In this document: one piece after another, positions 1 to 64,000 of the stretch
How the letters are laid out: each line of letters starts with the position of its first letter
Numbering within the stretch: the first letter of the stretch is position 1
Translations under genes and position numbers: made by a program
Notes under the pieces: model-generated
The model's database searches: none
Told to the model about the DNA's origin: nothing
The model's input: only the letters and a program-made list of their open reading frames with translations
Origin: Methanosuratincola petrocarbonis
GTDB taxonomy: Archaea > Thermoproteota > Methanomethylicia > Methanomethylicales > Methanomethylicaceae
Direction: 5' to 3'
Length of the DNA: 64,000 nucleotides
Assembly: GCA_030522375.1 (NCBI GenBank)
Contig: CP130488.1
Coordinates: forward strand, 1,253,005 to 1,317,004

Positions 1-405
1 GACGGGATCCGGAGGGGCAAGGAGTTCGTCATTGAGGCGGAATTAGGGGAATCGATGCTCCAGATGGATCGAGAATGCTTCGGCTATGAAAGGCACATGG
101 TTATCGGAGAGCTGGCAAAGAGGGGGGCGGTGCTTAAGCTTGAAGGGTACGATGGATTCGCCATAGTGAGGAAGGATCCCGTTGAGCCCTCAGTCGGACC
201 TGTGATCTCAGGCGAAATCGGGGCTGGGAATGAGCTCCTCCTCGCATCGCTAGAGTTCGCTGGACCGAATGCCAAGGCAGTGGTTCTGGAGGAAGGTCTC
301 GGGTTTCTCAATTACGAGGAGAGGATCAGGAGGCTATATCTGGGCGCCCCGCCGAAGATAGATCGCAGCAGGGCGGTCGCTTTCGCCGGGCTTGAGCTGG
401 GGTGA
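1..405 (+). CDS. GNAT-family acetyltransferase-like protein, C-terminal part (5' truncated by window edge)
   Basis: Frame is open from base 1; C-terminus ...RLYLGAPPKIDRSRAVAFAGLELG resembles the tail of two-domain GNAT (YitH-like) proteins. Confidence 0.5.
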   Translation, partial: DGIRRGKEFVIEAELGESMLQMDRECFGYERHMVIGELAKRGAVLKLEGYDGFAIVRKDPVEPSVGPVISGEIGAGNELLLASLEFAGPNAKAVVLEEGLGFLNYEERIRRLYLGAPPKIDRSRAVAFAGLELG

Positions 406-409
406 TAAT

Positions 410-1585
410 TTGCAGGTATTCAACACTAAGAGCGGGAGCAAAGAGGAGCTGATCACATCTGATCCAGGAATGGTGAAAGCCTACATATGCGGGCCGACGG
501 TTTACGACTATTGCCACATAGGGCACGCCAGGACCTACATAAACTTCGACGTTTTCAGGAGGTACCTCGAGGCGCTCGGCTACGACTTCATGCATGTACA
601 GAATTTCACGGACATAGACGACAAGATAACCGAGCGCGCAGTCACACAAGGTAAGGCCCCGAGTGAAATCGCGGAGTACTTTATCCAAGAATACTTCAAG
701 GACATGGACAGTCTAGGCGTCAAGAGTGCGACGGTTTACACGAGAGTATCTGAGTTTGTCCCGAAGATTGCAGAGGCAACAGCAAGGTTGCTAGAGCGGG
801 GTTTAGCTTACAGATCAGGTAACGCAATATACTTTGACGTACAGAAGGCCGGAGGGTTCGGAGAGCTCATCTCAAGCGTTGAGGAAGCAGTCACAGACAA
901 GATCGAAAAAGGGTCGAAGAAGGGACCGTTCGACTTCACGCTTTGGAGGGAGGGGAAGGAAGGGGAGGAGACATGGGACTCGCCATTAGGTAGGGGGAGA
1001 CCTGGCTGGCACATCCAGTGCGTGGTGATGTCTACCGAATCGCTCGGACCCGAGTTCGACGTACACTGGGGAGGAATGGATCTCATCTACCCGCATCACG
1101 AGTGCGAGGCACTGCTGTCAAAGGCGATTTTCGGGAAGGTTTTCGTGAAATATTGGATTCACAACAACTTCGTCCTGATGAGCGGCGACAAGATGTCAAA
1201 GTCATCGGGGCACCCCGTATACATAAGAGATGTCTTGGAGAAGTTTTCCGGAGATACGCTTAGGGCATTCCTCCTGCAGAGGCACTACCGTGAGAAGATC
1301 GAGTATTCCGAAGATGGCCTGGAAGGCGCCGAAAGGAGGCTGCAGACCATTAGAGAAGGGGCGAAAATTGCCAGGAAGGGCAGGGGTGAGGGAGGCATGA
1401 GCGCGTGTGTAAAGGACTATGCGGACATGTTTTTCGGCAGCCTCGACGATGACCTGCGGACGGGAGAGGCTCTGACGATCGCGGAGAGGCTGGCATGGGA
1501 GATTACGGAAGGGAAAGAGAAGGATTTCACCGGGGCTTGGAAGGTTTTCGACGCTGTTGAAGGGATCCTTGGGATCAGGCTCTAG
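410..1585 (+). CDS. cysS: Cysteine--tRNA ligase, short form lacking the C-terminal anticodon-binding domain
   Basis: YICGPTVYDYCHIGHAR (HIGH), GRPGWHIQC, GGMDLIYPHHECE, KMSKS; TTG start at 410 after a GGTGA RBS. Confidence 0.9.
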   Translation: MQVFNTKSGSKEELITSDPGMVKAYICGPTVYDYCHIGHARTYINFDVFRRYLEALGYDFMHVQNFTDIDDKITERAVTQGKAPSEIAEYFIQEYFKDMDSLGVKSATVYTRVSEFVPKIAEATARLLERGLAYRSGNAIYFDVQKAGGFGELISSVEEAVTDKIEKGSKKGPFDFTLWREGKEGEETWDSPLGRGRPGWHIQCVVMSTESLGPEFDVHWGGMDLIYPHHECEALLSKAIFGKVFVKYWIHNNFVLMSGDKMSKSSGHPVYIRDVLEKFSGDTLRAFLLQRHYREKIEYSEDGLEGAERRLQTIREGAKIARKGRGEGGMSACVKDYADMFFGSLDDDLRTGEALTIAERLAWEITEGKEKDFTGAWKVFDAVEGILGIRL

Positions 1586-1652
1586 GATCAGAACCCAGCA
1601 GCGGCTTACTTCAAGATGCTGCTGGGAATAGGATCCTCTGGCGAGGCAGGTC

Positions 1653-2102
1653 TTAAGCCCCTTCTGCCCCCACCCAATATCCGCCGTCTTCTGTTATCTC
1701 CTTCTTCCAGATGGGAGCCTCGTGCTTAACCCTGTAAACAGCCTGTCGCACAGCCTCGAAACCAGAGTCGCTCCTCTCAGAGGCTATCGCAATGAAGAGA
1801 ACTTCCTCGCCTGGTACGAACGTACCATACCGATGGCATATGAGAACGTCCCTGACCCCGTCTATCTTTGAAATGTCCTCAGCTATACTCTGGAGCGACT
1901 CCTTTGCTGGCTCCTCGTATGCCTCGTACTCCAGTAGAACCACCCTCGATCCTCCTCGGGTAGATCCCCTAACGGTCCCGATGAAGGTGATTAAGGCACC
2001 GTAGGATCCCACTCCCAGATTCGACTTCGCTAGAGAGATTAGCCTTTCGGCGCTGAACCCTTCCTCTTTTTTTGACAGGATACCCATCGGCATATTCAGC
2101 AC
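1653..2102 (-). CDS. moaE: Molybdopterin synthase catalytic subunit
   Basis: GALITFIGTVR, LEYEAY, HRYG, KHEAPIWKKE motifs. Confidence 0.92.
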   Translation of the reverse strand: MLNMPMGILSKKEEGFSAERLISLAKSNLGVGSYGALITFIGTVRGSTRGGSRVVLLEYEAYEEPAKESLQSIAEDISKIDGVRDVLICHRYGTFVPGEEVLFIAIASERSDSGFEAVRQAVYRVKHEAPIWKKEITEDGGYWVGAEGA

Positions 2103-2163
2103 AGGGATTTATCAAAAGCACACTAAAATAACTGTTCTCCTCTGGATAGCCGGGGGAAGGACC

Positions 2164-3324
2164 TTGGAATGCGGGATTTGCGGCAAGCACTATTCAGACG
2201 ATCTTCTGGAACTGCTTTCCGAGGTTTATGGTCCAAGGCTCCCGGGAGTGCTTGAGAGGCTCAGTACCCCGCCGAGCAGATATGCGGTCAGGGTCAACAC
2301 CCTCAAGGGGAACGTGGATGAGGTTGTAAGTTTCTTCAGGGCAATTGGTGTTGACTGTCGAGTCCATGAACAGATAGAGGAGGCCGTAATGATCGCTGTC
2401 GAGGGCCCGTTCAAAGTCGATCCCTCAGGGAATTCGATCACCGCAAAGAAACATGCAGCTGAGAGCGTCATGCTCGGAAGCAACCTCTACATGCCTGGGA
2501 TCATGAGGATGCAGAGGATCAAGGTAGGCGAAACTGTGCGGGTCGAAGACCCCCGAGGGCACTTGGTCGGGGCTGGCATTTCCAAGATACATTCAGGATT
2601 GCGGGGCGCGAAAGGGATCGCCGTTTCCACGTCTCAGAGCATATACAGGTTGCCGCCGATACGGGAGACCATTTTATTCTCGGAAGGAAAGCTCCAGGAA
2701 CAGAGCCTTCCCGCGATACTTACCTCAAGAGTTCTGGATCCCCAGCCTGGGGAAATAATCGTTGACATGTGCGCTGCGCCAGGAGGCAAGGCTGCCCACA
2801 TTGCGCAGCTGCAGTGTGAGAAGGGGAGGGTTCTCGCTTTCGAGCACTCTCCCAGGAGGGCGTCTAGGATGACAGAGGAGCTTGGGCGCCTCGGGATCAG
2901 ATCTGTTCTGGTCGAGAGGGCGGATTCAAGATATCTGGACAGAGACTACCCTACGCTGAGGGCGGACAGGGTGCTAGTCGACCCCCCGTGCACAGCCCTC
3001 GGCGTCAGGCCGAAACTCTACGAGGAGGCTACTGCGGCGGAGGTCTTCTCGTCAGCAGCATTCCAAAAGCAGTTCCTGAGGGCTGCCGCAAGGATCGTGA
3101 AGCCCCTAGGTGTAATCGTGTACTCGACGTGCACGCTGTCGATTCAGGAAAATGAGGGCGTGGTCCGGTTCGCTGTCGAGGAGCTCGGGCTTGAGCTCGA
3201 GGAGCCCCCAATCAGGGTGAACGTGGCCGGGCAGGGGATCGGGTTCAAGGAGTGCATCAGGTTTGACCCAGACGTTAGCGAAACGCCCGGATACTTCATC
3301 GCGAGGTTCACAAGGAACCGTTGA
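2164..3324 (+). CDS. RsmB/NOP2-family RNA m5C methyltransferase with PUA domain
   Basis: VRVNTLK, DMCAAPGGK, LVDPPCTALG, YSTCT motifs. Confidence 0.92.
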   Translation: MECGICGKHYSDDLLELLSEVYGPRLPGVLERLSTPPSRYAVRVNTLKGNVDEVVSFFRAIGVDCRVHEQIEEAVMIAVEGPFKVDPSGNSITAKKHAAESVMLGSNLYMPGIMRMQRIKVGETVRVEDPRGHLVGAGISKIHSGLRGAKGIAVSTSQSIYRLPPIRETILFSEGKLQEQSLPAILTSRVLDPQPGEIIVDMCAAPGGKAAHIAQLQCEKGRVLAFEHSPRRASRMTEELGRLGIRSVLVERADSRYLDRDYPTLRADRVLVDPPCTALGVRPKLYEEATAAEVFSSAAFQKQFLRAAARIVKPLGVIVYSTCTLSIQENEGVVRFAVEELGLELEEPPIRVNVAGQGIGFKECIRFDPDVSETPGYFIARFTRNR

Positions 3325-3838
3325 TCTTCCTCTTGCTGTAGACCTTCCTCTTAAGCGAATGTCCGCACACCTGGCAAGTGGTTAGCTTCTTGGACTGGTC
3401 ATAAGTGGCCCCGCATGCAGGGCAGTAAAGGAACCACCAGAACTCCTCGGCTATCCCCTTTGTTACCATCGGCTTGAAGTCTATCGAAAGGAGGGTGCAT
3501 AGGTTCTGCAGACTATAGTCGTCGCTCACGACAAGGACACTCTCCCCCTCGCTATCTAGTTCGAGTGCCAGTGCAACTACCTCGAGATCAGTATCAGATA
3601 GCACAGTGAGGTCCCCGGTCGAGGAGGCGCGGGTCTTCACTACTGTCACATACTCGGGTCGCGGTGCCCTCACTTTAAGGCGCCCGCTGGCGATCGAGAC
3701 CTCTGTTACAGACCGCGTCCTTCCAGCATAAAGCTCGGCCTCGACGCCTGGAGTTATGTAGTGGGTCCCTTCGACTAGCCTCGGGTTGAAGCCGTAGATT
3801 ATTGCTGACGTGTCGAGCACATAAGTCTTGGAGGCCAC
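3308..3838 (-). CDS. nob1: Nob1 endoribonuclease (PIN domain plus Zn ribbon)
   Basis: YVLDTSA, LSDTDLEVVALA, SDDYSLQN, CPAC/CQVC. Confidence 0.92.
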   Translation of the reverse strand: MASKTYVLDTSAIIYGFNPRLVEGTHYITPGVEAELYAGRTRSVTEVSIASGRLKVRAPRPEYVTVVKTRASSTGDLTVLSDTDLEVVALALELDSEGESVLVVSDDYSLQNLCTLLSIDFKPMVTKGIAEEFWWFLYCPACGATYDQSKKLTTCQVCGHSLKRKVYSKRKINGSL

Positions 3839-4674
3839 TATGCCTCAAACCCCATATTCAGAGATTTCCTAACCTTTTCATAAAAGTCAACGGGGGCAGT
3901 CCTCAGGAAGACCGCCGGCGTCCTAGACTTCTCAACAAGAATTTTTTCTCCATCCTCTAGGTCGACAGAGACCTGCCCGTCCAATATTAGCAGTCCTCTG
4001 GATGAACCAGGCAATAAAGTGATCTCGACCCTTGCAGACGGGGGCAGGATTATCGGGCGCACCCCGTGATGGAGAGGGCATACGAATACCACCTCAATGA
4101 CGTCTAAGCCAGGATCTATAAGCGGGCCTCCTGCAGAGAGGGCGTATGCTGTCGCCCCAGTAGTCGTGGATACAATGACGCCATCAGCCATCCCGCGATG
4201 GATGGGCTTGCCGTCTGCAGAGACTGAAAATCGGATTATCTTTGAGGGTCTCGCGGAGGTCACAAGCACCTCGTTCAGTGCATCAGGGAGCCGGCGCCCC
4301 TTGAAGTCGACCGAGAGCTTGGTCTTGTATTCGAGGTAGGTCTTGCCCTCTAAGACGCGGGTTAGTGTGGCGACCGCCTCTTCCGGGACCGTCTCGCAGA
4401 GGAAGCCCCGTGCGCCAACCTTTATGCCGAGTATTGGCATCGATTCCACCATTTGGGCAGTACGCATTATCGTGCCGTCACCGCCCACAACAACGATCAG
4501 GTCGGCTGAAATCGCAGCAGTGGGATTCGGCCCGAAGCCGCTCTCTTTCGTCATCTCTGCAGGGCGGATCACCTCGACCCCCTTCGAGGAGAGAAAGCAC
4601 CCCACGTCCGTGGCTACCCTCGCGGCCTCCTCAGAATTCGGCTTGGCGACAATCCCTACTCTCGAGATCCTCAA
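3838..4674 (-). CDS. nadK: NAD(+) kinase
   Basis: GGDGT, LNE, ADGVIVSTTTGATAYALSAGGP. Confidence 0.93.
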   Translation of the reverse strand: MRISRVGIVAKPNSEEAARVATDVGCFLSSKGVEVIRPAEMTKESGFGPNPTAAISADLIVVVGGDGTIMRTAQMVESMPILGIKVGARGFLCETVPEEAVATLTRVLEGKTYLEYKTKLSVDFKGRRLPDALNEVLVTSARPSKIIRFSVSADGKPIHRGMADGVIVSTTTGATAYALSAGGPLIDPGLDVIEVVFVCPLHHGVRPIILPPSARVEITLLPGSSRGLLILDGQVSVDLEDGEKILVEKSRTPAVFLRTAPVDFYEKVRKSLNMGFEA

Positions 4675-4846
4675 AACCTTCCTACTCCGCTAGTATTGTG
4701 CAACCAAGGCTGTTTTATAACTTCTTCGTGTCAAGTAAAACGGAATGGAAAAATTCCCATAAAAGGCTTATAAATCTTAGGTTGGTTTATCCAACCTTGA
4801 AATTCTTTATATAAAAGCATCAAGATAAAAAATCGAAGGTGATTAT

Positions 4847-5872
4847 ATGGCCGAAATGACGCCGCGTAAACGTGCCCTTCTTTGCGTCACAGGCAACAAA
4901 AAGCGGGCGGACAGGATAAGCTGCATGGACACTCTGACCACAGCAACAGTCGAGCAGATGAATGCAGTAAACGCGCCATTCCCTGAGGCGAACAGGGATC
5001 CGCAGCTTGCTTTCAAGCTCGCAGCCGCTGCCTGGGAGGTAATAGGGCTAGAGGGTTTCAAACTTCCTTTCGATCTCTGTGTCGAAGCAGAGGCGTTCGG
5101 GTGCAAGATTAATTGGGGGAGGATAGACAGGCACCCCAGCGTGGAGACGCATGCATTTAATGACCTGAAGGATCTCAAGATTCCGGAGAACATCGTTGAG
5201 ACCGGAAGGTTCCCGCTGAAGCACAGGGTCGAGGAGATGCTCAGGAAGGAGTATGGCGACTACCTGCCCGTGATCAACCAAGTTACGGGACCTTTCACGG
5301 TAGCCGGGCACATCTTCGGTATTGAGAAGTTCTGCATATGGACCAAGAAGAGGCCGCTTGAGGAGGTCAAGGAGGCGCTGATGCGCATATCAGATATGAA
5401 CGTCGATGACTGCAAGATAGCACTACAGAGCGGTGCCGACGTGGTCTGCATCGCGGACCCCTCTGCGACCTCGGACATCCTGTCTCCACAGTTCTTCAGG
5501 GACGTTATGGTCCCAGTATACCAGAACATGGCAAGGAAGATCGGGGCGCCAGTAGTGCTTCACATCTGCGGCAACACTTCGGCTTATCTGCCCTACATAG
5601 CGGACACCGGGTTCGACGCATTCTCGATTGATGCTCAAGTCGATCCCGCGTTTGCAAAGGCTATCGTGGGCGACAAGATAGCAATAGTCGGAGGCGTGCC
5701 GACAATTACTGCGCTGCTGTTCGGCACTCCTCAGAAGGTCAGGGAGGCGGCTGTCGACGCTATCAGGAAGGGAGTCGATGTGCTGATGCCCTCCTGTGGA
5801 ATACCCCCGAGGACTCCGACTGCGAACTTCAAGGCGATGGTCGAAGTAGCAAGATGCATGGTTTATGTGTGA
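4847..5872 (+). CDS. mtaA: MtaA/MtbA-family methylcobamide:CoM methyltransferase (UroD fold)
   Basis: LPFDLCVEAEAFG, GPFT, IADP; Zn ligands LHICG and PSCG. Confidence 0.85.
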   Translation: MAEMTPRKRALLCVTGNKKRADRISCMDTLTTATVEQMNAVNAPFPEANRDPQLAFKLAAAAWEVIGLEGFKLPFDLCVEAEAFGCKINWGRIDRHPSVETHAFNDLKDLKIPENIVETGRFPLKHRVEEMLRKEYGDYLPVINQVTGPFTVAGHIFGIEKFCIWTKKRPLEEVKEALMRISDMNVDDCKIALQSGADVVCIADPSATSDILSPQFFRDVMVPVYQNMARKIGAPVVLHICGNTSAYLPYIADTGFDAFSIDAQVDPAFAKAIVGDKIAIVGGVPTITALLFGTPQKVREAAVDAIRKGVDVLMPSCGIPPRTPTANFKAMVEVARCMVYV

Positions 5873-5882
5873 GGTGTTAGAG

Positions 5883-6557
5883 ATGGCAACTAGAGAGGAA
5901 ATCATAAACGGATTTGTAAAGGCTATAGTCGACGGGGACGAGGCGGCTGCTGCCAAGTGGGCGAACGAAGCGGTCGCGGCGAAATTGGACGCATACGAGC
6001 TTGTGACCAAGTACGGCGGCGACGCAATGAGCGTTGTGAACCAGAAGTACGAGAAGAAGGAGTACTTTGTCCCCGAGGTCCTCTGCTCTGCGAATGCGCT
6101 GAATGCCGCAGTGGAAGTGCTCACTCCCCACATGAAGGCTGACAAGACCACTGTGCCTGCGAAAGTGGTCCTCGGAGTGGTCGAAGGAGACATCCACGAC
6201 ATAGGGAAGAACTTGGTCAAGATCATGCTCAGCGCTGCGGGATTCAACGTCATTGACCTAGGCAAGGATGTGCCGCTGGCGAAGTTTCTGGAGACTGCGA
6301 AGGACAACAAGGCAGAGGTCGTCGGTATGTCTGCGCTGATGAGCACAACGATGCCGGCGATGAAGAAAGTGATTGACATGTTCGCCCAAGCAGGGGTCAG
6401 GAACAAGGTCAAGATAATCGTCGGAGGCGGCCCAGTAACCGAGGAGTGGGCACTGTCGATAGGCGCAGATGCAAGGCCTCACGATGCTTCAGCAGCAGTG
6501 GGAGTCACGAAAGATCTAGTGGCTAAGCTGAAGCAGGATCCTTCGAGTGCCTGGTAA
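5883..6557 (+). CDS. Methyltransferase cognate corrinoid protein (MtaC/MtbC/MttC family)
   Basis: VEGDIHDIGKNLV (DxHxxG), SALMSTT, VGGGPV; ATG 5883 after a GAGGTG RBS. Confidence 0.92.
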   Translation: MATREEIINGFVKAIVDGDEAAAAKWANEAVAAKLDAYELVTKYGGDAMSVVNQKYEKKEYFVPEVLCSANALNAAVEVLTPHMKADKTTVPAKVVLGVVEGDIHDIGKNLVKIMLSAAGFNVIDLGKDVPLAKFLETAKDNKAEVVGMSALMSTTMPAMKKVIDMFAQAGVRNKVKIIVGGGPVTEEWALSIGADARPHDASAAVGVTKDLVAKLKQDPSSAW

Positions 6558-6568
6558 AGGCACCCCCA

Positions 6569-6594
6569 TTTTTATTTATTTTATTTCTTTTGTT
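6569..6594 (+). terminator. T-rich archaeal terminator after the mtaA-corrinoid pair
   Basis: TTTTTATTTATTTTATTTCTTTTGTT 12 nt after the stop codon. Confidence 0.6.
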
Positions 6595-6802
6595 CGGTTA
6601 ACCTTTTCCGCGCAGATCCCCCAAAGGCTGCAGGAAAGAGGCCGGGTTTGGAACGGGGGCGCAGAGAAGATCAAGATGAAAATTGGATTGAGCCTCTGAA
6701 AGTGCTTCAGAAACCATCCATTTTACTTACTATTTTGTTCATTTGTAGAACAGGAACACTTAAATAACATACTTGTTAAGCTTTAATGAGAACTTTTTGG
6801 TA

Positions 6803-7162
6803 GTGACATTATTGAAAAAGACAAAAGTCGATAAAAACGCTTTCCATGGATTAGATTTGCCAGAGCTGGAACAAATCAGGAAGCGGATGGCAAGCGATCC
6901 TTCGCTGGAGGAACGTCTTAAAAAGGATTTTCATGGCACCCTTAAGAAAGAGGGGATCAAGGTAGACAGCGCCTTTAGGGACAAGGTGATGGAGAAGCTG
7001 AATTCGAAAGTGAGGGCAGATCTGAGGGAGATTGTCGCGAAAAGGCCAGAGGCTAAGAATTGGTACCTGAAACGCGTTTTGGAAGGGAAGCCATTGAAGA
7101 TACATGTGCACATAGACAAGGAGACGGGCAGATGCGAGAAGTCGCTCGGAGGCGGGGGCTAA
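6803..7162 (+). CDS. Hypothetical basic helical protein, translationally coupled to the next gene
   Basis: Open frame with protein-like composition; stop overlaps the next ATG (TAATG); start uncertain (6773, 6803 or 6812). Confidence 0.7.
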   Translation: MTLLKKTKVDKNAFHGLDLPELEQIRKRMASDPSLEERLKKDFHGTLKKEGIKVDSAFRDKVMEKLNSKVRADLREIVAKRPEAKNWYLKRVLEGKPLKIHVHIDKETGRCEKSLGGGG

Positions 7163-8736
7163 TGCAAACGGGAGGATACGACGTTGTCTTGGAGTTAAGG
7201 GAAGAGCTACTGAACAAGTTCATGAAGGTTGGCCATTGCATTGGTGCATTCCCAGTTCTCAAGGGGACTTACACGCTCCCAATCCCCAATGTGCCTGACA
7301 GCCTGAAGGAGTTCACAGTGATAGGGTACGAGGTCTCCCTTCCGAAGCCCCCGACAATCGAAGCCACGGCAGATCTGCACTTGCGGATGAATGTGAGGGG
7401 GCAGGCGAAGTTCACGGTGCTTGGGGGTATAGAGTTTGAGATCGAAGTCGAGTTCACCGTGGGGGTCGCCCCGTCTTTCGACCAGGCAACCCGCAGGCTC
7501 AAGATCGACCTGTTGAGCGCAAGCATTGACGACGTCGAGCTGAACGACACTTACCACCTCCCAACTAATGTGATAGCCAAGCTGAATGAGATACTGACGA
7601 TCGCCATGCACGAGTACTTGACAGAAGATCTCACTACCCTGGAGCTGAGTCCGGTCCTATTCGCCACGGAGCTCCCGGATATGCCAGCAGGGGAAGAGAA
7701 CAAGCTAACCATCGGTCTGGGGAATTTCCGCGTCTTGAACCCTTCCACACTGTGTGTCGCAGTCAACTTGCTCGGCTACAACGGCGGTGACATCAACACG
7801 GTCTTGGACTTCACAGATGGGAGCCATATCGGCGTAGGCGTCAACGAAGGGGCAATGCACAGAGTTTATGATTTCTGGTGGGACAGGACGACGCACCCAA
7901 AGTCGGTCACTAAAACGGGTAGGCACGACTTCGACATGCCCTCGATAGTTGACTGGCTGGACGAGCTAGCCGACTGGGTGGTGGCTGCCTGCACGCTTGG
8001 CATTGTCAGCACTGAGATAGATATAAAGCGTGTCTGGGCGGAGTTCGGGGCCACAATAAGGTTCAGCAAGTTTGACTTCGACCTGAAGCCTGGGAATGTT
8101 GTGGAGATCGCAGGGAGCGTCTCGATCGACGCTTGGATGAGGGCGCTAATCACGATACAGACCACAACCTCGCTTTTCTGGGGGCTCTGGGACGTCGACA
8201 CAGAGACCTACACCGGGGAGATATTCAGCCTCTCCGTCAACAACATGGTCATCGACATCGACTCGGCTTCTGCAAAGGTTTACTTGGACGACAAGAATCA
8301 GCTCGTCGTTGACATACTTGACCTAGACATCTCTATACCGCTCGACTGGGAGATACCCGAGTTCCTGCTGAACTATTTTGTCAACTGGCTTATAGACAGG
8401 ATAGTAGAGAACTTGCCGCCGATCGTGCTCTTCCCTGCAGTCATTGAAGAGAGCCTGCCGGGTACCACAGTGAAAGTCAAGGCGACATTCACCAAGCTCT
8501 TAATCGATGAGCCAGAAGCCCTTGTTGCCGCAAACATAGAGACTTCAGGCATTGGAGCGTATGCACCATATGTGGCAAACAAGTCCCCCGAGCACATGGA
8601 GGTCCACAAGAAGGATTGCGAGTGGGCCCATAGGATTGCCATCAGGAACAGGGTCTATTTCTGTGACCTTGAGGAAGCCCTTGCGTCAGGCTACGATGGG
8701 TGCAGGTACTGTATGCCCGAGCACCACCACAGGTAG
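7162..8736 (+). CDS. Hypothetical 524-aa protein: probable two-lobed TULIP/P47-like beta-rich body with C-terminal Ada-type metal-binding domain
   Basis: ATG 7162 after GGAGG; N-terminus MQTGGYDVVLELREELLNK; C-terminus VHKKDC...NRVYFCDLEEALASGYDGCRYC matches the Ada Zn-domain pattern. Confidence 0.75.
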   Translation: MQTGGYDVVLELREELLNKFMKVGHCIGAFPVLKGTYTLPIPNVPDSLKEFTVIGYEVSLPKPPTIEATADLHLRMNVRGQAKFTVLGGIEFEIEVEFTVGVAPSFDQATRRLKIDLLSASIDDVELNDTYHLPTNVIAKLNEILTIAMHEYLTEDLTTLELSPVLFATELPDMPAGEENKLTIGLGNFRVLNPSTLCVAVNLLGYNGGDINTVLDFTDGSHIGVGVNEGAMHRVYDFWWDRTTHPKSVTKTGRHDFDMPSIVDWLDELADWVVAACTLGIVSTEIDIKRVWAEFGATIRFSKFDFDLKPGNVVEIAGSVSIDAWMRALITIQTTTSLFWGLWDVDTETYTGEIFSLSVNNMVIDIDSASAKVYLDDKNQLVVDILDLDISIPLDWEIPEFLLNYFVNWLIDRIVENLPPIVLFPAVIEESLPGTTVKVKATFTKLLIDEPEALVAANIETSGIGAYAPYVANKSPEHMEVHKKDCEWAHRIAIRNRVYFCDLEEALASGYDGCRYCMPEHHHR

Positions 8737-8744
8737 TCAAACCA

Positions 8745-8758
8745 TTTTTTTCCTTTTT
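8745..8758 (+). terminator. T-tract terminator of the two-gene operon
   Basis: TTTTTTTCCTTTTT 8 nt after the stop codon. Confidence 0.55.
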
Positions 8759-8830
8759 CCCGATTTATGGGCTGATGTGCCCTGAAGGCAGGCGGATTTA
8801 TGAAGAGATTTTGGGTCATTTTTCAAACAA

Positions 8831-8862
8831 TCAGCTACCCACGTCTGAATGATGTGAGCTTC
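8831..8862 (-). mobile_element. IS200/IS605-type right-end hairpin remnant (copy A)
   Basis: Minus strand GAAGCTCACATCATTCAGACGTGGGTAGCTGA; similar to the copies at 34288 and 52277. Confidence 0.55.
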
Positions 8863-8977
8863 TCACTTCCTTGACCGAACTTGATTATCCCTTTGAATAA
8901 GCATCAGTTCAGCACCGCTAAGAACGCATAAAGTGCTCGGATCAGAGGTAAGACACGGGGGAAATAAAAAAAGGATG

Positions 8978-9325
8978 CTAAATGATTGCTAAAAACGCAA
9001 AGCCGAGCAGAGCCAACACTATGCCGATGATTATGAAGACAACGACTGTCACTATTGCGATCAGCAATGCCTTGAGCCACCCGCAGTCAAAGAAGTGCTT
9101 GATCAGTGCGAGCCAGATTATCAGCATGATTATGGTGCCAATCAGCCCCAATTCGAAGTAGCCGAATATCGCGCCGACAATAGTTCCGATCACGACGATC
9201 CAAATCGCATCAGTGAACTTAGCCTTGTCTTTGCCGACAAGCCACCTACCCACAAGCCAGAGTACTGGGGACAGAAAAATTACGCTGACAACTAGGTTTA
9301 TTAATACAGAAACCAAGTCCGCCAT
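8978..9325 (-). CDS. Small hypothetical membrane protein (about 4 TM)
   Basis: 115 aa, four hydrophobic segments, ATG start. Confidence 0.8.
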   Translation of the reverse strand: MADLVSVLINLVVSVIFLSPVLWLVGRWLVGKDKAKFTDAIWIVVIGTIVGAIFGYFELGLIGTIIMLIIWLALIKHFFDCGWLKALLIAIVTVVVFIIIGIVLALLGFAFLAII

Positions 9326-9433
9326 TTTTATACCCTTTCATTATTACTGAATGCTTCTATTTTACTCTTCGCATGCATTGAGTATTCTTTTAATGAAATC
9401 GGACCAAATTAAAAAGTTGTATTCCTTGCATTC

Positions 9434-9778
9434 TCATAACTTTGTGTCTGACGATCCTTCATAAGTGAAGCATGTGCTAGGGAACCGGTTGAGAATGCTT
9501 CTTGCGACCATGCCTGCCTCTGTCCAGGCGGCGGATACAACTGCGCATGGAACGACGCACTCAGGGCCGAGCTTCGAAGAGGCTATCACATAAATCGGGT
9601 TCTTCAGTATTGGTTGGGCCAAGTCATTTATGCTGATTTCGCCAAGGGAGTCTCCGTACGCCTTGACCCTTGGGCAGGTCGTGTTGAGCCTTATTTTAAT
9701 CGCAGAACCCTCCTTCTCCGCGACGATCTGGGTCCTCTGATCGCACCGCGGGGAGTTTACTGAAAATGAGGTTGTCAA
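9434..9778 (-). CDS. Hypothetical Cys-containing protein (DUF6951-like)
   Basis: Pattern C-x(4)-T-x-I-x-A...TCP...IY...ECVVPC...EAGM recalls DUF6951. Confidence 0.55.
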   Translation of the reverse strand: MTTSFSVNSPRCDQRTQIVAEKEGSAIKIRLNTTCPRVKAYGDSLGEISINDLAQPILKNPIYVIASSKLGPECVVPCAVVSAAWTEAGMVARSILNRFPSTCFTYEGSSDTKL

Positions 9779-9882
9779 TTAGAGTCGCCTGAGATCGTGA
9801 AGGGGAAACTGGTTAATTACCTTTCCCCAAAATTAGCAACTGCGCCCATCCTGAATTGCAGAGGCGCTTAGAAAAAGGGTAT

Positions 9883-10704
9883 TTAGAATGGTGCAAATAT
9901 GCCGATGAAAACCAGCCAGGCCAGGATTGTTTTCGCCACCAGGCTCAGTAAGATGTAGACCCTCTCGCCGCGGGGGTAGTCTTTCCACTTGCCGATCCCC
10001 TTGTACTGGAGGAGCATGTTGATAGAGAATGTGTTGAACATTACGAAGTAAAGGACGAGAACCAGATAGACGAATGTCGGTGGGCTTGTGTCGGTTGAAT
10101 TCAGAGCGGCAACAAAGTAAGCTGCTGTGACCACCCACGGGGTGAAGCAGGAGATGCAGCCCAACAGATAGGGAGACCAATCGATCTTCTTCGTATACTG
10201 GTTGATCTTCTCCATCAGGTAACCAAACATTATCATCATGGCATTCAGTACGAAGATCATGATGAGGGACCGCAAATCCCAGACCCCGATGAATGTCGCC
10301 AATATCTCGAGCATGATCGAGCTGGAGAACGCATACTCATACCAACGATAGGGGTTCATCCCTCTTTTTAGGTACTCATTGTATTGCCTGGTCCTTGCAA
10401 ATGCGATAATCATGTGGGCGGCAGCCGAGATCAGCAAGAACGACGCCAGTAACGCCCCCAGATATGTGATTGTGAAAGCCTGGGGATTTGGCACGACTTG
10501 GAATAGGAGGGGTAGACGGGATTACTTCGAACTTGAGGTAAAAGGTGTAAATGTCCCGCTCCCACGTTAAGAGGGTGTGCCTAAAGCCAGCATGAGTATC
10601 CCCTGCACCAAGTGGAGGGTCCCGGTACCAATGTTCAATTTCCTGAGGCTTTCCATGGTTATTGGGGATTTCGAGATCAGCTTCCTTTTCAAATCATTGT
10701 CCAT
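9883..10704 (-). pseudogene. heR: Heliorhodopsin, interrupted by two compensating frameshifts (about 10575 and about 10505)
   Basis: TM1 LNIGTGTLHLVQG; SAAAH; NPYRWYEYAFSSSIM; LQYKGIGKWKDY..GERVYILLSLVAK (retinal Lys). TAA stops at 10569-10567 and 10524-10522; an alternative frame between them reads LLTWERDIYTFYLKFEV. Confidence 0.9.
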
Positions 10705-11026
10705 AGATAATTCTCCTGCGTACAGAAACTCATTGGTATTTAATATATTTTTACTATTATTTTTCATTTTTTTCTGAATAATTATAATTGCAAACTTTAG
10801 GGAAACGATAGAAATCTCCGCGGGTTTTTGACATGGGCGGTCAAGATCACGATTAAGTAGGCTAAATTTATGGATCACATTTTCTCACAGCAGCTGCCAA
10901 AAATACGTCGGTTCTGGAGATTTTAAGCTGGTTTTGGGGCATATATTAAATGGACCTGACTGGAGAACATAACAAGATTTATTTACTTATTCCATTTACT
11001 CAAAAACAAGCGGATGGTAGAGACTG

Positions 11027-11422
11027 ATGTCAACGAAACCTGTTGAAATTGGCTCACTGAAAGAGGGCAGCTTTGTGGTCATAGACGGAGTGCCCTGCAG
11101 GGTCGTCTCGATGGAAAAGTCGAAGACCGGAAAGCATGGCTCAGCGAAGGGCAGGGTAGTTGCGGTTGGGATCTTTGACGGAATCAAGAGAAACATCGTT
11201 GCCCCGGCAGACCAGAGGGTAGACGTCCCGATAGTTGAGAAGAGGGCTGCCCAAGTCATCTCGATTATGCCAGACTCGGTTCAGCTGATGGACCTGGAGA
11301 ACTTTGAGACTTTTGAGGTAAAGAAACCGAAAGACGAGGAGATAATGGCAAAGATAGCACCAGGGGCAGAGGTCGAGTACTGGGACATACTGAATGAGAA
11401 GCACATAATGAGGGTCAAATAA
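11027..11422 (+). CDS. eif5a: Translation factor aIF5A
   Basis: Hypusine motif [10 protein letters not shown]. Confidence 0.97.
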
Positions 11423-11502
11423 ATCCCCTTCCAATTTTTGAGCCCCCAAAGCATTTTAGGGGAAGGCCGCCAATTCATCATCTGTAAAGCAAGGTGTGCC
11501 AG

Positions 11503-12849
11503 ATGGTATTGGACAGCCTGAGCAGCTCGCTGGGCAATGCAATAAAGAAGATCCTTAGAGCACCCGTCGTCGATGAGAAGGCTGTGAAGGAACTGGTCAG
11601 GGACATCCAGCGTGCCCTGATACAGTCTGACGTGAACGTAAGGCTTGTTTCAGAGCTTTCAAAGAGGATCGAGAAGAGGATACTCGAGGAGGAGCTCCCG
11701 CCAGGGATCACGAGGAGGGAGCTTGCGGTCAAGGTAGTTTATGATGAGCTGACAGGCCTCCTTGGGGGCGAGAAGGCACAGCTGCCCAAGTACCAGAGGG
11801 GCAGGTCTACGGTGATCCTACTCGTGGGGATCCAGGGTTCAGGGAAGACCACAACAGCATCCAAGCTTACATGGTACCACAAGAAGCAAGGTCTTTCTGT
11901 CGGAGTGGTCTGCGCCGATAACTTCAGGGCGGGGGCGTACGACCAGCTCAAGCAACTTGCAGACAGGGCAGGCGCGGAGTTCTACGGCGAGAAGAGCAAC
12001 CCCAGTGCGGTGGAGATCGCCAAGAGCGGCGTCCAGAAGATGAAGGAGAAGGGGATCGAGCTAATAATTGTGGACACCGCCGGGAGGCACAAGAATGAAG
12101 GCGATCTCATAAACGAGATGAAGGAGATAGCGGAAGCCATCTCTCCAGACGAGATAATACTCGTCTTGGACGGCACTATAGGGCAGCAGGCCATGCAGCA
12201 GGCTGAGGCGTTCAACCAGGCGACCAAGATAGGCACCATCTTCCTGACGAAGCTGGACGGTTCTGCCAGGGGTGGAGGTGCCCTCTCTGCGGTCGCGGCG
12301 ACAGGAGCCCCAATAAGGTTCATTGGGACTGGCGAAGGGATAGAAGAGATCGAGCCATTCAGTCCGCCGAGGTTCGTGGGCAGGCTCCTCGGGATGGGGG
12401 ACATCGAGGCGCTGGTCGAGAAGGTCAAGGAGGTTCAGAAGACCACCTCAATGTCAAAGGACCTGAGTGCAATAGCTTCAGGGAGGTTCACTCTTAAGGA
12501 CCTCTACAACCAGATGCAGGCGCTCAGGAGGATGGGTCCTTTGAGCAAGATCCTGCAGTCAATACCCGGAATGGGGCTCAGCCTCCCTAAGGAGGCGATG
12601 GATCTATCAGAGGAGAGGATGAAGAGGTGGATGGTAATAATGCAGTCAATGACCCAGGAAGAGCTTGAGGAGCCCCACATAATCGACGGGTCTAGGATGA
12701 GGAGGATCGCAAGGGGATCGGGCACAACCCCTAAGGACATAAGGGAGCTGCTCGACCAGTACAAGATGAGCAAGAAGTTCGTCAAGCAGATGGTCACGAA
12801 GCAGAAGAGATTCCCCGGGATGAAGGGCGGACAGATCCCGAAGTACTAG
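11503..12849 (+). CDS. srp54: Signal recognition particle protein SRP54
   Basis: GIQGSGKTT, DTAGR, TKLD, Met-rich M domain. Confidence 0.97.
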   Translation: MVLDSLSSSLGNAIKKILRAPVVDEKAVKELVRDIQRALIQSDVNVRLVSELSKRIEKRILEEELPPGITRRELAVKVVYDELTGLLGGEKAQLPKYQRGRSTVILLVGIQGSGKTTTASKLTWYHKKQGLSVGVVCADNFRAGAYDQLKQLADRAGAEFYGEKSNPSAVEIAKSGVQKMKEKGIELIIVDTAGRHKNEGDLINEMKEIAEAISPDEIILVLDGTIGQQAMQQAEAFNQATKIGTIFLTKLDGSARGGGALSAVAATGAPIRFIGTGEGIEEIEPFSPPRFVGRLLGMGDIEALVEKVKEVQKTTSMSKDLSAIASGRFTLKDLYNQMQALRRMGPLSKILQSIPGMGLSLPKEAMDLSEERMKRWMVIMQSMTQEELEEPHIIDGSRMRRIARGSGTTPKDIRELLDQYKMSKKFVKQMVTKQKRFPGMKGGQIPKY

Positions 12850-12859
12850 GGGCATCGTC

Positions 12860-13384
12860 TTGCGGAGTTTCCTGCTTCTCGCGAGAAAGGGCGACCTCGC
12901 CGCCCATAGAGGGATGCTGACGAGGTTCATCGCAGGCGCTCTTCTGCTATCGCACGGGACCAGGAAGGATGTCTGGGCAGCGGTCCTTTTTGACGACGAG
13001 GTGATGGTCAGTTTTGAAGGGTGGGCGATGAGGAATGTGAGACCCGACGAGCAGTCACTATCAGGGATCTTGAGGGCGGGGCTTAGGAGGGGCGAGGAGG
13101 GGGGCAAGTCGAGGATACTCAAGGGTGTGACCGCGAAGAGGACCAGGCTTGCAGAGCTGGCGCCCAAGCTCCCGGGTAAAAGATTCTTTTTTGATGGACC
13201 GGGGAGCACCCACGGGGTAGAGGCAGACATCTCAGTGGTTTTCTGGTGCAAGGGGATAGAGTTCGAGGTTTCCGAGGTTCTGAGGAGGGCAGGCTTCGAA
13301 CCCCTCCGCCTCGGGGCGAGGAAGGTCACTTCGGACCAGGCTGCGGTGATCGTCAACAATGCGGTAGACAGATCGCAATCCTGA
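12860..13384 (+). CDS. trmY: TrmY-like SPOUT methyltransferase (tRNA m1Psi54)
   Basis: LSHGTRKD, VRPDEQSLSG, C-terminal LRLG..SDQAAVIVNNAVD; adjacent to pus10. Confidence 0.75.
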   Translation: MRSFLLLARKGDLAAHRGMLTRFIAGALLLSHGTRKDVWAAVLFDDEVMVSFEGWAMRNVRPDEQSLSGILRAGLRRGEEGGKSRILKGVTAKRTRLAELAPKLPGKRFFFDGPGSTHGVEADISVVFWCKGIEFEVSEVLRRAGFEPLRLGARKVTSDQAAVIVNNAVDRSQS

Positions 13385-13503
13385 CATTATCCAAATCCCT
13401 AAGTGAAGGGCGCGGACTTTCTGCGCTGAGTCGGTAGGACAAGGATCAAGGTTTATATCCCCTTGCCCGGTGGAAGGTACTCACGAGTTCTCCGGTGTTG
13501 ATT

Positions 13504-14817
13504 ATGTCACTGATCGAGAAAGCCAGATCGATGCTCCAGAAGTACCCGCTCTGCGACAGCTGCTTGGGGAGGCAGTTCGGCGGGCTGGGCAGGGGGGTCA
13601 CAAACAGGGAGAGGGGGTTTGCGCTGAAGCTAGTGATCACTATGGAGGCGCACATGGGGCTCAAGAGGGGCGAGGAGTCCGAAGAAGAGGTCTTGAGGAG
13701 CCTTGCAGTGAGAGGCGGCCACCCCCCTGCCGCAAACTTGGTCGGGGAGACGGCGAAGGATAGCTGCCACATATGCGGCGGGATAATGGAGAGGATGGGC
13801 GAGTATGCGGCGGAGGTCGTCAGGGCACTGGACAAGTACGAATACAGGACGTTCCTAATCGGTGTGAAGGTTTCGGGGGAGCTGGCTGAGCGCGAGGATG
13901 CGGTGAAGTCGGAGTTCGGAATCGAGTTTGGGGAGTCGATGAAAATGGAGGCCAGCAGGGAGATCGGGAAGCTGGTATCGAAGGCAACTGGCAAGGAGGT
14001 CGAGTTCTCAAAACCCGACGTGGTCGTCATGGTTGGGATACCAGGGCCTATGGTGGAGGTCAGCCCAATGCCCCTATTCGTCTTCGGCAGGTACAGGAAG
14101 CTCGCCAGGGGGATTCCCCAGTCGAAGTGGGACTGCGTCCACTGCAGGGGGAAGGGGTGCGAGATCTGCCACGGCACTGGAAAGATCTATCCGATATCTG
14201 TCGAGGAGATAGTGTGTGGGCCCATTCTCAAGGCAGCTGGTGGGAAGGAGACGAAATTCCACGGTGCAGGCAGGGAGGACGTGGACGCGATAATGAGCGG
14301 GAATGGGAGACCTTTTGTGGTCGAGGTCAGGGAGCCGAAGGTAAGAGAGCTGGATCTCAAGGCAGTCGAGGATGAGATAAACAAAGGGGGTAACGGGATG
14401 GTGGAGGTTGCGGGGCTAAAGCTCTCGGACAGGAGGACTGTAAGGAGGCTCAAGGAGGGCGCCAAGGTTGCCGAGAAGGTCTATAGGGCCCTCGTTGAAC
14501 TTGACCGCGACATAGGCGAGGAGGAAGCGGCAACATTGGGGAAAAGCTTTAATGGATGTGTTATAAATCAATTAACTCCGAACAGAGTGCTGCATCGCCG
14601 GGCTGACAGGCTCAGGCTCAAGAAGGTCTATGAGGTGTCGGTCAAGATGATCGACCCTAGGCACCTTGAGCTCGTGGTCCGCTGCCAGGGCGGGCTCTAT
14701 GTGAAGGAGCTCATCTCAGGGGACGGGGGGAGGACTACTCCGAGCGTCTCGGAGGTCCTTGGCTGCGGTGCGAGGTGCACTGAGCTCGACGTGATTGCGG
14801 TAAACGAGGGTGTGTAG
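13504..14817 (+). CDS. pus10: tRNA pseudouridine(54/55) synthase Pus10
   Basis: LCDSCLGRQF, GRYRKLARGIPQ, FHGAGREDVDA, GGLYVKELISGD. Confidence 0.95.
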   Translation: MSLIEKARSMLQKYPLCDSCLGRQFGGLGRGVTNRERGFALKLVITMEAHMGLKRGEESEEEVLRSLAVRGGHPPAANLVGETAKDSCHICGGIMERMGEYAAEVVRALDKYEYRTFLIGVKVSGELAEREDAVKSEFGIEFGESMKMEASREIGKLVSKATGKEVEFSKPDVVVMVGIPGPMVEVSPMPLFVFGRYRKLARGIPQSKWDCVHCRGKGCEICHGTGKIYPISVEEIVCGPILKAAGGKETKFHGAGREDVDAIMSGNGRPFVVEVREPKVRELDLKAVEDEINKGGNGMVEVAGLKLSDRRTVRRLKEGAKVAEKVYRALVELDRDIGEEEAATLGKSFNGCVINQLTPNRVLHRRADRLRLKKVYEVSVKMIDPRHLELVVRCQGGLYVKELISGDGGRTTPSVSEVLGCGARCTELDVIAVNEGV

Positions 14818-14819
14818 AT

Positions 14820-15116
14820 ATGAGGCATTCGGTTGGTTACAGGAACAGGACCAGAACCCTTCTTAAGAAGGGCCCGAGAGAGAGGGGGCTATCCCCCATC
14901 AACAGGATACTCAGGGAGTACGCTGAGGGCGAGAAGGTCGTGATCAAGATAGACCCGTCCACGGTCAAGGGGATGCCGCACAGGAGGTTCCACGGAAGGA
15001 CTGGCACTGTGGTCGAGCGGAGGGGCAGGGCCTACGTGGTCAGGGTCCACATGGGTGGGTTCGAGAAGACGATCATCGCTAGGCCAGAGCACATAAAGCC
15101 AATAGAGGGGCAGTAA
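14820..15116 (+). CDS. rpl21e: 50S ribosomal protein L21e
   Basis: GMPHRRFHGRTG, RPEHI. Confidence 0.97.
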   Translation: MRHSVGYRNRTRTLLKKGPRERGLSPINRILREYAEGEKVVIKIDPSTVKGMPHRRFHGRTGTVVERRGRAYVVRVHMGGFEKTIIARPEHIKPIEGQ

Positions 15117-15446
15117 ATGCCCAGAGAGATTGTAAAGGAAGAAGAGGTTACACTCCCCAAAGTCAAAATGCTGCTGGAGCAGCGTCAGAAGGATGGGGAG
15201 CTGAGCCATCTCCAGAAGCTTACCTACGATTATGCATCCAAGTTCTCAAAGATCGATGCTGAGAAGGCAGACGCGCTCTTGGCCAGGCTGAAGGAGGAGG
15301 GAATATCAGGAACGCTCGCGACGCAGATCGTAAATATCTTGCCTGCGAGCGTCGAGGAGCTGAGGACGATATTTTCTGCAGAGAGCAGGCCTGTCCTTCC
15401 CTCCGAGCTCGAGAAGCTCCTGAGCATCATCAATATGTTCAGGTAA
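15117..15446 (+). CDS. rpo4: RNA polymerase subunit Rpo4 (RpoF)
   Basis: TYDYASKFSK, QIVNILPASVEELRTI; conserved position after rpl21e. Confidence 0.92.
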   Translation: MPREIVKEEEVTLPKVKMLLEQRQKDGELSHLQKLTYDYASKFSKIDAEKADALLARLKEEGISGTLATQIVNILPASVEELRTIFSAESRPVLPSELEKLLSIINMFR

Positions 15447-15495
15447 GCCTATAACTATTTTAATACAAATATAATGTAAATAGAGCACTTAAACG

Positions 15496-16095
15496 GTGAG
15501 TTTTATGAGCAGCCCGAGGGATCAGCCGAGAAAGTTTGAAGACTTCGCCGTGGTCCTGGAGCACCTCCCATACGGACATCCGAGGGACACCAGGCCACTG
15601 TACAGGAGGGAGCCGCTGGTCCAAGCAGTAGGGACTGAGTACTTTACGCTGCTCGAGCTGATCCCGGTCCCAGGGGCATCTTTCCAGCACAGGGAGCTCA
15701 TAGCGATAGGGAAGTGGGGCAGGGACAAGATAGACCACGTGAAGAGGAGGATCGACTATGAGGAGCTCACCCAGAATGCCAAAGATGAGCTCCCTAGCGT
15801 CATAGATGAGCTCGTGACCAAAAACATGGAGAGGTTCGTTTCGTTCTTCAACAACGCAGGTCCGGTCACGACCAGGATGCATTCGCTGGAGCTCCTCCCA
15901 GGGATAGGCAAGAAGGCGATGTGGCAGATTCTCGAGGAGAGGAAGAAGGGACCCTTTGCGAGCTTCGACGACATCCAAAGCAGGACGCGCATACCGGATC
16001 CGAAGAAGACGGTCGTGAAGAGGATCATGCAGGAGATAATGAACGAGGACAAGTACTACATCTTCACCAAGCCTCCGATGAGGAAGGAATTCTGA
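15496..16095 (+). CDS. DUF655-family predicted RNA-binding protein
   Basis: QAVGTEYFTLLEL, HSLELLPGIGKK (HhH). Confidence 0.9.
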   Translation: MSFMSSPRDQPRKFEDFAVVLEHLPYGHPRDTRPLYRREPLVQAVGTEYFTLLELIPVPGASFQHRELIAIGKWGRDKIDHVKRRIDYEELTQNAKDELPSVIDELVTKNMERFVSFFNNAGPVTTRMHSLELLPGIGKKAMWQILEERKKGPFASFDDIQSRTRIPDPKKTVVKRIMQEIMNEDKYYIFTKPPMRKEF

Positions 16096-16097
16096 TC

Positions 16098-16955
16098 GTG
16101 ATCGACCAGTCGCTTCTATCGCTCACAAAGAAGGCGTTAGAAGAGGCGGGCATAAGGCCGCGCAAAGCCCATGGCCAGAACTACGTCGTGGACCCTTCAC
16201 TAATCAGGTGCCTAGTGGATTCCGCGGGGATCTCCGGGAACGAGACCGTGCTCGAGATCGGACCTGGCGTAGGCACGCTTACAGAGGAGATCAGCAAGAG
16301 GGCAAGGAAGGTCATAGCAGTCGAGAGGGACACGGCATCCGCGAGGTATCTAACGGACAAGTTCTCTGGTTCCAATGTGGAGATAGTCCAGGCAGATTTC
16401 CTGAGGATAGAATTGCCCAAGACGGACAAGGTCGTCTCGAACCTGCCCTACTCGATTTCGACGCCGGTAACCTTCAAGCTCCTCTCAGACAGGGGCTTCA
16501 GGTTCGGGGCGTTCACTTACCAGAAGGAAGTTGCGGACAGGCTTCAGGCAAAGCCCTCTGATCCGGACTACTCGAGGCTGAGTGTGGCCGTATCGCTACT
16601 GGCTGAGGTCAAAGCAGTAGCCGACTTCCCTCCGGAGTCGTTTTACCCTGCCCCGAGCGTCAATAGCACGGTCGTGACCATAAAAAAGATAGAGTCACCA
16701 AAGTCGGTAGAATGGGAAGCGCTGGACGCCACGCTCAAATTCCTCTTCTCCCAGAGAAGGAGGACCCTTAGAAAAGCCCTTGAGACATTCTCTAAGTCGA
16801 GGGGCATGGGCAGGGGGGCGCTTGTAGGCATGATCGGGCGCGGCCTGCTCGAGAAGAGGGTCTTCGAGCTCAGCCCAAGCGATTTCTTAGAGATAAGCAG
16901 AGTCTTTTCGAGTTGGGGGGCGGAAGGCGGTGAGGATAAGGGGGCTCGAGATTAG
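16098..16955 (+). CDS. ksgA: 16S rRNA dimethyladenosine transferase
   Basis: HGQNYVVD, LEIGPGVG, SNLPYSIS, FYPAPSVNS; GTG start at 16098. Confidence 0.93.
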   Translation: MIDQSLLSLTKKALEEAGIRPRKAHGQNYVVDPSLIRCLVDSAGISGNETVLEIGPGVGTLTEEISKRARKVIAVERDTASARYLTDKFSGSNVEIVQADFLRIELPKTDKVVSNLPYSISTPVTFKLLSDRGFRFGAFTYQKEVADRLQAKPSDPDYSRLSVAVSLLAEVKAVADFPPESFYPAPSVNSTVVTIKKIESPKSVEWEALDATLKFLFSQRRRTLRKALETFSKSRGMGRGALVGMIGRGLLEKRVFELSPSDFLEISRVFSSWGAEGGEDKGARD

Positions 16956-17505
16956 AGTCTTTGACGGGGTGTATCCTCCCTCGGAGGACACCTTCTTGCT
17001 GATGGATGCGGTGAGCGGCGAGAGGGCGGCAAGAGGGCTCGAGCTCTGCTCCGGAACGGGTGCAGTCGGCCTGAGCATAGCAAGCCGCGTGGGGGAAATG
17101 GTCGCGGTTGACCTGAACCCCACGGCTGCGATGAATACGCTCCTGAACTACAGGGAGAACGGCATGAGGGCACATGTGGTCGTCGGCGATCTCTTCTCAC
17201 CGATTCGCGGCGAGTTCGACCTGATAGTAATGAACCCCCCTTACCTCCCCGATGGGGACGGGGACCCGGTTGATCTGGCCTGGAGCGCGGGGGCTTCAGG
17301 CAGGTCGATCATAGACAGGTTCATCTCGGAGGTCGGCGATTTCCTTAGCCAGGGGGGGAGGGCATACTTGCTTCAGTCCAGCATCAATGGCATAGGGGAG
17401 AGCATTGAGAGGGCGGATTCGGAAGGGCTTGATGCGCAAATAGTAGGGCGCAGGGATTTCGACTTCGAAAGTCTTGTGGTGATAAGGATGGCGCGGAGGG
17501 TGTAA
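16930..17505 (+). CDS. HemK2/N6AMT1-family methyltransferase
   Basis: VYPPSEDTFLL, ELCSGTG, NPPY. Confidence 0.9.
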   Translation: MRIRGLEIRVFDGVYPPSEDTFLLMDAVSGERAARGLELCSGTGAVGLSIASRVGEMVAVDLNPTAAMNTLLNYRENGMRAHVVVGDLFSPIRGEFDLIVMNPPYLPDGDGDPVDLAWSAGASGRSIIDRFISEVGDFLSQGGRAYLLQSSINGIGESIERADSEGLDAQIVGRRDFDFESLVVIRMARRV

Positions 17506-17579
17506 AGCTCAACGCGAGCATGGAAAAGCTAAAATACTAAGGATTTCACTTCCATCTGGAAGTGTTCGGAGGAATAATC

Positions 17580-18080
17580 ATGCCAGAGAGACCGGCACAC
17601 TGCTACCGGTATTTCGATACGCCGGCTTACACCAGAAAGGAGTATATCAGGGGTGTCCCTGGATCGAAGATCACCAAGTTCGATTACGGGGATCCGAACG
17701 GCGACTTCCAAGCACTCGTCAGGCTGATCCCGCTGGAGGCTGGGCAGATCAGACACAATGCGCTTGAGGCCGCGAGAGTGATCGTGACCAAGCACCTGCA
17801 GACCGTCCTGGGCGAAAAGGGGTTCCACCTGAAGGTCAGGGCATACCCGCACCAAGTGCTCAGGGAGAACAAGATGATGGCATTCGCAGGGGCGGACAGG
17901 CTTCAGGACGGGATGAGGAGGTCCTTCGGGAAACCAGCCGGCACCGCTGCCAGGTTCAGGGCCATGCAGCCCATAATTGACGTCAGGGTAGCTACGGATA
18001 AGAAGGACGTGGCGAAGCAGGCGCTGAAGCTAGCTTGCGCGAAGATGCCAATGCCCTGCAGGGTAGTAGAAGTTGCCTGA
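17580..18080 (+). CDS. rpl10e: 50S ribosomal protein uL16 (L10e)
   Basis: AYTRKEYIRGVP, LRENKMMAFAGADRLQDGMR. Confidence 0.97.
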   Translation: MPERPAHCYRYFDTPAYTRKEYIRGVPGSKITKFDYGDPNGDFQALVRLIPLEAGQIRHNALEAARVIVTKHLQTVLGEKGFHLKVRAYPHQVLRENKMMAFAGADRLQDGMRRSFGKPAGTAARFRAMQPIIDVRVATDKKDVAKQALKLACAKMPMPCRVVEVA

Positions 18081-18152
18081 AGGGCAAATTCAAGCCCTCT
18101 TGTCCCAGTTTTCAGCCCCGTTAGCCATCCCCTGTTTTTCGGGCGTGAGAAG

Positions 18153-19118
18153 GTGTACGATTTTGAAATCGAGAGGGCGGCTGGAGAGGTGGTCAGGAGG
18201 GGGGCAAAAAGGGTTTTTGTGCAGGCCCCAGATGGACTCAAGCAATTCCTTGCAGAGTTCGTCTCCAGGCTTTCACAGGTCTGTGAAGTCTACGTCTCAA
18301 TAAACCCCTGCTATGGGGGCTGCGATTTGGAGGATGACAGGGTTGCGATGATCGGGGCAGACATGGTGATCCACATAGGGCATAAGAAGTTCATCGAGGG
18401 GGCAGAAAAGGTCTACACGGTTTACCTTCCAGCCCCTCACCTGGCTGATGTCAGAGGCCTTGCCAGCTTGGCGGCGTCCGAATTGAAGAAGAGGGGGTTC
18501 TTAAGGGTCGGGGTTCTCGCTAATCTCCAGCACATCGAGTATGTTGGAGAGTTCGTCAGGGAAATGGAGGCTGCGGGGCTTGTGCCAGTTGTCGACCGGC
18601 AGACAGGCGGGCTTGTTCTTGGCTGCCGGACAGACGGAGCGAAGAGGATTGAAAGCGAAGTTGACGCTTTCCTCTTCATAGGCGGGGGGGAGTTCCACCC
18701 TCTGGGGGTCGCGATGGATGTGGAGAAGGAGGTCTTCATCGCGGACACTTACAGAAACGAGGTGAGGGGCACCGCTGAGATAATGAAGAAGACCCTTTCG
18801 CGGCGGTGGTGGGCGATAATGGAGGCTTCGAAGTCCAAGCGTTTCGGCGTCATCATGGTGACCAAGCCCGGGCAGTTCAGCATGCGCTCTGCCGAAAAGA
18901 TTGCAGCGGAGCTTAGGGCAGCAGGCAAGGAGGCGCATCTGCTAGTGGGGGATGACGTCAGCCCCGAGAGGCTTGCGGCATTCCCATTCATAGAATCGTT
19001 CATCGTAACAGGATGCCCGAGGATAGCAACGGACACGCAACAGGATCCGAACAGACCTGTCCTGAACGAGGCTGAGGCATGGAAGATGCTCGAGATCATT
19101 AAGCCCGATAGGAAATAA
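18153..19118 (+). CDS. dph2: 2-(3-amino-3-carboxypropyl)histidine synthase (diphthamide biosynthesis)
   Basis: QAPDGLK, PCYGGCD, VLGC, GCPRI Fe-S cysteines. Confidence 0.92.
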   Translation: MYDFEIERAAGEVVRRGAKRVFVQAPDGLKQFLAEFVSRLSQVCEVYVSINPCYGGCDLEDDRVAMIGADMVIHIGHKKFIEGAEKVYTVYLPAPHLADVRGLASLAASELKKRGFLRVGVLANLQHIEYVGEFVREMEAAGLVPVVDRQTGGLVLGCRTDGAKRIESEVDAFLFIGGGEFHPLGVAMDVEKEVFIADTYRNEVRGTAEIMKKTLSRRWWAIMEASKSKRFGVIMVTKPGQFSMRSAEKIAAELRAAGKEAHLLVGDDVSPERLAAFPFIESFIVTGCPRIATDTQQDPNRPVLNEAEAWKMLEIIKPDRK

Positions 19119-19135
19119 GCGGTTGGAGGAGCGGA

Positions 19136-19819
19136 ATGGCTGAGCCTTCATGCGGCGGGCTAGAGGGGCGACAGCCCCCCCGGTCAAAGAGAGAGCTCGA
19201 GATCCTTCTCGAGACGGTCAGAGAGTTCGAGCGTCCGAATATCGCCTACGAGCAGTACAGGCTCCCGGCACAGCTCGCCGCTGAAGTCATATGGTACATC
19301 GAGATGAGGCACCATGACATCCAAGGGAAGCGGATCGTAGACCTCGGGTGCGGCACAGGCATGCTCACCGCGGGGGCGGCGCTGATGGGGGCAGAGTACG
19401 TCGTCGGGGTCGACATCGACATCGGATCGATCCTGAAGGCGAAGGAAGTCTGCCAGATGCTGTCTTTGGCTTCTGCTGTGGACTTTGTCAACTCAGAGGT
19501 AAGCAGGCTCGAGCTTGTTGCCGATGTGGTCGTCCAGAACCCACCCTTCGGGGTCCGGGTGAGGGGCGCGGACAGGGCTTTCATACGCAAGAGCCTAGAG
19601 ATCGCTCCCAGGGTGTACTCAATACACAAGGGTGGCGAGGCAGTGAGGGGATTCGTGTCGGAATTCGCGGCGGAGTGCGGCGGTCGCGTCGATGAGATAC
19701 TTCCGTTAAAGATAAAACTCTCGCCGACCTATCACTTCCATAAAAAGAGATCATATGCCTTTGAGGCTTATCTATTCAGGATCGTGAGGGACAGGCAGAC
19801 ATGTCAAAACCAAAGATAG
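19136..19819 (+). CDS. METTL5-family RNA methyltransferase
   Basis: EQYRLP, DLGCGTG, NPPFG, FHKK. Confidence 0.9.
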   Translation: MAEPSCGGLEGRQPPRSKRELEILLETVREFERPNIAYEQYRLPAQLAAEVIWYIEMRHHDIQGKRIVDLGCGTGMLTAGAALMGAEYVVGVDIDIGSILKAKEVCQMLSLASAVDFVNSEVSRLELVADVVVQNPPFGVRVRGADRAFIRKSLEIAPRVYSIHKGGEAVRGFVSEFAAECGGRVDEILPLKIKLSPTYHFHKKRSYAFEAYLFRIVRDRQTCQNQR

Positions 19820-20355
19820 TTTCTCCCGGGGAGAAGCTCGGGGTCATCGAGGAGTACATGCCAGGTAGCGGCACGTATGAGGAGGACGGCAAGATCATTT
19901 CCAGCATGGCAGGGGAGCTGGAGGTAGACGCCAAGAACAGGAGTGTAGGCGTGGTCCCAGGCAAGAAGGCCTCGGTGCCCGAGGTCGGAGACACGGTCGA
20001 GGGGATCGTGGTTGGCATGAAGGAGGACGTCGCGCTCGTGAAGATCGTGGAGATAAAGGGGAAGAGGCCGCTGACAGGGGACTTCTCAGCGCAGCTGCAC
20101 GTCTCGCAGGTTTCGAAGGACTATACCAAGAGCATATTCGACGCCGTGAACCTGAATGACAGGATCCTTGCGAAGGTCACGACCGGATGGGCGCCCTACC
20201 AGCTATCGACGGTCGAGGACGATCTGGGAGTGATATACGCAACGTGCACGAAGTGCGGCGGGGAGCTCGTGTTGAAGAAGGGGAGGCTCTACTGCACCAA
20301 TGACAATATATCGGAGAAGAAGAAGATATCAAGGCTGTATCTTCTGAAGGAGTAG
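19801..20355 (+). CDS. csl4: Exosome component Csl4
   Basis: PGEKLGVIEEY, S1 domain, LGVIYATCTKCG Zn ribbon. Confidence 0.93.
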   Translation: MSKPKIVSPGEKLGVIEEYMPGSGTYEEDGKIISSMAGELEVDAKNRSVGVVPGKKASVPEVGDTVEGIVVGMKEDVALVKIVEIKGKRPLTGDFSAQLHVSQVSKDYTKSIFDAVNLNDRILAKVTTGWAPYQLSTVEDDLGVIYATCTKCGGELVLKKGRLYCTNDNISEKKKISRLYLLKE

Positions 20356-20362
20356 AGTAAGC

Positions 20363-20638
20363 ATGGAGATCAAAGTCATAAGCGAAGGGAAGAACAGGCT
20401 TGAGGTCGAGATACCTGGGGAGGACCATACGCTTGGCAACTACCTCAGGGCGACCCTGCTCTCGGTCAAGGGCGTGAAGCAGGCGGGATACGACATAATC
20501 CACCCTCTGACTGGGGGCATTAGGGTGGTAGTGTTGACGGAAGAGGGCGTCGCGCCGCGGGCGGCAGTCGCAGAGGCCCTGAGCAGGATGGGCAGGGAAG
20601 TCGAGGAGTTCAAAGAGAAGGTAAGGTCAAGCACATGA
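20363..20638 (+). CDS. rpo11: RNA polymerase subunit Rpo11 (RpoL)
   Basis: GEDHTLGNYL, GYDIIHPL. Confidence 0.95.
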   Translation: MEIKVISEGKNRLEVEIPGEDHTLGNYLRATLLSVKGVKQAGYDIIHPLTGGIRVVVLTEEGVAPRAAVAEALSRMGREVEEFKEKVRSST

Positions 20639-20757
20639 AGTGCCAATAGGGCAGGCAAACAATTGCTCAGCCATTGTCACACAGAACGACCGTCCTGCTG
20701 TTTTTGTTTTGTTTTCCCATAAGATATTTTTGGAGCCGAGGGGTTATTCGCTTATCG

Positions 20758-21195
20758 GTGAAGATTTTGGCCGACGCCCCGACCAGGGATGTGTACGAGA
20801 CGATCTTAGAGATATCGAAGGACAAGGGGCTCTCAAGGCTCGGTGATTCATTCGTAAATCTCGTCTACTCCTCTGCCAAGTCCAGGTCTTCAGGAAGACC
20901 GTTCGGAGGGAAAGTGCCAGACAAGATCCTCTCAAGGTCGCTTTCAATCTCAGGGGTCAAGGTGCCAACCAGGCTCAACCATGGAGAGCGGGGAGACATC
21001 ATCGAGGGGGCACTTGCATATGCATGGACGAAGGACCTGATTACACTTGAAGAGGCAGTGGGCATACTCGAAGCGGGGCTCAGGGGGGCGAAGTGCGAGA
21101 GTAGGCACGAGGAGGAGGAAGCGGCAGCCAAGGCATTCTCGGTGCTCTTCTTGAGAGCCATCATGAGGATCTGCGGTCGCGGCACGGGGGCGTGA
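20758..21195 (+). CDS. Archaeal RNase III-like (Mini-III/DUF3198-type) protein
   Basis: LSRLGDSFVNL, KVPDKILS, GDIIEGALAYAW; GTG start at 20758. Confidence 0.75.
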   Translation: MKILADAPTRDVYETILEISKDKGLSRLGDSFVNLVYSSAKSRSSGRPFGGKVPDKILSRSLSISGVKVPTRLNHGERGDIIEGALAYAWTKDLITLEEAVGILEAGLRGAKCESRHEEEEAAAKAFSVLFLRAIMRICGRGTGA

Positions 21196-21543
21196 ATGGT
21201 GGAAAAAAGGGAGGCCAGGATAGCATACATAGACGCCGTTCCGGGCATGGGGATGGTCCTAATCATAATATTCCGGGGAGGTTGGATAGACACAATCGCT
21301 TCCTGCAAAGCCGACGCTGCAGAGAGTCTTATCGAATGGTTCAGAACATCAGGGTACCTCGAGGAGATAAAGGCATTCGCGAGAGGCAAAGGTCTCCTTG
21401 CGCTGCGGGGCATTTCGGAGCTCGAGGATTGGCTCGCAGAACGCGGGATCAGGAGAGGAGAACTGCCGGCAAGGAACTTGAGGCAAGCCTCGGTAATCAT
21501 GGAGGGGCTGAAAGAGTACCAAAGGAGTAAAAGCGGAATCTGA
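21196..21543 (+). CDS. Hypothetical protein
   Basis: 115-aa ORF abutting the previous stop codon, inside the operon. Confidence 0.65.
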   Translation: MVEKREARIAYIDAVPGMGMVLIIIFRGGWIDTIASCKADAAESLIEWFRTSGYLEEIKAFARGKGLLALRGISELEDWLAERGIRRGELPARNLRQASVIMEGLKEYQRSKSGI

Positions 21544-21653
21544 TCGGGAAACGGCGGTCACCCAAAAAAAAGTTAACCGCCCAACCTGCAGCAAGAGGAT
21601 CTGGTGCCGAAATAGTTAAATCAAGAGGGGGGGATTTTGGATGGGGGTCAACG

Positions 21654-21983
21654 TTGGAGTTCTGCCCTAACTGCAACTGCATACTTCTTGAGGACAGGAG
21701 GAGAAAGGTACTCGTCTGCAGAAAGTGCAAGTTTGAGAAGAGCATCGGTGCCGAGAGTGTTCAGAGATTTGTCGAAGTTCTTGAGAGGAAGAGCGATACG
21801 GTCATAGTCAAGGACAATGACCCGAGCAAGGAGAGGACGCTCCCGATCACAAAGGCGGAATGCAAGAGGTGCGGCAATATGGATGCGTACTACTGGATGA
21901 TGCAGACGCGGAGCGCAGACGAGCCGTCTACGAGATTCTATCGTTGCACAAAGTGCGGAGCGACATGGCGCGAATATGAATGA
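21654..21983 (+). CDS. tfs: Transcription factor S (TFS/RpoM)
   Basis: FCPNC...CRKC; MQTRSADEPSTRFYRCTKC. Confidence 0.95.
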   Translation: MEFCPNCNCILLEDRRRKVLVCRKCKFEKSIGAESVQRFVEVLERKSDTVIVKDNDPSKERTLPITKAECKRCGNMDAYYWMMQTRSADEPSTRFYRCTKCGATWREYE

Positions 21984-22100
21984 GGGGCGCAGCGCAACCC
22001 CAATGCGCTTACCCCGGTCCGCAGCCCTGAAGGCAGGCTGCCCACGGACAGCAGTTTTTAAGTATTAAGACTGTTTATAGGTTGAGCTGGAGGGGCGAAT

Positions 22101-22853
22101 GTGTTTAAAGCGGTTCTCGCCGACAGCAGGGTCTGGAAGAGCATAATCGAGTCAGTCTCAACTCTCGTGGACGAGGGGGTCTTTGTTGCAGACCCATCCG
22201 GGATAAAGCTCAGGGCAATGGATCCATCGAGGGTTGCAATGGTCGACCTTGATCTGCCCAAGGGGGCATTCGAGAGCTACGACTGTTCTGGGGAGGTGCC
22301 GATCGGTGTCAATTTTGAGGACATGAAGAATGTGATGAGGAGAGCGGGCTCAAACGAGAAGCTAGAGATCGAAAAAGGCGAGGACGAGGCTAGGCTAAAG
22401 ATGAGGCTTAGGGGCAAGACGACGAGGACCTTCTCATTGCCGCTTCTTGACACCGGAAAGGAAGAGCTGTCGGTACCGCGGATTCCGTTCAACGTCACAG
22501 TAAAGGCACCTGCTTCCACGATCACGGAGGCTATCAAGGACGCAGAGGTAGTGAGCGACTTTGTCCGTATGGCGGTCGAAGGAAACCAGATGAAGATCAC
22601 CGCAAGCGGAGACAGGGGAGAGGTCGAGATCGTGATTACCAAGGAGAGCGGGGAGCTGCTTTCCGTCGAGGTCAAGGAGCCCTCACAGGCGCTGTACAGC
22701 CTGAACTACCTCAGCAAGATGATGACTGCTGCATCGTTGGCTGAGATAGTGGCGATCATGTTCTCCAAGGATATGCCGTTGAGGCTGGACTTCAACCTCT
22801 CCAGCGGAGGCAAGATAGTCTACTACCTGGCCCCGAGGATGGAATCGGAGTAG
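22101..22853 (+). CDS. pcn: PCNA sliding clamp
   Basis: LRAMDPSRVAMVDL, YYLAPR. Confidence 0.97.
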   Translation: MFKAVLADSRVWKSIIESVSTLVDEGVFVADPSGIKLRAMDPSRVAMVDLDLPKGAFESYDCSGEVPIGVNFEDMKNVMRRAGSNEKLEIEKGEDEARLKMRLRGKTTRTFSLPLLDTGKEELSVPRIPFNVTVKAPASTITEAIKDAEVVSDFVRMAVEGNQMKITASGDRGEVEIVITKESGELLSVEVKEPSQALYSLNYLSKMMTAASLAEIVAIMFSKDMPLRLDFNLSSGGKIVYYLAPRMESE

Positions 22854-22866
22854 CCAGAGTCAATAG

Positions 22867-23949
22867 ATGAGCCTGATGCTGACCAAGGAAGACCTTGCCA
22901 AATACCCATTTCTTAAACAATCAGCAGCATATGTCGAGAGGATGCAGCTGGATCTAGGCGATCTCGCAGCTGAGGAGTACTCGGGCATCCTCCGTAAGGC
23001 GTTGACGAGGATAAAGGACAGCATAGACAGGAACATAAGGCCGGTCGATCTTTCTGACCCGGAGTCTGAGATAATCTCATATCCGCTCTCACTTGCACTG
23101 GTGTACGGAAGCAAGTCCAACTGGCTTATAAACAGGTTCGCCACGATTGAGGCCAAACGGGTCGAGGAGGAGCTCAGGAGTGAGCCGGGGGACAAGATAC
23201 TAGAGATCGCGAAGTCTGGTTTTTCTTGGGATATCGAGCCCGCTAATCTAAAGCTCGAGTGGGAAGAGCTCTCCTTCAGCATCCCTCTCCAGCCCTACCT
23301 TGAGGCGGCCTCCGGCTTCAATGACCCCCACTGGAAGCTGATCAACAGGTACGTAAAAGGGGGGCGCGTCTTCCTCAATACCGGAAGCCTTGCCCGGCTC
23401 ATTTCGGAGGGCTTCAAGGTCAAGATCATCAGGAGGGCTTCCGAGAGGGAGCTGCACAATTTTCGGATTCCCGATGCACTCGCCCCTTACCTGGACGAAA
23501 TACTGGGGTATGCACAAGAGAATATGCAGTTTGACGAGGAGCTGCCCAAGGGTCTTGTCAGCGATGCCAGGCCGCCCTGCATAGTTGCTATAATGGAAGA
23601 CGTCAAGGCTGGGAAAAGCCTCTCGCACATGGCCAGATTCGCGCTTACCACATTCATGGTAAATGTTGGCGAGAGCGTTGATGAAGTGCTCAAGCTGTTT
23701 GGTAATGTTGCGGACTTTGACGAGGGGAAGGCCAGGTACCAGATCGAGCACATAGCAGGGTTGATCGGATCGAGGACAAAGTACAAACCTCCGAAATGCG
23801 ACGTGCTCAGATCCTTCGGCCTATGCGTCGGCATGGACGAGTTCTGCAGAGATGCCAAGCATCCTCTCAACTACTACAGGAGGAAACTCAAGAGAATGAG
23901 CGGATCTGGAGGCAAAACTGGTGCACGAGATCGTAAGAAAGGAGTTTAG
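22867..23949 (+). CDS. priL: DNA primase large subunit
   Basis: AKYPFL, WKLINR, PPCI, YQIEHIAG, PPKC..C..CHPLNYY Fe-S cysteines. Confidence 0.95.
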   Translation: MSLMLTKEDLAKYPFLKQSAAYVERMQLDLGDLAAEEYSGILRKALTRIKDSIDRNIRPVDLSDPESEIISYPLSLALVYGSKSNWLINRFATIEAKRVEEELRSEPGDKILEIAKSGFSWDIEPANLKLEWEELSFSIPLQPYLEAASGFNDPHWKLINRYVKGGRVFLNTGSLARLISEGFKVKIIRRASERELHNFRIPDALAPYLDEILGYAQENMQFDEELPKGLVSDARPPCIVAIMEDVKAGKSLSHMARFALTTFMVNVGESVDEVLKLFGNVADFDEGKARYQIEHIAGLIGSRTKYKPPKCDVLRSFGLCVGMDEFCRDAKHPLNYYRRKLKRMSGSGGKTGARDRKKGV

Positions 23950-25144
23950 CGGTTACTATTCAGGACTGAGGGCAGAGGATCTCGAGGTACCGGATATGCC
24001 GCAGAGGGAGTTTGCATTTCTCCAGTTCGGCGGCGAGGTAATGATCAGGCACATGAAGTTCCTCGATCCCTCATCGCTAAAAGAGTATATCGTGGAGAAC
24101 ACGCCTGCACACATTTACCATTCCTCGGCTTATTACAAGATGCCCGAGGCGACGGACATGAGTGAAAAGGGATGGCTCGGGGCGGATCTTGTGTTCGATG
24201 TTGATTCGGATCACATTAGGACAAAGTGTAAGGAGAGGCATGACCGGTGGCGTTGCATGGAGTGCGGGAGGGACGGGACTGGGTTCCCCCCTGAGAGCTG
24301 CCCGAATTGCGGGATGAAGAAGATCGACACGCGGACCTGGATCTGCGAAGATTGCCTTGAGGCCGCGAAGAAGGAGGTAATAAATATTATCGACGAGTAC
24401 CTCGTCCCAGACTTTGGGGTCTCGGGATCCGATTTCGAGGTATTCTTCTCTGGTCACAGGGGTTACCACATACATGTGAGGGGGCAGACGTTCCGCATGC
24501 TCTCAGGAGACGGGAGGAGGGAGATTGCTGACTACGTCAGGGGCATTGGGCTCGACATAAGGTCGCACGGATTCAGGGAAACCAAAAATGGGATCCTCAT
24601 AGGCCCAGATATGAAGGATGGCGGCTGGAGGGGGAGGGTTGCAAGGGCTGTCTACGAATTCGTCAACAGGGCCTCACTCGAGGATCTGAAAGAGGCGGTC
24701 GCCCCGAGCGTGGCGAAGAGCCTATTCGAGAACAAGGAGAAGTTCCTGAAGAGCATAGCTTCCGACCCGCCCTATTGGGGTGGGCTGAAGGGGTACACGC
24801 TTGAGAGCCTCGAAAAGTTAGCGATCGCCTCGATCAAGGATCTCATTTGCAACATAGACGAGAGGGTCACTATCGACTCGAAGAGGCTGATAAGGTGCCC
24901 TAACAGCCTCCACGGGAAGTCGGGGCTCAGGACGCTCCGTGTGGACTACAGCGGCATCGACAATTTCGACCCGTTGAAGGAGGCTGTCGCATTCAGGCAG
25001 GGTAGCATAAGGATATATGTTAAAGAATCCCCCCGTGTAAGGATAGGGGACGAAGAGCTGGGACCTCTTAAGGACAAAACACTCGAGGTTCCGCTGGCGC
25101 TCGGACTGTACCTCATCTGCAGGGGGGCAGCCGAACCGAGGTGA
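23921..25144 (+). CDS. priS: DNA primase catalytic subunit
   Basis: REFAF, ADLVFDVDSD, FSGHRGYHIH, IDERVTID, SLHGKSG. Confidence 0.95.
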   Translation: MHEIVRKEFSGYYSGLRAEDLEVPDMPQREFAFLQFGGEVMIRHMKFLDPSSLKEYIVENTPAHIYHSSAYYKMPEATDMSEKGWLGADLVFDVDSDHIRTKCKERHDRWRCMECGRDGTGFPPESCPNCGMKKIDTRTWICEDCLEAAKKEVINIIDEYLVPDFGVSGSDFEVFFSGHRGYHIHVRGQTFRMLSGDGRREIADYVRGIGLDIRSHGFRETKNGILIGPDMKDGGWRGRVARAVYEFVNRASLEDLKEAVAPSVAKSLFENKEKFLKSIASDPPYWGGLKGYTLESLEKLAIASIKDLICNIDERVTIDSKRLIRCPNSLHGKSGLRTLRVDYSGIDNFDPLKEAVAFRQGSIRIYVKESPRVRIGDEELGPLKDKTLEVPLALGLYLICRGAAEPR

Positions 25145-25623
25145 CAGAGTTGTACAGGAGAATACTGGACTTCTGGGTAGCAGAGAGGGAGAGCCAGGAG
25201 CTACAGAAGCTCCCAGACGGTTTCATTGACGAGGTTAACAAGTACCTAGAGGACCTCGGCGGGGGCGCGGATGGGGTGAGGGGAAGACTAATGCAGGAGG
25301 AGCTGAAGAGGGTCAAGAATGCGCTTGCTGAGTTCAGGCTACTCAGGAAGTCCAAGATATGCAGGGACTTTCTTACGGGGTCCCTCGATCTTGGGAAGCT
25401 TCTCGAGGACGAGAAGGGGTTCTTCAAGGAAAAGATCCCCGAAAAGGTCCCTGCCGAAGGTACGAAAAAGATATTAGCCAGATTGCTTGGAGATGTTCCA
25501 CCGTTCGTAGGGGTAGATTTAAAAACATACGGCCCCTATAAGACCGAGGATGTTGCGCTGCTTCCAGCGCAGAACGCTGAAGCCCTCATCAAGAGGGGGA
25601 TCGCAGCAGAGATCAAGAGGTAA
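25141..25623 (+). CDS. gins51: GINS51 (GINS15) subunit
   Basis: LQKLPDGF, R..KI, PFVGVDLKTYGPY..EDV; position after priS. Confidence 0.88.
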   Translation: MTELYRRILDFWVAERESQELQKLPDGFIDEVNKYLEDLGGGADGVRGRLMQEELKRVKNALAEFRLLRKSKICRDFLTGSLDLGKLLEDEKGFFKEKIPEKVPAEGTKKILARLLGDVPPFVGVDLKTYGPYKTEDVALLPAQNAEALIKRGIAAEIKR

Positions 25624-25628
25624 TCGAG

Positions 25629-25904
25629 ATGAAGGCACCAAAAGAGATAAACACGTACTGCCCGAGGTGTAAGGCTTACACTGCCCACAGCGTTACCCTT
25701 TACAAGAAGGGCAAGGAGAGGGCGCTGGCAGAGGGCACAAGGCGGTACGAGAGGAAGAAGCTTGGCTACGGCAGCTCCAGGAAGCCAGTCCAGAAGAGGA
25801 CAGCCAAGACGACCAAGAAGCTGAGCCTCAAGCTTAAGTGCAAGAAGTGCGGCTACCAGAACCAGAGGAAAGGAATCAGGCTCAAGAAGCTGGAGATAGT
25901 CTGA
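25629..25904 (+). CDS. rpl44e: 50S ribosomal protein L44e
   Basis: TYCPRCK, AKTTKK..LKLKCKKC. Confidence 0.97.
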   Translation: MKAPKEINTYCPRCKAYTAHSVTLYKKGKERALAEGTRRYERKKLGYGSSRKPVQKRTAKTTKKLSLKLKCKKCGYQNQRKGIRLKKLEIV

Positions 25905-25914
25905 GGTGCATGAA

Positions 25915-26112
25915 ATGAAGAGGAAAGAGATGCTCACGCCTGTGCCGAGAAGCAAGTTCTATATGGTCCAGTGCCCCGAGTGTGGGAACGAACAGACGGT
26001 ATTCTCGCACGTCGCCACCGTTGTGAAGTGCAACATTTGCGGGAAGGACCTGGCACTGCCGACCGGCGGCAAGAGCGAAATCCTCTCTGACAAGGTCAGG
26101 GAGATAAGCTAG
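25915..26112 (+). CDS. rps27e: 30S ribosomal protein S27e
   Basis: PRSKFYMVQCPEC..QTVFSH..CNIC..PTGGK. Confidence 0.97.
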   Translation: MKRKEMLTPVPRSKFYMVQCPECGNEQTVFSHVATVVKCNICGKDLALPTGGKSEILSDKVREIS

Positions 26113-26247
26113 AAGCTCACCATTTTTTCCTCAGGGGCATTCTTGTGCCCCTGGAGCTTTTGGGATAAACTTATAACTTGTCGTTCAATATGCTTACTTC
26201 AAGTTGAAGATCAAGCTCACCCGTCAATCGATTAAAGGTGTTTAGTG

Positions 26248-27033
26248 ATGGTTCTCAGGAAGAAGGAATACCCGGAGATCGGGGAGTTCGTAATCGCGAC
26301 CGCCGTGAGGCTTCAGGAGCACGGTGTTTACGTGAGCCTGGACGAGTACGGCAAGAACGGCTATGTCCCAATAGGCGAGGTCGCCTCGACATGGGTCAAG
26401 AACATAAAGGACTTTGTAAAGGAAGGGCAAAAACTCGTCCTCAAGGTGATCAGGATCGACGAGAGGAAGGGGCACATCGACCTTTCCCTCAGGAAGGTGA
26501 CCGAGAGGGAGAAGAAGGAGAAGCTGATCCAGTGGAAGAAGTCGAAGAAGGCTGAAAAGATCCTGGAAATGGCAGCCAAGAAGCTTGGCAAGGAGCTCCA
26601 GGAAGCGGTCAAACTGGTCGGCATCCCCCTCGAGGACAGGTACGGCGATCTGTACACCGCGCTCGAGCAGCTAGTCCAGAGGGGACCGAAGGCGGTCTTT
26701 GAGGCGGGCATAGGCGAAGAGTGGGCAAACGCGCTCTATGATGCTTCAAAGGACCACATAGAGGCGCCGATGGTTCAAATAACAGGCGAGGTAAAGCTTG
26801 CAACGAACAGGCCAGAGGGGGTCGAGGACATCAAGAAGGCGCTCAACGAAGGGATAAAGGCGGTCGATCCGAAGGTGGCAAAAGTAGAGATTTACACGCT
26901 CGGCGCCCCCAGGTATAGAATAGAAATCTCTGCAAAGGACTACAGGGTTGCCGAGGAGCAGATGAAGGCAGCGGTCGAGGCAATAATAAACAACTTCAGG
27001 AAGTCCGGCGGGACTGCAGAATTCGTCCGTTAG
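26248..27033 (+). CDS. eif2a: Translation initiation factor aIF2 alpha
   Basis: EYPEIGEFV, SLDEY, HIDLSLRKV, GAPRYRI. Confidence 0.97.
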   Translation: MVLRKKEYPEIGEFVIATAVRLQEHGVYVSLDEYGKNGYVPIGEVASTWVKNIKDFVKEGQKLVLKVIRIDERKGHIDLSLRKVTEREKKEKLIQWKKSKKAEKILEMAAKKLGKELQEAVKLVGIPLEDRYGDLYTALEQLVQRGPKAVFEAGIGEEWANALYDASKDHIEAPMVQITGEVKLATNRPEGVEDIKKALNEGIKAVDPKVAKVEIYTLGAPRYRIEISAKDYRVAEEQMKAAVEAIINNFRKSGGTAEFVR

Positions 27034-27045
27034 GGGTTTGGGCAG

Positions 27046-27225
27046 ATGAAGGGGATGCTCAGGAAGTGCACCTCGTGCGGCACTTACACGCTGAGGCAGG
27101 ACTCCTGCCCACGGTGCGGCGGGGGGCTCAAGATCCCGCATCCAGCAAAGTTCTCCCCCCACGACAGATACAGCAGGTTCAGATTGGCCCTGAAGGAAAT
27201 TGACGGGAAGGAAAAAGGAGAATAG
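27046..27225 (+). CDS. nop10: H/ACA RNP protein Nop10 (59 aa, absent from the ORF track)
   Basis: Manual translation MKGMLRKCTSCGTYTLRQDSCPRCGGGLKIPHPAKFSPHDRYSRFRLALK... Confidence 0.95.
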   Translation: MKGMLRKCTSCGTYTLRQDSCPRCGGGLKIPHPAKFSPHDRYSRFRLALKEIDGKEKGE

Positions 27226-27287
27226 AAGGAAAAGAATGGGTAATAGTCAGGGCGGAGTTGCCCCATCGTCTGACAAGACGGAGGCTA

Positions 27288-29336
27288 TCACGGGTAATTG
27301 ATCTTGTATACCATCACCCATCCGTTGCTCGGAGAGATGTAGACAAGCTGGTAGTTCTGCGGGGCAGATATACTAATCCCTAGAGTCTGGTTGTACGCCT
27401 CCCTGTACGGGTAGAACAGCAGCTGGTACAGCGTGGTATTAGCAGCCTTCGGCCCGGCTGGCATGGGGTAGCTGTAAAGGGTGCCACCCAAGTTTATCGT
27501 CACAGGAGAGATGTAGTCAGAAGAGTTGTAGCCCGCCCAGACCATCATAGCGGTGGACTTCTCGAAGTCTCCAAGTATGTACCATGGGGGGAGGGCGAGT
27601 GGCGGGTTTGTGGATACTAGCGTGAAGGGCTCATAGACCACTACATACGAGACGTTCATCGCCCGGAAGATCTCGAGCGAAACGGACTCGTTGTTGAGGA
27701 AGGCTTTGGCCACCTGGACGATCTGGGTCCCGTTGATAGTGGCGTTGTCGTCGATCACGGATTTGTTGGCCATGACATTTATCCAGTATCCATAGTCCCA
27801 CCAGCACCCGACAATCGCGTCCTGAGGCAGGTTGTCCCTCATCCAGGCGAGCGCCTCTATCCAGTCCGGGATCTCCTGGCGAATCCCTGTTGAGGCCGAG
27901 ACTATCATTGCCGGGCGATCCGCAGACCTGATCCCAGGGGAGTCCGCAACAACCGGGACCAATGTGACTGCGATGAGGGCAATAGTGAAGAACCCGTAGT
28001 ATTTGCTGAGCAGGGAGGCCTTGCTCTTACGGTCCAGCTCGTGCTTCAAAACTGGGCGAACCGTTGCGATTATGGAGCTTAGGGCATACCCCGAGACAAT
28101 CGCTACGGCTGGTGCGACGAGTATCAGCAGGCGGACGAAGGATCCGGCGCCGTAGAGGGAGGTGACGGCAAGGAGTGTTATGAACACAGCCTCGTCGCTG
28201 AGTCGCCTCAATGCGTACAGGATCCCCACAGGCAGCAGGAATATCAAGGAGCGGTACGTCGAGAAGAACTGCGACCAGGTGGACGGGAATTGCTCCCCCA
28301 CTGTCCTGACGCCCTCGTCTATGCGCGAGAATGGGTTCACGATCGCTAAGAACTTACCGGTAATATCTCCGAACACTCCTGAGAGCGTGAGTGCGCCGAC
28401 CACGACCAGGATCGAGGCAACGACGCCGATTGTGAACTTTGTGCGCTTCGCAGGATCCGGGATCTCCTCGGCGAACGTCCTAATTATGCAGACGAGGAAT
28501 GCTACGTAGGCGCCTATGGTATAGGGGGAAATGAGGGTGGAGAAGCCGTAAGCAGGGGTCGCCGCGACGGCGAATAGCGTTATCGAGGAGACGATTGCGA
28601 ACGAGGCGGTCATGCGCCTGCTCCACCTCCCCAGCAGCACCATTATGACCACATAGAGCGCGAGGAAGTTGATCGTATAGAGGAATGCCCTCCACGAGAT
28701 AGCCATCAGGGCAAGCCCGAGCCCGGAGACCACGGCGTAAGGGACGGTCCTACTCCGGAGCGACTTGACGAAGAAGATGAGGGCTACGAGCATCCCGATC
28801 ATCCCGACGGACTCGGTATCGAAAAAGCCGAGGGAGGTCCGTTGGATGGCAGTGGAGTCGATTGCCAAGATCAGCGAGGTGAGAAGCCCTACCCCCCTGT
28901 TTACCAGCTCTTTCCCGAGGAAGTAGCCCAAGAGAATTATTACGCCGCCGGCGAAGACTGGGAAGAAGACGACCACATCAAAGAGCGGGACGCTTATGCC
29001 GAGGAAGTTCAGCAGCAGGTACACGGCGGCGCCTGCAAATGGTACCCCCGGCAGCCCGGCCGTGGACTGGTCGGTCCCCCAAGGCGCCCACCTCGTGGGG
29101 TCGAACCAGGTGTACCATGCGCTGAAGCCGTTCTCGACGATGTACTGTGCCCCCTTATACTGGATGTATGGGTCGAATTCATCGAGGTAAATCCCCCATT
29201 TTATGGGCAGTAACCGTATGGCAACGCCGAATGCGATTAATGCGATCAGTGAGATATAGACTAGGAGGTCGTCTATTCCTAACTTGGAGCCCCTCATAGG
29301 GGAGTTTGCCTGACGGCTCATTGTCGATATCACCAA
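27288..29336 (-). CDS. aglB: Oligosaccharyltransferase catalytic subunit AglB/STT3
   Basis: EFDPY, GFFDTE, WWDYGYWI, DDNAT; multiple TM segments. Confidence 0.95.
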   Translation of the reverse strand: MVISTMSRQANSPMRGSKLGIDDLLVYISLIALIAFGVAIRLLPIKWGIYLDEFDPYIQYKGAQYIVENGFSAWYTWFDPTRWAPWGTDQSTAGLPGVPFAGAAVYLLLNFLGISVPLFDVVVFFPVFAGGVIILLGYFLGKELVNRGVGLLTSLILAIDSTAIQRTSLGFFDTESVGMIGMLVALIFFVKSLRSRTVPYAVVSGLGLALMAISWRAFLYTINFLALYVVIMVLLGRWSRRMTASFAIVSSITLFAVAATPAYGFSTLISPYTIGAYVAFLVCIIRTFAEEIPDPAKRTKFTIGVVASILVVVGALTLSGVFGDITGKFLAIVNPFSRIDEGVRTVGEQFPSTWSQFFSTYRSLIFLLPVGILYALRRLSDEAVFITLLAVTSLYGAGSFVRLLILVAPAVAIVSGYALSSIIATVRPVLKHELDRKSKASLLSKYYGFFTIALIAVTLVPVVADSPGIRSADRPAMIVSASTGIRQEIPDWIEALAWMRDNLPQDAIVGCWWDYGYWINVMANKSVIDDNATINGTQIVQVAKAFLNNESVSLEIFRAMNVSYVVVYEPFTLVSTNPPLALPPWYILGDFEKSTAMMVWAGYNSSDYISPVTINLGGTLYSYPMPAGPKAANTTLYQLLFYPYREAYNQTLGISISAPQNYQLVYISPSNGWVMVYKINYP

Positions 29337-29472
29337 AACAATTGACCTTAGCCCGGGAACAATTTAAACCCTATGGTGTTGGATCCAGATCAAGCCCCGC
29401 GGAGAGCCAGGGTATCAAGGAAAGGGTTAATATCGAAGCGGCTAAAGATTTCAGGTATCTGGGGTAGACGGC

Positions 29473-32400
29473 ATGTCGCGCATAGGCAAGATGCCAAAGG
29501 ACTACAAGTCAAAGGCGGTGGAGGAAGGGGTTTTCGCGTACTGGCAGGGCAGGGGGATCGAGGAGAAGGTGAGGGAGGCGGGCCAAGGGAAGTTTTACTT
29601 CTTGGACGGCCCACCGTATGTTACGAACCCGATACATGTCGGGACGGCATGGAACAAGATACTCAAGGACGCATACATCAGATTCTACAGGATGAAAGGC
29701 TTCAGGGTGAGGGACCAGCCCGGTTTTGACATGCACGGTCTACCCATAGAAGTGATGGTTGAGAAGAAGATCGGCATAAAGAGCAAGAAAGAGATAGAGA
29801 CGATGGGGATAGAGAACTTCATAAAGGCATGCAAGTCGTTTGCCCTCGAGAACCTCCAGATCGCGACCAGGCAGTTCAAGAACCTCGGGGTCTGGATGGA
29901 CTGGGACGCCCCCTACAGAACCCTCGACGATCACTACATCGAATCGGTCTGGGCGATGCTCAAGAGGGCAGACGAGAGGAAACTTCTCGGGAAGGGCAAG
30001 AAGGTCGTCCACTGGTGCCCGAGGTGCGAGACAGTACTTGCAGGATACGAGGCCACGGATGAGTACCGGGAGCTTGAAGAGGAGTCCATCTATGTCAAGT
30101 TCAAGGTCGAGGGGAAGGACAACGAGTACATACTGATCTGGACCACGACGCCGTGGACGCTGCCGGCGAACGCCGCCGTGATGGTACACCCCGATTTCAT
30201 GTATGTGCGCGCAAGGTCCGGAGGGGAGACATACATTCTTGCGGAGGCCAGGCTAGACCACGTGTTCTCTGACACGGGGAGGACATACGAGGTCGTAGAA
30301 AGGTTCCCAGGCTCGTACCTGAGGGGGCTCAGATACAGGGCACCCCTACTAGAAGAGGTGCCTGAGCAGTCAAAGCTGAGCCCTGCGCACTTCGTTGTGC
30401 TCAGCGACCAGTTCGTCACGCTGGAGGAAGGCACTGGCTGTGTCCACACCGCGCCGGGTCATGGGGAGGAGGACCACACTGTCGGAGAGGAATACGGGCT
30501 GCCGGACTTCTGCCCTGTGGACGAGCGCGGGCTCTTCACGGAAGATGCCGGGAAGTACGCCGGAAAGAACGTCAGGGAGACCAACAGCGAGATAATCGAG
30601 GATCTCAAGTCGAAGGGCCTGCTATTCAAGACGGAGAAGACGAAGCACAGCTACCCTCACTGCTGGAGGTGCAAGACCCCCCTGATCCTCAGGACTGCCT
30701 CGCAGTGGTTCATCAGAGTCACAGACCTCAAGGAGCGCCTACTCGAAGAGAACGAGAAGGTCGAGTGGATACCGGACTGGGCAGGAAAGGCAAGGTTCGG
30801 CAACTGGATAAAGAACGCGAAGGACTGGGTGATATCAAGGCAGAGGTACTGGGGCATACCGCTCCCGATCTGGGTCTGCAACTCCTGCGGCAAGCACCGC
30901 GTCATCGGTTCAATAGACGAGCTCAGGGAGAACGCCCCGGGATCCGGCGAAATTGAGCCCCACCGCCCGTGGGTGGACAGGATAAAGCTAAGGTGCGAAT
31001 GCGGCGGGGAGATGCAAAGGGTACCGGATGTCGCGGACGTCTGGATGGATTCCGGATCTGCCTCGTTTGCATGCCTAGGCTACCCGAAGAGCCGAGAGAG
31101 CTTTGAGAAGTGGTGGCCCGCGGACCTGATCCTAGAGGGTCAGGACCAGACGAGAGGCTGGTTCTACACGCTCATGGTCTGCAGCGTCGTGCTCTTCAAC
31201 GAAGCGCCGTACAAGAGGGTCCTAATGCACGGATTCACGACAGCCCAGGACGGCCGGGCGATGCACAAGTCCCTCGGAAACGTCGTCTTCCCCGAGGAAG
31301 TAATAGAGAAGTTCGGAAGGGACACGCTCAGATGGTACGAGCTAGGGTGCACTACATGGGAGGATCTCAAGTTTACTTGGAAGTCGATAGAGGAGACCGC
31401 ACGATTCCTCAACATCCTCTGGAGCACGTATTACTTCGCCAGCCTTTACATGAACCTTGACAATTTTGACCCCGGAAAGCATACGATCGGCGGCGTGGAG
31501 AAGCACCTGAGGCTGGAGGACAGGTGGATAATCTCAAAGCTCGAGGGTCTGATCAATCGGGTAACCGAGGCGATGGCGGGGTGCAGGGTCTTCGATGCGG
31601 TGAGGGATCTCGAGGAGTTCATGAGAGACGACGTCAGCAGATGGTACATTAAACTGGTCAGGAGGAGGACTTGGACGGAGGAGGAGGATCCGGACAAGAT
31701 AGCCGCATACGCCACCCTCAGCCATGTCCTCCTGAATTACCTGAAACTGACCGCGCCGATAGTCCCCTTCATGTCGGAGGAGATCTACAGGAATGTCTTC
31801 GCTGGGCTCGAGGGGATGCCGGAGAGCGTCCATATGCTCAAGTGGCCCACCCCGTCCGAGGAGAGGATGGACCGCAAGCTGGAGGAGGAGATGAAGGTGG
31901 TCAAGGAGGTAATAGAGGCTTCATTCAGCGCAAGGCAGGCAGCCAGGATAAAGACGAGGATGCCCCTCCTCAGGATGAAGGTCGTGACTGGGAGCGGATC
32001 TGTGAAGGCAGCGGTCGAGAGGATGAGGGGGGTCATCGAGGACCAGGCGAACGTGAAGGAAGTGGAAGTGATAACCCCCGAGGAGGGGTGGAGGATGAAG
32101 GATGTGATCCTGATCCCCAACAGGTCGATCCTCGGCCCGGTCTTCAGGGAGAAGAGCGGGTTGGTTGCGCATGCAATCACCACCCTCAACGGGAAGGAGG
32201 CTTTGGAGGCATTCGAGAGGGGTGAGACCGTCTGGGTGGAGGTTGAGGGCCTGGGGAGGGTAGAGGTAAGGAAGGACTATGTGAACGTCCAAGAGAAACT
32301 ACCAGAAAACTACAGGAGCGAGAAGTGCAGGCACGGGGAGATCTTCATCGATACCACAAGGAGCGATGAGCTGCTTGCCGAGGGGCTCGCCAGGGATGTT

Positions 32401-32640
32401 GTGAGAAGGATCCAGGAGATGAGAAAGCGCGCCGATCTAAACGTGGAAGACCACATCAGAGCGTTTGTGGCGGTGCCGTCAGAGGATGTGAGAAGGGCGC
32501 TCGAGAGCAGGGCCGCGGAGATTGCTGGGGAGGTCAGAGCAAAGGAGCTCAGGATATCGCTGCAGGAACCGGATTTTGGCGCCCCCGAGGCATGGGAGAT
32601 CGATGGGGAGAAGTACATCATAAGTATTGAGAAGGTCTAG
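29473..32640 (+). CDS. ileS: Isoleucine--tRNA ligase
   Basis: DGPPY..HVGTA, GTGCVHTAPGHG, ISRQRYWG, AMHKSLGN. Confidence 0.97.
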   Translation: MSRIGKMPKDYKSKAVEEGVFAYWQGRGIEEKVREAGQGKFYFLDGPPYVTNPIHVGTAWNKILKDAYIRFYRMKGFRVRDQPGFDMHGLPIEVMVEKKIGIKSKKEIETMGIENFIKACKSFALENLQIATRQFKNLGVWMDWDAPYRTLDDHYIESVWAMLKRADERKLLGKGKKVVHWCPRCETVLAGYEATDEYRELEEESIYVKFKVEGKDNEYILIWTTTPWTLPANAAVMVHPDFMYVRARSGGETYILAEARLDHVFSDTGRTYEVVERFPGSYLRGLRYRAPLLEEVPEQSKLSPAHFVVLSDQFVTLEEGTGCVHTAPGHGEEDHTVGEEYGLPDFCPVDERGLFTEDAGKYAGKNVRETNSEIIEDLKSKGLLFKTEKTKHSYPHCWRCKTPLILRTASQWFIRVTDLKERLLEENEKVEWIPDWAGKARFGNWIKNAKDWVISRQRYWGIPLPIWVCNSCGKHRVIGSIDELRENAPGSGEIEPHRPWVDRIKLRCECGGEMQRVPDVADVWMDSGSASFACLGYPKSRESFEKWWPADLILEGQDQTRGWFYTLMVCSVVLFNEAPYKRVLMHGFTTAQDGRAMHKSLGNVVFPEEVIEKFGRDTLRWYELGCTTWEDLKFTWKSIEETARFLNILWSTYYFASLYMNLDNFDPGKHTIGGVEKHLRLEDRWIISKLEGLINRVTEAMAGCRVFDAVRDLEEFMRDDVSRWYIKLVRRRTWTEEEDPDKIAAYATLSHVLLNYLKLTAPIVPFMSEEIYRNVFAGLEGMPESVHMLKWPTPSEERMDRKLEEEMKVVKEVIEASFSARQAARIKTRMPLLRMKVVTGSGSVKAAVERMRGVIEDQANVKEVEVITPEEGWRMKDVILIPNRSILGPVFREKSGLVAHAITTLNGKEALEAFERGETVWVEVEGLGRVEVRKDYVNVQEKLPENYRSEKCRHGEIFIDTTRSDELLAEGLARDVVRRIQEMRKRADLNVEDHIRAFVAVPSEDVRRALESRAAEIAGEVRAKELRISLQEPDFGAPEAWEIDGEKYIISIEKV

Positions 32641-32679
32641 ACGCTGAGCGAGCCCCGTACGGTCATAGGGGGCAAACAC

Positions 32680-33807
32680 ATGGTGCCTGGGATCAGGAGG
32701 GCGGGGCTAATCGTCAACCCCGTGGCAGGGATGGGGGGAGCTGTCGGGCTGAAGGGTACGGACGGCATGGTCGAGAAGGCCATCCAGCTCGGCGCCGCCC
32801 AAGTGTCAATCGGCAGGGCAGCGAGGTTCCTGGAGAAATTGAAGCCATTGGGAGGGGCGATTGATTTCTTGACGTGTCCTGGCGAGATGGGGGAGGATGC
32901 GTTCAGGAGGGCAGACCTACCATTCCGGATGGTGCAGGGAATGGAGAGGAAGCAAAGGACGACGAACGAAGACACCAAGCTGGCAGCTGCCAAGATTCTC
33001 GAGGACGGGGTCGAGGTGATCGCATTCTGCGGCGGGGACGGGACGGCAAGGGATATATTCGACACAGTGGGGGGCGAGGTCCCGGTCATAGGAATCCCTG
33101 CTGGAGTCAAGATGCACAGCGGGGTCTTCGCTGTGAGTCCCGAGGCCGCCGCCTGGATCCTCGTAAGGTTCCTTTGGGGGGAGCTCCCTCTGAAGGAGGC
33201 TGAGGTCGCAGACGTGGACGAGGAAGCTTTCAGGCAGGGGAGAGTCTCATCAAGGATATACGGGTATATGAGCGTCCCCTATGACCCAGAGAGGGTGCAG
33301 GGCATGAAGGTTTCATCACAGTCCAGAGACGATGTAAGCGAAAACGCCAGGGCGATAGCCGAGTGGATAGTCCAGAGCATGGAGGGGGGCGTGGTTTATG
33401 TGCTCGGCCCAGGCAGCACCGTCAAGAAGATAAACCAAGTCCTCGGCATAGAGGGGTCTCAGCTCGGCGTCGACATCATAAGGGACAAGGGACTATTGGC
33501 AGCAGATGCTTCGGAGGAGATCGTCTTCAGGAATGTCAGAGATGGAAAGGCAAGGATCATCGTTTCCCCAATAGGGAACCAAGGGTTCATCTTTGGAAGG
33601 GGGAACCAGCAGATAAGCCCGAGGGTGATCAGGGCAGTCGGGAAGGAGAACGTGATCGTGATAGCCACAAGGGAGAAGCTGAGGTGGACTAGATTCCTGA
33701 GGGTCGATACAGGGGATCCCGAGCTCGACGCGCTCTTATCGGGGCCTATGAGAGTGGTTGCAGATTACAACTTCACCAGGATGATGATTGTCAAAGGGAC
33801 GGAGTGA
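32680..33807 (+). CDS. ATP-NAD kinase-family (AcoX-like) protein
   Basis: VNPVAGMGGAVGLKGTDG, GGDGTARD, GVKMHSGVF, GRGNQQIS. Confidence 0.88.
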   Translation: MVPGIRRAGLIVNPVAGMGGAVGLKGTDGMVEKAIQLGAAQVSIGRAARFLEKLKPLGGAIDFLTCPGEMGEDAFRRADLPFRMVQGMERKQRTTNEDTKLAAAKILEDGVEVIAFCGGDGTARDIFDTVGGEVPVIGIPAGVKMHSGVFAVSPEAAAWILVRFLWGELPLKEAEVADVDEEAFRQGRVSSRIYGYMSVPYDPERVQGMKVSSQSRDDVSENARAIAEWIVQSMEGGVVYVLGPGSTVKKINQVLGIEGSQLGVDIIRDKGLLAADASEEIVFRNVRDGKARIIVSPIGNQGFIFGRGNQQISPRVIRAVGKENVIVIATREKLRWTRFLRVDTGDPELDALLSGPMRVVADYNFTRMMIVKGTE

Positions 33808-33830
33808 GACCCTGAGCTGGGCAAAAAAGC

Positions 33831-34238
33831 TCAGAGCTGCTTCCTCACCAAATCGGAGTACTCCTCAGCCGCGAGAAGTCCCTCAGTCCCGCCTGTGACC
33901 TGCAATTTGACCAGCCAGCCGCTCCCATAAGGATCTTTGTTGACAAGCTCGGGCTTGCTTTCGAGCTCGGAGTTGACCTCGACCACAATGCCGTCCACCG
34001 GAGAGTAGACTTCTGCGACTGCCTTGATCGACTCGAGTGTGCAGAGGGCCAGACCCCGCTTGACCGCCTGACCGACCTTTGGAAGATCCGCATACACGAC
34101 ATCGTGGAGGCTCCTCTGAGCGAAGTCGGAGATCCCTACTTTTGAAGGCGTGGTAGAGAGGTCGATCCATTCGTGTGTTTTTGCATATTTCAGATCCTTC
34201 TTCACCAAATTCCCGGCAACATCAATGAAATCTGACAT
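33831..34238 (-). CDS. gcvH: Glycine cleavage H (lipoyl-carrier) protein
   Basis: THEW, GISDFAQ, ESIKAVAEVYSP, VNKDPYGSGW. Confidence 0.95.
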   Translation of the reverse strand: MSDFIDVAGNLVKKDLKYAKTHEWIDLSTTPSKVGISDFAQRSLHDVVYADLPKVGQAVKRGLALCTLESIKAVAEVYSPVDGIVVEVNSELESKPELVNKDPYGSGWLVKLQVTGGTEGLLAAEEYSDLVRKQL

Positions 34239-34287
34239 TACGACACCTTCTATCCGATTTCTGCTACTTGCTATTTTTATTTATGGC

Positions 34288-34320
34288 TGACATAATCCAC
34301 CTCTGAAGGGTGCGGGCTTT
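34288..34320 (-). mobile_element. IS200/IS605-type right-end hairpin remnant (copy B)
   Basis: Minus strand AAAGCCCGCACCCTTCAGAGGTGGATTATGTCA; 22/23-nt core identical to copy C. Confidence 0.65.
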
Positions 34321-34376
34321 GCGTTTTGTTGGTAAAAAATCCCTGATATGGCACCACAGCAAAGCCCCGCTCTGAT

Positions 34377-34583
34377 TCAGACGTTCCTCTGGAATAGTTT
34401 TAGAAGACCTCGCCTGTTTTCGTCCGAAATGGAGATCTTCAAACTGTTCGAGTCGAAGCTCAATGGTGTTGAGCACTTCGGGCACCGCCCGTTGTGCTTC
34501 TCGAGTATCTCTTTCGGGGAGACAAGTTCGGGATCTTCGTAGAGGACTGCTTTACATTGATGACACAAGACTCTTATTGGCAA
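34377..34583 (-). CDS. Small Zn-ribbon hypothetical protein
   Basis: CHQC...CPKC. Confidence 0.75.
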   Translation of the reverse strand: MPIRVLCHQCKAVLYEDPELVSPKEILEKHNGRCPKCSTPLSFDSNSLKISISDENRRGLLKLFQRNV

Positions 34584-35175
34584 TCAGATCACCCAAGTCA
34601 CCATTCTCGAGGACCCTCTCAATACGAATCAGACCCTTTCTTGCCATGGATTCGGCCCATATCTCTGCTGCGAACATCAAATACTTCTCGGATACTTTTA
34701 AACCATTCCCCCCCTCTATGTCCTGGGATGCAGTGAGGATCCCCTCTATGTACGCAGAGGACTGCACAGGGTCGTTCAGAAAGCAGAGGACGCTCCTTTT
34801 AGACACCAGGATCGCCCACGATCGCTCAATGTCAAAGGCAATCACCATGCCCCCTTTCCAAGCCCCGACGAGAAACAAAACAAGCCCAAAAAATATTCCA
34901 TAGTCGGAGTAAGGGGAGGTGTTGGTCGAGAAGAAGATCCGGTCAACCGAGTATACCGCAGCGGAGATGCCTATGAGTACAGTACCCATGACGCCTGCAA
35001 GTGTCCGCCTCATTTTCGGGTCGGTCCAGACGCGGTCAACGAAAGCCGAGTTATAGAAAAGCGAAAGCGAAAGGAGGAGGAACCTGGACTTGATCGAGGC
35101 GATGGGCATACCACATTTAATAAAGTCCTGAAAAGTATTAAGTTTTGGGTCGGGTCGGGCGGTGTGGCTCATCAC
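34552..35175 (-). CDS. Hypothetical membrane protein (true start probably downstream of 35175)
   Basis: Two hydrophobic segments followed by a soluble region; divergent from topA. Confidence 0.6.
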   Translation of the reverse strand: MMSHTARPDPKLNTFQDFIKCGMPIASIKSRFLLLSLSLFYNSAFVDRVWTDPKMRRTLAGVMGTVLIGISAAVYSVDRIFFSTNTSPYSDYGIFFGLVLFLVGAWKGGMVIAFDIERSWAILVSKRSVLCFLNDPVQSSAYIEGILTASQDIEGGNGLKVSEKYLMFAAEIWAESMARKGLIRIERVLENGDLGDLIANKSLVSSM

Positions 35176-37218
35176 CTACTCGTATGCGAGAAGCCGAGCG
35201 CTGCTAGGAAGATAGCGTATGCGCTAGGCGGAAGGGGCGTAGGCAGGATCGGGAGGGGCGTACCATTCTACCGGTTCCAGAAGGGCGCCGACATTATCAC
35301 AGTGGTATCCGCTCTAGGGCACCTCTATAGCCCAGTTCAGCAAGGCAAGGGCTGGAGCTTTCCCGTCTTCAACCTTGTCTGGAAGCCCGCCGCCGGAGGG
35401 CGAGCGAAGCGATTCCTAGAGGAGATAGCAAGGCTAGCGAAGGAGGCGGACTCGTTCATTAGTGCCTGCGATTACGACACCGAGGGAAGCCTGATAGCTT
35501 TCATGATACTTAGGAATGCGTGTGGCGGGGCAGATGCCAATGCAAGGCGGATGAAGTTCTCATCCCTCACGAGGGACGAGCTCTTGAGGGCATATGAGAA
35601 CGCCTCTGAGCTCGACATGCCGGTCATAAATGCAGGGAAGGCCAGGCATGAGATCGACTGGATCTTTGGTGTGAACGTCTCGAGGGCCATTATGGACGCC
35701 TACAGCTGCAACACAGGAAGTTTCGAGGTGCTCAGCGCAGGCAGGGTCCAGAGCCCTACGTTGGACGCGCTGTGTAGGAGGGAGGACGAGATAGATCTCC
35801 ACGTCCCAGACCCCTACTGGGCTGCCGGGGCGGAGATCAGGTTTCTATCCAGCGGAGAGGCAGCAGAGGCGGAGTACTCCAAGAACCCGATATTGAGGAA
35901 AGGGGAGGGGGAAGCTCTGAGGCTCAGGTGCGATGGGTCTCCGGGAACCGTGCGACATGTCGAGGAGGGCGAATTGACCATCCCTGCACCGCACCCGTTC
36001 GATCTCGGGGAACTCCAGAGCGAGGCATACAGGGTCTTTGGGCTCCAGCCCTGGAGAACCCAGAAGGTGGCAGAGGGGCTGTACCTGGAGGGGCTGATAT
36101 CCTACCCAAGGACGTCAAGCCAGCAGCTGCCCCCCTCGATAGGGTTCAGGGGTATCCTCACGAAGCTAGGAACGAATGAGGCATACAAGGAGAGCGTAAG
36201 CGGCATACTCAATTATGCAGATTCCGGGAGGGGGCTTTGGCCTAGGCAGGGCAAGAAGTCCGATCCCGCCCATCCGGCTATTCACCCTACAGGCATCAAG
36301 CCGAATAGGCTTGGTGCAGATGCCAGAAAAGTCTATGACCTGATAGTAAAACGGTTTATCTCAACATTCGGACCGCCTGCCCGGAAATCATTGAGGTCCA
36401 TAGAGGTCGAGCTGGAACAAGGCGATGTCTTCACGATCGAGGCAGAAGCAGTCTCTGATCCCGGATGGATGAAGCACTACGCGCCCTATGTGAAGATCAG
36501 CAGTTCTAGGCTGCCGGAGGCGAAGGAGGGGGAGGCGGCGAGGGCGGAGAATGTGTGGGTCGAAGAGAGGTTCACCGATCCTCCCCCCAGGTTCAATCAG
36601 AGCAGCCTGATCAAATTCATGGAAAGGAACGGGTTGGGGACCAAGTCGACTCGCGCTGAGATAATAGGCACACTCTACAGGCGGGGGTATATCTCGGGAA
36701 GCAACATCCACGTGACGGAACTAGGTCGCGGGGTAATTGAGATGCTGAGGAAGCGCTTCCCCGATCTGGTGTCGATAGGACTGACAAGGGATCTCGAGGA
36801 GAGGATGGCGGGGATAGAGGAAGGCAGAGAGGAATACTCAGCCGTACTCATAAGAGGGGCAGAGGCAATCAAGGGAGCTTTCGAATGCATGATCTCCGAG
36901 TTTGAGGCTGCAGGTGCAGAGGTCACCAGCCTCGTGGACGGACTAAGGGATCAGGGGAAAATCGGCGCCTGCCCCTCCTGCAAAAATGGGGAGCTCAGGG
37001 TTATCCGTTCAAGGAAGACCGGCAAGAGGTTCGTGGGCTGTTCGAACTACGGCGCAGGTTGCAGCTTCTCGGCACCCCTGCCCCAGAGGGGGACCATAAA
37101 GCCCTCAGGGGAAACGTGCAGGGCGTGCGGCTATCCCACCATGTTAGTAATTGGGGGCTGGACCAAGCCCTGGAGAGTGTGCCTGAACCCGGAGTGCCCA
37201 GCGAGGGTGAGAAGATGA
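35164..37218 (+). CDS. topA: DNA topoisomerase I (type IA)
   Basis: CEKPSAA, ACDYDTEG, SAGRVQSP, LISYPRT (catalytic Tyr), C-terminal Zn ribbons. Confidence 0.96.
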   Translation: MAHHLLVCEKPSAARKIAYALGGRGVGRIGRGVPFYRFQKGADIITVVSALGHLYSPVQQGKGWSFPVFNLVWKPAAGGRAKRFLEEIARLAKEADSFISACDYDTEGSLIAFMILRNACGGADANARRMKFSSLTRDELLRAYENASELDMPVINAGKARHEIDWIFGVNVSRAIMDAYSCNTGSFEVLSAGRVQSPTLDALCRREDEIDLHVPDPYWAAGAEIRFLSSGEAAEAEYSKNPILRKGEGEALRLRCDGSPGTVRHVEEGELTIPAPHPFDLGELQSEAYRVFGLQPWRTQKVAEGLYLEGLISYPRTSSQQLPPSIGFRGILTKLGTNEAYKESVSGILNYADSGRGLWPRQGKKSDPAHPAIHPTGIKPNRLGADARKVYDLIVKRFISTFGPPARKSLRSIEVELEQGDVFTIEAEAVSDPGWMKHYAPYVKISSSRLPEAKEGEAARAENVWVEERFTDPPPRFNQSSLIKFMERNGLGTKSTRAEIIGTLYRRGYISGSNIHVTELGRGVIEMLRKRFPDLVSIGLTRDLEERMAGIEEGREEYSAVLIRGAEAIKGAFECMISEFEAAGAEVTSLVDGLRDQGKIGACPSCKNGELRVIRSRKTGKRFVGCSNYGAGCSFSAPLPQRGTIKPSGETCRACGYPTMLVIGGWTKPWRVCLNPECPARVRR

Positions 37219-37442
37219 AGTGTAAGATTTGCGGAGGAGAATGGAGAAGCGATGGGGAATTGATGGAAGGGATATGCAACAGGCACGCCGAGGCGGAGAG
37301 GAGGCTGAAGGAACACTTCAAAGTCTGGGCTGAGCGGACAGGGATCGAATGGTACGAGTATCTCGAGGCGATTGTTAAGAACGAAAGGACAGGAAAGCTG
37401 GTGAAGGAGGCAGCTATTTACTTGCTCCGGAATGAACTATAG
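37215..37442 (+). CDS. Small hypothetical protein downstream of topA
   Basis: ATG 37215 overlaps the topA stop; MKCKIC...CNRH...W..Y...I..N..TG. Confidence 0.65.
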   Translation: MKCKICGGEWRSDGELMEGICNRHAEAERRLKEHFKVWAERTGIEWYEYLEAIVKNERTGKLVKEAAIYLLRNEL

Positions 37443-38904
37443 CCGCAATCTCCCTCATCATCTCGTGCCTGGCCTTGTCTATCTTTTGGCGGATCGACGC
37501 TACAGCTTTTACCTCCTCTTCCAGGGATCGCACCCTTTCACCTATCATCCTTTGTGCTTCGGCGTAAGAAGGACCGCCGCGCACATTCCTCACATTGACA
37601 TTCATCACCGGCGAGACCGCGCGCTCGATGGATTCCTTAGGCAGTTCGATGCCAGACTCTGCGGATATTGTTGCCCGCAGGCGCTCTGGATCGACCTCAG
37701 AAAGGGAAAGGCCCTCTGAAGAGAGTGCCTTGACAAGGGATCCTACAACATGGTGAGCCTTACGGAACGGCAGTCCGCCTTCCCTGACAAGCACGTCTGC
37801 AAGCTCGGTGGCCACCGACGAACCCTTATGCAGCGAAGCATTGATCCGGGTCTCGTTGAACCTCACTTTGCTCACAAAGTCCGCAAGGACCTTCAGGGAG
37901 AGGGCTGTCGACTCGCAGGCATCCCAGAGGTGCGGGGTAAGCTCCTGCATGTCCAAGTTGTATGTCAGGGGCAGAGCCTTCATTATGGATACGAGAGAGA
38001 CCAAATCCCCCAAGACCGCGCCACTTTTAGCCCGGACAATTTCTAGGGTGACGGGGTTCTTCTTCTGGGGCATGATGCTGCTCGTGGATGCGTGATCGTC
38101 TGGGATCTCGATGTAGCCGAATTCCGACGAGGACCAAACAATCATCTCCTCTGCAAATCTGCTTAAGTCTACCATCAGGATCGCAAGTGACGACACGACC
38201 TCGATGGCGAAATCCCTGGAGGCCACGGCATCCATAGTGTTCTCCAGCAACCCCTCGAACCCAAGATATCCTGCCACCTTAGACCTGTCAATGTTGAACC
38301 CAGTACCTGCTAGGGCAGCGGCGCCCATGGGGCAGAGGTTGACCCTGGGGTATGAGCCGATCAGCCTGTCGAAGCTCCTCCTGATCGAGTCGTGGTGGGC
38401 AAGGAGCCAGTGTGCGATCGTAACCGGCTGGGCATGCTGGAGGTGCGTGTACCCAGGCACGACAGTTCTGCCTTCGGGCGACGCGGCCCTTTGGAGCAGC
38501 GACTGCTGGAGCGAGATGAGCCCGTCGCAGATCTCAATGATGAAAGCCCTCAGGCGCATCCTTATTGCTGTCGCCACCTGATCGTTTCGGCTCTTGCCTG
38601 TGTGCATCTTCCCGCCCGTCTCCTGCCCGACAAGGCGCGTCACTTCCTCCTCAACGACCATGTGGATGTCCTCCATTTCGGGGGGGACGTGCTTCACCTT
38701 GCCTAAGAGGCTCTCGAGGGCTGAGAGGAGGGCGGCGGCTTCCCCCTTCCCAATGCATTTGGAGCTTGCCAGCGCTAGGATATGCGCCATGTTTATCTCG
38801 ATCACGGCATCTGCTATGTAGTGGTCGTGCTCGGCAGAGGAGGTAAACCTCGCAACATCTCCGGTGAGATCCCCAGCAAGGCGCCCGCCACGGGTGATCT
38901 TCAA
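37414..38904 (-). CDS. argH: Argininosuccinate lyase
   Basis: HTGKSRNDQ, PGYTHLQHAQP, STSSIMPQKKNP. Confidence 0.97.
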   Translation of the reverse strand: MKITRGGRLAGDLTGDVARFTSSAEHDHYIADAVIEINMAHILALASSKCIGKGEAAALLSALESLLGKVKHVPPEMEDIHMVVEEEVTRLVGQETGGKMHTGKSRNDQVATAIRMRLRAFIIEICDGLISLQQSLLQRAASPEGRTVVPGYTHLQHAQPVTIAHWLLAHHDSIRRSFDRLIGSYPRVNLCPMGAAALAGTGFNIDRSKVAGYLGFEGLLENTMDAVASRDFAIEVVSSLAILMVDLSRFAEEMIVWSSSEFGYIEIPDDHASTSSIMPQKKNPVTLEIVRAKSGAVLGDLVSLVSIMKALPLTYNLDMQELTPHLWDACESTALSLKVLADFVSKVRFNETRINASLHKGSSVATELADVLVREGGLPFRKAHHVVGSLVKALSSEGLSLSEVDPERLRATISAESGIELPKESIERAVSPVMNVNVRNVRGGPSYAEAQRMIGERVRSLEEEVKAVASIRQKIDKARHEMMREIAAIVHSGASK

Positions 38905-38923
38905 GGCAGGTTCCTCCAGGATC

Positions 38924-40120
38924 TCAGCGCCCAGACATGATCTTCTTTGCTACCACCGTGGGCAGACCCCAGAGCTCGACGAAGCCCTTCGAGAGGGACT
39001 GGTCGAAGGTGGACGAGGAGTCGTAGGTGGCTGTCTTGAAGTCGTAGACCGAGTTGGGGGATTCCCTACCCGTAACGATCATTGAGCCCTTGTAGAGCCT
39101 GATCTTGACCTTCCCGTCAAGGCGCTCGTTTGCCTTGTTGACGAAGGCATCGAGCTCCTCCCTCAGGGGGTCGTCCCAGAAGCCCGCATAGACCATGAAA
39201 GTCCACTGCTCGTCGACCAACCTCTTGAAGCTGAGCTCGTGCCTGTTAAGCACCAGCTTCTCGAGGTCTTTGTGCGCCTCCAGTATCGTGAGGGCAGCAG
39301 GGCACTCATAGGTCTCGCGTGACTTTATGCCCACAATCCTGTCCTCCATATGGTCGATCCTGCCCACTCCATTCTCGCCGGCAACCTTGTTCAGCCTCCT
39401 CACCAACTCGACGGGCGGGTACTCCTTCCCATCGATCTGGACTGGGACGCCGTTCCTGAACCCCAGCTCGATGACAGTCGGCTGGTCGGGGGCGCGCTCC
39501 GGCTGGGTCGTCCACTCCCAACCGTCCTCCTCTGGGCTGTTCCAAGGATTCTCGAGTGGGCCGCTCTCGATTGATCTCCCCCAGAGGTTCTGGTCAATGC
39601 TGTATTTCTTAGCTGCTCTTGAAACGGGGATGCCGTGCTTCATAGCGTACTCCACCTCCTGATCCCGGCTCATCCCCCACTCCCTGGTCGGGGCGAGTAT
39701 CTTGAGGGTCGGGTCGAGCGCCCTGCACGAGATCTCAATCCTTAGCTGGTCGTTGCCCTTGCCTGTGCAGCCGTGGGCCACCGCGTCGCAGCCCTCCCTG
39801 TGTGCAATCTCTATCAGCTTCCTGGCTATCAGCGGCCTGCTGAGCGCCGTGGAGACCGGGTACTTCCCCTGGTACAGCCCGTTTGCCTTGACCGAAGGGA
39901 AGACGTATTCCCTTATGAACTCCTCCTTCGCGTCGACCGTGTAGTGGTTCTCTGCCCCCACCTTGAGTGCCTTCTCGCCAATCGCCCTGAAGTCTTCCTC
40001 CTGACCCACATCGACCGTTACCGTGACGATCTTGGACCCGTACTTCTCAGAAAGCCACTTGATCGCCACAGAAGTGTCAAGGCCGCCCGAATAAGCCAAC
40101 GCTATCTTCTTTATTTCCAT
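38924..40120 (-). CDS. argG: Argininosuccinate synthase
   Basis: LAYSGGLDTS, HGCTGKGNDQ, SIDQNLWG, KSRETYE. Confidence 0.97.
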   Translation of the reverse strand: MEIKKIALAYSGGLDTSVAIKWLSEKYGSKIVTVTVDVGQEEDFRAIGEKALKVGAENHYTVDAKEEFIREYVFPSVKANGLYQGKYPVSTALSRPLIARKLIEIAHREGCDAVAHGCTGKGNDQLRIEISCRALDPTLKILAPTREWGMSRDQEVEYAMKHGIPVSRAAKKYSIDQNLWGRSIESGPLENPWNSPEEDGWEWTTQPERAPDQPTVIELGFRNGVPVQIDGKEYPPVELVRRLNKVAGENGVGRIDHMEDRIVGIKSRETYECPAALTILEAHKDLEKLVLNRHELSFKRLVDEQWTFMVYAGFWDDPLREELDAFVNKANERLDGKVKIRLYKGSMIVTGRESPNSVYDFKTATYDSSSTFDQSLSKGFVELWGLPTVVAKKIMSGR

Positions 40121-40207
40121 CCCAAAAACCTTCCAACCAATTAATTATGAACAAGCAGAAAGAAATTTCCTGAGTTTAAAAGCTTTTTCTATTCTCCTTC
40201 AGCACTT

Positions 40208-41653
40208 TCAAACTGCTTGAGGAGCGCCTTGGATACGGGTAAGCCTTGCATGTTCATTCTCGTTACGGATGCATCCCGGATCAGGGAGTGTGAAGTCTCC
40301 GAAGTACCCGTACGCCCTGGCTCTGCACCCGCCGCAGACGAACCTGTAGTCGCAAGAGCCGCAGCCGCCCTGGAGAGCGCCTCTGTCCCTCAATTTGCGG
40401 AAGTCCTCCAGCTCGACCCAGAGGCGCTCAGGCGATTCTTCAAGGATGTTACCCACTTTCTTCGGAAGGAAGACGCACGGTGTGATGTCCCCGTTCGGTT
40501 CGAGAGCGATGTAGAAACGCCCTGCCCCGCAGCCCCCTATGAAATCGGCGAGCGAGTGGAGCTGCCCGGGGAGCTCGGTGTTTGAGAAGTGGGTAGGCAC
40601 GACGCTGCATGATGCGCCCTCTATCTCGAGCGCAACCCTCGCGAACTGCGGCGCGGTGGATAGGAGGTTTAACTTGCTCGTCTTCATCCTTCCCCAGAGC
40701 ATCCTGAGCAGATCCTCCCTCTCTCGGGGGGAGAGGTCGTTCTCCTCTATGAACCTCCCCCTGCCGGTAGGGACAAAGTTGTACATCATGAACCAGTCTA
40801 CCCCAAGATCCTCGCAGAGCTCTATCATCTCAGGGATTTCCTCGAGATTGTGCCTTGTGACGGTTGTGGCGATGTTCACGAAGAAACCGGCCTCAACGGA
40901 ATTCCTGATGCCCTCGACGGTCCTGGCGAACATGCCATCGACCCCCCTGAAAGAGTCGTGGGTCTCTGCCTTCGCCCCGTCGAGGCTTATCTGTAGGTAT
41001 TCGACCCCAGCTTCCCTGAGCTCTCTGCACCTCTCTTTCGTAAGGAGCACGCCGTTCGTTGCTATTGCAGTGTACAGCCCCCTTGAAGAGGAGTGCCTTG
41101 CTAGCTCGAGTATGTCCCTTCTGACCAGCGGCTCCCCTCCCGAGAATGCCAGGACTACCACGCCCCACTCAGCTATCCTGTCTATGACCCGCCGTGCATC
41201 CTCTGTGGAGAGATCCAGACCTGGATTCTGCCCTGCATTTGCATAGCAATGCTTGCAGCGCAGGTTGCAGCTGTTAGTCACATTCCAGACGACCTGGAAA
41301 GGGGCGCCTGGCACAAAGGGTCTCCGGACCCCGAAGAGGGAGATCCCCTTCACGACATTCGCGAGACCGCGCCTCCAGTACTTGTCCTTGAATCTATCTT
41401 TCATCTCCTCGCTGCTGGCGCCGAATGCCTTACCGCCCAACGACAGGAAGGCAGAAACCGATCTCTCAGCCATCCTGCACTTCAGGCATGCTTCCTCTCT
41501 GACTCCTGAGTAGAGCTCGAGCGCAACCTCGAGCCGCGACCGCCCGTCCTCAGGGCAATACTCGCTCATCCTGCGGAGGGCGAACTGTACTGGCTTGCTC
41601 TCTGCGAACGTTCCGAATATCTGAACAGCGGTTTTTGTATCCAAACCCAACAC
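40208..41653 (-). CDS. Radical SAM/SPASM-domain protein
   Basis: CNLRCKHC, SGGEPL, CGAG..GDITPC..C..C..CGGCRARA. Confidence 0.92.
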   Translation of the reverse strand: MLGLDTKTAVQIFGTFAESKPVQFALRRMSEYCPEDGRSRLEVALELYSGVREEACLKCRMAERSVSAFLSLGGKAFGASSEEMKDRFKDKYWRRGLANVVKGISLFGVRRPFVPGAPFQVVWNVTNSCNLRCKHCYANAGQNPGLDLSTEDARRVIDRIAEWGVVVLAFSGGEPLVRRDILELARHSSSRGLYTAIATNGVLLTKERCRELREAGVEYLQISLDGAKAETHDSFRGVDGMFARTVEGIRNSVEAGFFVNIATTVTRHNLEEIPEMIELCEDLGVDWFMMYNFVPTGRGRFIEENDLSPREREDLLRMLWGRMKTSKLNLLSTAPQFARVALEIEGASCSVVPTHFSNTELPGQLHSLADFIGGCGAGRFYIALEPNGDITPCVFLPKKVGNILEESPERLWVELEDFRKLRDRGALQGGCGSCDYRFVCGGCRARAYGYFGDFTLPDPGCIRNENEHARLTRIQGAPQAV

Positions 41654-41760
41654 CCCTGAGCGGCAGCACCGCTGTCGCTCACCTATGACTACTCTGGGAC
41701 GAATAAATTCTTATCCCTGAATATGTCCAGCGGCGTGTCATCTCCATGGGATGCAATGCT

Positions 41761-41790
41761 TTCTATACCCAGTCCTGAAGGTTGGGCTCA
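41761..41790 (-). repeat. Degenerate copy (D) of the IS605-like hairpin
   Basis: Minus strand TGAGCCCAACCTTCAGGACTGGGTATAGAA. Confidence 0.35.
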
Positions 41791-41814
41791 CATTAAGCTG
41801 GTAACGGCTAACGG

Positions 41815-42330
41815 TCAGGGTCTCTTGAATACGGATGGATAGAACCGCCGCAGACCCGCGACCGCAGCTGTAGACAGCACCAGGTTGACGATTATCGATG
41901 CAGTTATTGCGGGGATCATCGCGATCCAAGCCTCCAGGAAACCCGGGTAAGACTTGCTGATCGTGAGGGAGAGCGCGATCATTCCGGACGTGAAGACGTA
42001 GCGGCTGAGTTGGCCCAAGGCGACCGCTAGCACGGGGTTTACTCTCCTCGAGAGCCACGAGGTCAGGACGCCCATCATGCCGTCCCCGATGCCAGCAGGT
42101 ATCTCTATCAGCGCCTGACCTGTCCAAAGCGAGACGCCAATCCCCTTTATCAAGCCGACCGCGAATGCGGCAATACCCGGCGACGCAGCCGCTGCTATGG
42201 AGACAGGGGTTGATCCCAGGTTCGGGTTTCCGAGCGGGAACGAGACTCGGATGCTGCTCAGCACTATAGAGAGGGCGCCGAAGACCGCGACGTATATCAG
42301 AATGAAGGACCGCCTTTCTCTGGAGACCAT
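41815..42330 (-). CDS. ECF-transporter S-component-like membrane protein
   Basis: About 170 aa, 5-6 TM, AVFGALSIVL N-terminal helix and P..G..I pattern; last gene of the CoA operon. Confidence 0.65.
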   Translation of the reverse strand: MVSRERRSFILIYVAVFGALSIVLSSIRVSFPLGNPNLGSTPVSIAAAASPGIAAFAVGLIKGIGVSLWTGQALIEIPAGIGDGMMGVLTSWLSRRVNPVLAVALGQLSRYVFTSGMIALSLTISKSYPGFLEAWIAMIPAITASIIVNLVLSTAAVAGLRRFYPSVFKRP

Positions 42331-42331
42331 A

Positions 42332-43105
42332 TCACTGTTCCTCTGCGAGCCTGGTAAGGCGGTCCCTTATGTGGATGAGCATGTTGGAGAGGTTCTTCCT
42401 GTTGTCAAAGCTCTCAAGTATCTCCTTCAGAGCCGACCTGTCCTGGAATCTTAGCTCTTCAACGGCTGAGACCAAGTTGGGCAGCGCGCGTATTATGTTG
42501 TCGACTATAGTGATGTCTGCGGTCTGGGCGGTCCTAGAGAGCGGGTTCAGGTCGACGGTTATCACGAACTTGTTCGTCTTCTTCAGCGCCATTGTCCTGT
42601 CACCGTCCTCGAGCGGGACGAGCACCACATCCGCCGCATAGATCCCCCTGGGGTCGACCTTGCGCCTCTCGCTGAAGAGCTCGGGGATCCTCGCGCTAGC
42701 CGCCCGACCTACGCCGAGGACGCGCTTGGCGCCCGCCGCCATTAGCGAATCCCTGACTGCGAGCTCTCTCGCCCTGGTCCTGTAGAAGAGGTTGACCTCC
42801 AGAGGGGCAGGCACCGCCTCAGAAAGCCTGACCAGCTCGCCGGGGACCAGTGCAGCTGCATTTCCGTTTACTGATATGACAGGGTGAGAGGCAAGGAGAA
42901 GCGCGGCCGCGGCTGCCCTTGTCGCGAAGAGGGCCGCGGGGGTCGTCTCCTCGCCAATGAGGTAGTCAAAGGCCTCGCCCCTCCCGTGTGCGATCAGCCC
43001 AGACTTTGTGACGACATCCTTCTCCTCCCCTTCGACGAGTCTTTCCCTTATCAGTAGTGAGGCTGCCCTCACATGGTTTTTCGGTATTTTCAGACGGACT
43101 CCCAT
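42332..43105 (-). CDS. pps: Phosphopantothenate synthetase
   Basis: GLIAHGRGEAFDYLIGE, SVNGN, EVNLFYRT, VPLEDGDR, DLNPLSRT. Confidence 0.95.
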   Translation of the reverse strand: MGVRLKIPKNHVRAASLLIRERLVEGEEKDVVTKSGLIAHGRGEAFDYLIGEETTPAALFATRAAAAALLLASHPVISVNGNAAALVPGELVRLSEAVPAPLEVNLFYRTRARELAVRDSLMAAGAKRVLGVGRAASARIPELFSERRKVDPRGIYAADVVLVPLEDGDRTMALKKTNKFVITVDLNPLSRTAQTADITIVDNIIRALPNLVSAVEELRFQDRSALKEILESFDNRKNLSNMLIHIRDRLTRLAEEQ

Positions 43106-44043
43106 TCCAATCCACTCCTGTGAATTTCAGAGACTATCAGCTTGAGACCCCCAGGCATTTTCAGGTCGGCTGGGGGCGATTCGGATTGAACATGAACATC
43201 GGCGAGCGACCTAAGAGCATTTTTGAGCTGGTCACGCTCAACGATAGCGAAGACAAGCCCCTTCTTCGCCGATGGGGTCACTCCGGCTGCCTCATACCTC
43301 CTCAGCACGGATCGGACGATGTCGTTGGATAGGCCGACACCGTCCCAGAATCTCCTCGATTGGAGCATGAAGTTCTCGATCGTGGGGCTCTCGAGAAAAG
43401 CCTCAAGCGCCACCTTCCCCAACCGGTTTATCCGGTTCACGATGGGGCGCTCGGTGATCATTGCCTTGGTCTGGAATTCGGAGACCGGAGTGGAGATGAC
43501 CACATAGTCCTTGCTCAGGGGGATCTGCCTTGCCACGCCTACCCCCGGACTTCCTGGGGCCGTTCTCACCTCGAGCCCACCCACAGTCTCTGCAATCACG
43601 TCACCGAGACCGGTCTCATTCACGACCTCCGCGGCGTGGGCCACCGAAGCAACCTCCCTCAAGCTCATCCCCATCCTGAAGGCGCGGTTGATCGATATGG
43701 CTAGGCTCAGCGCCGAGGAGCCGCTCACTCCATACCCATAGTTAGCTGGCAGCACCGATTCCTGCTCCGCGGCGACGGCGTACCTCTCCTGAAACGGCAC
43801 CATCTTCGAAGCTACGTAGCTACAGGTAGGGGAAAAGAGTGGAGAGCCGTTGCACTTCAGCTCGAAGCCAGGGGCTTTCCCCTCTCGTGCCGAGAGCCTG
43901 GTCCTGACCCCGCCCGCTATGCAGATGCCTGCGCCCGTCGAGCCCGACCTGATCGGCTCTTCCGCTCTGCATATCGTGAAGAATCCCGTAATGTGCGCAG
44001 GGGCGTAACCCTCGCCAGCGATCGTATACCCTGAATCCGTCAC
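43090..44043 (-). CDS. pok: Pantoate kinase (GHMP family)
   Basis: PAHITGFF, GSTGAG, GYGVSGS, AEV..ETGLGDV. Confidence 0.9.
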   Translation of the reverse strand: MTDSGYTIAGEGYAPAHITGFFTICRAEEPIRSGSTGAGICIAGGVRTRLSAREGKAPGFELKCNGSPLFSPTCSYVASKMVPFQERYAVAAEQESVLPANYGYGVSGSSALSLAISINRAFRMGMSLREVASVAHAAEVVNETGLGDVIAETVGGLEVRTAPGSPGVGVARQIPLSKDYVVISTPVSEFQTKAMITERPIVNRINRLGKVALEAFLESPTIENFMLQSRRFWDGVGLSNDIVRSVLRRYEAAGVTPSAKKGLVFAIVERDQLKNALRSLADVHVQSESPPADLKMPGGLKLIVSEIHRSGLEWESV

Positions 44044-45281
44044 ACCCCAGCCCTCCTGAGGTAGAGGTCGAGCACCTGGCTGGCGACCTCCCTCTTCGGC
44101 TTAAGCGGCACATGGTAAGTCGATCCGTCGGGGAAGACCACGTATGTTTCGTTTGTCTCGGACATGAAACCCCTGCCCGGAAGGGAGAGGTCGTTAGCAA
44201 CAATCATGTCACATCCTGAATCGGAGAGCCTTGCGAGTGCCCTGGACATCAGCTCATCCTTCGCGAGCCCGTATTCAGCCTTGAAGCCTATGACAAAAGT
44301 GCGGGGGGATGTCCGCTTTGCCTCCGCAAGGATCTTGGGGAGAGGGATTAGCCTTAGGTCAACGGGGGAGTCGCTAGCGAGTTTCCCGTCGAATGTACCG
44401 TCGAACTCGAAATCCAGGGGGGCAGCCGCCATCACGAAAAGGTCGTAGGCAGACTCCGAGAGCTCTTTCATAACAGCGTCCCTCATCTCCCGGGTGGTCT
44501 CGACAGATATCACCTTTGCATTCAACCTTGGAAGTTCCACCGGTCCGGTTATGAGGGTGACCTCCGCGCCCCTAGCGGCAGCCTCAGCCGCAAACGCAAA
44601 CCCCATCTTCCCTGAGCTCGAGTTGGTCAGGAAGCGTATGCGGTCCATATATGCGCGCGTCGGACCCGATGTCACGAGCACCCTCAAGCCAGCCATGTCC
44701 TTCGGGCGGAGGGCTGCGATCGCCTCTTCGACAATTGCAGTCCAATCGATTAGCTTGGCCTTCCCCTCGGTGACCTCCGGGAGCAGCACGCGTACCCCCA
44801 TCGACTGTAGCCTCTTGATGTTCTCCAAGACTGCGGGATGGCGGTACATGCTCCCATGCATCGCTGGTGCAACTATCAACGGTATGCCAGAGCCTATAGC
44901 GGTCGTCGCAAGCGATGTGACGGGCGTGTCGTCTATTCCTGCCGCCATCTTGCCGACGGTGTTGGCGGTGGCTGGGGCTATAAGTACGAGGTCGGCGCTC
45001 CCCTCGCCGCCGTACCCAAGCGCCACATGTTCGATCCCGCCAGTAAGCCTGGTGACGACGGGGTTCCCGGTAGCCCACTCCATCAGGTCTGGGGAGATCA
45101 GCTGCCGGGCTGCGTCGGTCATTACTGCCCAAACTTCCCCTCCGTGGCGCATGAGCTCCCGGGCGATCTCTGGCGCCCTGATACAGGCTACGCTGCCGCA
45201 GATGCCGAGGGCTATACGCTTTCCCGCGATCAGCCTGCTCTTTGAACCAGTTATGTCCTTGGAGGGGTGAATGCTAGACAC
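44040..45281 (-). CDS. coaBC: Bifunctional phosphopantothenoylcysteine decarboxylase/ligase
   Basis: GSVA, APATANT, PAMH, TSGPT, NSSSGKMG, GFKAE. Confidence 0.96.
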   Translation of the reverse strand: MSSIHPSKDITGSKSRLIAGKRIALGICGSVACIRAPEIARELMRHGGEVWAVMTDAARQLISPDLMEWATGNPVVTRLTGGIEHVALGYGGEGSADLVLIAPATANTVGKMAAGIDDTPVTSLATTAIGSGIPLIVAPAMHGSMYRHPAVLENIKRLQSMGVRVLLPEVTEGKAKLIDWTAIVEEAIAALRPKDMAGLRVLVTSGPTRAYMDRIRFLTNSSSGKMGFAFAAEAAARGAEVTLITGPVELPRLNAKVISVETTREMRDAVMKELSESAYDLFVMAAAPLDFEFDGTFDGKLASDSPVDLRLIPLPKILAEAKRTSPRTFVIGFKAEYGLAKDELMSRALARLSDSGCDMIVANDLSLPGRGFMSETNETYVVFPDGSTYHVPLKPKREVASQVLDLYLRRAGV

Positions 45282-45313
45282 CGCCTACACTTCATGACGG
45301 GGCTATATATGTA

Positions 45314-45338
45314 ATTTATGCACGTATAACGCATAAAT
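45314..45338. promoter_or_regulatory. Candidate transcription-factor operator in the divergent coaBC/OSTC-like promoter
   Basis: Perfect inverted repeat ATTTATGC-N9-GCATAAAT next to TATA-like TATATAT. Confidence 0.45.
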
Positions 45339-45432
45339 GATAATTTTTTGATAGTTAACATAGATCACATATTTGAGTGCACCAATAAGAATAATAGATG
45401 CTAATGCGACACTCATCTGACGGTGGGAACGC

Positions 45433-45783
45433 TTGTACAGGGAGTTCTTCTCCAAGAGGAACCTGGCTTATCTCGCTGCCATTTTCACAATATTCCTCAC
45501 CAGCGGCGGGATCTACCTGATCGTGATGGAGCCGAGCGCGATGGTCTCGACAGGCACAGGGACGAGTTTCCTGGTCAGGTCGAGCAGCAGCCAGACGTCT
45601 ACAGAGTTCTTTGTGATATTCTTCCTCACGCTCGCCGGGATGCTGGGCTTCGTCGTCTTGGAAAGGTCGCTGCACAAGTCCTTCGATCTTGAGGGCGCGA
45701 AGCTAAAGTTCGTTGGTGGGACGGCACTGATCCTTATCGCAGTAATACTGATCGAGTACCTGCTCAGGGCCAAGCTCTACTAA
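45433..45783 (+). CDS. OSTC/DC2- or OST3/OST6-like 3-TM membrane protein
   Basis: FLTSGGIYLIVMEPS...SFL...SQT..EFF...GMLGFVVLERS...LLRAKL parallels eukaryotic OSTC; TTG start after GGTGGGA. Confidence 0.65.
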   Translation: MYREFFSKRNLAYLAAIFTIFLTSGGIYLIVMEPSAMVSTGTGTSFLVRSSSSQTSTEFFVIFFLTLAGMLGFVVLERSLHKSFDLEGAKLKFVGGTALILIAVILIEYLLRAKLY

Positions 45784-45789
45784 ACGGCT

Positions 45790-46272
45790 TCACCAGGGGT
45801 ACTTTTTCAGACCTAACCGATAGGCAAAGTAATTGGTCAGCAGGTGGATCGGCGGGGTAACTGCCATGATGAAGACTACCTGCTCGAGCGTGACCTGGTA
45901 AACAGGGTAGAGGAAGAGCAAGGCCCCTACCACAAAATCTAGCTGGTCCAGTAGGGGTGCAGGGTGCCCCCTCTCAATACCGATCCTGCGCTTTATGAAT
46001 GCCCCAAGGATGTCCCCCGAGAGGGCGCCGAGGGCGAGCAGGAAGGAGTGGATCGGGTAGCCAAACAGTGCCCCGGACAGGGTTCCCATAAATAGCCCAG
46101 CTAAGAAGCCCTCGAAGGTCTTTCCATCCCCCAGCACGCGACGCCCGTCTACCATCGACTTCCCGAAATCCATCGGGTGGCGCCCCCTCGCCAGAACCGG
46201 GACCGAGTTTGCTATGAATGCAGGCATGATTATCACGAACGAGGAGAATGCCAGGGCAAGGAGGTCAGTCAT
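45790..46272 (-). CDS. carS: CDP-archaeol synthase
   Basis: PAFIANSVPV, PMDFGK..DGRRVLGDGKT, GDILGAFIKRR, PLLDQLDF. Confidence 0.93.
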   Translation of the reverse strand: MTDLLALAFSSFVIIMPAFIANSVPVLARGRHPMDFGKSMVDGRRVLGDGKTFEGFLAGLFMGTLSGALFGYPIHSFLLALGALSGDILGAFIKRRIGIERGHPAPLLDQLDFVVGALLFLYPVYQVTLEQVVFIMAVTPPIHLLTNYFAYRLGLKKYPW

Positions 46273-46939
46273 TTCCAGTACCCATTCCGGAGAAACCTCT
46301 TGATGTAAGCCTTATTAATGCCTCACGCCGGGGTGCCGGCTTCAGTAGGGACGCCTTCCTGACTTCCCCATGGACCCGTTCCAGCCTGACTGCCCTGTCG
46401 GACCAGTAAGTCAGGATCGCGGAGGCGACAGGCACTGCCCCGCTCCCGTCAGGGACGTCCTTCACCTCGCTGGTGATCAGCACCGCCAAGCCCTTCCTCC
46501 TCGCCAGGTCTTTCAATATCGCGAGCTGCCTGTTGAGGATCTTGTTGGCAAGTATATTTTCGTCGTATTCCCCGAGCTCAACCCTGTACATCCCGGTTGC
46601 CGAGTCCAGCGCAAGAAAGGACGTTCCAGACGGGAGGCTGGTCTCCAGCAGCTCCACCACCGAGTCCTGCTCCTCGAAACTCTTAACCTCGACTATCCAT
46701 ATCCTCTCGCTCATCTGCTGCCAATTCTCGCCCGAGATCTCGGAGAGGCGGCGCAGAGGGAGGCGCCCTTCGGAGTAGATTATGACGCTGCCCGACCCGG
46801 AAGAGGCGGCGGAGGCGGCAGTCTGGAATACAAGGGACGTCTTGCCTGCCCCTCGCTCACCAAAGGCAAGGACGACCTCGCCCGGCCTCAGGCCTCCCTC
46901 CAGCAGGGAGTCGAGCTCAGCGCAGCCAGTCGGCACCAC
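46265..46939 (-). CDS. radB: RadB/RecA-superfamily ATPase
   Basis: LDSLLEGGL, GERGAGKT, LDSATGMYR. Confidence 0.75.
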   Translation of the reverse strand: MVPTGCAELDSLLEGGLRPGEVVLAFGERGAGKTSLVFQTAASAASSGSGSVIIYSEGRLPLRRLSEISGENWQQMSERIWIVEVKSFEEQDSVVELLETSLPSGTSFLALDSATGMYRVELGEYDENILANKILNRQLAILKDLARRKGLAVLITSEVKDVPDGSGAVPVASAILTYWSDRAVRLERVHGEVRKASLLKPAPRREALIRLTSRGFSGMGTGND

Positions 46940-47100
46940 AGATCCCCGGATCAGCTCTTTGCCCCCCTTCAGGTCAACCTTTTGAACTCTTGCTCATTTC
47001 TCTTATGATGTTTTCTCTTGCGCTCTAAGCTCTCCGGGAGGGTCTATGCGACCTGCAGTCAATAAACCATCTACCTCATTTGCCGAGGCGGGCAGGCAAC

Positions 47101-49098
47101 TCAAGGTCCGGCGCTTATGCGTCCCCTCCCCCTGTAGAAGTCGCCGATAAGGCGCGAGAGGCTGCCCTCACGATCCTCGACAGCAGTGATGCGTTCCCTG
47201 ATCCAAGCGGGCAGGAGGCGGCGCAAGTATGGGGATGCGAAACGGTAGTCCATGAAAACGACCACCCCCCTGTCCCCCAGGTTCCTGAAGGGCCTGCCGG
47301 CTGCCTGCGAGGCTTTCCTCATCGCGGGTATGGTGTATGCGTACTCCCTCCCTCTCCCCGGGAAGATAGACTCGTAGTAGCTTATCTGGGCGTTGACCTT
47401 CGCGGTGGGCTTCGGGTAAGGCACACCGACTATTATGACAGAGTTCATCTCGTCCCCGGGATAGTCTTCGCCTTCGCTGAACCTCCCTCCTGTGACCCCG
47501 AGAAGGACTGCGCCACCAGAGCGTGCCATCGACTTGTACTCCTCGATCAGGCGGTCCTGGTCGAGTGACCTGACCTTCTGCTGCTCCACGTAGATGGGCC
47601 TCCGGACGGCGGATTCAATCCCAGCTTCGATCAGGCCCTCCATCACGCCGTAGGAAGAGCAGAAAATGCCCGTGTTCCCAGGGGTGTTGGAGACGACCTC
47701 TGAGATCTTCGACACCATAAGGGAGTAGGACTCCTTGCCGCGCTGGTCGTAGAGCGTCGAGACCCCGCGGCAGACCAAGACAAGCGTCTGTTCCCTGCTG
47801 AAGGGCGATGGGAGGGCGGTCTTGAGTGTGGATCCAGGCAACCCCATCACAGAGGCGTATGCATCCAAATCCTCGAGCGTCCCAGACATGCTCACGGTAG
47901 CGGCAGCGGTATTTATCAACTCGGAGGTCGAGGTCCTTGGGTCGAGGGAGACGATCTCGATGGTCTTGGACCCCTCCCCCTCTTCGCTGTGTATTATGTG
48001 GACGAACTCCTTCCTACTCGAGGTTTCGTACGCCCTCAGGAAGAACTCGCCGAGGCGGTGTATGTAGGACCTGGGGATCCTCCCCTTGGAGAGGAGATCT
48101 ATTTTGATCCTCTCCCCGAACTCGTGAGCCTCCTCGAGGAAGATAGGCAGCGACTCGCTTATCCTCGCGGACTTCAGCGCCTGCTCCGCGACCGACTTGA
48201 GATCTACCACGTGCTCGCCGAACCCCTTCCCCTCGACTATCGATAGCACCGACTCGGCAAACCTTACGACGTCCGCCTTTCCGTAGTTGTCAGCCTCCCT
48301 CGAGCAGAGCAGGATTGAGTTGACCGAGATCCTGTCGCTTTCGTACTCGTTGACGGTCTCTGGGAGGTTGTGCGCCTCGTCGAGTATTACCACGTATTGG
48401 GATATGGACTGCCCCAGGCGCTTCACGAACGTATCCCTGATCTCCCTGTTGAAAAGGTAGGCATAGCTCAGCGCAACAACATCCATGTGCGGGAGTATGA
48501 GCTTAGTCATCTCGTAGGGGCAGAGCTCGCTAACCTTGGACTGGGAGATAAGGTCGAATGCAGCCGTGGGGGACTCGAGGAAATCTTCGATCAGATACTT
48601 CACCGTCTTGCCCTCCTCCTCGATGTTCTCGTGGTAGGGGCACTTCCTGCTCTTTATGAGGTCCGAGCAGAGCTCGGAGACCGTTCTGGGATCCCTGGAC
48701 AGGCGGAGCACGGCATCGTTGACGCACATCTCTGCCCTCCCACGGATCGAGATCCCCGTCACCTTCTCCCTCTTGCTTATCTCCGCGAGCTCCTCGATCA
48801 CCCTGTCGAGCTCCTTGTAAGTCCTTGCGGCGTAGAGTATCCGGAGACCCGCCGGCTTGCATGCCTGGAGGGCTCCCGCAAGGGATCCAGCTGTCTTCCC
48901 GAGGCCGCTTGCGCCGTCCACGACCGCGTGTGAACGCTTCTCAACTGCCTCGGAGACTACCCTAAGCAGCTCCTCCTGGTTCGGCTTGAATGATGGATAA
49001 GGGAAGTATCGCCACTCGGGAATCAACTGGGGTTGCTCCAAGCGATAAAAGGCTGCTCGGGGCGATTTAACGCTGTCGGATGGAAATCTGGCATGCAC
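47101..49098 (-). CDS. xpd: XPD/Rad3/DinG-family Fe-S DNA helicase (true start may be about 49041)
   Basis: GASGLGKT, four Fe-S Cys, LDEAH, SGTL, SEGEDY, QAAGR. Confidence 0.92.
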   Translation of the reverse strand: MHARFPSDSVKSPRAAFYRLEQPQLIPEWRYFPYPSFKPNQEELLRVVSEAVEKRSHAVVDGASGLGKTAGSLAGALQACKPAGLRILYAARTYKELDRVIEELAEISKREKVTGISIRGRAEMCVNDAVLRLSRDPRTVSELCSDLIKSRKCPYHENIEEEGKTVKYLIEDFLESPTAAFDLISQSKVSELCPYEMTKLILPHMDVVALSYAYLFNREIRDTFVKRLGQSISQYVVILDEAHNLPETVNEYESDRISVNSILLCSREADNYGKADVVRFAESVLSIVEGKGFGEHVVDLKSVAEQALKSARISESLPIFLEEAHEFGERIKIDLLSKGRIPRSYIHRLGEFFLRAYETSSRKEFVHIIHSEEGEGSKTIEIVSLDPRTSTSELINTAAATVSMSGTLEDLDAYASVMGLPGSTLKTALPSPFSREQTLVLVCRGVSTLYDQRGKESYSLMVSKISEVVSNTPGNTGIFCSSYGVMEGLIEAGIESAVRRPIYVEQQKVRSLDQDRLIEEYKSMARSGGAVLLGVTGGRFSEGEDYPGDEMNSVIIVGVPYPKPTAKVNAQISYYESIFPGRGREYAYTIPAMRKASQAAGRPFRNLGDRGVVVFMDYRFASPYLRRLLPAWIRERITAVEDREGSLSRLIGDFYRGRGRISAGP

Positions 49099-49243
49099 AT
49101 TCCTGGCTGCTTAGGCTAACCCGTGGCGCCTTCCCAGCACCAGCAGAGGCTTGTGCGGGGGACCGCCCCGGGAGGGTTAAGAAAGAATTGCGAACGAGAA
49201 TTGCAAAAAGGATTTAGCCCCTCAAGATCGATTAATATCAGCC

Positions 49244-50584
49244 TTGGAGGTCAATTTTTTGAGTCTTAGGGAGTTCATAGAGGCAGAGCGAGCCATTAGC
49301 GGAGCGGTACTGGACATCGAGGAGGAGGTGTCGACAGATTATGAGGCTGCAGCAATCATGAAGAGGCACGACGGTGGACCGACCCTCATATTCAGGAGAG
49401 TGAAGGGGCACAATCACCAAGCGGTGGGTGGGATCTGCGGGTCGCGCGAAAGGATCTACAGGGCAATAGGTGCAGACAAGGAAACATACTGCAGGAAGAT
49501 TTCCTGGGCGGTACAGAACCCAAAGCCTCCTGAGCTGGTCGAAAGCGGACCTGTCATGGAGGTTTCCGAGCCGCCGGACTTGGACAGGCTGCCGATCTTC
49601 AGGCACTACGAGAAGGATCCCGGGAAGTACATAACCTCAGGCATCGTGGTAGCGAGGAGCGCGGACGGCAGCTTCCAGAACGCGTCTGTGCACAGGATGC
49701 TGGTCCTCGGCAAGGACAGTCTGGCGATAAGGATAGTGCCGAGGCACCTCTACGCGATGAGGGAGGACGCCGCGATGCTGGGTCAGGATCTCCAGGTCGC
49801 TATAGTCATAGGGGCGCACCCTGCAGTCTTGGTAGGGGTCAACTCTGGGCCAGACTACAGGGTCAACGAGCTCTGGGTAGCCAACTCGCTGCTCGGGGGG
49901 AGGATGAAGGTTGTGAAGTGCCCAGACGTCGACATCGATGTCCCCTGCGACGCAGAGTTCGTGCTCGAGGGTGAGATAAGCGCTGACGAGACGGCGGAAG
50001 AGGGACCCTTCGTCGACCTAACGGGGACATACGACATAGTCAGGAAGCAGCCGGTAGTCAGGATCAGGAGGGTCATGAGGAGGCGGGATGCGATCTACCA
50101 GGCGCTGCTCCCAGGCGGGAGCGAGCACAAGCTGCTCATGGGGATCCCCAAGGAAGTGAGGATGTATGAAGCGATCCAGAAGGCGGTCCCGAAAGTCAAG
50201 GGCGTAAGGCTCACTCCAGGCGGTTGCTGCTGGTTCCACGCCGTGGTATCGATAAAGAAGCAGGCAGACGGCGACGGCAAGAACGCGGCTTTGGCGGCGC
50301 TCGGATCGAACCCCAGCCTCAAGCACGTCGTGGTGGTCGACGAGGATGTGGACATCGACAGCCCCGAGGAAGTGGAATGGGCGATCGCAACCAGATTCCA
50401 AGGGGACAAGGATCTCACACTCATTGAGGGGGCGAGGGGCTCGACGCTCGACCCTTCATCAGACCAGATAAATATACTGACAGCAAAGCTCGCGATCGAT
50501 GCGACCATCCCCTGGAGCAAGCCAAAGGAGAAATTCTTGCGGGCAGCAATACCCGAGGGAACAAGGGACGAGGAGCGCGGCTGA
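49244..50584 (+). CDS. UbiD-family decarboxylase, probable anhydromevalonate-phosphate decarboxylase
   Basis: NASVHR, EEGPFVDLTG, EHKLLMG, WAIATR; clustered with acnX genes. Confidence 0.88.
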   Translation: MEVNFLSLREFIEAERAISGAVLDIEEEVSTDYEAAAIMKRHDGGPTLIFRRVKGHNHQAVGGICGSRERIYRAIGADKETYCRKISWAVQNPKPPELVESGPVMEVSEPPDLDRLPIFRHYEKDPGKYITSGIVVARSADGSFQNASVHRMLVLGKDSLAIRIVPRHLYAMREDAAMLGQDLQVAIVIGAHPAVLVGVNSGPDYRVNELWVANSLLGGRMKVVKCPDVDIDVPCDAEFVLEGEISADETAEEGPFVDLTGTYDIVRKQPVVRIRRVMRRRDAIYQALLPGGSEHKLLMGIPKEVRMYEAIQKAVPKVKGVRLTPGGCCWFHAVVSIKKQADGDGKNAALAALGSNPSLKHVVVVDEDVDIDSPEEVEWAIATRFQGDKDLTLIEGARGSTLDPSSDQINILTAKLAIDATIPWSKPKEKFLRAAIPEGTRDEERG

Positions 50585-50658
50585 AAGGTCGATAGGAGGA
50601 GACAGGTGGCAAGCACAGGTTAGGAAGAAAGACTGTTCAAGCGATTGGGGGAAGCGCA

Positions 50659-51861
50659 TTGCGTCTGGACAGCGAAGAGGAAGGGATTCTCAACGGCAGG
50701 GAAGGGGCTGCGGCAAAAAAGGCGATGGAGCTGCTTGTGGCGATCGGGGAGGTCATGGGCGCGGAGAGGATGGTAAGGGTCACGAGCGCCCAAGTCTCCG
50801 GGGTCTCATACGGTAACATAGGGGAGGCCGGGCTCCAGTTCTTGGAGGATTGGGCAGAGAATGGCGCAAGGGTGAGGGTCCCGACCACGCTCAACCCCTG
50901 CGGGATGGACCTGGAAAGGTGGCAGGAGACGGGGGTGGACGGATCCTACCGGGCGAAGCAGCTGAGGATCATTGAAGCTTTCAGGAGGATGGGGGTGAGC
51001 ACGACCTGCACCTGCACCCCGTACTTGGTAGGGAACCTCCCGAAGGAGGGGGATCATATAGCCTGGTCCGAGTCATCCGCGGTCTGCTACGCGAACTCTG
51101 TGATAGGGGCGAGGACGAACAGGGAGGGGGGTCCATCCGCCCTCGCAGCAGCGATCGTGGGGAGGGCTCCTATGTACGGGCTACACCTGGACGCGAATCG
51201 GGCGCCGACGGTGATTATCGATGTTCAGGCGGAGGTGAGGACGAGGCATGAGTTCAGCCTTCTTGGGTATGCGGTCGGCAGGCGGATTGGCAGCGGGGTG
51301 CCGCTCTTCGAAGGGATACGCGGGGCTGACCGAGACGCTCTCAAGATAATGTCTGCAGCCCTCGCGGCCTCCGGAGGGATCGCGATGTTCCATATCCCCG
51401 GGGTCACACCCGAGGCCGGGAGGTGGCAGTGCAGGGGGCTCGAGCGGGTATCGGTCGGGGCCCGCGACCTTGAGGATTGCCGCGAAGCGCTCACTTGTGA
51501 TGGCGAACCGGATCTCTGCTGCATCGGCTGCCCCCACTGCAGCCCCGAAGAGCTGGAGGAGGTGGCACGTCTGGTGAAGGGGAGGAGGGTCGCCCATGGG
51601 AAGGCGCTATGGGTCTGGACCTCGAAGAAGGTCAGGGAGGAGGGTGATATGGCTGGGCATGTCCGCACGATCGAGGAGGCAGGGGGGAGGGTCTTTACTG
51701 ACACATGCATGGTCGTCTGCCCTCTCGAAAGGGCAGGATTCAAGCACATGGTCACGGATTCTTGCAAGGCTGCACATTACGTCCCTTCAACCTCTGGGAT
51801 GAAGACAACGGTCGCCGAGCTGCGAGATGCGGTGGCGAGGGTGATTGAGAATGGCACATGA
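50659..51861 (+). CDS. Aconitase X large subunit (phosphomevalonate dehydratase, DUF521)
   Basis: TTLNPCG, CTCTPY, WSESSA, NSVIGARTNREGG, GCPH, DTCMVVCP. Confidence 0.92.
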   Translation: MRLDSEEEGILNGREGAAAKKAMELLVAIGEVMGAERMVRVTSAQVSGVSYGNIGEAGLQFLEDWAENGARVRVPTTLNPCGMDLERWQETGVDGSYRAKQLRIIEAFRRMGVSTTCTCTPYLVGNLPKEGDHIAWSESSAVCYANSVIGARTNREGGPSALAAAIVGRAPMYGLHLDANRAPTVIIDVQAEVRTRHEFSLLGYAVGRRIGSGVPLFEGIRGADRDALKIMSAALAASGGIAMFHIPGVTPEAGRWQCRGLERVSVGARDLEDCREALTCDGEPDLCCIGCPHCSPEELEEVARLVKGRRVAHGKALWVWTSKKVREEGDMAGHVRTIEEAGGRVFTDTCMVVCPLERAGFKHMVTDSCKAAHYVPSTSGMKTTVAELRDAVARVIENGT

Positions 51862-52279
51862 GGCGGTCTTCAGGGGCAGGGGGGTTGCAAAGTTCAGGGG
51901 GGAGGGCGAGGCACTCGTCACCGGGCAAGGGATATCCTTCTTTGGCGGCGTGGATCCAGACACGGGGAAAATCAGGGAGAGGGGGCACGAACTCCTTGGT
52001 AAGGATGTTACAAACAGGGTGCTCGTTTTCCCCAAGGGAAAGGGGAGCACAGTCGGCTCATATGTCATCTACCAGCTGAGGAGGAACGGCCACGCACCGG
52101 CTGCGATAATAAATGTCGAAACAGAAGCGATAATCGCCGCCGGGTGCATACTAGCCGAGATCCCCCTCGTCGACAGGCTCGACGCAGATCCAATAGCCGA
52201 GATCAGGAGCGGGGACTGGGTCGAGGTGGACGGCACCACCGGCTTTGTGAAGGTGAAGAGGCGAGTCCCGCGCGACTGA
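51845..52279 (+). CDS. Aconitase X small (swiveling) subunit, DUF126
   Basis: ISFFGGVDPDTG, GKGSTVGSYV. Confidence 0.92.
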   Translation: MRMAHEAVFRGRGVAKFRGEGEALVTGQGISFFGGVDPDTGKIRERGHELLGKDVTNRVLVFPKGKGSTVGSYVIYQLRRNGHAPAAIINVETEAIIAAGCILAEIPLVDRLDADPIAEIRSGDWVEVDGTTGFVKVKRRVPRD

Positions 52280-52311
52280 CGTCCTCCCACCTCTGAATGG
52301 TGCGGGCTTCC
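52277..52311 (-). mobile_element. IS200/IS605-type right-end hairpin remnant (copy C)
   Basis: Minus strand GGAAGCCCGCACCATTCAGAGGTGGGAGGACGTCA, matching the GGAAGCCC..TTCAG..GGGAGGA.GTCA end pattern of archaeal tnpB elements. Confidence 0.7.
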
Positions 52312-52497
52312 TGGGCTATGTTGGCAAGGGTCCGCCGAGCAGGGTCAGCGAAGCATGCAGCGTGAATCCATACACAAATGACGGATTTTTGCACGGACAT
52401 GTACCGGAATGGTGTATCTCAGCTCATGCCGGCTGAAATGCGGGCGGTCGGATGGCAAAGGTTAAGACATAACAGTTCGATATTTTTGTCGGGATGA

Positions 52498-53760
52498 GTG
52501 ATGGAGAGACCCTGGGGGATGATAAAGGATCCGGTCCACGGCTACGTCCACATCACCGAGACCGAGAAGGAGATCATCGACACGCTGCCCCTCCAGAGGC
52601 TCAGGAGGATCAAGCAGCTCGTCTTCGCAGACTATGTCTACCCAGGGGCGAACCACACGAGGTTCGAGCATTCGGTCGGCGTGATGCACCTCGCAGGTCT
52701 GCTCGGAAAGGCGCTCCCGGTCGGGATGGACAGGGACGAGATCCAGAGGATCAGGCTGGCAGGGCTCTGCCATGACCTGGGGCACGGGCCGTTCTCGCAC
52801 ACCTTCGAGCAGGTACTGATGAAGAGGCTGAACAAGACCCACGAGGACCTCACCCCCTGGATCGTGAGGGGGACAGAGCTCAGCGAGATCATCTCCAGGC
52901 ACGGCTTCACCCCGGACGAGATAGCGGAGCTCGCAGTGGGCAGGGATCAGAAGGCGAGGTCGTTCATGAACCAGATAATCTCGAGCTCCGTCGACGTTGA
53001 CAAGATGGACTTCCTCTCGAGGGACACGCACCACACGGGCGCGGAGTACGGCAAGATCGACATATACAGGCTGATCTACAAGATGGATGTCTTCGACGAC
53101 ACACTTGTTGTGGACAGCTCGGCTCTTGCTGCCCTCGAGGCTTTCCTTATAGCGAGGATAGAGTCATTCAGGGCGATATACTACCACAAGACCGCGAGAT
53201 CGGCGCAGATCCTGCTAGTCAGGGCCCTTGAGGCGGCGGAGGAGGAGCTCGGGCTCTGCAGCTTCAAAATCCCGGACGAATACCTCGAACTGGACGACTA
53301 CAGCGTCTGGGCGGAGCTGAAGAGGTGCGAAAAGTCCGCGCAAATAATAAGGGACCTCGAGTCCAGGAGGCTCCTCAAGTGCGCGTACGAGAGGGAGGTC
53401 CAAGCAGAGGACAAAGCGATCTCGGGGCTCTTCAGCCTGGACGGGATAAGGAGGGAGGTCGAGTCTGAGATAGCGGACCTGGCTGGGATACCGACCTCGA
53501 GCGTCTTCATAGACACCCCCTCGCTCCCGTCCATACCATACTTCCACAAGCTCTCCCTTGACCCAATGGAGATACCGGTGGTCGACGCCTCGGGGAAGTG
53601 TGTGCTGAAGGCGACGAAGATCTCAAAGATAATAGAGGTGCTGAAGGGCTTCATGAACATAGTCAGGGTCTACACATATGAGGGGGACAGGGACAGGGTG
53701 AAAGAGGCGTCCGAGAAGATACTCGGGCGCCTGCCGGAGTCCGCGAGGGTCTCGTACTGA
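52498..53760 (+). CDS. HD-domain phosphohydrolase (SAMHD1/dNTPase-like)
   Basis: IKDPVHG, HTRFEHS, LCHDLGHGPFSH, DVDKMDFL. Confidence 0.92.
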   Translation: MMERPWGMIKDPVHGYVHITETEKEIIDTLPLQRLRRIKQLVFADYVYPGANHTRFEHSVGVMHLAGLLGKALPVGMDRDEIQRIRLAGLCHDLGHGPFSHTFEQVLMKRLNKTHEDLTPWIVRGTELSEIISRHGFTPDEIAELAVGRDQKARSFMNQIISSSVDVDKMDFLSRDTHHTGAEYGKIDIYRLIYKMDVFDDTLVVDSSALAALEAFLIARIESFRAIYYHKTARSAQILLVRALEAAEEELGLCSFKIPDEYLELDDYSVWAELKRCEKSAQIIRDLESRRLLKCAYEREVQAEDKAISGLFSLDGIRREVESEIADLAGIPTSSVFIDTPSLPSIPYFHKLSLDPMEIPVVDASGKCVLKATKISKIIEVLKGFMNIVRVYTYEGDRDRVKEASEKILGRLPESARVSY

Positions 53761-53809
53761 CCGCTCAGTCTAGAACGAGCAGCAGCCGGCTTAACGATTG
53801 GCGCTTTCC

Positions 53810-54418
53810 CTATGATACGACCGAGATTAGCAGCGGGAGAACCTTCCTGACGATTTCCGCATGGACGTCTTCGACTGGCTTTGAGGCATCCACGACCTCA
53901 TGCCCCTTCCTCTCCGCCCTCTCAAGGAAATTCTGCCGCACCCTCCTGAGGAAGTCGGAGTTCTCATACCGCTCCCTTGAGGATCCCTTCCTCTTCAGGG
54001 AAACCTCGGGGTCAATGTCCATTATTATCGTGAGATCCGGCTTTAGCGCGTGCCTGTTTATCGCGAGGATCCACCGCTCATCAAGACCCTGGGCGCACTG
54101 ATAGGCTATAGAGGACTCGAGGTAACGGTCAGAAACCACTATCTTACGGTCCGCAAGCGCGGGCCTTATTAGGCGCTCAACATGGTCTGCGCGGTCAGCC
54201 GCGAACAGGAGTGCGTCGACAACAGGCGAGCCGGAAGGCTGAGCAAGCGAGCGCCTGATTGCGGGCTCGATGAAACCGTCCGGGTTGGGCTCCTTGGTCG
54301 CGACAACCCTGAAGCCCTTTTCCGCCAGGAGGTCCGCGAGGAGGCGGGTCTGCGTCGACGAGCCTGCGCCGTCCACACCCTCCAGGGCGATGAATACACC
54401 CCTCTTTAGATCGGGCAT
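53810..54418 (-). CDS. tmk: Thymidylate kinase
   Basis: LEGVDGAGSST, LFAADR, DRYLESSIAYQ. Confidence 0.95.
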   Translation of the reverse strand: MPDLKRGVFIALEGVDGAGSSTQTRLLADLLAEKGFRVVATKEPNPDGFIEPAIRRSLAQPSGSPVVDALLFAADRADHVERLIRPALADRKIVVSDRYLESSIAYQCAQGLDERWILAINRHALKPDLTIIMDIDPEVSLKRKGSSRERYENSDFLRRVRQNFLERAERKGHEVVDASKPVEDVHAEIVRKVLPLLISVVS

Positions 54419-54482
54419 GCGATCAGATCTGGGGCGAACCGATTATATGCCTATCCCATCGAGATCTTCACGGTGAGGCATT

Positions 54483-55268
54483 TTGCCCTCTTGTGCTGAG
54501 AGGCAGGGAGAGACGCTCCTCAAGTTCTTAAAGGTGAAGGGATCTGGCAACGGCGCGATTGAAATACTTGCGGATCGGAGAGAAGCACCATCCCAGACTG
54601 CTAGGTCGTTGGCTGCGCTAGGCGTTAAGATCGAGTACAGAACGCTCAAGGTCGGCGACTATGTCGTCTCGGAAGAGGTCGCGATAGAGAGGAAGACATA
54701 CGCGGACCTGGCGGCTTCTATAGTGGACAGGAGGCTCTTCTCTCAGGCTCAGGCGCTCAGAGAGTGCTACCCCCGGCCGATTATCCTCCTGGAGATGGGG
54801 GGGAGTGCGGAGGTTGGAGTCTCCAGGGAGGCGATCAGAGGCGCGGTCGCGAGCATGGTCCTAGACTTCGGTATCCCTGTGATAGCCGCGGAAGGGCCCG
54901 AGGACGCGGCAGGGTTCATAGTAGCAATGGCAAAGAGAGAACAGAGACAGGCAGGCGCCCCGATCAGCCTGAAGGACAGGAGGCGCCCAAGGACACCGGA
55001 TGAGGAGAAGGAGTACGTCGTTGCCAGCCTACCGATGGTCGAGGTCTCGACTGCAAGGAGGCTCCTGGCAGAATTCGGGACCGTCCAGGCGGTCTTCTCT
55101 GCCAGCGAGGAGGACCTCCAGAGGGTCGAGAAGATCGGCCCGAAGAAGGCGAGGAGGATCAGGGAGGTCGCCTCGACGCCCTACGGAGGGTTCAAAGGCA
55201 GCGCAATAGATGGACCGAGGCAAGGCGGTCCCTCGAATAATCCCGATGGCACGACTCGATCCGGCTAG
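54483..55268 (+). CDS. xpf: Short XPF/ERCC4 endonuclease (start uncertain)
   Basis: ADRRE, VGDYVV..AIERKT, (HhH)2 VEKIGPKKA. Confidence 0.9.
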   Translation: MPSCAERQGETLLKFLKVKGSGNGAIEILADRREAPSQTARSLAALGVKIEYRTLKVGDYVVSEEVAIERKTYADLAASIVDRRLFSQAQALRECYPRPIILLEMGGSAEVGVSREAIRGAVASMVLDFGIPVIAAEGPEDAAGFIVAMAKREQRQAGAPISLKDRRRPRTPDEEKEYVVASLPMVEVSTARRLLAEFGTVQAVFSASEEDLQRVEKIGPKKARRIREVASTPYGGFKGSAIDGPRQGGPSNNPDGTTRSG

Positions 55269-55627
55269 CGCTTTGCCCCCCTGACCTTCTCGAGGAGGTC
55301 GAAGAGCGAGGAGAGGACTCCCACATGCCGCTCAATCTCGGAGAGATCCCTGGTCATCTGGAGGGAGGATTGCACCTCGGAGATCTTTGCCACAATCACG
55401 TCTTCAAGACCTGATGCCACGACCGCCTGCGCAGCCACCCTCTCGGTCTCGGAGGGTTTGGCGAAGACCACCCGTTTGTTGCACCCGGGGCAGATCACCT
55501 CGCCGCTGGAGAGGCGGAACAGGGGCGTCTTGCACTCGGGGCATGCCTGGGAAAGCATCGTCGCCCCCTCCCGGAGTAGGTCAGCCATGCGCTTGACCTG
55601 CGAGTCCCTTGTGCTCATGAAAACCAC
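55265..55627 (-). CDS. UPF0148/SSSCA1-family Zn-ribbon protein
   Basis: MADLLREGATML..ACPECKTPLF...ICPGC. Confidence 0.9.
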   Translation of the reverse strand: MVFMSTRDSQVKRMADLLREGATMLSQACPECKTPLFRLSSGEVICPGCNKRVVFAKPSETERVAAQAVVASGLEDVIVAKISEVQSSLQMTRDLSEIERHVGVLSSLFDLLEKVRGAKR

Positions 55628-55683
55628 ACAGAATAAAGGTAATAAGGAGGATTATATGCCTATTTGCTGAAAAGGTGGTTAGA

Positions 55684-55938
55684 ATGAGCAGCGACAAGAT
55701 GGCCCAGGCGATCAATGTCCTCCAGAGGATAGCAGATGATAATGGAGTTCCCAGGAACATCAGGAGGGCGGCCTCGGAGGCAATGAAGGCGCTGCAGGGG
55801 AAGACCTACTCGGACGCGGTCAAGGCTGCGAACGCTATCAGTATACTCGAGGAGTGCGGGCAGGACCCGAATATGCCGCTCTTCGCCAGGACGGCTATCT
55901 GGCAGGCGATAAGCATCCTCGAGCAGGTCAAGGACTGA
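55684..55938 (+). CDS. UPF0147-family protein
   Basis: DNGVPRNIRRAA, DPNMPLFARTAIW. Confidence 0.92.
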   Translation: MSSDKMAQAINVLQRIADDNGVPRNIRRAASEAMKALQGKTYSDAVKAANAISILEECGQDPNMPLFARTAIWQAISILEQVKD

Positions 55939-55944
55939 ACTTTT

Positions 55945-56772
55945 TCAGATTCTTCTCCCACGGGAACTCCTGATCAGGGAAAGGGCTTCCCTGCATGCCT
56001 TCTCGCATCCAGCGACGAGTTCGATCCGCTCAGCTAGGTCGAGTGGGCAGTCCAAGTCGTTTCCATCGAGATCCAAAACCTTTGCGCCTGCCTCCCTTAG
56101 TATGAGGACAGAGGCGGCTATGTCCGTGACCCGCAGGAGGCAGCGGTTGTCAAGGTAAAAGTCGAGGGCGCCGCAAGCGGTGTAGCACAGCCCGAGGGCT
56201 GCAGACCCGAGGTTCCTGATGTGCTTCACGGAGAGGAGGACTGGCAGCGCCTCGTAGACTTTTTGGCGGTTACCCCGGACGTTGAAGTCAAGTCCGGCGA
56301 GGGATCTGCCCAACTCCACCCCCTCGTTCACCCTTATCGGTGCCCCGTCCAGGAAGGCACCAGATCCCCTCTCTGCCCAGAAGACCCGCCCCGAAGGGAT
56401 CTCCATCACGACTGCAGACTCGACGTCAGAGAGGCGGGGACCCCGCGCGAGGGCTGCCGAGATCGAGTAGAGGGCGATCCCGCGTGTCGCGTTAGTGGTC
56501 CCGTCCACTGGGTCCAAGACGACGAGCGGGTACTCCTCGCCGCAGAAGCGCTTCACCCCCAGCTCCTCGCTGAGCAGGCTGCCCCTGAACCCCGTGGACT
56601 CGAGATAGGAGAGTGCGGCGTCCTCCGCCACCTTGTCTAACCGCTTGGTCAGGTCGCCGCTTGCCCCTTTCTTCACGACCTCGCGAAGGGAGGACAGGGG
56701 CGACCGCGCCGAGAATCCAGATATCGCGGAAAATTCGGAACCGCAGATGCCCTTCAGAAGATCCAGACTCAT
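55945..56772 (-). CDS. suhB: Inositol monophosphatase/FBPase family protein
   Basis: SEE, LDPVDGTTN, GSAAL, DIAAS. Confidence 0.9.
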   Translation of the reverse strand: MSLDLLKGICGSEFSAISGFSARSPLSSLREVVKKGASGDLTKRLDKVAEDAALSYLESTGFRGSLLSEELGVKRFCGEEYPLVVLDPVDGTTNATRGIALYSISAALARGPRLSDVESAVVMEIPSGRVFWAERGSGAFLDGAPIRVNEGVELGRSLAGLDFNVRGNRQKVYEALPVLLSVKHIRNLGSAALGLCYTACGALDFYLDNRCLLRVTDIAASVLILREAGAKVLDLDGNDLDCPLDLAERIELVAGCEKACREALSLIRSSRGRRI

Positions 56773-56816
56773 ACCTGTTAAGAATATATGTGACTCTTAT
56801 AAAATTAGTAGGGCAG

Positions 56817-56904
56817 GCGGGGGTCGCCAAGTCAGGTCAAAGGCGCAAGGCTCAGGACCTTGTGGCGAAGGCCTTCGTGGGTTCGAATCCCACTCCCCGC
56901 ACCA
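56817..56904 (+). tRNA. tRNA-Leu(CAG), intron-less, CCA encoded
   Basis: Acceptor stem GCGGGGG/TCCCCGC, anticodon arm CAAGG-CT CAG GA-CCTTG, long variable arm, GGTTCGAATCC T-loop; TTATAAAA upstream. Confidence 0.97.
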
Positions 56905-57140
56905 AGTAACCCTTCGAGGGCATGCAAGCACCCCCAGAAGCGCCGATCGGAACCTCCTTTGACCGAACATTAGACTGACGCGGCAAGGCATCCGATTATG
57001 ACCGATGAGGTTCAGGCGCTGCGATCTATGCCCAATAAAGCTGCGACTCTTTTTTCGGCAAAGCTTCCCGCTGGCCGCAGTATTGTTCCTTTGATGTAAA
57101 TTTTCCCCAAATTGGCTGTCATTACTTCAAACCTTTGTTA

Positions 57141-57169
57141 AAGTACTTAAGGTAAGTATTTTTAATACT
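57141..57169. promoter_or_regulatory. Candidate operator(s) upstream of the fibre operon
   Basis: Palindrome AAGTACTT (57141-48) and inverted repeat AGTATT-TTT-AATACT (57155-69) in an AT-rich promoter region. Confidence 0.4.
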
Positions 57170-57303
57170 AATTATTCATAAGGAAAAAAGATACATTATT
57201 TTTTATTAGTATCAATAGATATTATTATATTTGTCAGGCATTAAATCGGGGGTTGCCTGAAACCATACGACCAAAAATGCCCCGATAGAGGAGATGAGAA
57301 AAA

Positions 57304-57960
57304 ATGAAAAGTAAAATGGGAGTAATACTCGGAGTATCCATAGCAGCCATACTTATGTTAGGAGTGACTTACGGACTTTGGTTCCAGGCACTGTACATCT
57401 ACGGTACCGTCTATACCGGCACCCTCGACGCACAGTGGAGCATACACCACGCTTTTGACACCGAGCCTGATGAAAAGGACTTTAGCAACATTACCGTAAC
57501 TCCAGACATGATAGACCCCTACCTGCTTCACGTAACTGTTGAGAATGCCTATCCATGCATCACATACTACGCGGTGATCGATCTCACCAACACGGGCACT
57601 ATCCCGTGGATAGTCTACGAGGCATCGCTTGCCCCAGATCAGGACTTCCCGGGGACGGTGGAGTTCGTACCGATCGACAATATTGATGATGTTGTGGAAG
57701 ACCTCGGTTTGCTGGAAGAACTTGAACATCCAGAATTTGAAAACGGGGACCTGATGCCCATACAGAACGGGACTCAGGTGCATCCAGGGGAGTCCGCGTG
57801 GGGAGTCCTTGCAATCCATCTGACCAACGACGCTCAGGAGGACTCGACATACACCTTCAGCTTCAAGGTAGTCGTCGAGCAGTGGAATGAGTGGCCAACT
57901 GAGCCGCCAGAGGGATATGACAGCAACGAAGAGTGGCTTTTGGATCTAATAGCTGACTGA
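57304..57960 (+). CDS. SipW-dependent TasA/AbpA-like fibre subunit 1
   Basis: Signal peptide ending TYG, then LWFQALYIYGTVYTGTLD; NAYPC, NTGTIP, QVHPG, YTFSF...QWNE. Confidence 0.82.
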   Translation: MKSKMGVILGVSIAAILMLGVTYGLWFQALYIYGTVYTGTLDAQWSIHHAFDTEPDEKDFSNITVTPDMIDPYLLHVTVENAYPCITYYAVIDLTNTGTIPWIVYEASLAPDQDFPGTVEFVPIDNIDDVVEDLGLLEELEHPEFENGDLMPIQNGTQVHPGESAWGVLAIHLTNDAQEDSTYTFSFKVVVEQWNEWPTEPPEGYDSNEEWLLDLIAD

Positions 57961-57971
57961 GGGGAGCACAT

Positions 57972-58637
57972 ATGACTAACAAGAAACTGGTGCTGATTCC
58001 TGCTGCGCTGATCGTTGCGCTCTTTGCATTCTCGGTGACCTACGGGCTCTGGTTCCAAGCATTGTACGTGGAAGGCACTGTGAACACTGGTGTCTTGGAG
58101 TGGAAGATAGTAGATCAGTTCACTTCAGACGCCGGGGAGCAACCGGACAGATCCATCCTGCCAGGGTTCGAAGGGGACAGCTTTATTGTCCCTGAAGGCA
58201 AGCATGTGGGCTGGACGGATTGCGTGATCGCGGATGACGGGATGTCCGCAACCTTTACAATGTACAACACATATCCATGCTACTTAGCAATGTTCTCGGT
58301 CTACTTCCGCAACACTGGGACTGTTCCGATACACGTCGAATATATCGAGTTTTACGACGGAGGGGGCAATCTGATAGTAAACTACACTTATCCGTTCTCA
58401 GAACTCGAGGACTTTGAGCTCGACCTTACTGGCGATGGGCTTCCAGACATCGAGATACTGTGGCTAGAGCCGCTTGGGGACCAAATACACCCAGGCGATC
58501 GCTCAAGCGAGTACAGCTGGTGGGTGCACGTACTGCAGACTGCACCAGAGGGTGCCACTCTGACGTACATGATAAAGCCATTCGCGGTGCAGTGGAACGA
58601 GTCCGACTGGCCTATCCAATACGGTCAATCTACCTAA
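57972..58637 (+). CDS. SipW-dependent TasA/AbpA-like fibre subunit 2 (paralog)
   Basis: TYG then LWFQALYVEGTVNTGVLE; NTYPC, NTGTVP, QIHPG, QWNE. Confidence 0.82.
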   Translation: MTNKKLVLIPAALIVALFAFSVTYGLWFQALYVEGTVNTGVLEWKIVDQFTSDAGEQPDRSILPGFEGDSFIVPEGKHVGWTDCVIADDGMSATFTMYNTYPCYLAMFSVYFRNTGTVPIHVEYIEFYDGGGNLIVNYTYPFSELEDFELDLTGDGLPDIEILWLEPLGDQIHPGDRSSEYSWWVHVLQTAPEGATLTYMIKPFAVQWNESDWPIQYGQST

Positions 58638-58652
58638 CGAATTGAACAAAAC

Positions 58653-58667
58653 TTTTTTTCTTTTTTT
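58653..58667 (+). terminator. T-tract after the two major subunit genes
   Basis: TTTTTTTCTTTTTTT. Confidence 0.6.
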
Positions 58668-58704
58668 ATAGTTTATATGAAATGAAAGGGACGGGTGGAA
58701 GGCG

Positions 58705-59988
58705 ATGTGGTTAGTTGCTTTGGCGATGGTGCTCGGCGCTTATGCGGCGGTAAACACGCTTGGGCGATTCCTGCCTGATATGCAGTATTATTTCGCGAGT
58801 GTTATCGCTTGGGCAGCTGTGACGGCAGCGATCATACTGATGGACAGACGGATGCGTATGGGAAACCTGGCGTCCTTCAGGCTAAACAAGAGGGTTATTC
58901 TTAACGCGCTGTACCTGGCAGCCCTTCAGCTTGCTGCCCTAATTTCGACAGGCTTCTTCATGGGGTTCGGGAGGTCCCCCTATTCGCTTGTCCCTCTTTT
59001 TATTGTCGTGAACACTGCCTTCTTTGGGACAAGCATAGTAGCATTCGAGTTCGCCAGGGCATACCTGATAAAGAGCTGCTCCAAGAAGAGGATCTTTCTT
59101 GGGCTGGTTTTGGTCTCACTCCTTTTCACGGCAATATCTTTCAATTTTGCGGCGTACACAACTGCATTCGAAGGGACACGTTTCTTCGAATTCTTTGGGG
59201 GGAGAGTGATCCCAGCATTTGCCATTAACTTCGCAGCCTCGTATCTGGCACTTCTCGGGGGACCGACATCCTCACTCGCGTATATGTTCCCGATACAGGC
59301 TTTCCAGTGGCTTTCACCCATTCTTCCGAACCCTGACTGGGCAGTGAGGGGTCTCGTGAACGCAGCAATCCCTGCCCTTGGGATGCTGTTTCTGAATGAG
59401 GGTGTCAGAACGGGAATTTTGGTCAGGTACGGGCTGATCAGGAAGACAGACCTCAGGAAATTCCCGAAAAAGTCCTCAGTCCTGCCCTGGGTGCTGGTCC
59501 TGATTGTAGCCATGACAATACTCTGGGTCCCTACAGGGCTGCTCGGGTTCAAGCCCACGGTTGTTGCCAGCAGCAGCATGAGCCCGACGCTCGAGATCGG
59601 CGACGTCGTGATAGCGGTTCCATCGGATCCCAGCGATGTAAAGACCGGCGACATCGTCCAGTACACGCGGGCAGGGTACCAAATATCAATTACCCACAGG
59701 GTCATTAGCGTCGAGCCTTCGGGGAACACATACATAATCACTACGAAGGGTGACGCCAACAACATCGCCGACGACCCGATAAGCGTGACTGGGAAGATTG
59801 GGAAGGTTGTGCGAGTGATCCCTAAGATCGGGTGGGTGACAATATACCTTAGGAACCTCGTTTCTGACCTCCTGCAGTTCGGTAGCAGAGGTTCGGTCGC
59901 GCCGGCTTCGGTCGCCCCGATCTTGTGGGATGGTCTTATGATGCGTATTCAAAACATTGAGGAAGGGGGGTTATGCCTTGAGACATAG
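58705..59988 (+). CDS. sipW: SipW/Sec11-type (S26B) signal peptidase fused to an N-terminal multi-TM domain
   Basis: VASSSMSPTL..GDVV (Ser), ITHRV (His), TKGDANN; about 7-8 TM segments upstream of the peptidase domain. Confidence 0.85.
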   Translation: MWLVALAMVLGAYAAVNTLGRFLPDMQYYFASVIAWAAVTAAIILMDRRMRMGNLASFRLNKRVILNALYLAALQLAALISTGFFMGFGRSPYSLVPLFIVVNTAFFGTSIVAFEFARAYLIKSCSKKRIFLGLVLVSLLFTAISFNFAAYTTAFEGTRFFEFFGGRVIPAFAINFAASYLALLGGPTSSLAYMFPIQAFQWLSPILPNPDWAVRGLVNAAIPALGMLFLNEGVRTGILVRYGLIRKTDLRKFPKKSSVLPWVLVLIVAMTILWVPTGLLGFKPTVVASSSMSPTLEIGDVVIAVPSDPSDVKTGDIVQYTRAGYQISITHRVISVEPSGNTYIITTKGDANNIADDPISVTGKIGKVVRVIPKIGWVTIYLRNLVSDLLQFGSRGSVAPASVAPILWDGLMMRIQNIEEGGLCLET

Positions 59989-60712
59989 GTCAAGAAGACT
60001 TGTTAAGAAGGTTTTGATTATCGGATTCTTGCCGGTTCTGATTCTGGCCGCACTCGGAAACACTTACGCGTTGCTCTTCCAGACGCTTGAGATACATGGG
60101 GTAGTACATACTGGCTTCTGGGGCGGGGGAGGCGTGGAGGGGCCCTGTGTAGGCATACAGAAGACCCTCGACGGCGCCTTCACCAACGCCACCACTGGGG
60201 AGGACCTTTCCGAAAGGACCGACCTCATACACATCGGGAACGCAAACCCCCCTTATTTCCCAACGAAGTTCAAACTGACGATCTGCGTCCACAACTGCGG
60301 CAATGAGACGCTTACAGGAGTGGTCGTGACCGACCGGCTGGAGAACCAGTTCGGGGTGATCAACTGGAGTGCAAACACGGGAGATGTGACCATACTGAGC
60401 TTCCCCGGTCCGGGGAACTACAGCAATGAGTACATAGTCTGGGAGGTCGGGGCGCTACAAGACGGGGAAGGCGCCTGCCTTGAGATGTGGATCCAGACCC
60501 TCCAAAACCCTGCTGGCTGGTACGCACCAACATCGGGCGGCACGACATATATCATCAATCAAGGGGCATCGGTCTTTGCCACAAGCAGCAGTGGAGACCT
60601 ATGGGCGAACACGGGTAGCCTCTCGATATCGCTCTCTCCAGAGGGCGACAATCACATTGCGACAATATTGACCCAGCTGCCTTACTCGACACCATGGGAG
60701 TACAGCCCCTGA
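59978..60712 (+). CDS. Third SipW-type substrate with DUF11-like Ig domain (minor subunit)
   Basis: NTYA then LLFQTLEIHGVVHTG; LTICVHNCGNETLTGVVVTDRL; TTG at 59978 after GGAAGGGGGG. Confidence 0.75.
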   Translation: MRHRSRRLVKKVLIIGFLPVLILAALGNTYALLFQTLEIHGVVHTGFWGGGGVEGPCVGIQKTLDGAFTNATTGEDLSERTDLIHIGNANPPYFPTKFKLTICVHNCGNETLTGVVVTDRLENQFGVINWSANTGDVTILSFPGPGNYSNEYIVWEVGALQDGEGACLEMWIQTLQNPAGWYAPTSGGTTYIINQGASVFATSSSGDLWANTGSLSISLSPEGDNHIATILTQLPYSTPWEYSP

Positions 60713-60762
60713 CTGAAATTTTTTTGTAAAAATTTAATAGTTTGAAAAATAGGAATATAACT

Positions 60763-61773
60763 ATGAAGATCTCCATATTAAAAATTGCAATCGTTGTATT
60801 CATAATAGCTTCAACAATAAGCGCTGTTGGCCTAACGTATGCCTATCTTACCCCGACAGAAAGTGTCGAAACTACGATCAAGGCAATCTACAGGCACACG
60901 GGTAGTTACGACTATGTGGCTCACATTGCCCCCAACCTGATATACAACAGGACGGAAGTCGGCCCGGATGTGCAGAGGGTCTACACCAATCTGCTCGAGT
61001 GGATGGATCTCTACTTCGCATACAGCTTTGTCACAAACGCATCTGTCATTAGCCTAGATTCAGATATTTCCCTTAAAGTAGCAATAGAGTCGCCCAATAG
61101 GTGGGGCAGGGAGTTGACTGCTGCTGAGGCAGCAGCACTTGCCAACCTAAGCATCGGGGATACCGGATTCCATCTCACCGTGAACAAGAGTTCCCTGGAC
61201 GCGTTCGTGAAGCTGCTCGACCTCGAGACTGGTACAAGCACTACCGAGTACAACCTGAGGATCACGCCTACGGTATTGACCAGTGCGGTCACATCCTCCG
61301 GAAATGTGCAGGATAAGTTTGCGCCAGAGACCAATGTCTCCTTCAAGCAGGACACAGGCGGCAGATATTTGACGGTCTCTCCGCTCAGCTCTTCGAAGGA
61401 GGGAAAATTAGTTGAGACCAAGCAGGTCAAATACGAATACGTGGTCAATCAGAGGATCCTGTTCGCGGTCTCTCTCTTGGCGTCACTGGCAGGGCTCGCA
61501 TTCACTGGATGGACGTACTTCAGAAAACGGCAGCCGAAGAGCCGTTCCGAGCTAGTCGGGCGAATACTTAGCGCAAACAGGGATGTTATAGTGAAAGCCA
61601 AGATCGATGAGGAGGAGGCGACAAAACGCGTGGAAGTCAAGGACTTCGAGGAGCTCAGGAAGCTCGCCGAGATTCTGGCAAGACCGATCTTGCACACGCT
61701 GACTGATAAGGAGCACCAGTTCTCGGTGTTTGACAATGGCACTAGGTACACATACAAGATTTCCGAAGAGTAA
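60763..61773 (+). CDS. DUF5305-like membrane-anchored protein
   Basis: N-terminal TM ending TYAY, HTGSYDY, extracellular beta domain, C-terminal TM, VEVKDFEEL.KLA....PIL tail. Confidence 0.65.
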   Translation: MKISILKIAIVVFIIASTISAVGLTYAYLTPTESVETTIKAIYRHTGSYDYVAHIAPNLIYNRTEVGPDVQRVYTNLLEWMDLYFAYSFVTNASVISLDSDISLKVAIESPNRWGRELTAAEAAALANLSIGDTGFHLTVNKSSLDAFVKLLDLETGTSTTEYNLRITPTVLTSAVTSSGNVQDKFAPETNVSFKQDTGGRYLTVSPLSSSKEGKLVETKQVKYEYVVNQRILFAVSLLASLAGLAFTGWTYFRKRQPKSRSELVGRILSANRDVIVKAKIDEEEATKRVEVKDFEELRKLAEILARPILHTLTDKEHQFSVFDNGTRYTYKISEE

Positions 61774-61776
61774 AAC

Positions 61777-61801
61777 TTTTTTAGTTTTTTATTCAATTTT
61801 T
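61777..61801 (+). terminator. T-tract terminator
   Basis: TTTTTTAGTTTTTTATTCAATTTTT. Confidence 0.55.
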
Positions 61802-61910
61802 GTATTACAGATAAACATAATAATGTTTTTATATTGTGTTAATAATATATTGATGGAATCCAGTTTCTAGGATTGACAGTTATCCGTCCGGAGGAAGACA
61901 GGGGATAGAT

Positions 61911-62186
61911 TTGGGAAAATCCAAGAGGGCACTATTTGATGTCCTATCCTCGATACTCGAAGTGGCTGATAAGAAGGGCGGGGTGAACAAGACTGCAATA
62001 GTGTACAATGCAAACCTCAACTTCCTCCGTGCCGAAGAGCACATAAGGCTGCTGGTGAACCACGGGCTCCTGAGCACCTTGCAAGACGGAACGAAGTACT
62101 GCACAACAGAGAAGGGGAGAGAGTTCCTCCAGCAGTACAGAAGCCTCTTGCGACTGATTAGACAAAACAACGGATTGAAGGATTAA
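61911..62186 (+). CDS. Winged helix-turn-helix transcriptional regulator (archaeal HTH_45-like)
   Basis: R....SIL...KTAIVYNANLNF......L...GLL......Y.TTEKGREFL. Confidence 0.85.
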   Translation: MGKSKRALFDVLSSILEVADKKGGVNKTAIVYNANLNFLRAEEHIRLLVNHGLLSTLQDGTKYCTTEKGREFLQQYRSLLRLIRQNNGLKD

Positions 62187-62453
62187 CTTTTTCAGGCAAT
62201 TTCACTTGGGCTGGTATTTTTCTAGGGCTCGCTCAACTCGGGGCGGTCCGCCCAGTTCCGTTCTGAGAATTCTGTCCTTTTGCAGACTTCTTTTCGGTTA
62301 GACGATACTTCTGTAACCCCTGTTCCCGAGCGCGGCTGAACCGTCGCGTCTAAAGTAAAAGAATTCTACTACCAACCACCTTTTTGTACATGATTGTTAA
62401 CAAGGGATATATCCTGAATGGGATAGAGAATACCACCATAGCGGTGACCGACC

Positions 62454-62895
62454 TTGTGCGACTGGTGCAGCAAGCACGGCGCTGGGAAGAAGTGGTACCT
62501 GAATGCCAGAAACTACTCGAATGAGCTGGGACGAGCTGAGGGCAAAGGAGTACCTGAGCGAGCAGTGGACCAACTTCGAGCAGGTCTACATAAGGAAGAT
62601 TATGGGGATATCCTCCGTCGACCTGGGCTACAAGCTCAAGCTCCCGATAATCGGGAGGATGCTACGATGGCAGGCAGAGAGGATGATCCACAGTGAGTCT
62701 AAGAACCGGAACCCGAGGAGGGCGGATGGGCACTTCGGCCAGGTCATCCCCCTCGAGGAGGCAAAGATAATCCTGGGGAACCTCGCAGCCGAGCCGATCT
62801 CGAACGGGTCAACCTCGGTCATTTCATGGAGAAGCTGTGCTTTCATGGGCATAAACGGCTCATCCGCGACAAGGTCTCAAACTATCGACCCTTGA
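62454..62895 (+). pseudogene. Frameshifted, truncated N-terminal fragment of a probable 4Fe-4S protein
   Basis: MCDWCSKHGAGKKWYLNARNYSNEL switches frame near 62530 to DELRAKEYL...GHFGQVIPLEEAK; no ferredoxin Cys motifs follow before the stop. Confidence 0.6.
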
Positions 62896-63091
62896 GCTTT
62901 TAAGCAATATGAGGAGCAAATTTACATAGTTTGAAGGGAGCTCATTATCGGTCTGAATGATTGAGCACTATGGAAAAGAGAGCTCTGTTGAAATACAAGT
63001 CAACGGAAGTGAATGTGAGAGGGATGGGGAGACCCCAACCCGAATCCAGCTTTGTCCTGGAAATGTCTACTCGAAAGATGGAGATCAAGTT

Positions 63092-63976
63092 CTACTTCAA
63101 GACCTTACCTGTCATCGCGTACCAAAGGTAGAGATCCAGCTCCGCAAGGCTTACGCCCAAAGCGCTGGAGATTGCGGACAGGAGCCTCTCGATCGAGAGG
63201 TATCTCCTGCGCGAGAGCGTCCGCGGGATCGAGCTGATCAGACCCTTCTGGTGTAGAAAGCGGAGTATGTGCCTGTCTATGATGGCGACGTCCTTCCGTC
63301 CTACATTCCTCAGGAAGTGGCTCGCCTCCTTGTACCCCAAGCCTTTGACGTTTTCGACGAGCCACTCCCTAGCCGCGCAATCGCCCATACTTAGTGCCTG
63401 GAGGATCCCCTCGCAGAGATGCCTCGCCCCGCATATGAACTCCGCGCGCTTGTTAGGGAACCTGTGCCCGAGCGACCTCAAGGACCACGCCATCTCCTGC
63501 ACCGGCTTGCTCATGAAGTGCTGCTTTAGGCTCTGCTGTATCCTGATCCCCCCTTCTGCTGTGTAGTTGGCAGTAAGGATGCAGAAGCAGAGCTCGCTGA
63601 AGATCTCGCCTGGATCCATCCGCGCACCTACCGCCTCGAACTCCCTGATCCGCTCCTCGACGCGGGGGCGGATCGACTCGACGATACCCCTGAGCTCCCC
63701 GAGAAAGTCCAGCCTGGCATAGGTTACCTCAAAGCATTTTCCCCGATCCTCGGAAGGCGAAAAGCTCCATACGGCGTAATCCACGCCGTGCGATTCCCGT
63801 AGAATCAAGGCGAGGTCGTCAAAGTAATCCGCGGCGCAGCAACTCTGACTGATCTGCCCGCAGAAAAGGACGACGAGCCGCCTTTCCCATTCCTCCAGGA
63901 TCTCGGCGCTGACCTCCCCAGAGTGCATCCTATTGAAACACTCAATCGCTTTCGCAGTCTTGGTTGAGATCGGCAT
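63092..63976 (-). CDS. ogg: 8-oxoguanine DNA glycosylase/AP lyase (OGG2 type) with an extra about 90-aa N-terminal domain
   Basis: ELCFCILTAN, HRFPNKRA, VKGLGYKEASHFLRNVG, IIDRHI, C-terminal WY..TGKVLK. Confidence 0.92.
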   Translation of the reverse strand: MPISTKTAKAIECFNRMHSGEVSAEILEEWERRLVVLFCGQISQSCCAADYFDDLALILRESHGVDYAVWSFSPSEDRGKCFEVTYARLDFLGELRGIVESIRPRVEERIREFEAVGARMDPGEIFSELCFCILTANYTAEGGIRIQQSLKQHFMSKPVQEMAWSLRSLGHRFPNKRAEFICGARHLCEGILQALSMGDCAAREWLVENVKGLGYKEASHFLRNVGRKDVAIIDRHILRFLHQKGLISSIPRTLSRRRYLSIERLLSAISSALGVSLAELDLYLWYAMTGKVLK

Positions 63977-64000
63977 CGGCTAAGTCTGTGTCAACTCCGT

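Follow-up and report, generated by a model that had tools for sequence, protein, structure and literature searches.

Within the 64,000-nucleotide window analysed here (Methanosuratincola petrocarbonis, contig CP130488.1, positions 1,253,005 to 1,317,004 of the forward strand), I identified a pair of overlapping genes that encode a predicted BPI-like double-TULIP protein with an Ada-related zinc module at its C-terminal end and, directly upstream, a small basic partner. The TULIP gene (7162-8736, forward strand) gives a stop-free translation of 524 amino acids. It has 62 full-length homologues and a dN/dS of 0.05-0.08 within the genus, indicative of strong purifying selection, and is therefore not a chance ORF. 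Members of the family share 63-69% identity across phyla, yet every named database entry is a hypothetical protein and none carries a Pfam domain. What would such a pair do? The reading that I favour, with slightly better than even confidence, is that the TULIP protein carries lipids or other hydrophobic ligands inside the cell, is paired with an adapter and ends in a zinc docking knob.

The case for the TULIP fold is structural. The AF2 model (pLDDT 80.1, pTM 0.72) contains 47% strand and 23% helix, and in both lobes the order of elements (strand-helix-long strands-long helix-strands in the N-terminal one) fits the TULIP pattern, in which a strongly curved antiparallel sheet wraps a long helix. 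The eleven best Foldseek matches in the PDB are all TULIP proteins (probability 1.0) and include BPI (E 3.8e-16), LBP (1.9e-14), CETP (4.7e-13), P47 (2.2e-9), OrfX1-OrfX3 (3e-9) and OrfX2 (1.5e-5), with YceB (1.9e-4) coming after; YceB (TM 0.53-0.55) and BPIFA1 are matches to a single lobe. Over the whole protein, the TM score of the predicted model to BPI is just 0.42-0.46 at an rmsd of about 11 A, which leaves it uncertain how the two lobes of the model are oriented towards each other. The N-terminal lobe (residues 1-215, 7162-7806) and the C-terminal lobe (residues 216-465, 7807-8556), both on the forward strand, were delimited by the model, the Foldseek matches and their likeness to each other, which hhalign recovers with a probability of 97.9% and an E of 5.6e-13 over 187 columns. 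By this alignment the lobes are homologous, the outcome of an internal duplication that yields a pseudo-dimer. GGYDVV (4-9) and GSHIGV (220-225), each of which begins the strand-helix element at the start of its lobe, are aligned with one another, and the most conserved motif of the family, GVxExAMHRVYDFWW, lies in the C-terminal lobe. The initial annotation had described, from the letters alone, a beta-rich, two-lobed TULIP protein with two similar starts, and the model and the lobe alignment bear out all of this.

The likeness to BPI and P47 is visible by fold only, since neither the family scans nor the sequence searches of the PDB returned either of them. Pfam and NCBIfam scans of the 524-aa protein gave only a sub-threshold Ada match. 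Among PDB sequences, phmmer and hmmsearch recovered nothing beyond marginal matches to Ada and matches to ureidoglycolate hydrolase, HNH and stomatin that were rejected as spurious. LBP_BPI_CETP (PF01273/PF02886) did not match the protein at E<=1 and matched one of 59 relatives below threshold (E 0.0026), two of the 59, both distant members, gave weak DUF1439/YceB matches, and Pfam P47 matched neither the protein nor any of the 59, so that the proposed membership of the P47 family is not supported at the level of sequence. A library of viral structures contained no TULIP match. Judging from the modelled fold, the TULIP protein would bind a lipid or another hydrophobic ligand.

Where would it do so? 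The protein has no transmembrane segment: averaged over 19 residues, its Kyte-Doolittle score peaks at 1.41. Signal peptides, lipoboxes and transmembrane anchors are absent from all 59 divergent family members. In all 59 distant representatives the N-terminal motif MxTxGYD is kept and starts within residues 1-8, without a leader. Being leaderless, the protein is probably cytoplasmic, in agreement with the first description. It is also very acidic, with a net charge of about -37 and a pI of 4.1-4.7. Anionic membranes would be expected to repel a protein with a net charge of -30 to -60, which counts against the carrier model.

The remaining residues, 466-524, form the zinc module and run with the TAG stop from 8557 to 8736 on the forward strand. 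Its four putative ligands, H482 (8605-8607), C486 (8617-8619), C514 (8701-8703) and C517 (8710-8712), are invariant in 26 of 26 aligned homologues at 37-68% identity, as expected from the C-terminal His-Cys motif noticed earlier, and the region has a pLDDT of 81-89. The ligand spacing, H482-x3-C486-x27-C514-x2-C517, is that of C38/C42/C69/C72 in Ada. Among PDB sequences the tail profile matches those of Ada structures best, and in HMM alignments to Ada N-terminal structures C486, C514 and C517 fall on Ada C42, C69 and C72. The assignment as an Ada-type tail stands, with a qualification as to the Pfam scan: Ada_Zn_binding scores only 11.5 bits for the whole protein and 16.4 bits for the isolated tail against a cutoff of 23, whereas relatives with tandem copies, which the family profile picks up by the tail alone, reach 99-115 bits (best E 1.4e-33). 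DUF6233 matches the 524-aa protein below threshold. Two of the tandem relatives, P0127 and P0141, match the NCBIfam family 'sunset' (NF051437) at 25.0 and 29.6 bits (cutoff 27); the tail of the 524-aa protein itself does not. A stand-alone viral copy of 64 amino acids in the structure library is 44% identical and superposes at an rmsd of 0.8 A. The module probably holds zinc. It is missing from 15 of the 59 family representatives, which keep both lobes.

In Ada, Cys38 is the nucleophile that accepts the methyl group from DNA methylphosphotriesters. At this position all 26 homologues, and every tandem-domain copy inspected, have His. The idea of methyl sensing, put forward in the initial annotation, fails on this invariant His, and as far as sequence can tell the tail belongs to a His-Cys3 branch of the Ada module, unable to accept a methyl group. 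The variant at issue is a methyl sensor or acceptor, similar to Ada, with a functional tie to the adjoining methyltransferase and corrinoid genes. Just upstream, in the same orientation, there are indeed genes for a URO-D family methyltransferase (4847-5872) and a B12-binding protein (5865-6557), and the tail is Ada-related, but this adjacency was not seen in Methanoperedens, Methanospirillum, Methanocellales, Brockarchaeota or the other loci inspected, and the neighbouring methyltransferase genes are not kept outside the genus. Even in M. petrocarbonis an AT-rich gap of 250 nt with its own TATA-like box parts the corrinoid-protein gene from the TULIP pair. The suggested functional tie to the methyl-transfer genes thus falls as well, and a methyl sensor, largely refuted, is scarcely credible.

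The Ada N-terminal domain also binds the DNA backbone, which brings in a second role for the tail: together with the Lys/Arg-rich, helical partner it could bind DNA or RNA, on a scaffold for nucleic acids or the ribosome whose TULIP shell has lost lipid binding. Sunset-type tails on ribosomal proteins would fit such a scaffold. However, the 15 representatives that dispense with the tail, a highly acidic body that disfavours contact with nucleic acids, and a partner that matches no DNA-binding family all speak against it, and I consider it very unlikely.

The company that the module keeps elsewhere raises the question of export. In P0127 an array of tandem HCCC modules (with the same one His and three Cys ligands) follows a signal-peptide-like N-terminus, and in P0171 and P0208 the module ends proteins made of domain types usual on cell surfaces; the cell-surface-type domains joined to it are CarboxypepD_reg, Big_12, RicinB and an S-layer-like region. 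Because of these three proteins, a cytoplasmic location cannot be read from the zinc module. The TULIP protein might then leave the cell by a non-classical route or sit on its surface, its body handling hydrophobic substrates outside and its zinc tail serving as an envelope anchor, which is feasible because the hosts named in the source records (anaerobic archaea, Dehalococcoidia and Clostridia) are anaerobes. BPI, LBP, CETP, YceB and TipA, furthermore, all act outside the cytoplasm (PMC5507252). Against export stand the complete lack of signal peptides, lipoboxes and membrane anchors among the 59 members and a conserved fold that begins at residue 2-8. P0199 joins the module to an N-terminal transmembrane helix with flanking K/R residues, and the positive-inside rule would place that module inside the cell. 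NCBIfam also lists 'sunset' forms of L20, S2 and L4, ribosomal proteins that are cytoplasmic. Export therefore seems distinctly unlikely, and for the TULIP protein I retain a probable intracellular location.

The second gene of the pair, overlooked in the initial annotation, encodes a partner of 116 amino acids (6812-7162, forward strand). Its TTG start at 6812 was picked by homology, MKKTKVDK... resembling the MKRVKVDK... of relatives. Reading of the sequence places a candidate archaeal TATA box (TTAAATA, 6760-6766, forward strand) in the intergenic gap, about 45 nt 5' of this start. The partner and TULIP genes share a stop/start overlap, TAATG (7160-7164, forward strand), which indicates translational coupling of the two. 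Downstream, runs of T7 and T5 (8745-8758, forward strand) may form an archaeal oligo-T terminator, and the gene that follows (8978-9325) runs the other way. The locus is best read as a self-contained two-gene operon.

This arrangement recurs: the partner lies directly upstream of the TULIP gene in 18 of 27 loci, one of them in a Clostridiaceae genome, never more than 16 nt from the TULIP start and usually with an overlap of 1-4 nt, overlaps of 1 or 4 nt being common to most relatives. All-vs-all clustering of the flanking ORFs of the 27 loci found the partner only and no third conserved gene. As an exception, a 378-aa protein is encoded downstream in three closely related loci that lack the partner. 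The partner is under selection as well (dN/dS 0.07-0.29), and its pairwise distances correlate with those of the TULIP protein (Mantel r 0.82, 0 of 2000 permutations). It is basic (pI about 9.8, net charge +10) and rich in Lys and Arg, opposite in charge to the TULIP protein, and these features together are consistent with a physical complex of the two proteins. The partner is predicted to form five helices and a C-terminal beta hairpin, in a mediocre AF2 model (pLDDT 70, pTM 0.41), and has no family in Pfam or NCBIfam and no fold match in the PDB. In 2 of 19 members, residues 18-50 give a sub-threshold match to the NHLP clan (E 0.05); an origin from a RiPP-leader-like peptide is an unproven lead.

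Of 301 genomes in the phylum only 6 carry the pair, and seven sister genera lack it altogether; phyla, even domains, are intermixed in the tree of the TULIP family. Patchy spread and a mixed tree together indicate horizontal transfer among anaerobes, and the earlier suspicion that the gene was acquired horizontally is upheld. Cultured strains with the family are Methanosuratincola petrocarbonis, Methanospirillum stamsii and Methanocalculus chunghsingensis. So sporadic and transfer-prone a spread suits accessory or conflict genes better than a role in core lipid homeostasis, and this too weighs against the carrier model. BPI perturbs bacterial membranes, and OrfX/P47 proteins are thought to act likewise or as toxin escorts in clostridial clusters. 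The pair might accordingly be a horizontally spread weapon or defence, in which the TULIP protein perturbs membranes or escorts a toxin and the basic partner is its inhibitor or activator. Such a conflict module would account for the patchy distribution and for a compact two-gene cassette whose neighbours vary between loci. P47 and OrfX are among the fold matches, ranked after BPI, LBP and CETP, and, like the family described here, P47/OrfX proteins are described as leaderless; the tandem paralogues that the family has in Clostridia recall the OrfX genes. However, none of the loci inspected has a toxin, secretion-system or defence gene next to the cassette, and PADLOC gave no match. The membrane-active lobe of BPI is cationic, unlike this strongly acidic protein, and the purifying selection on the TULIP gene, with the identity retained across phyla, is unlike that of fast-evolving conflict genes. 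I therefore regard a conflict module as unlikely.

On the carrier model, lipids or other hydrophobic molecules would sit in hydrophobic cavities inside the two TULIP lobes, and the protein would take this cargo through the cytoplasm or up to the inner membrane face; in M. petrocarbonis the membrane lipids are archaeol and tetraethers. The basic helical partner, translated from the shared mRNA in a coupled manner, would act as an adapter, binding the acidic TULIP protein and gating or targeting it, and the zinc module would be a structural docking knob with no methyl acceptor. In its boldest form, which is tentative and on balance improbable, the pair would be the first intracellular archaeal lipid-transfer machine, an acidic double-TULIP shuttle for isoprenoid ether lipids or hydrophobic precursors that is gated or targeted by its adapter and docked through zinc.

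No such BPI-like family is known to have been described in archaea, almost no archaeal lipid-carrier proteins are known, and next to nothing is known of how archaea move ether and tetraether lipids from where they are made to the membrane. The TULIP family is a concrete candidate for this movement. With it, the predicted BPI-like double-TULIP architecture comes to include leaderless proteins from Clostridia and from anaerobic archaea, and its tail defines a putative His-Cys3 branch of the Ada zinc module. The TULIP literature examined does not mention an archaeal member, and Wong and Levine found TULIP dimerisation in prokaryotes to be then without evidence (PMC5507252). If the present assignment is true, leaderless prokaryotic tandem-TULIP pseudo-dimers would make this architecture older than the eukaryotic BPI/CETP and SMP proteins.

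How does the pair compare with known systems? The tail shares with the zinc domain of E. coli Ada (1adn, 1eyf, 1u8b, 1zgw, 1wpk; PF02805) the ligand spacing of x3, x26-27 and x2 and the motif ...EAlaaGy.pC..C, but its first ligand is His in place of the methyl-accepting Cys38 and no AraC or AGT domains are attached; DUF6233 and 'sunset' (NF051437) are related families. YceB/DUF1439 (3l6i) matches a single lobe (E 2e-4) and is a single-TULIP bacterial lipoprotein, lipid-anchored in the periplasm (PMC5507252). P47 and OrfX1/2/3 (5wix, 8bgm, 8fbd, 8fbf, 9arj), from the neurotoxin gene clusters of clostridia, are prokaryotic TULIP proteins with fold matches of 2e-9 to 1.5e-5, and in Clostridia side-by-side paralogues are common to the OrfX/P47 clusters and the bacterial branch of the present family. 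Nevertheless, they match less well than BPI and lack the zinc tail, and there is no toxin cluster at the loci studied here. The best full-length fold matches are BPI, LBP and CETP (1bp1, 4m4d, 2obd; E 4e-16 to 5e-13), which likewise consist of two pseudo-symmetric lobes of about 200-250 residues derived by duplication. Against these, the archaeal protein shows about 11% identity, with no detectable sequence similarity or Pfam match, and differs in its strong acidity, its zinc tail, its operonic partner and its want of a signal peptide, CETP/BPI proteins being all extracellular (PMC5507252). Finally, TipA and TipB of Bdellovibrio bacteriovorus are a BPI-like double-TULIP protein and a small adapter, encoded in an operon in which the genes overlap by 4 nt; lipids are bound by TipA, whose TULIP fold is opened by TipB (bioRxiv 10.1101/2025.09.09.675085). 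TipA is secreted via a signal peptide, whereas the archaeal TULIP protein is leaderless, and TipB, a beta-sandwich encoded downstream, bears no resemblance to the helical, basic partner encoded upstream, a point against the carrier model. The archaeal pair would be a second and unrelated case in which a TULIP protein has its adapter in the same operon, the adapter role being proposed, and TipA/TipB, likened by description and not by sequence, is its closest functional analogy.

The open frame at 7162-8736 (forward strand, 524 codons) is a genuine gene. When 5.8 billion proteins were searched by word index, 62 homologues of its product came up, nearly all 510-540 aa long, and its dN/dS within the genus is 0.05-0.08. 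The nearest protein records, at 95-96% identity, belong to Candidatus Methanosuratincola. None of the 62 homologues contains a Pfam domain, every named one is annotated as hypothetical, and the family is covered by no Pfam or NCBIfam model. An AlphaFold2 model with a 26-sequence alignment of homologues as input (mean pLDDT 80.1, pTM 0.72; 23% helix, 47% strand) supports the two-lobed TULIP fold proposed in the initial annotation, which had named BPI, P47 and OrfX2. Its top Foldseek matches in the PDB are exclusively TULIP proteins: BPI (E 3.8e-16), LBP (1.9e-14), CETP (4.7e-13), P47 (2.2e-9), OrfX1-OrfX3 (about 3e-9), OrfX2 (1.5e-5), YceB (1.9e-4) and BPIFA1 (SPLUNC1; 4.3e-3). Over the whole chain the TM-scores are moderate (0.42-0.46, rmsd about 11 Å), as one would expect of an elongated protein with two lobes at an uncertain angle; single-lobe matches reach 0.53-0.55. 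The "two similar starts" noted earlier are a genuine internal duplication, since profiles of residues 1-215 and 216-465 align with each other (probability 97.9%, E 5.6e-13), beginning with T3-G-G-Y-D against T218-D-G-S-H. In sequence this kinship is nearly invisible: a Pfam scan of the protein matched none of BPI, P47 and DUF1439, and 59 distant relatives gave weak matches to DUF1439 in two cases and LBP_BPI_CETP in one.

The tail, residues 466-524, contains H482, C486, C514 and C517, all invariant across the 26 aligned sequences. The best, though weak, PDB sequence match of the tail profile is the N-terminal domain of E. coli Ada (E 0.17-0.38), whose Cys42, Cys69 and Cys72 align with C486, C514 and C517, respectively; H482 therefore takes the place of Cys38. 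The protein itself scores only 11.5-16.4 bits against Pfam Ada_Zn_binding, below the threshold of 23, but an exhaustive HMM search with the family profile found many proteins that match the tail alone, often in 3-6 tandem copies, and these score Ada_Zn_binding at 1.4e-33 and 1.1e-28 and also match DUF6233 and the NCBIfam 'sunset' domain. The first ligand is His in all tail-type tandem copies examined. Given the ligand alignment and the matches of the tandem relatives, the tail belongs, judged from sequence, to the Ada/sunset superfamily as a His-Cys3 member.

The Ada-type zinc tail of the initial annotation thus survives as regards ligand spacing and relatives, but not as a methyl acceptor. 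Ada takes up the methyl group on its nucleophile, Cys38; with His in that position, the module cannot act as Ada does. This contradicts the earlier suggestion of a methyl sensor, as does the genomic context: overlapping frames for a URO-D family methyltransferase (MtaA/MtbA type) and a B12-binding corrinoid protein lie upstream at 4847-6557 (forward strand), but such genes do not sit beside the TULIP gene and its partner in the examined loci of other taxa. I consider methyl sensing extremely improbable; the two genes fit the organism's methyl-reducing methanogenesis and are unrelated to the pair.

The His-Cys3 module is found in very varied contexts. Large proteins with surface-type domains carry it at their C-terminal end, one protein (P0199) has it after an N-terminal membrane helix, and it also occurs as arrays behind a signal-peptide-like N-terminus. 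Several proteins (P0127, P0141, P0143 and others) carry 3-6 tandem Ada/sunset-type modules separated by low-complexity linkers, and the N-terminus of P0127 is signal-peptide-like. That the TULIP protein is itself a surface protein, exported non-classically, seems quite improbable: the fold begins M-x-T-x-G-Y-D, with no leader, in 59 of 59 full-length representatives examined. No stretch of the protein has membrane-segment hydrophobicity (top 19-residue Kyte-Doolittle mean 1.41). The module is also attached to ribosomal proteins (NCBIfam 'sunset variants'), makes up a 64-aa viral protein on its own, and is missing from 15 of 59 TULIP family representatives. A scaffold associated with nucleic acid is very improbable for a protein with a net charge of about -37.

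The initial annotation overlooked a second gene, at 6812-7162 (forward strand; 116 aa, TTG start set by homology), whose end overlaps the TULIP ATG by one base, at 7162 (TAATG). Of 27 loci examined, 18 have a counterpart of 99-118 aa immediately upstream. It stops no more than 16 nt from where the TULIP gene starts, usually with an overlap of 1 or 4 nt; hosts include Bathyarchaeia, Methanoperedens, Methanosarcinaceae, Methanothrix, Methanomicrobiales, Methanocellaceae and one Clostridiaceae genome. No other conserved neighbour was found in the genes flanking the 27 loci. The partner is basic (pI 9.4-10.4 in 18 of 19) and the TULIP protein acidic: of the 26 aligned homologues, all but three have a pI of 4.1-4.7. 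The partner diverges faster (mean identity 33% versus 55%), and pairwise distances of the two genes are correlated (Mantel r 0.82, 0/2000 permutations). Its model has five helices and a C-terminal hairpin (pLDDT 70) and no fold match in the PDB; a family scan gave only a sub-threshold NHLP-clan echo. A putative TATA-like box (6760-6766) precedes the two genes and putative terminal T-runs (8745-8758) follow the TULIP stop. Beyond, on the reverse strand, a very hydrophobic 115-aa ORF (8978-9325; FLSPVLWLVGRWLV..., LIGTIIMLIIWLALI...) with no Pfam family found probably encodes, given that hydrophobicity, a small multi-helix membrane protein, and a heliorhodopsin gene (9883-10494; Pfam E 6.5e-80) looks N-terminally truncated or broken, because its match starts only at profile position 49.

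Within the phylum, the TULIP gene was found in 6 of 301 genomes, five of the same genus and one of another family, and in none of seven sister genera. Copies from Bathyarchaeia and Methanoperedens are 63-69% identical to this protein. A maximum-likelihood tree puts the Methanosuratincola copies with a Bathyarchaeota/Methanothrix pair (SH-aLRT 95) and one Clostridiaceae copy with those of Methanocellaceae (SH-aLRT 100); Methanoperedens is represented in both major clades. Given this patchy distribution, high cross-taxon identity and mixed grouping, the simplest reading is that the gene has spread horizontally among anaerobes, in agreement with the acquisition first proposed. In one same-genus genome (G056:C6:38858-40427) it is split between overlapping frames for residues 1-351 and 339-524, which suggests a frameshift, either true decay or an assembly error.

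A profile search places 233 representatives in the wider superfamily at E<1e-10, some through the zinc tail alone. Besides the partner-TULIP layout seen here, some loci have the TULIP gene alone. A small subgroup of these has a conserved 378-386-aa gene directly downstream, in a Brockarchaeota assembly (L004 3892-5028) and in genomes labelled Nitrososphaerota and Methanoperedens (L030 3797-4954, L031 2748-3902); a Pfam scan of the L004 copy found no family. Hemopexin repeats occur in 4 of 59 relatives scanned (P0087, P0114 and P0134, of 746-765 aa; locus L039 3808-6093). P0087, P0114 and P0134 keep the conserved N-terminal start, and in P0087 four repeats (E 8e-41) precede the C-terminal TULIP lobe and zinc tail. 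In Clostridia (Pseudobacteroides cellulosolvens, L041 5001-8456; Dehalobacter sp. DCM, L042 5001-8448) there are tandem double-TULIP paralogues of 539-540 and 602 aa, both with the His-Cys3 tail and without the small partner, which resemble the adjacent TULIP paralogues of clostridial OrfX clusters. A role for the pair as a conflict or membrane-attack module is nevertheless unlikely.

I lean towards the view that the TULIP protein carries lipids or other hydrophobic ligands inside the cell; the basic partner would serve as its adapter and the zinc tail as a docking knob. Ligand binding, a partner-TULIP complex, zinc occupancy and localisation are inferences. The membrane lipids of M. petrocarbonis LWZ-6 are archaeol, GDGTs and GMGTs (PMC12244365). 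The TULIP reviews and the remote-homology study consulted list the bacterial YceB, P47, OrfX2 and DUF4403 and do not mention archaea. A double TULIP that lacks a leader, ends in a His-Cys3 tail and has a helical partner is a new combination. Its nearest functional precedent is TipA/TipB of Bdellovibrio, in which a small operonic protein clamps and opens a BPI-like double TULIP (bioRxiv 10.1101/2025.09.09.675085). Both systems join a small protein to a double TULIP in one operon, but TipA/TipB is secreted and its small member, TipB, is an unrelated beta sandwich.

Follow-up and report, generated by a model that had tools for sequence, protein, structure and literature searches.

Results and Discussion

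Heliorhodopsin locus and host genome

The window, a stretch of 64,000 nucleotides from the genome of Methanosuratincola petrocarbonis (CP130488.1), carries a heliorhodopsin (HeR) gene that is divided over two open reading frames (Table 1). The first ORF (MDNDLKRKLISKSPITMESLRKLNIGTGTLHLVQGILMLALGTPS) comprises a K/R-rich, predicted cytoplasmic N-terminus and TM1 with a conserved His (LHLVQ), and its C-terminal end before the stop reads TLHLVQGILMLALGTPS. The second ORF lies in the same frame and contains the Glu that serves as counterion in TM3 (RWYEY), the Lys that forms the Schiff base in TM7 (SLVAK) and, in TM2, the other conserved His (AAAHMII). By its position against the orthologue translations the segment between the two belongs to the TM1–TM2 loop region, and 22 of its 23 residues agree with the unbroken HeR of a sister genome, that of Candidatus Methanosuratincola verstraetei LCB70 (G002, CP186953). 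An uninterrupted frame of about 270 codons is absent from the locus, which is crossed by two in-frame TAA codons and by indels of +2 and −2 nt. The coordinates, translations and reading frames given in an earlier note on this DNA were correct, as was its view of the middle segment as HeR loop sequence. The K/R-rich stretch MDNDLKRKLISK in front of TM1 is an indirect hint of an inverted topology, with the N-terminus predicted to lie inside.

The assignment to the HeR family, which the earlier note had also made, is supported by the Pfam profile PF18761 (Heliorhodopsin, gathering cut-off 26.7 bits) as well as by sequence matches to solved HeR structures. The profile matches the C-terminal ORF with E = 2e-80 (270.1 bits) over profile positions 43–241 of 242 and the N-terminal piece with E = 0.0046 over positions 1–24. 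Joining the three frames into one read-through raises this to E = 2.2e-88 (296.1 bits) over positions 1–241 of 242.

The host genome consists of one contig of 1,538,194 bp with 54.42% G+C and contains mcrA, which confirms the anaerobic methanogen that had been proposed as host. M. petrocarbonis LWZ-6 has been described as an isolate from Shengli oil-field sludge with a genome of 1.54 Mbp and 54.42 mol% G+C (PMC12244365), and the genome studied here is presumably that of LWZ-6 or of a near-identical strain.

Table 1: Features of the HeR locus and of the carotenoid gene clusters. Positions are those of the window unless another sequence is named.
Feature	Position	Strand	Remarks
HeR pseudogene (very probable), whole	9883..10704	-	orthologous to the intact 274-aa HeR genes of 3 congeneric genomes
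N-terminal fragment ORF, 45 aa	10567..10704	-	ATG 10704 to TAA 10569-10567
2-nt insertion site	10573..10575	-	CCC against a single C in orthologues; DNA alignment
Out-of-frame middle segment	10505..10572	-	encodes LLTWERDIYTFYLKFEVIPSTPP in the shifted frame
Second in-frame TAA, between the two ORFs	10522..10524	-	
Single A (net -2)	10504	-	GTC or GTT (Val) in orthologues and intermediate allele
Junction of the in-frame 3-nt deletion	10479..10480	-	Val codon GTC of PNPQ-V-AFTITY gone
C-terminal fragment ORF, 203 aa	9883..10494	-	TM2-TM7; GTG 10494 start
558-aa protein, Cys/His-rich tail (CEWAHR...CRYCMPEHHH)	7060-8736	+	neighbour of the HeR pseudogene
115-aa small membrane protein	8978-9325	-	conserved beside HeR in same-species assemblies
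114-aa DUF6951 protein	9434-9778	-	conserved beside HeR in same-species assemblies
crtID-crtB-lyeJ-cruF cluster, genome of the window (G000)	G000:C1 about 773,453-777,479 (L099 7454-11480)		476 kb from the window
Orthologous carotenoid cluster, LCB70 (G002)	L100 7446-11443	-	four adjacent genes

Orthologues and lesions

Besides the genome of the window, three of 40 relatives contain HeR, all of the same genus (LCB70, G004 and G006) and each with an open gene of 274 aa. The neighbourhood is the same in these congeners, with aIF5A and SRP54 upstream and the DUF6951 gene downstream. The comparison with sister genomes that the earlier note had called for finds the gene intact in the congeners and broken in the window.

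In the DNA alignment the first lesion is a 2-nt insertion that changes GGCACA-CTC to GGCACA-CC-CTC, the second a net loss of two nucleotides (CCT-GTC-TTC to CCT-A-TTC), and the third the loss of one Val codon (CAG-GTC-GCT to CAG-GCT). The insertion shifts the frame and thereby leads to the first TAA, and the −2 returns the 3' part to register, and the two ORFs therefore share one frame. The −2 rescues nothing, as the stops lie between the two indels. The earlier note had read the interruption as a −1 near 10575 compensated by a +1 near 10505; the effect on the frame was right but the single-base nature was not, as compared with the orthologues the changes are an insertion of two and a net deletion of two nucleotides, and the in-frame 3-nt deletion had been missed.

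Substitutions and selection

For comparison we used 80 homologues from 83 loci, extracted by tblastn. Eight residues of the window copy are absent from all 80 (R6K, A27T, V133E, W145R, V148I, G186C, L244P and H/Y245R), and five of these stand at columns that are otherwise 100% invariant (R6K, A27T, W145R, G186C and L244P), while the three congeners have only 2, 0 and 1 residues unseen in the homologues. The six changes from V133E to H245R fall into the C-terminal ORF. G186C replaces the Gly of GCISGF, part of the GCIxGFxPW motif, so that family-invariant residues are no longer conserved in this copy. The Gly of the CIxG motif is reported to be conserved in 98.5% of HeRs and to belong to a lateral fenestration for which binding of carotenoids has been proposed (bioRxiv 10.1101/2025.11.27.691015); judged from the motif, G186 would correspond to position 169 of 48C12.

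Counts of private synonymous and non-synonymous changes are 13/13 on the branch of the window compared with 19/11, 23/9 and 47/8 in the congeners, which by rough site counts gives the window branch a ratio of about 0.3, raised but not neutral. Such a value is expected after a recent inactivation but would also fit some residual constraint. Among the matches listed from 5.8 billion cluster representatives, no full-length protein exceeded 93% identity; the 93%-identical match carries none of the private changes, and the species itself appears only in the form of truncated ORFs.

Both ORFs are open, the downstream one with a GTG start, and the C-terminal ORF retains the Lys of the Schiff base, the Glu counterion and one His as well as a non-synonymous rate that is not fully neutral, so it could be argued that the gene has been split rather than lost, with the 45-aa TM1 peptide and the 203-aa TM2–7 ORF reassembling or the TM2–7 piece having taken on a new role. 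Fragments of bacteriorhodopsin are indeed able to reassemble in vitro. However, residues 44–70 between TM1 and TM2 would be absent from such a protein, and the radical changes V133E, W145R, G186C and L244P all fall into the retained part, the latter three at invariant positions. A split HeR was found neither among the 83 homologous loci nor among the best 120 of 973 database matches. We therefore regard a functional split as quite improbable and favour a HeR pseudogene that was inactivated recently and by several hits.

Alleles in independent assemblies

The truncated products were looked up by their exact sequence in Logan and NCBI assemblies. The exact 45-aa ORF was found on 9 Logan contigs, and the C-terminal ORF in its three start-codon versions on 10–12 contigs each (NCBI and Logan, with 11 NCBI contigs). 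The broken allele of the window is present in four of the five Logan run assemblies that were aligned (SRR11866724, SRR11866725, SRR28876184 and SRR28822789) and in the NCBI MAGs GCA_039630895.1 and GCA_039630705.1. Five of these six loci match the window letter for letter throughout the gene; the one from SRR11866724 differs by two substitutions. A second, intermediate allele, which has the +2 and the −3 and keeps GTC at 10504, occurs in SRR28875812 (L086) and in the MAG GCA_039630835.1 (L093). Thus all seven independent same-species assemblies aligned, and in addition L093, share the 2-nt insertion. As the allele recurs and an intermediate exists, the breaks are real mutations that arose stepwise and not assembly errors. 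The hits were sequential, since the intermediate allele has the +2 and −3 without the −2, and it represents the older state because it agrees with the orthologues at the second site. Since the source of these independent assemblies was probably a set of related Shengli enrichments, they prove the sequence to be real but not the fixation of the allele across the range of the species.

The coexistence of two alleles on otherwise identical backgrounds might also point to regulated expression, in which a full-length HeR is made through phase variation by reversible slippage, another explanation offered by the earlier note, or through programmed ribosomal frameshifting. Yet the sites (expansion of C1 to C3, replacement of GTC by A, deletion of one GTC) are not slippable repeat tracts, none of the indels lying in a repeat long enough for reversible slippage, and no ON state is observed as neither allele is open at the first site. 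Programmed frameshifting was rejected as well: it would depend on a −1 (or +2) shift at ACA CCC UCU UAA, which is not a slippery site of the X XXY YYZ type, and in the allele of the window also a second shift, and the orthologues require no frameshift at all. Regulated expression is thus even harder to maintain than the split protein and very improbable. Last and least probable, to a degree that makes it practically negligible, is a gene that is intact in the cell and whose frame changes are the paired sequencing errors suspected in the earlier note: two changes of frame that cancel each other within 70 nt do invite suspicion, but the same allele recurs in NCBI MAGs and in four runs whose Logan contigs were assembled from raw data separately from any work of the submitters, five of the six loci being identical letter for letter, the second allele differs only in lacking the −2, the indels of +2 and −2 lie outside long homopolymers, the loss of a codon and eight unique amino acid changes would not arise from indel errors, and broken ORFs are not in excess compared with the closed sister genome (see below).

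With recurrent indels, an intermediate allele and radical substitutions at invariant positions, the recent pseudogenisation that the earlier note had considered is well supported, and we conclude that the locus is very probably a recently inactivated, multi-hit HeR pseudogene in a methyl-reducing methanogen of the M. petrocarbonis type. The ancestor of the genus subclade would have had an intact 274-aa HeR of the archaeal cluster shared by Methanobacteria and Bathyarchaeia. Insertion of two C after codon 43 (C to CCC) then shifted the frame into an immediate TAA and cut TM1 from TM2–7, with one Val codon also being deleted. Later, and in part of the population, the change of GTC to A 70 nt downstream restored the 3' frame without any rescue. 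Released from selection, the copy would then have gained its radical substitutions at positions that are invariant in its relatives.

Broken genes in the whole genome

In order to compare broken genes over the whole genome, crude ORFs of at least 150 aa were compared between the genome of the window and the whole genome of LCB70 in both directions. This gave 49 and 45 interior disruptions, respectively, most of which are spurious ORFs by eye. All that can be read from these noisy counts is that broken frames are not in excess in the genome of the window. HeR and the carotenoid gene crtB, described below, are among roughly half a dozen plausible cases of real breakage.

The crude comparison also turned up four further genes, named here by their intact counterparts in LCB70, whose family labels are guesses from sequence. 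In the genome of the window all four appear to be interrupted: a putative GPR1/FUN34/YaaH-like membrane protein (189446-190084), a 799-aa secreted, putative ABC-transporter substrate-binding protein (258961-261360) with an apparent stop near codon 163, a 577-aa putative polytopic membrane protein (649275-651008) with an apparent frameshift near codon 296, and a 194-aa hypothetical protein (202016-202600).

Phylogeny and distribution of HeR

A phylogenetic tree of 81 sequences groups the four Methanosuratincola HeRs together (support 100/99), and this clade is placed among sequences from Methanobacteriaceae and some Bathyarchaeia. The nearest HeRs outside of the genus are those of Methanobacteriaceae with about 80% amino acid identity, followed by Bathyarchaeia with 65–77%. 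This identity and the mixed placement across phyla suggest that HeR may have been transferred laterally among anaerobic archaea. The annotation 'heliorhodopsin HeR' already exists in NCBI and UniRef for Methanosuratincola sp., Ca. Methanomethylicus and several Methanobacterium species, and our literature search found no paper linking HeR with Methanosuratincola.

Two other sequences in the collection deserve mention. The HeR match of Methanobacterium sp. isolate J_0 (L067, JAHRFX010000035.1, about 2976-3797) has an internal stop in the tblastn alignment and may be a second, independent methanogen HeR pseudogene or an assembly error in a contig of 5.6 kb. The 2.4-kb contig CAZYWQ010000526.1 (L047), binned as a Candidatus Sumerlaeota bacterium, carries a HeR that falls inside the archaeal clade beside Thermoproteota sequences, probably as the result of a binning error and not as a bacterial HeR of archaeal type.

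Carotenoid genes

As the earlier note had stated, no retinal synthesis genes lie near the HeR locus. The search of the genome for blh and crt genes that it suggested revealed crtID and crtB in a carotenoid cluster elsewhere, and left Blh and lycopene cyclase unmatched. For Blh/Brp (PF15461, TIGR03753) there was no match in the genome of the window, LCB70, G004, G006 or G007, a weak negative as the controls were also below the cut-off. The lycopene cyclase domain TIGR03462 gave no match, with controls that worked.

The cluster of LCB70 encodes a CrtID-type desaturase (NF058655, 687 bits, cut-off 640), CrtB (matching PF00494, SQS_PSY), a UbiA/LyeJ-like prenyltransferase (PRK12875, 335 bits, cut-off 205) and a CruF-like protein (PF04240), for which the TIGR03460 score of 128.8 is below the cut-off of 154.7. 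In the genome of the window the SQS_PSY (phytoene/squalene synthase) profile matches over positions 2–190 of 263 only. Here crtB has lost 2 nt at about codon 203, which results in a chimeric ORF of 577 aa that runs into the frame of the lyeJ/prenyltransferase gene. The exact fused ORF was found on 23 contigs of independent assemblies, which means that a second pigment-related gene is genuinely broken in the species. Among the 40 relatives crtB is confined to genomes of the genus (that of the window, LCB70, G004, G006 and G007) and HeR to the same genomes except G007, which is 77% complete and in which none was found.

This distribution raises the question whether HeR and crtID-crtB-lyeJ-cruF form one light-response module that was acquired by the genus subclade and is at present disappearing as a whole from the oil-field species, in which HeR and crtB are both frameshifted. 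If so, the species would be a natural double knock-out of HeR and crtB, the archaeal HeR would depend on an endogenous, oxygen-independent carotenoid, either as fenestration antenna or as chromophore precursor, and the pair of LWZ-6 (broken) and LCB70 (intact) would make the role of HeR in strict anaerobes testable. We consider a module of this kind unlikely, although less so than the rival readings of the HeR locus itself. Physical linkage of HeR and crt genes was rejected, as a tblastn search with the four Crt proteins against 78 HeR loci (800 kb) gave only two weak CrtI-like matches. An obligate co-occurrence of HeR and crtB was rejected too, since of 16 genomes with a HeR of this clade 9 lack crtB, and HeR is thus not generally dependent on the carotenoid cluster.

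Habitat and light

The relatives with intact HeR are from hot springs and the species of the window is from an oil field, so the loss may reflect weakened selection for light sensing where the surroundings are opaque, underground or oily, with a lightless niche as its possible cause. The crtB frameshift may be part of the same loss of a light-related module. A general loss of light-related genes is not supported: a gene of the photolyase/cryptochrome family (PF00875; G000:C1:847,759-849,282, L192), present in most congeners, is still open in the genome of the window, and therefore not all light-related genes are decaying. The cause in a dark niche is weakened by Methanobacterium petrolearium, which was isolated from a petroleum facility and has an intact HeR of 273 aa. 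Other real frameshifts are found in unrelated genes of the genome of the window, so some of the breakage is background. Together with the open photolyase gene, the lack of linkage and the HeR genomes without crtB, these observations keep the habitat and the carotenoid link at the level of the plausible.

Significance

Taken alone, the finding is routine gene decay, and HeR in methanogens is already on record. What we can document is the stepwise loss of a photoreceptor gene in a cultured Thermoproteota methanogen, from the ancestral intact gene through an intermediate to the present allele. Close relatives keep HeR. In addition, crtB has been broken independently in this genome, and the carotenoid cluster to which it belongs follows HeR in its distribution over the genus; this parallel frameshift is the one feature that goes beyond the routine. 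M. verstraetei LCB70 has been cultivated and LWZ-6 is an isolate, so that a comparison of the two is ready to hand and could show whether an anaerobic methanogen has any use for HeR and carotenoids. Annotators should join the two ORFs into a single entry marked as a pseudogene instead of listing a 'hypothetical protein' and a short HeR.

Comparison with known systems

The closest intact counterparts, the HeRs of LCB70, G004 and G006, show 90–92% amino acid identity to the read-through of the window and have the same key residues. They differ in being open over 274 aa, whereas the window copy has the +2, −2 and −3 indels, two in-frame stops and eight unique substitutions.

With regard to the carotenoid genes, the LCB70 cluster, with its matches to four families, resembles the haloarchaeal bacterioruberin genes (crtB, crtI/crtD, lyeJ and cruF). 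In contrast to these, the Methanosuratincola cluster encodes a putative pathway of a strict anaerobe and its CruF stays below the cut-off; in the genome of the window, moreover, a frameshift fuses crtB to the lyeJ frame.

The best solved relative is TaHeR from the Thermoplasmatales archaeon SG8-52-1 (PDB 6IS6, 7U55 and 7CLJ), to which residues 18–274 align with E = 8.7e-51, and 48C12 (6SU3) is also among the best by sequence. RW(F/Y)EY, SLVAK, both His (TLHLVQ in the N-terminal fragment and AAAHMII) and the GCIxGFxPW motif align with TaHeR. In the window copy, by contrast, Cys replaces the Gly of GCIAGF (G186C), YPRGE stands in place of the loop motif YLHGE, and TM1 is cut away from the remainder.

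Within the family, the Methanosuratincola HeRs belong to the archaeal cluster C10 of Bathyarchaeia and Methanobacteria (Bulzu et al. 2021, bioRxiv 10.1101/2021.02.01.429150; PMC8612252), but here the host is a methanogen of the Thermoproteota (Methanosuratincolia) and the copy in the window is very probably dead.

Follow-up and report, generated by a model that had tools for sequence, protein, structure and literature searches.

What does a methanogen build with two paralogous secreted proteins, a signal peptidase encoded beside them, and three companion genes? The question arises in a window of 64,000 nucleotides, the whole stretch of DNA analysed here, from Methanosuratincola petrocarbonis. 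The genome (1,538,194 bp; GC 54.416%) encodes McrA (E 1.8e-66), so that the initial reading of the organism as a probable methanogen stands. Six intact, co-oriented genes, g1 to g6, occupy positions 57304-62186 of the window, all on the + strand and downstream of tRNA-Leu(CAG):

56817..56904, +: tRNA-Leu(CAG), called by ARAGORN; left landmark of the site, outside the fibre machine
57304..57960, +: g1, AbpX-like fibril subunit, 218 aa; AbpX homology
57972..58637, +: g2, second AbpX-like subunit, 221 aa; paralogue of g1
58705..59988, +: g3, long-form signal peptidase I, 427 aa; TIGR02228
59978..60712, +: g4, third secreted substrate, 244 aa from ATG 59978 (251 aa if the start is at 59957)
60742..61773, +: g5, DUF5305 protein, 343 aa; Pfam PF17231, E 1.3e-14, above cut-off
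61911..62186, +: g6, small winged-helix protein, 91 aa; HTH_45 / Sso10a family

The gene inventory of the first-pass annotation was recovered in full, each element where it had been placed. Judged from these genes, the most likely product of the cluster is thin surface fibres. The main reading, with a probability of roughly 0.8, is that the locus encodes an AbpX-type fibre module within the TasA superfamily, in which AbpX-like subunits are processed by their own signal peptidase. AbpX of Pyrodictium abyssi belongs to the TasA superfamily, and the structure of its donor-strand fibril has been solved (PDB 9SJ2, 9RHP; bioRxiv 10.64898/2026.01.04.697558, hereafter the AbpX preprint). The gene set agrees with that of the published archaeal abpX locus: major and minor subunits; a tip-like protein; a signal peptidase I (SPase I) of about ten helices; a DUF5305 protein; and a small transcription factor. 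Likeness to the archaeal loci extends to the subunit family itself, the acidity of the subunits, a TGTLD motif, and an amphipathic donor strand at the N-terminus whose second residue is Trp. P. abyssi, in contrast, has a subunit and a peptidase but none of the other components.

The first-pass annotation had proposed a TasA/ABP-like fibre locus of a kind not known to have been characterised in methylotrophic TACK methanogens. The fibre assignment holds, through AbpX homology and the abpX gene set, but the closest relative is AbpX rather than TasA or AbpA. The claim of novelty is outdated: Table S3 of the AbpX preprint (January 2026) includes an abpX locus of six proteins from Methanosuratincola subterraneus, a sister species, and this is apparently the same locus. 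The cluster therefore belongs to a known system, already listed in a methanogen, and its presence here is to be expected. What survives of the claim is that the system is experimentally uncharacterised in methanogens.

The two subunits carry the assignment. Their description as paralogues is borne out by BLASTP (g1 against g2: 32% identity, E 2e-18). In its own genome, g2 matches the A1 profile (E 2.7e-55); it is possibly the minor subunit. Used alone as a phmmer query, g1 has a sole match, AbpX 9sj2 (E 0.0021). A profile of 30 members of the subunit family reaches the AbpX fibril 9sj2 at E 6.3e-18 and self-complemented AbpX 9rhp at E 1.4e-12; searched against the whole set of PDB chains, it matched no other fibre protein at E<=1. 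(The TasA fibre 8aur is among those chains, where AbpA, thread, cannula, and Tafi subunits can also be expected.) The mature proteins are strongly acidic: pI 4.05 with 19.6% Asp+Glu for g1, and pI 4.05 with 15.3% for g2. Mature AbpX homologues are reported to be alike in this, with a pI of about 4 and Asp+Glu near 15% (AbpX preprint).

The predicted signal peptide of g1 spans residues 1-24, with predicted cleavage between TYG and LW. The strands predicted to be donated, LWFQALYIYGTV in g1 and LWFQALYVEGTV in g2, are amphipathic, with even positions W-Q-L-I/V-G-V and hence Trp at position 2 in both. Residue W26 of g1 aligns with AbpX W2, the 'Trp clamp', and the TGTLD motif is aligned as well. 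Position 4 sets this group apart: it is Gln in g1, g2, g4, and close Methanosuratincola orthologues, but Glu in most remaining family members. In AbpX, E4 of the donor strand is a calcium ligand; the position is called strongly conserved, and calcium coordination is predicted 'frequently, although not universally' (AbpX preprint). With Gln in place of the calcium-binding Glu, the calcium-triggered step of AbpX may not apply here. g1 also departs from AbpX in a clade-specific insertion, spanning roughly residues 120-160, and in an extended C-terminus (EPPxGYDSNEEWL...).

Are these proteins fibre subunits at all? They might instead be monomeric or S-layer-associated surface beta-sandwiches, carbohydrate-binding or adhesive, with g1, g2, and g4 sharing just a special signal peptide and the peptidase. 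The AlphaFold2 model of g1 (pLDDT 86.9) has an all-beta core, a beta-sandwich, and its best Foldseek match is the TasA fibre 8aur, at a non-significant level (E 0.037, TM 0.32); AbpX entries are absent from the results. This shortage of a significant fibre match favours surface sandwiches, as do a weak CBM_4_9 match of g1 (E 0.017), the resemblance of the g4 model to CBM3-, CBM2-, and CLIPPER-type sandwiches, and the donor strand without its calcium-binding Glu. However, the AbpX profile homology covers the donor strand as well as the core, and the alternating hydrophobic N-terminal strand is kept across the family, which comprises more than 4,700 representative clusters. Moreover, the strand is unstructured and free in the monomer model of g1, as reported for AbpX. 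These points make the non-fibre explanation quite unlikely.

Returning to the AbpX-type fibre module, its peptidase is of the archaeal kind. g3 scores 84.3 bits (E 7.9e-24) with the archaeal signal peptidase I model TIGR02228, whose cut-off is 51.85. Its catalytic domain is of the ER/archaeal type: Ser291 (S-M-x-P motif, in SSSMSPT), His331 (followed by R332), and Asp350 (in KGDANN) are invariant among 17 homologues. The catalytic residue is His, not Lys, and the original assignment to the Ser/His family S26B is confirmed. A polytopic N-terminal membrane domain of about 255 residues, with 8-9 conserved hydrophobic stretches, precedes the catalytic domain; an anchor helix follows at 256-283, and one hydrophobic segment lies C-terminal to the catalytic domain. 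The ten-helix SPase I is said to be specific to AbpX loci (AbpX preprint). A second, housekeeping SPase I, in the short two-helix form, is encoded elsewhere in the genome, which marks g3 as an extra, dedicated copy. The label 'SipW-type' needs refining: the enzyme is a dedicated S26B peptidase, but of the long form with about ten helices, and a SipW orthologue (NF046067 equivalog) is rejected at 47.4 bits against a 190-bit cut-off. A CPBP/Abi protease was also considered for the N-terminal domain and rejected. The isolated domain has no Pfam match at E<=10; PF02517 was found in none of the 17 homologues at E<=1; and g3 has just one invariant E115-x-x-R118, whereas the PF02517 signature is EExxxR plus FxxxH.

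The third substrate, g4, most likely starts at ATG 59978, the start that agrees with database orthologues. It had been described as bearing the same cleavage signature as g1 and g2, and this is upheld: its N-terminus matches the subunit-family profile (E 4e-4 genome-wide), the two families are homologous (hhalign 97.9%, E 6e-13), and predicted cleavage after TYA would expose LLFQTLEIHGVV. Position 2 of this strand is Leu, without an aromatic residue. The protein has a DUF11/CLIPPER-type beta-sandwich (Pfam DUF11, 3e-8) and an invariant C-terminal LPYSTPW motif; with the AlphaFold2 model (pLDDT 85.1) as query, Foldseek returns sandwiches of the CBM3 and CLIPPER kinds at E values around 1e-4. 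g4 is a candidate tip or minor subunit.

The sole DUF5305 protein of the genome, g5, may start at ATG 60763 instead. Hydropathy suggests that a helix at the N-terminus leads into an extracellular domain, some 200 residues long, and that a second helix at about 234-257 is followed by roughly 85 residues of cytoplasmic tail. Its description as a membrane-anchored DUF5305-like protein fits the PF17231 match, but the literature reads such proteins as peptidase accessory subunits and not mere membrane-anchored partners. g5 is thus a putative accessory subunit, and possibly an anchor. The winged-helix assignment of g6 is sound (Pfam HTH_45, E 1.4e-18; NCBIfam Sso10a_fam, 2.4e-19). An HTH_45 gene is linked also to the related loci L001, L002, and L005, and to a locus from the Desulfurococcales (L003), and g6 is the putative regulator.

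Three non-coding elements accompany the genes:

57130..57262, +: AT-rich block upstream of g1, conserved sequence; candidate promoter/regulatory region
58648..58668, +: T7CT7 tract, 3' of g2 and 5' of g3
61772..61790, +: another T-rich tract, immediately 3' of g5; putative terminator

The upstream block, GTAAGTATTTTTAATAC...TTATTTTTTATTA, is kept in L001 and L002 and partly in L005, a 57%-identity relative; it probably serves g1 as promoter and regulatory region. The T7CT7 tract is conserved in all three, and is a candidate oligo-T terminator or attenuator of the archaeal kind.

How does the locus compare with other fibre systems? Bacillus subtilis tapA-sipW-tasA likewise belongs to the TasA superfamily and encodes a dedicated ER-type (Ser/His) signal peptidase beside the proteins that it cuts; polymerisation by donor strands and a part in the biofilm matrix would also be shared. 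However, the SipW-cognate signal and TasA family invoked by the first-pass annotation are not recognisable here, as g1, g2, and g4 match neither TIGR04088 nor Peptidase_M73 (PF12389) at E<=1. (Four of 30 distant relatives match TIGR04088 weakly, at best E 1.5e-4.) g3 falls below the SipW cut-off and carries its polytopic domain; a TapA homologue is missing; and the DUF5305 and HTH_45 genes are extra. In Pyrobaculum calidifontis, AbpA/AbpB make up archaeal donor-strand filaments of the TasA superfamily, with an implied part in the bundling of cells (PMC9245690), but the subunit profile gave no AbpA-named chain at E<=1, and AbpA falls in a more distant cluster (AbpX preprint).

The Tafi pili of haloarchaea (TafA/E, TafB, TafC, TafD, TafF, TafG; PMC12337348) also bring together donor-strand pilins, their own signal peptidase (TafD), a DUF5305 helper (TafG), a regulator (TafB), and a tip, and their role in bundling and biofilms would be held in common with the present system. 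Given this gene set, and since all these families lie within the TasA superfamily (AbpX preprint), the locus might instead encode a TasA orthologue, or a pilus resembling Tafi or threads (TafA/E or Saci_0406 clade), and fall outside the AbpX clade. This is very improbable: the subunit profile matches AbpX alone among PDB chains at E<=1, with 8aur in the set; Peptidase_M73 is unmatched; and g3 has the ten-helix form. Tafi subunits form a different clade, many Tafi pilins use the Tat pathway (PMC12337348), and nothing corresponding to the separate TafF anchor is seen here.

A check of synteny placed the six genes at the equivalent position in three relatives, and occupancy of the site extends to species with as little as 57% protein identity. 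The same tRNA-Leu(CAG) borders the locus in L001 and L005, and borders locus-free sites in three genomes (G029, G032, G024). All six genes are under purifying selection (dN/dS 0.07-0.21). The locus is present in 5 of 8 genomes of the genus and 13 of 61 of the class; subunit genes and DUF5305 occur together in 12 of the 13 subunit-positive genomes of the class (odds ratio 103, p 4e-8, not corrected for phylogeny). Locus-free genomes hold pseudogene remnants of g6 (G029) and g5 (G017), which points to ancestral presence and repeated loss; loss from several congeners shows that the locus is dispensable. A recently acquired island of foreign, possibly poorly expressed cargo could be read from the adjoining tRNA gene, a GC of 0.51 against about 0.60 in the left flank, the patchy distribution, and the intermixing of archaeal and bacterial AbpX sequences (AbpX preprint), but this is hardly credible for a locus whose GC, at the 17th percentile of the genome, is no compositional outlier, around which neither an integrase nor a tRNA-derived direct repeat was found, and whose shared site, pseudogenes, and constraint speak against it.

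Together, these features suggest a mechanism for the AbpX-type fibre. g1, g2, and g4 would be exported through Sec with long signal peptides. g3, probably together with g5, would then cleave them after the conserved T-Y-G/A, releasing the amphipathic N-terminal strand with even positions W/L-Q-L-I/V-G-V. This strand would enter the open beta-sandwich groove of the next subunit (donor-strand complementation), with no need for a chaperone or usher. The product would be thin, acidic fibrils of g1 and g2, with g4 as a divergent terminal (tip/adhesin) subunit. Presumably, g6 controls transcription, and the conserved T-tract after g2 may permit stronger expression of the subunit genes than of those for processing.

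Between cells, the fibrils would make up a matrix, and such a matrix fits the growth of M. petrocarbonis LWZ-6, a cultured coccus that grows as aggregates (PMC12244365). A bolder proposal, conceivable though unlikely, is that the polytopic domain of g3 and g5 form one usher-like assembly and anchoring platform, that the Gln strands are calcium-independent, and that the fibres are the aggregate matrix of LWZ-6. The machine would recognise T-Y-G/A followed, across the cleavage point, by L-W/L-F-Q-x-L; keep hold of the freed strand; and pass subunits to the fibre. The polytopic domain of g3 carries the invariant, membrane-embedded pair Glu115/Arg118. If true, the change from Glu to Gln on three donor strands would mean assembly without the calcium switch of AbpX.

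Six open reading frames, all intact and co-oriented, occupy window positions 57304-62186 on the + strand. Everything listed for this locus in the first-pass annotation is present.

Features of the locus (window positions; E values from domain searches, except that for the g1-g2 paralogy)
56817-56904: tRNA-Leu(CAG), with the locus directly downstream
g1 and g2: paralogous subunits (32% identity, E 2e-18), neither matching a curated family in domain searches
58648-58668: T7CT7 tract, AAAACTTTTTTTCTTTTTT, between g2 and g3
g3: archaeal-type signal peptidase I (TIGR02228, 84.3 bits against a cut-off of 51.85 bits), the match confined to residues 257-383
g4: third substrate, DUF11/CLIPPER-type repeat (E 3e-8)
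g5: DUF5305 protein (E 1.3e-14)
61772-61790: second, similar T-rich tract, AAAACTTTTTTAGTTTTTT, after g5
g6: winged-helix protein and putative regulator, HTH_45/Sso10a family (E 1e-18 to 1e-19)

g4 likely starts at ATG 59978, giving 244 residues, the length of its database orthologues; g5 may start at ATG 60763. Relative to the copy in a Methanosuratincola verstraetei genome (L001), dN/dS is 0.07-0.21 across all six genes.

Compared with all PDB chains, g1 matches a single entry: AbpX, the fibril protein of Pyrodictium abyssi (9sj2, E 0.0021). The alignment places Trp26 opposite AbpX Trp2, with the motifs TGTLD and AYP...NtGTIP also in register. A profile of the subunit family (A1: g1, g2, and 28 homologues) retrieves both the AbpX fibril structure (9sj2, E 6.3e-18) and the self-complemented crystal form (9rhp, E 1.4e-12); at E<=1, it retrieves no TasA, AbpA, thread, cannula, or Tafi chain. 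The family is large, comprising 4,704 representative clusters (E<=1e-3) in a library of 1.84 billion proteins.

AbpX polymerizes by donor-strand complementation, with three calcium ions held at the strand-groove interface, and AbpX-like proteins form a distinct clade in the TasA superfamily (bioRxiv 10.64898/2026.01.04.697558). In the majority of archaeal abpX loci, the same preprint finds genes for a major and an AbpX-like minor subunit, a tip protein, a signal peptidase I with ten transmembrane helices, and a DUF5305 "SPase accessory" protein, with a transcription factor as an occasional addition. The six-gene locus has this content. On sequence grounds, it is a member of the AbpX clade of the TasA superfamily, and would work likewise. 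The earlier reading of the locus as a TasA/ABP-like fibre system was essentially right in view of the homology and the matching gene set, although AbpX is the comparator to use instead of those first named. Bacillus subtilis TasA/SipW/TapA, Pyrobaculum AbpA, and haloarchaeal Tafi are cousins of this system, and the locus is a member of none of these families. The check proposed earlier, a search for SipW-cognate signals and TasA models, came out negative: no locus protein qualifies as TIGR04088, Peptidase_M73, or the SipW equivalog.

Alignment to mature AbpX predicts that both subunits are cleaved after T-Y-G24, exposing the N-terminal strands LWFQALYIYGTV (g1) and LWFQALYVEGTV (g2). The corresponding alignment for g4 predicts cleavage after T-Y-A, exposing LLFQTLEIHGVV. 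Even positions of the three strands read W/L-Q-L-I/V-G-V, paralleling the buried W2-E4-L6-L8-A10-I12 of AbpX. Mature g1 and g2 both have a pI of 4.05 and are rich in Asp plus Glu (19.6% and 15.3%, respectively), in agreement with the published description of the AbpX family. The AlphaFold2 model of g1, with the family alignment as input, is confidently all-beta (pLDDT 86.9) with a helical signal peptide; residues 26-41 have lower confidence and no secondary structure, and the preprint describes the same for the AbpX monomer. When the full-length g1 model was compared with the PDB by Foldseek, the top match was the TasA fibre 8aur, at a non-significant level (E 0.037, TM 0.32), and the AbpX entries were absent from the results. 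In the g1 and g4 models, the signal helix and the loose strand depress the fold-search scores.

One difference from AbpX stands out. Donor-strand position 4 is acidic in AbpX, where it is a calcium ligand, whereas g1, g2, g4, and their close orthologues carry Gln; most other family members have Glu. The Asp of TGTLD, equivalent to AbpX D18, is kept, and the AbpX D46/D48/E52 loop has no reliable alignment. This natural Glu-to-Gln variant offers a ready test of whether the calcium switch is necessary. Two further features, missing from other family members, mark g1 and its Methanosuratincolaceae orthologues: a C-terminal extension (EPPxGYDSNEEWL..., with a predicted helix at 208-217; window 57880-57960), and an acidic insertion at about residues 120-160 (window ~57660-57780). 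These clade-specific segments may mediate fibre-fibre contacts.

The third substrate is related to the subunits. In a search of the whole genome, the subunit profile matched the g4 N-terminus (E 4e-4), and profile-profile comparison of the g4 family (A2) with the subunit family gave 97.9% probability over 137 columns (E 6e-13). The AlphaFold2 model of g4 is a beta-sandwich (pLDDT 85.1), for which Foldseek returned generic CBM3, CBM2, and CLIPPER sandwiches (E ~1e-4, low TM); the g4-family profile found nothing meaningful in the PDB. By analogy with the published locus scheme, g4 would be the tip or terminal subunit. Its C-terminal motif LPYSTPW (window 60688-60712), invariant or nearly so in 18 of 18 family members, could act as a self-complementing strand or else serve in recognition or anchoring.

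The peptidase was aligned with its long-form homologues, 17 in all, from Methanosuratincola, Bathyarchaeia, Desulfurococcales, and Syntrophomonadaceae. Throughout, the catalytic Ser291 (SSSMSPT), His331-Arg332, and Asp350 (KGDANN) are invariant. Eight to nine conserved hydrophobic stretches precede the catalytic domain and one follows it, a helix pattern consistent with the "ten TM" form described in the preprint. Within the polytopic domain (residues 1-255, window 58705-59469), Glu115 and Arg118 (AFEFARAYLIK) are invariant in archaeal and bacterial long forms, as are Pro170, Gly186, Pro205, Pro208, and Trp212 in the same alignment. A CPBP/Abi identity for this membrane domain drew no Pfam support, either from the isolated domain or from the 17 homologues; no known family matched, and "polytopic domain" is retained in place of a family name.

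The genome encodes exactly two signal peptidases I. The second is a short, two-helix enzyme (L007; G000:C1:983374-983877), flanked by genes for a 2-oxoacid:ferredoxin oxidoreductase beta-subunit and the TATA-binding protein, and is presumably the housekeeping enzyme; g3 is therefore an extra, locus-dedicated copy. DUF5305 is represented once, by g5, whose predicted topology (a helix, about 200 extracellular residues, a second helix, and about 85 cytoplasmic residues) agrees with the preprint's description. TafG, the DUF5305 protein of haloarchaeal Tafi loci, is likewise proposed to help the peptidase TafD (PMC12337348).

Some putative noncoding regulatory features are conserved too. Relatives share an AT-rich block that lies some 50-170 nt upstream of g1, and all four genomes compared (this one and three others) have the T7CT7 tract that separates g2 from g3. 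Oligo-T tracts are termination sites for archaeal RNA polymerase. The T-rich tracts after g2 and g5 are candidate terminators of this type, which would divide the locus into g1-g2, g3-g5, and g6; because the polymerase stops at such sequences, they may raise subunit transcripts well above those for the machinery and separate g6.

The nearest homologues carry the annotation Candidatus Methanosuratincola. The genome, a single contig of 1,538,194 bp and 54.416% GC, encodes McrA on that same contig, bearing out the earlier description of a "probable methanogen". Methanosuratincola petrocarbonis LWZ-6 (JCM 39528) has a genome of 1.54 Mbp and 54.42 mol% GC, and its cells are non-motile cocci that "formed aggregates" (PMC12244365). 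Searches of the literature available turned up no work on pili or tomography in this genus.

The same six genes occupy the same site in three relatives: the M. verstraetei genome (L001, 1.52 Mb), a metagenomic contig (L002), and a relative whose subunit is only 57% identical (L005). The order is inositol phosphatase, tRNA-Leu, locus, variable genes, and Ogg; L005 differs in the downstream genes. A Desulfurococcales locus (L003) is laid out analogously and includes an HTH_45 gene. Across the class, surveyed as 61 genomes (one per species), the subunit family is present in 13 genomes, including five of eight in the genus, and DUF5305 in 17. DUF5305 accompanies the subunit family in 12 of the 13 positive genomes (odds ratio 103, p 4e-8, not corrected for phylogeny), and the two genes lie within a few kb wherever they share a contig.

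What lies between tRNA-Leu and Ogg varies within the family (L024, L025, L026, L027). At this site, a genome of the same genus, G029 (L024, G029:C2:248000-259000), carries panE, panB, a gene for a 1,011-residue NosD/beta-helix/Ig-like surface protein, and a frameshifted remnant of g6. In G017, from another genus of the family (L027, G017:C7:31800-39800), the sole remnant is a C-terminal piece of g5. G032 and G024 have short, locus-free intervals. A genomic island was rejected as the explanation: the locus GC of 0.51, against 0.60 in the left flank, falls only at the 17th percentile of same-sized windows genome-wide; neither an integrase nor a tRNA-derived repeat was found; the locus is syntenic in distant relatives; and remnants persist where it is missing. 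Retention of remnants in locus-free genomes, along with the variability of the site, speaks for an ancestral locus that was lost repeatedly and against a recent gain.

Downstream, window 62454-62800 holds a gene remnant whose intact counterpart in the M. verstraetei-like L001 encodes 289 residues with C-terminal 4Fe-4S motifs. Residues 1-26 and 27-116 are in different frames and about 170 C-terminal residues are missing, so this is probably a pseudogene; plasticity therefore extends to the right-hand flank of the locus as well.

The remark in the first-pass annotation that no such system was known from these methanogens no longer holds, because Table S3 of the preprint lists, among representative archaeal loci, a six-protein Methanosuratincola subterraneus locus that appears to be the counterpart in a congener (bioRxiv 10.64898/2026.01.04.697558). 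With the locus type and its presence in the genus already in the literature, little here is new as discovery. Worth keeping are the Glu-to-Gln change, the T-tract conserved within the operon, the polymorphic gain and loss at the tRNA-Leu site, and the likely host.

Bacterial and archaeal biofilms increasingly appear to share a matrix scaffold made of TasA/AbpX-superfamily fibres. The locus would place such a fibre in a Thermoproteota methanogen that is in pure culture and reported to aggregate, so the link between AbpX-type fibres and aggregation is directly testable there. The likely host is a cultured, aggregate-forming methanogen in which function can be tested, and cell aggregation is relevant both to syntrophy and to retention in oil reservoirs and hot springs.
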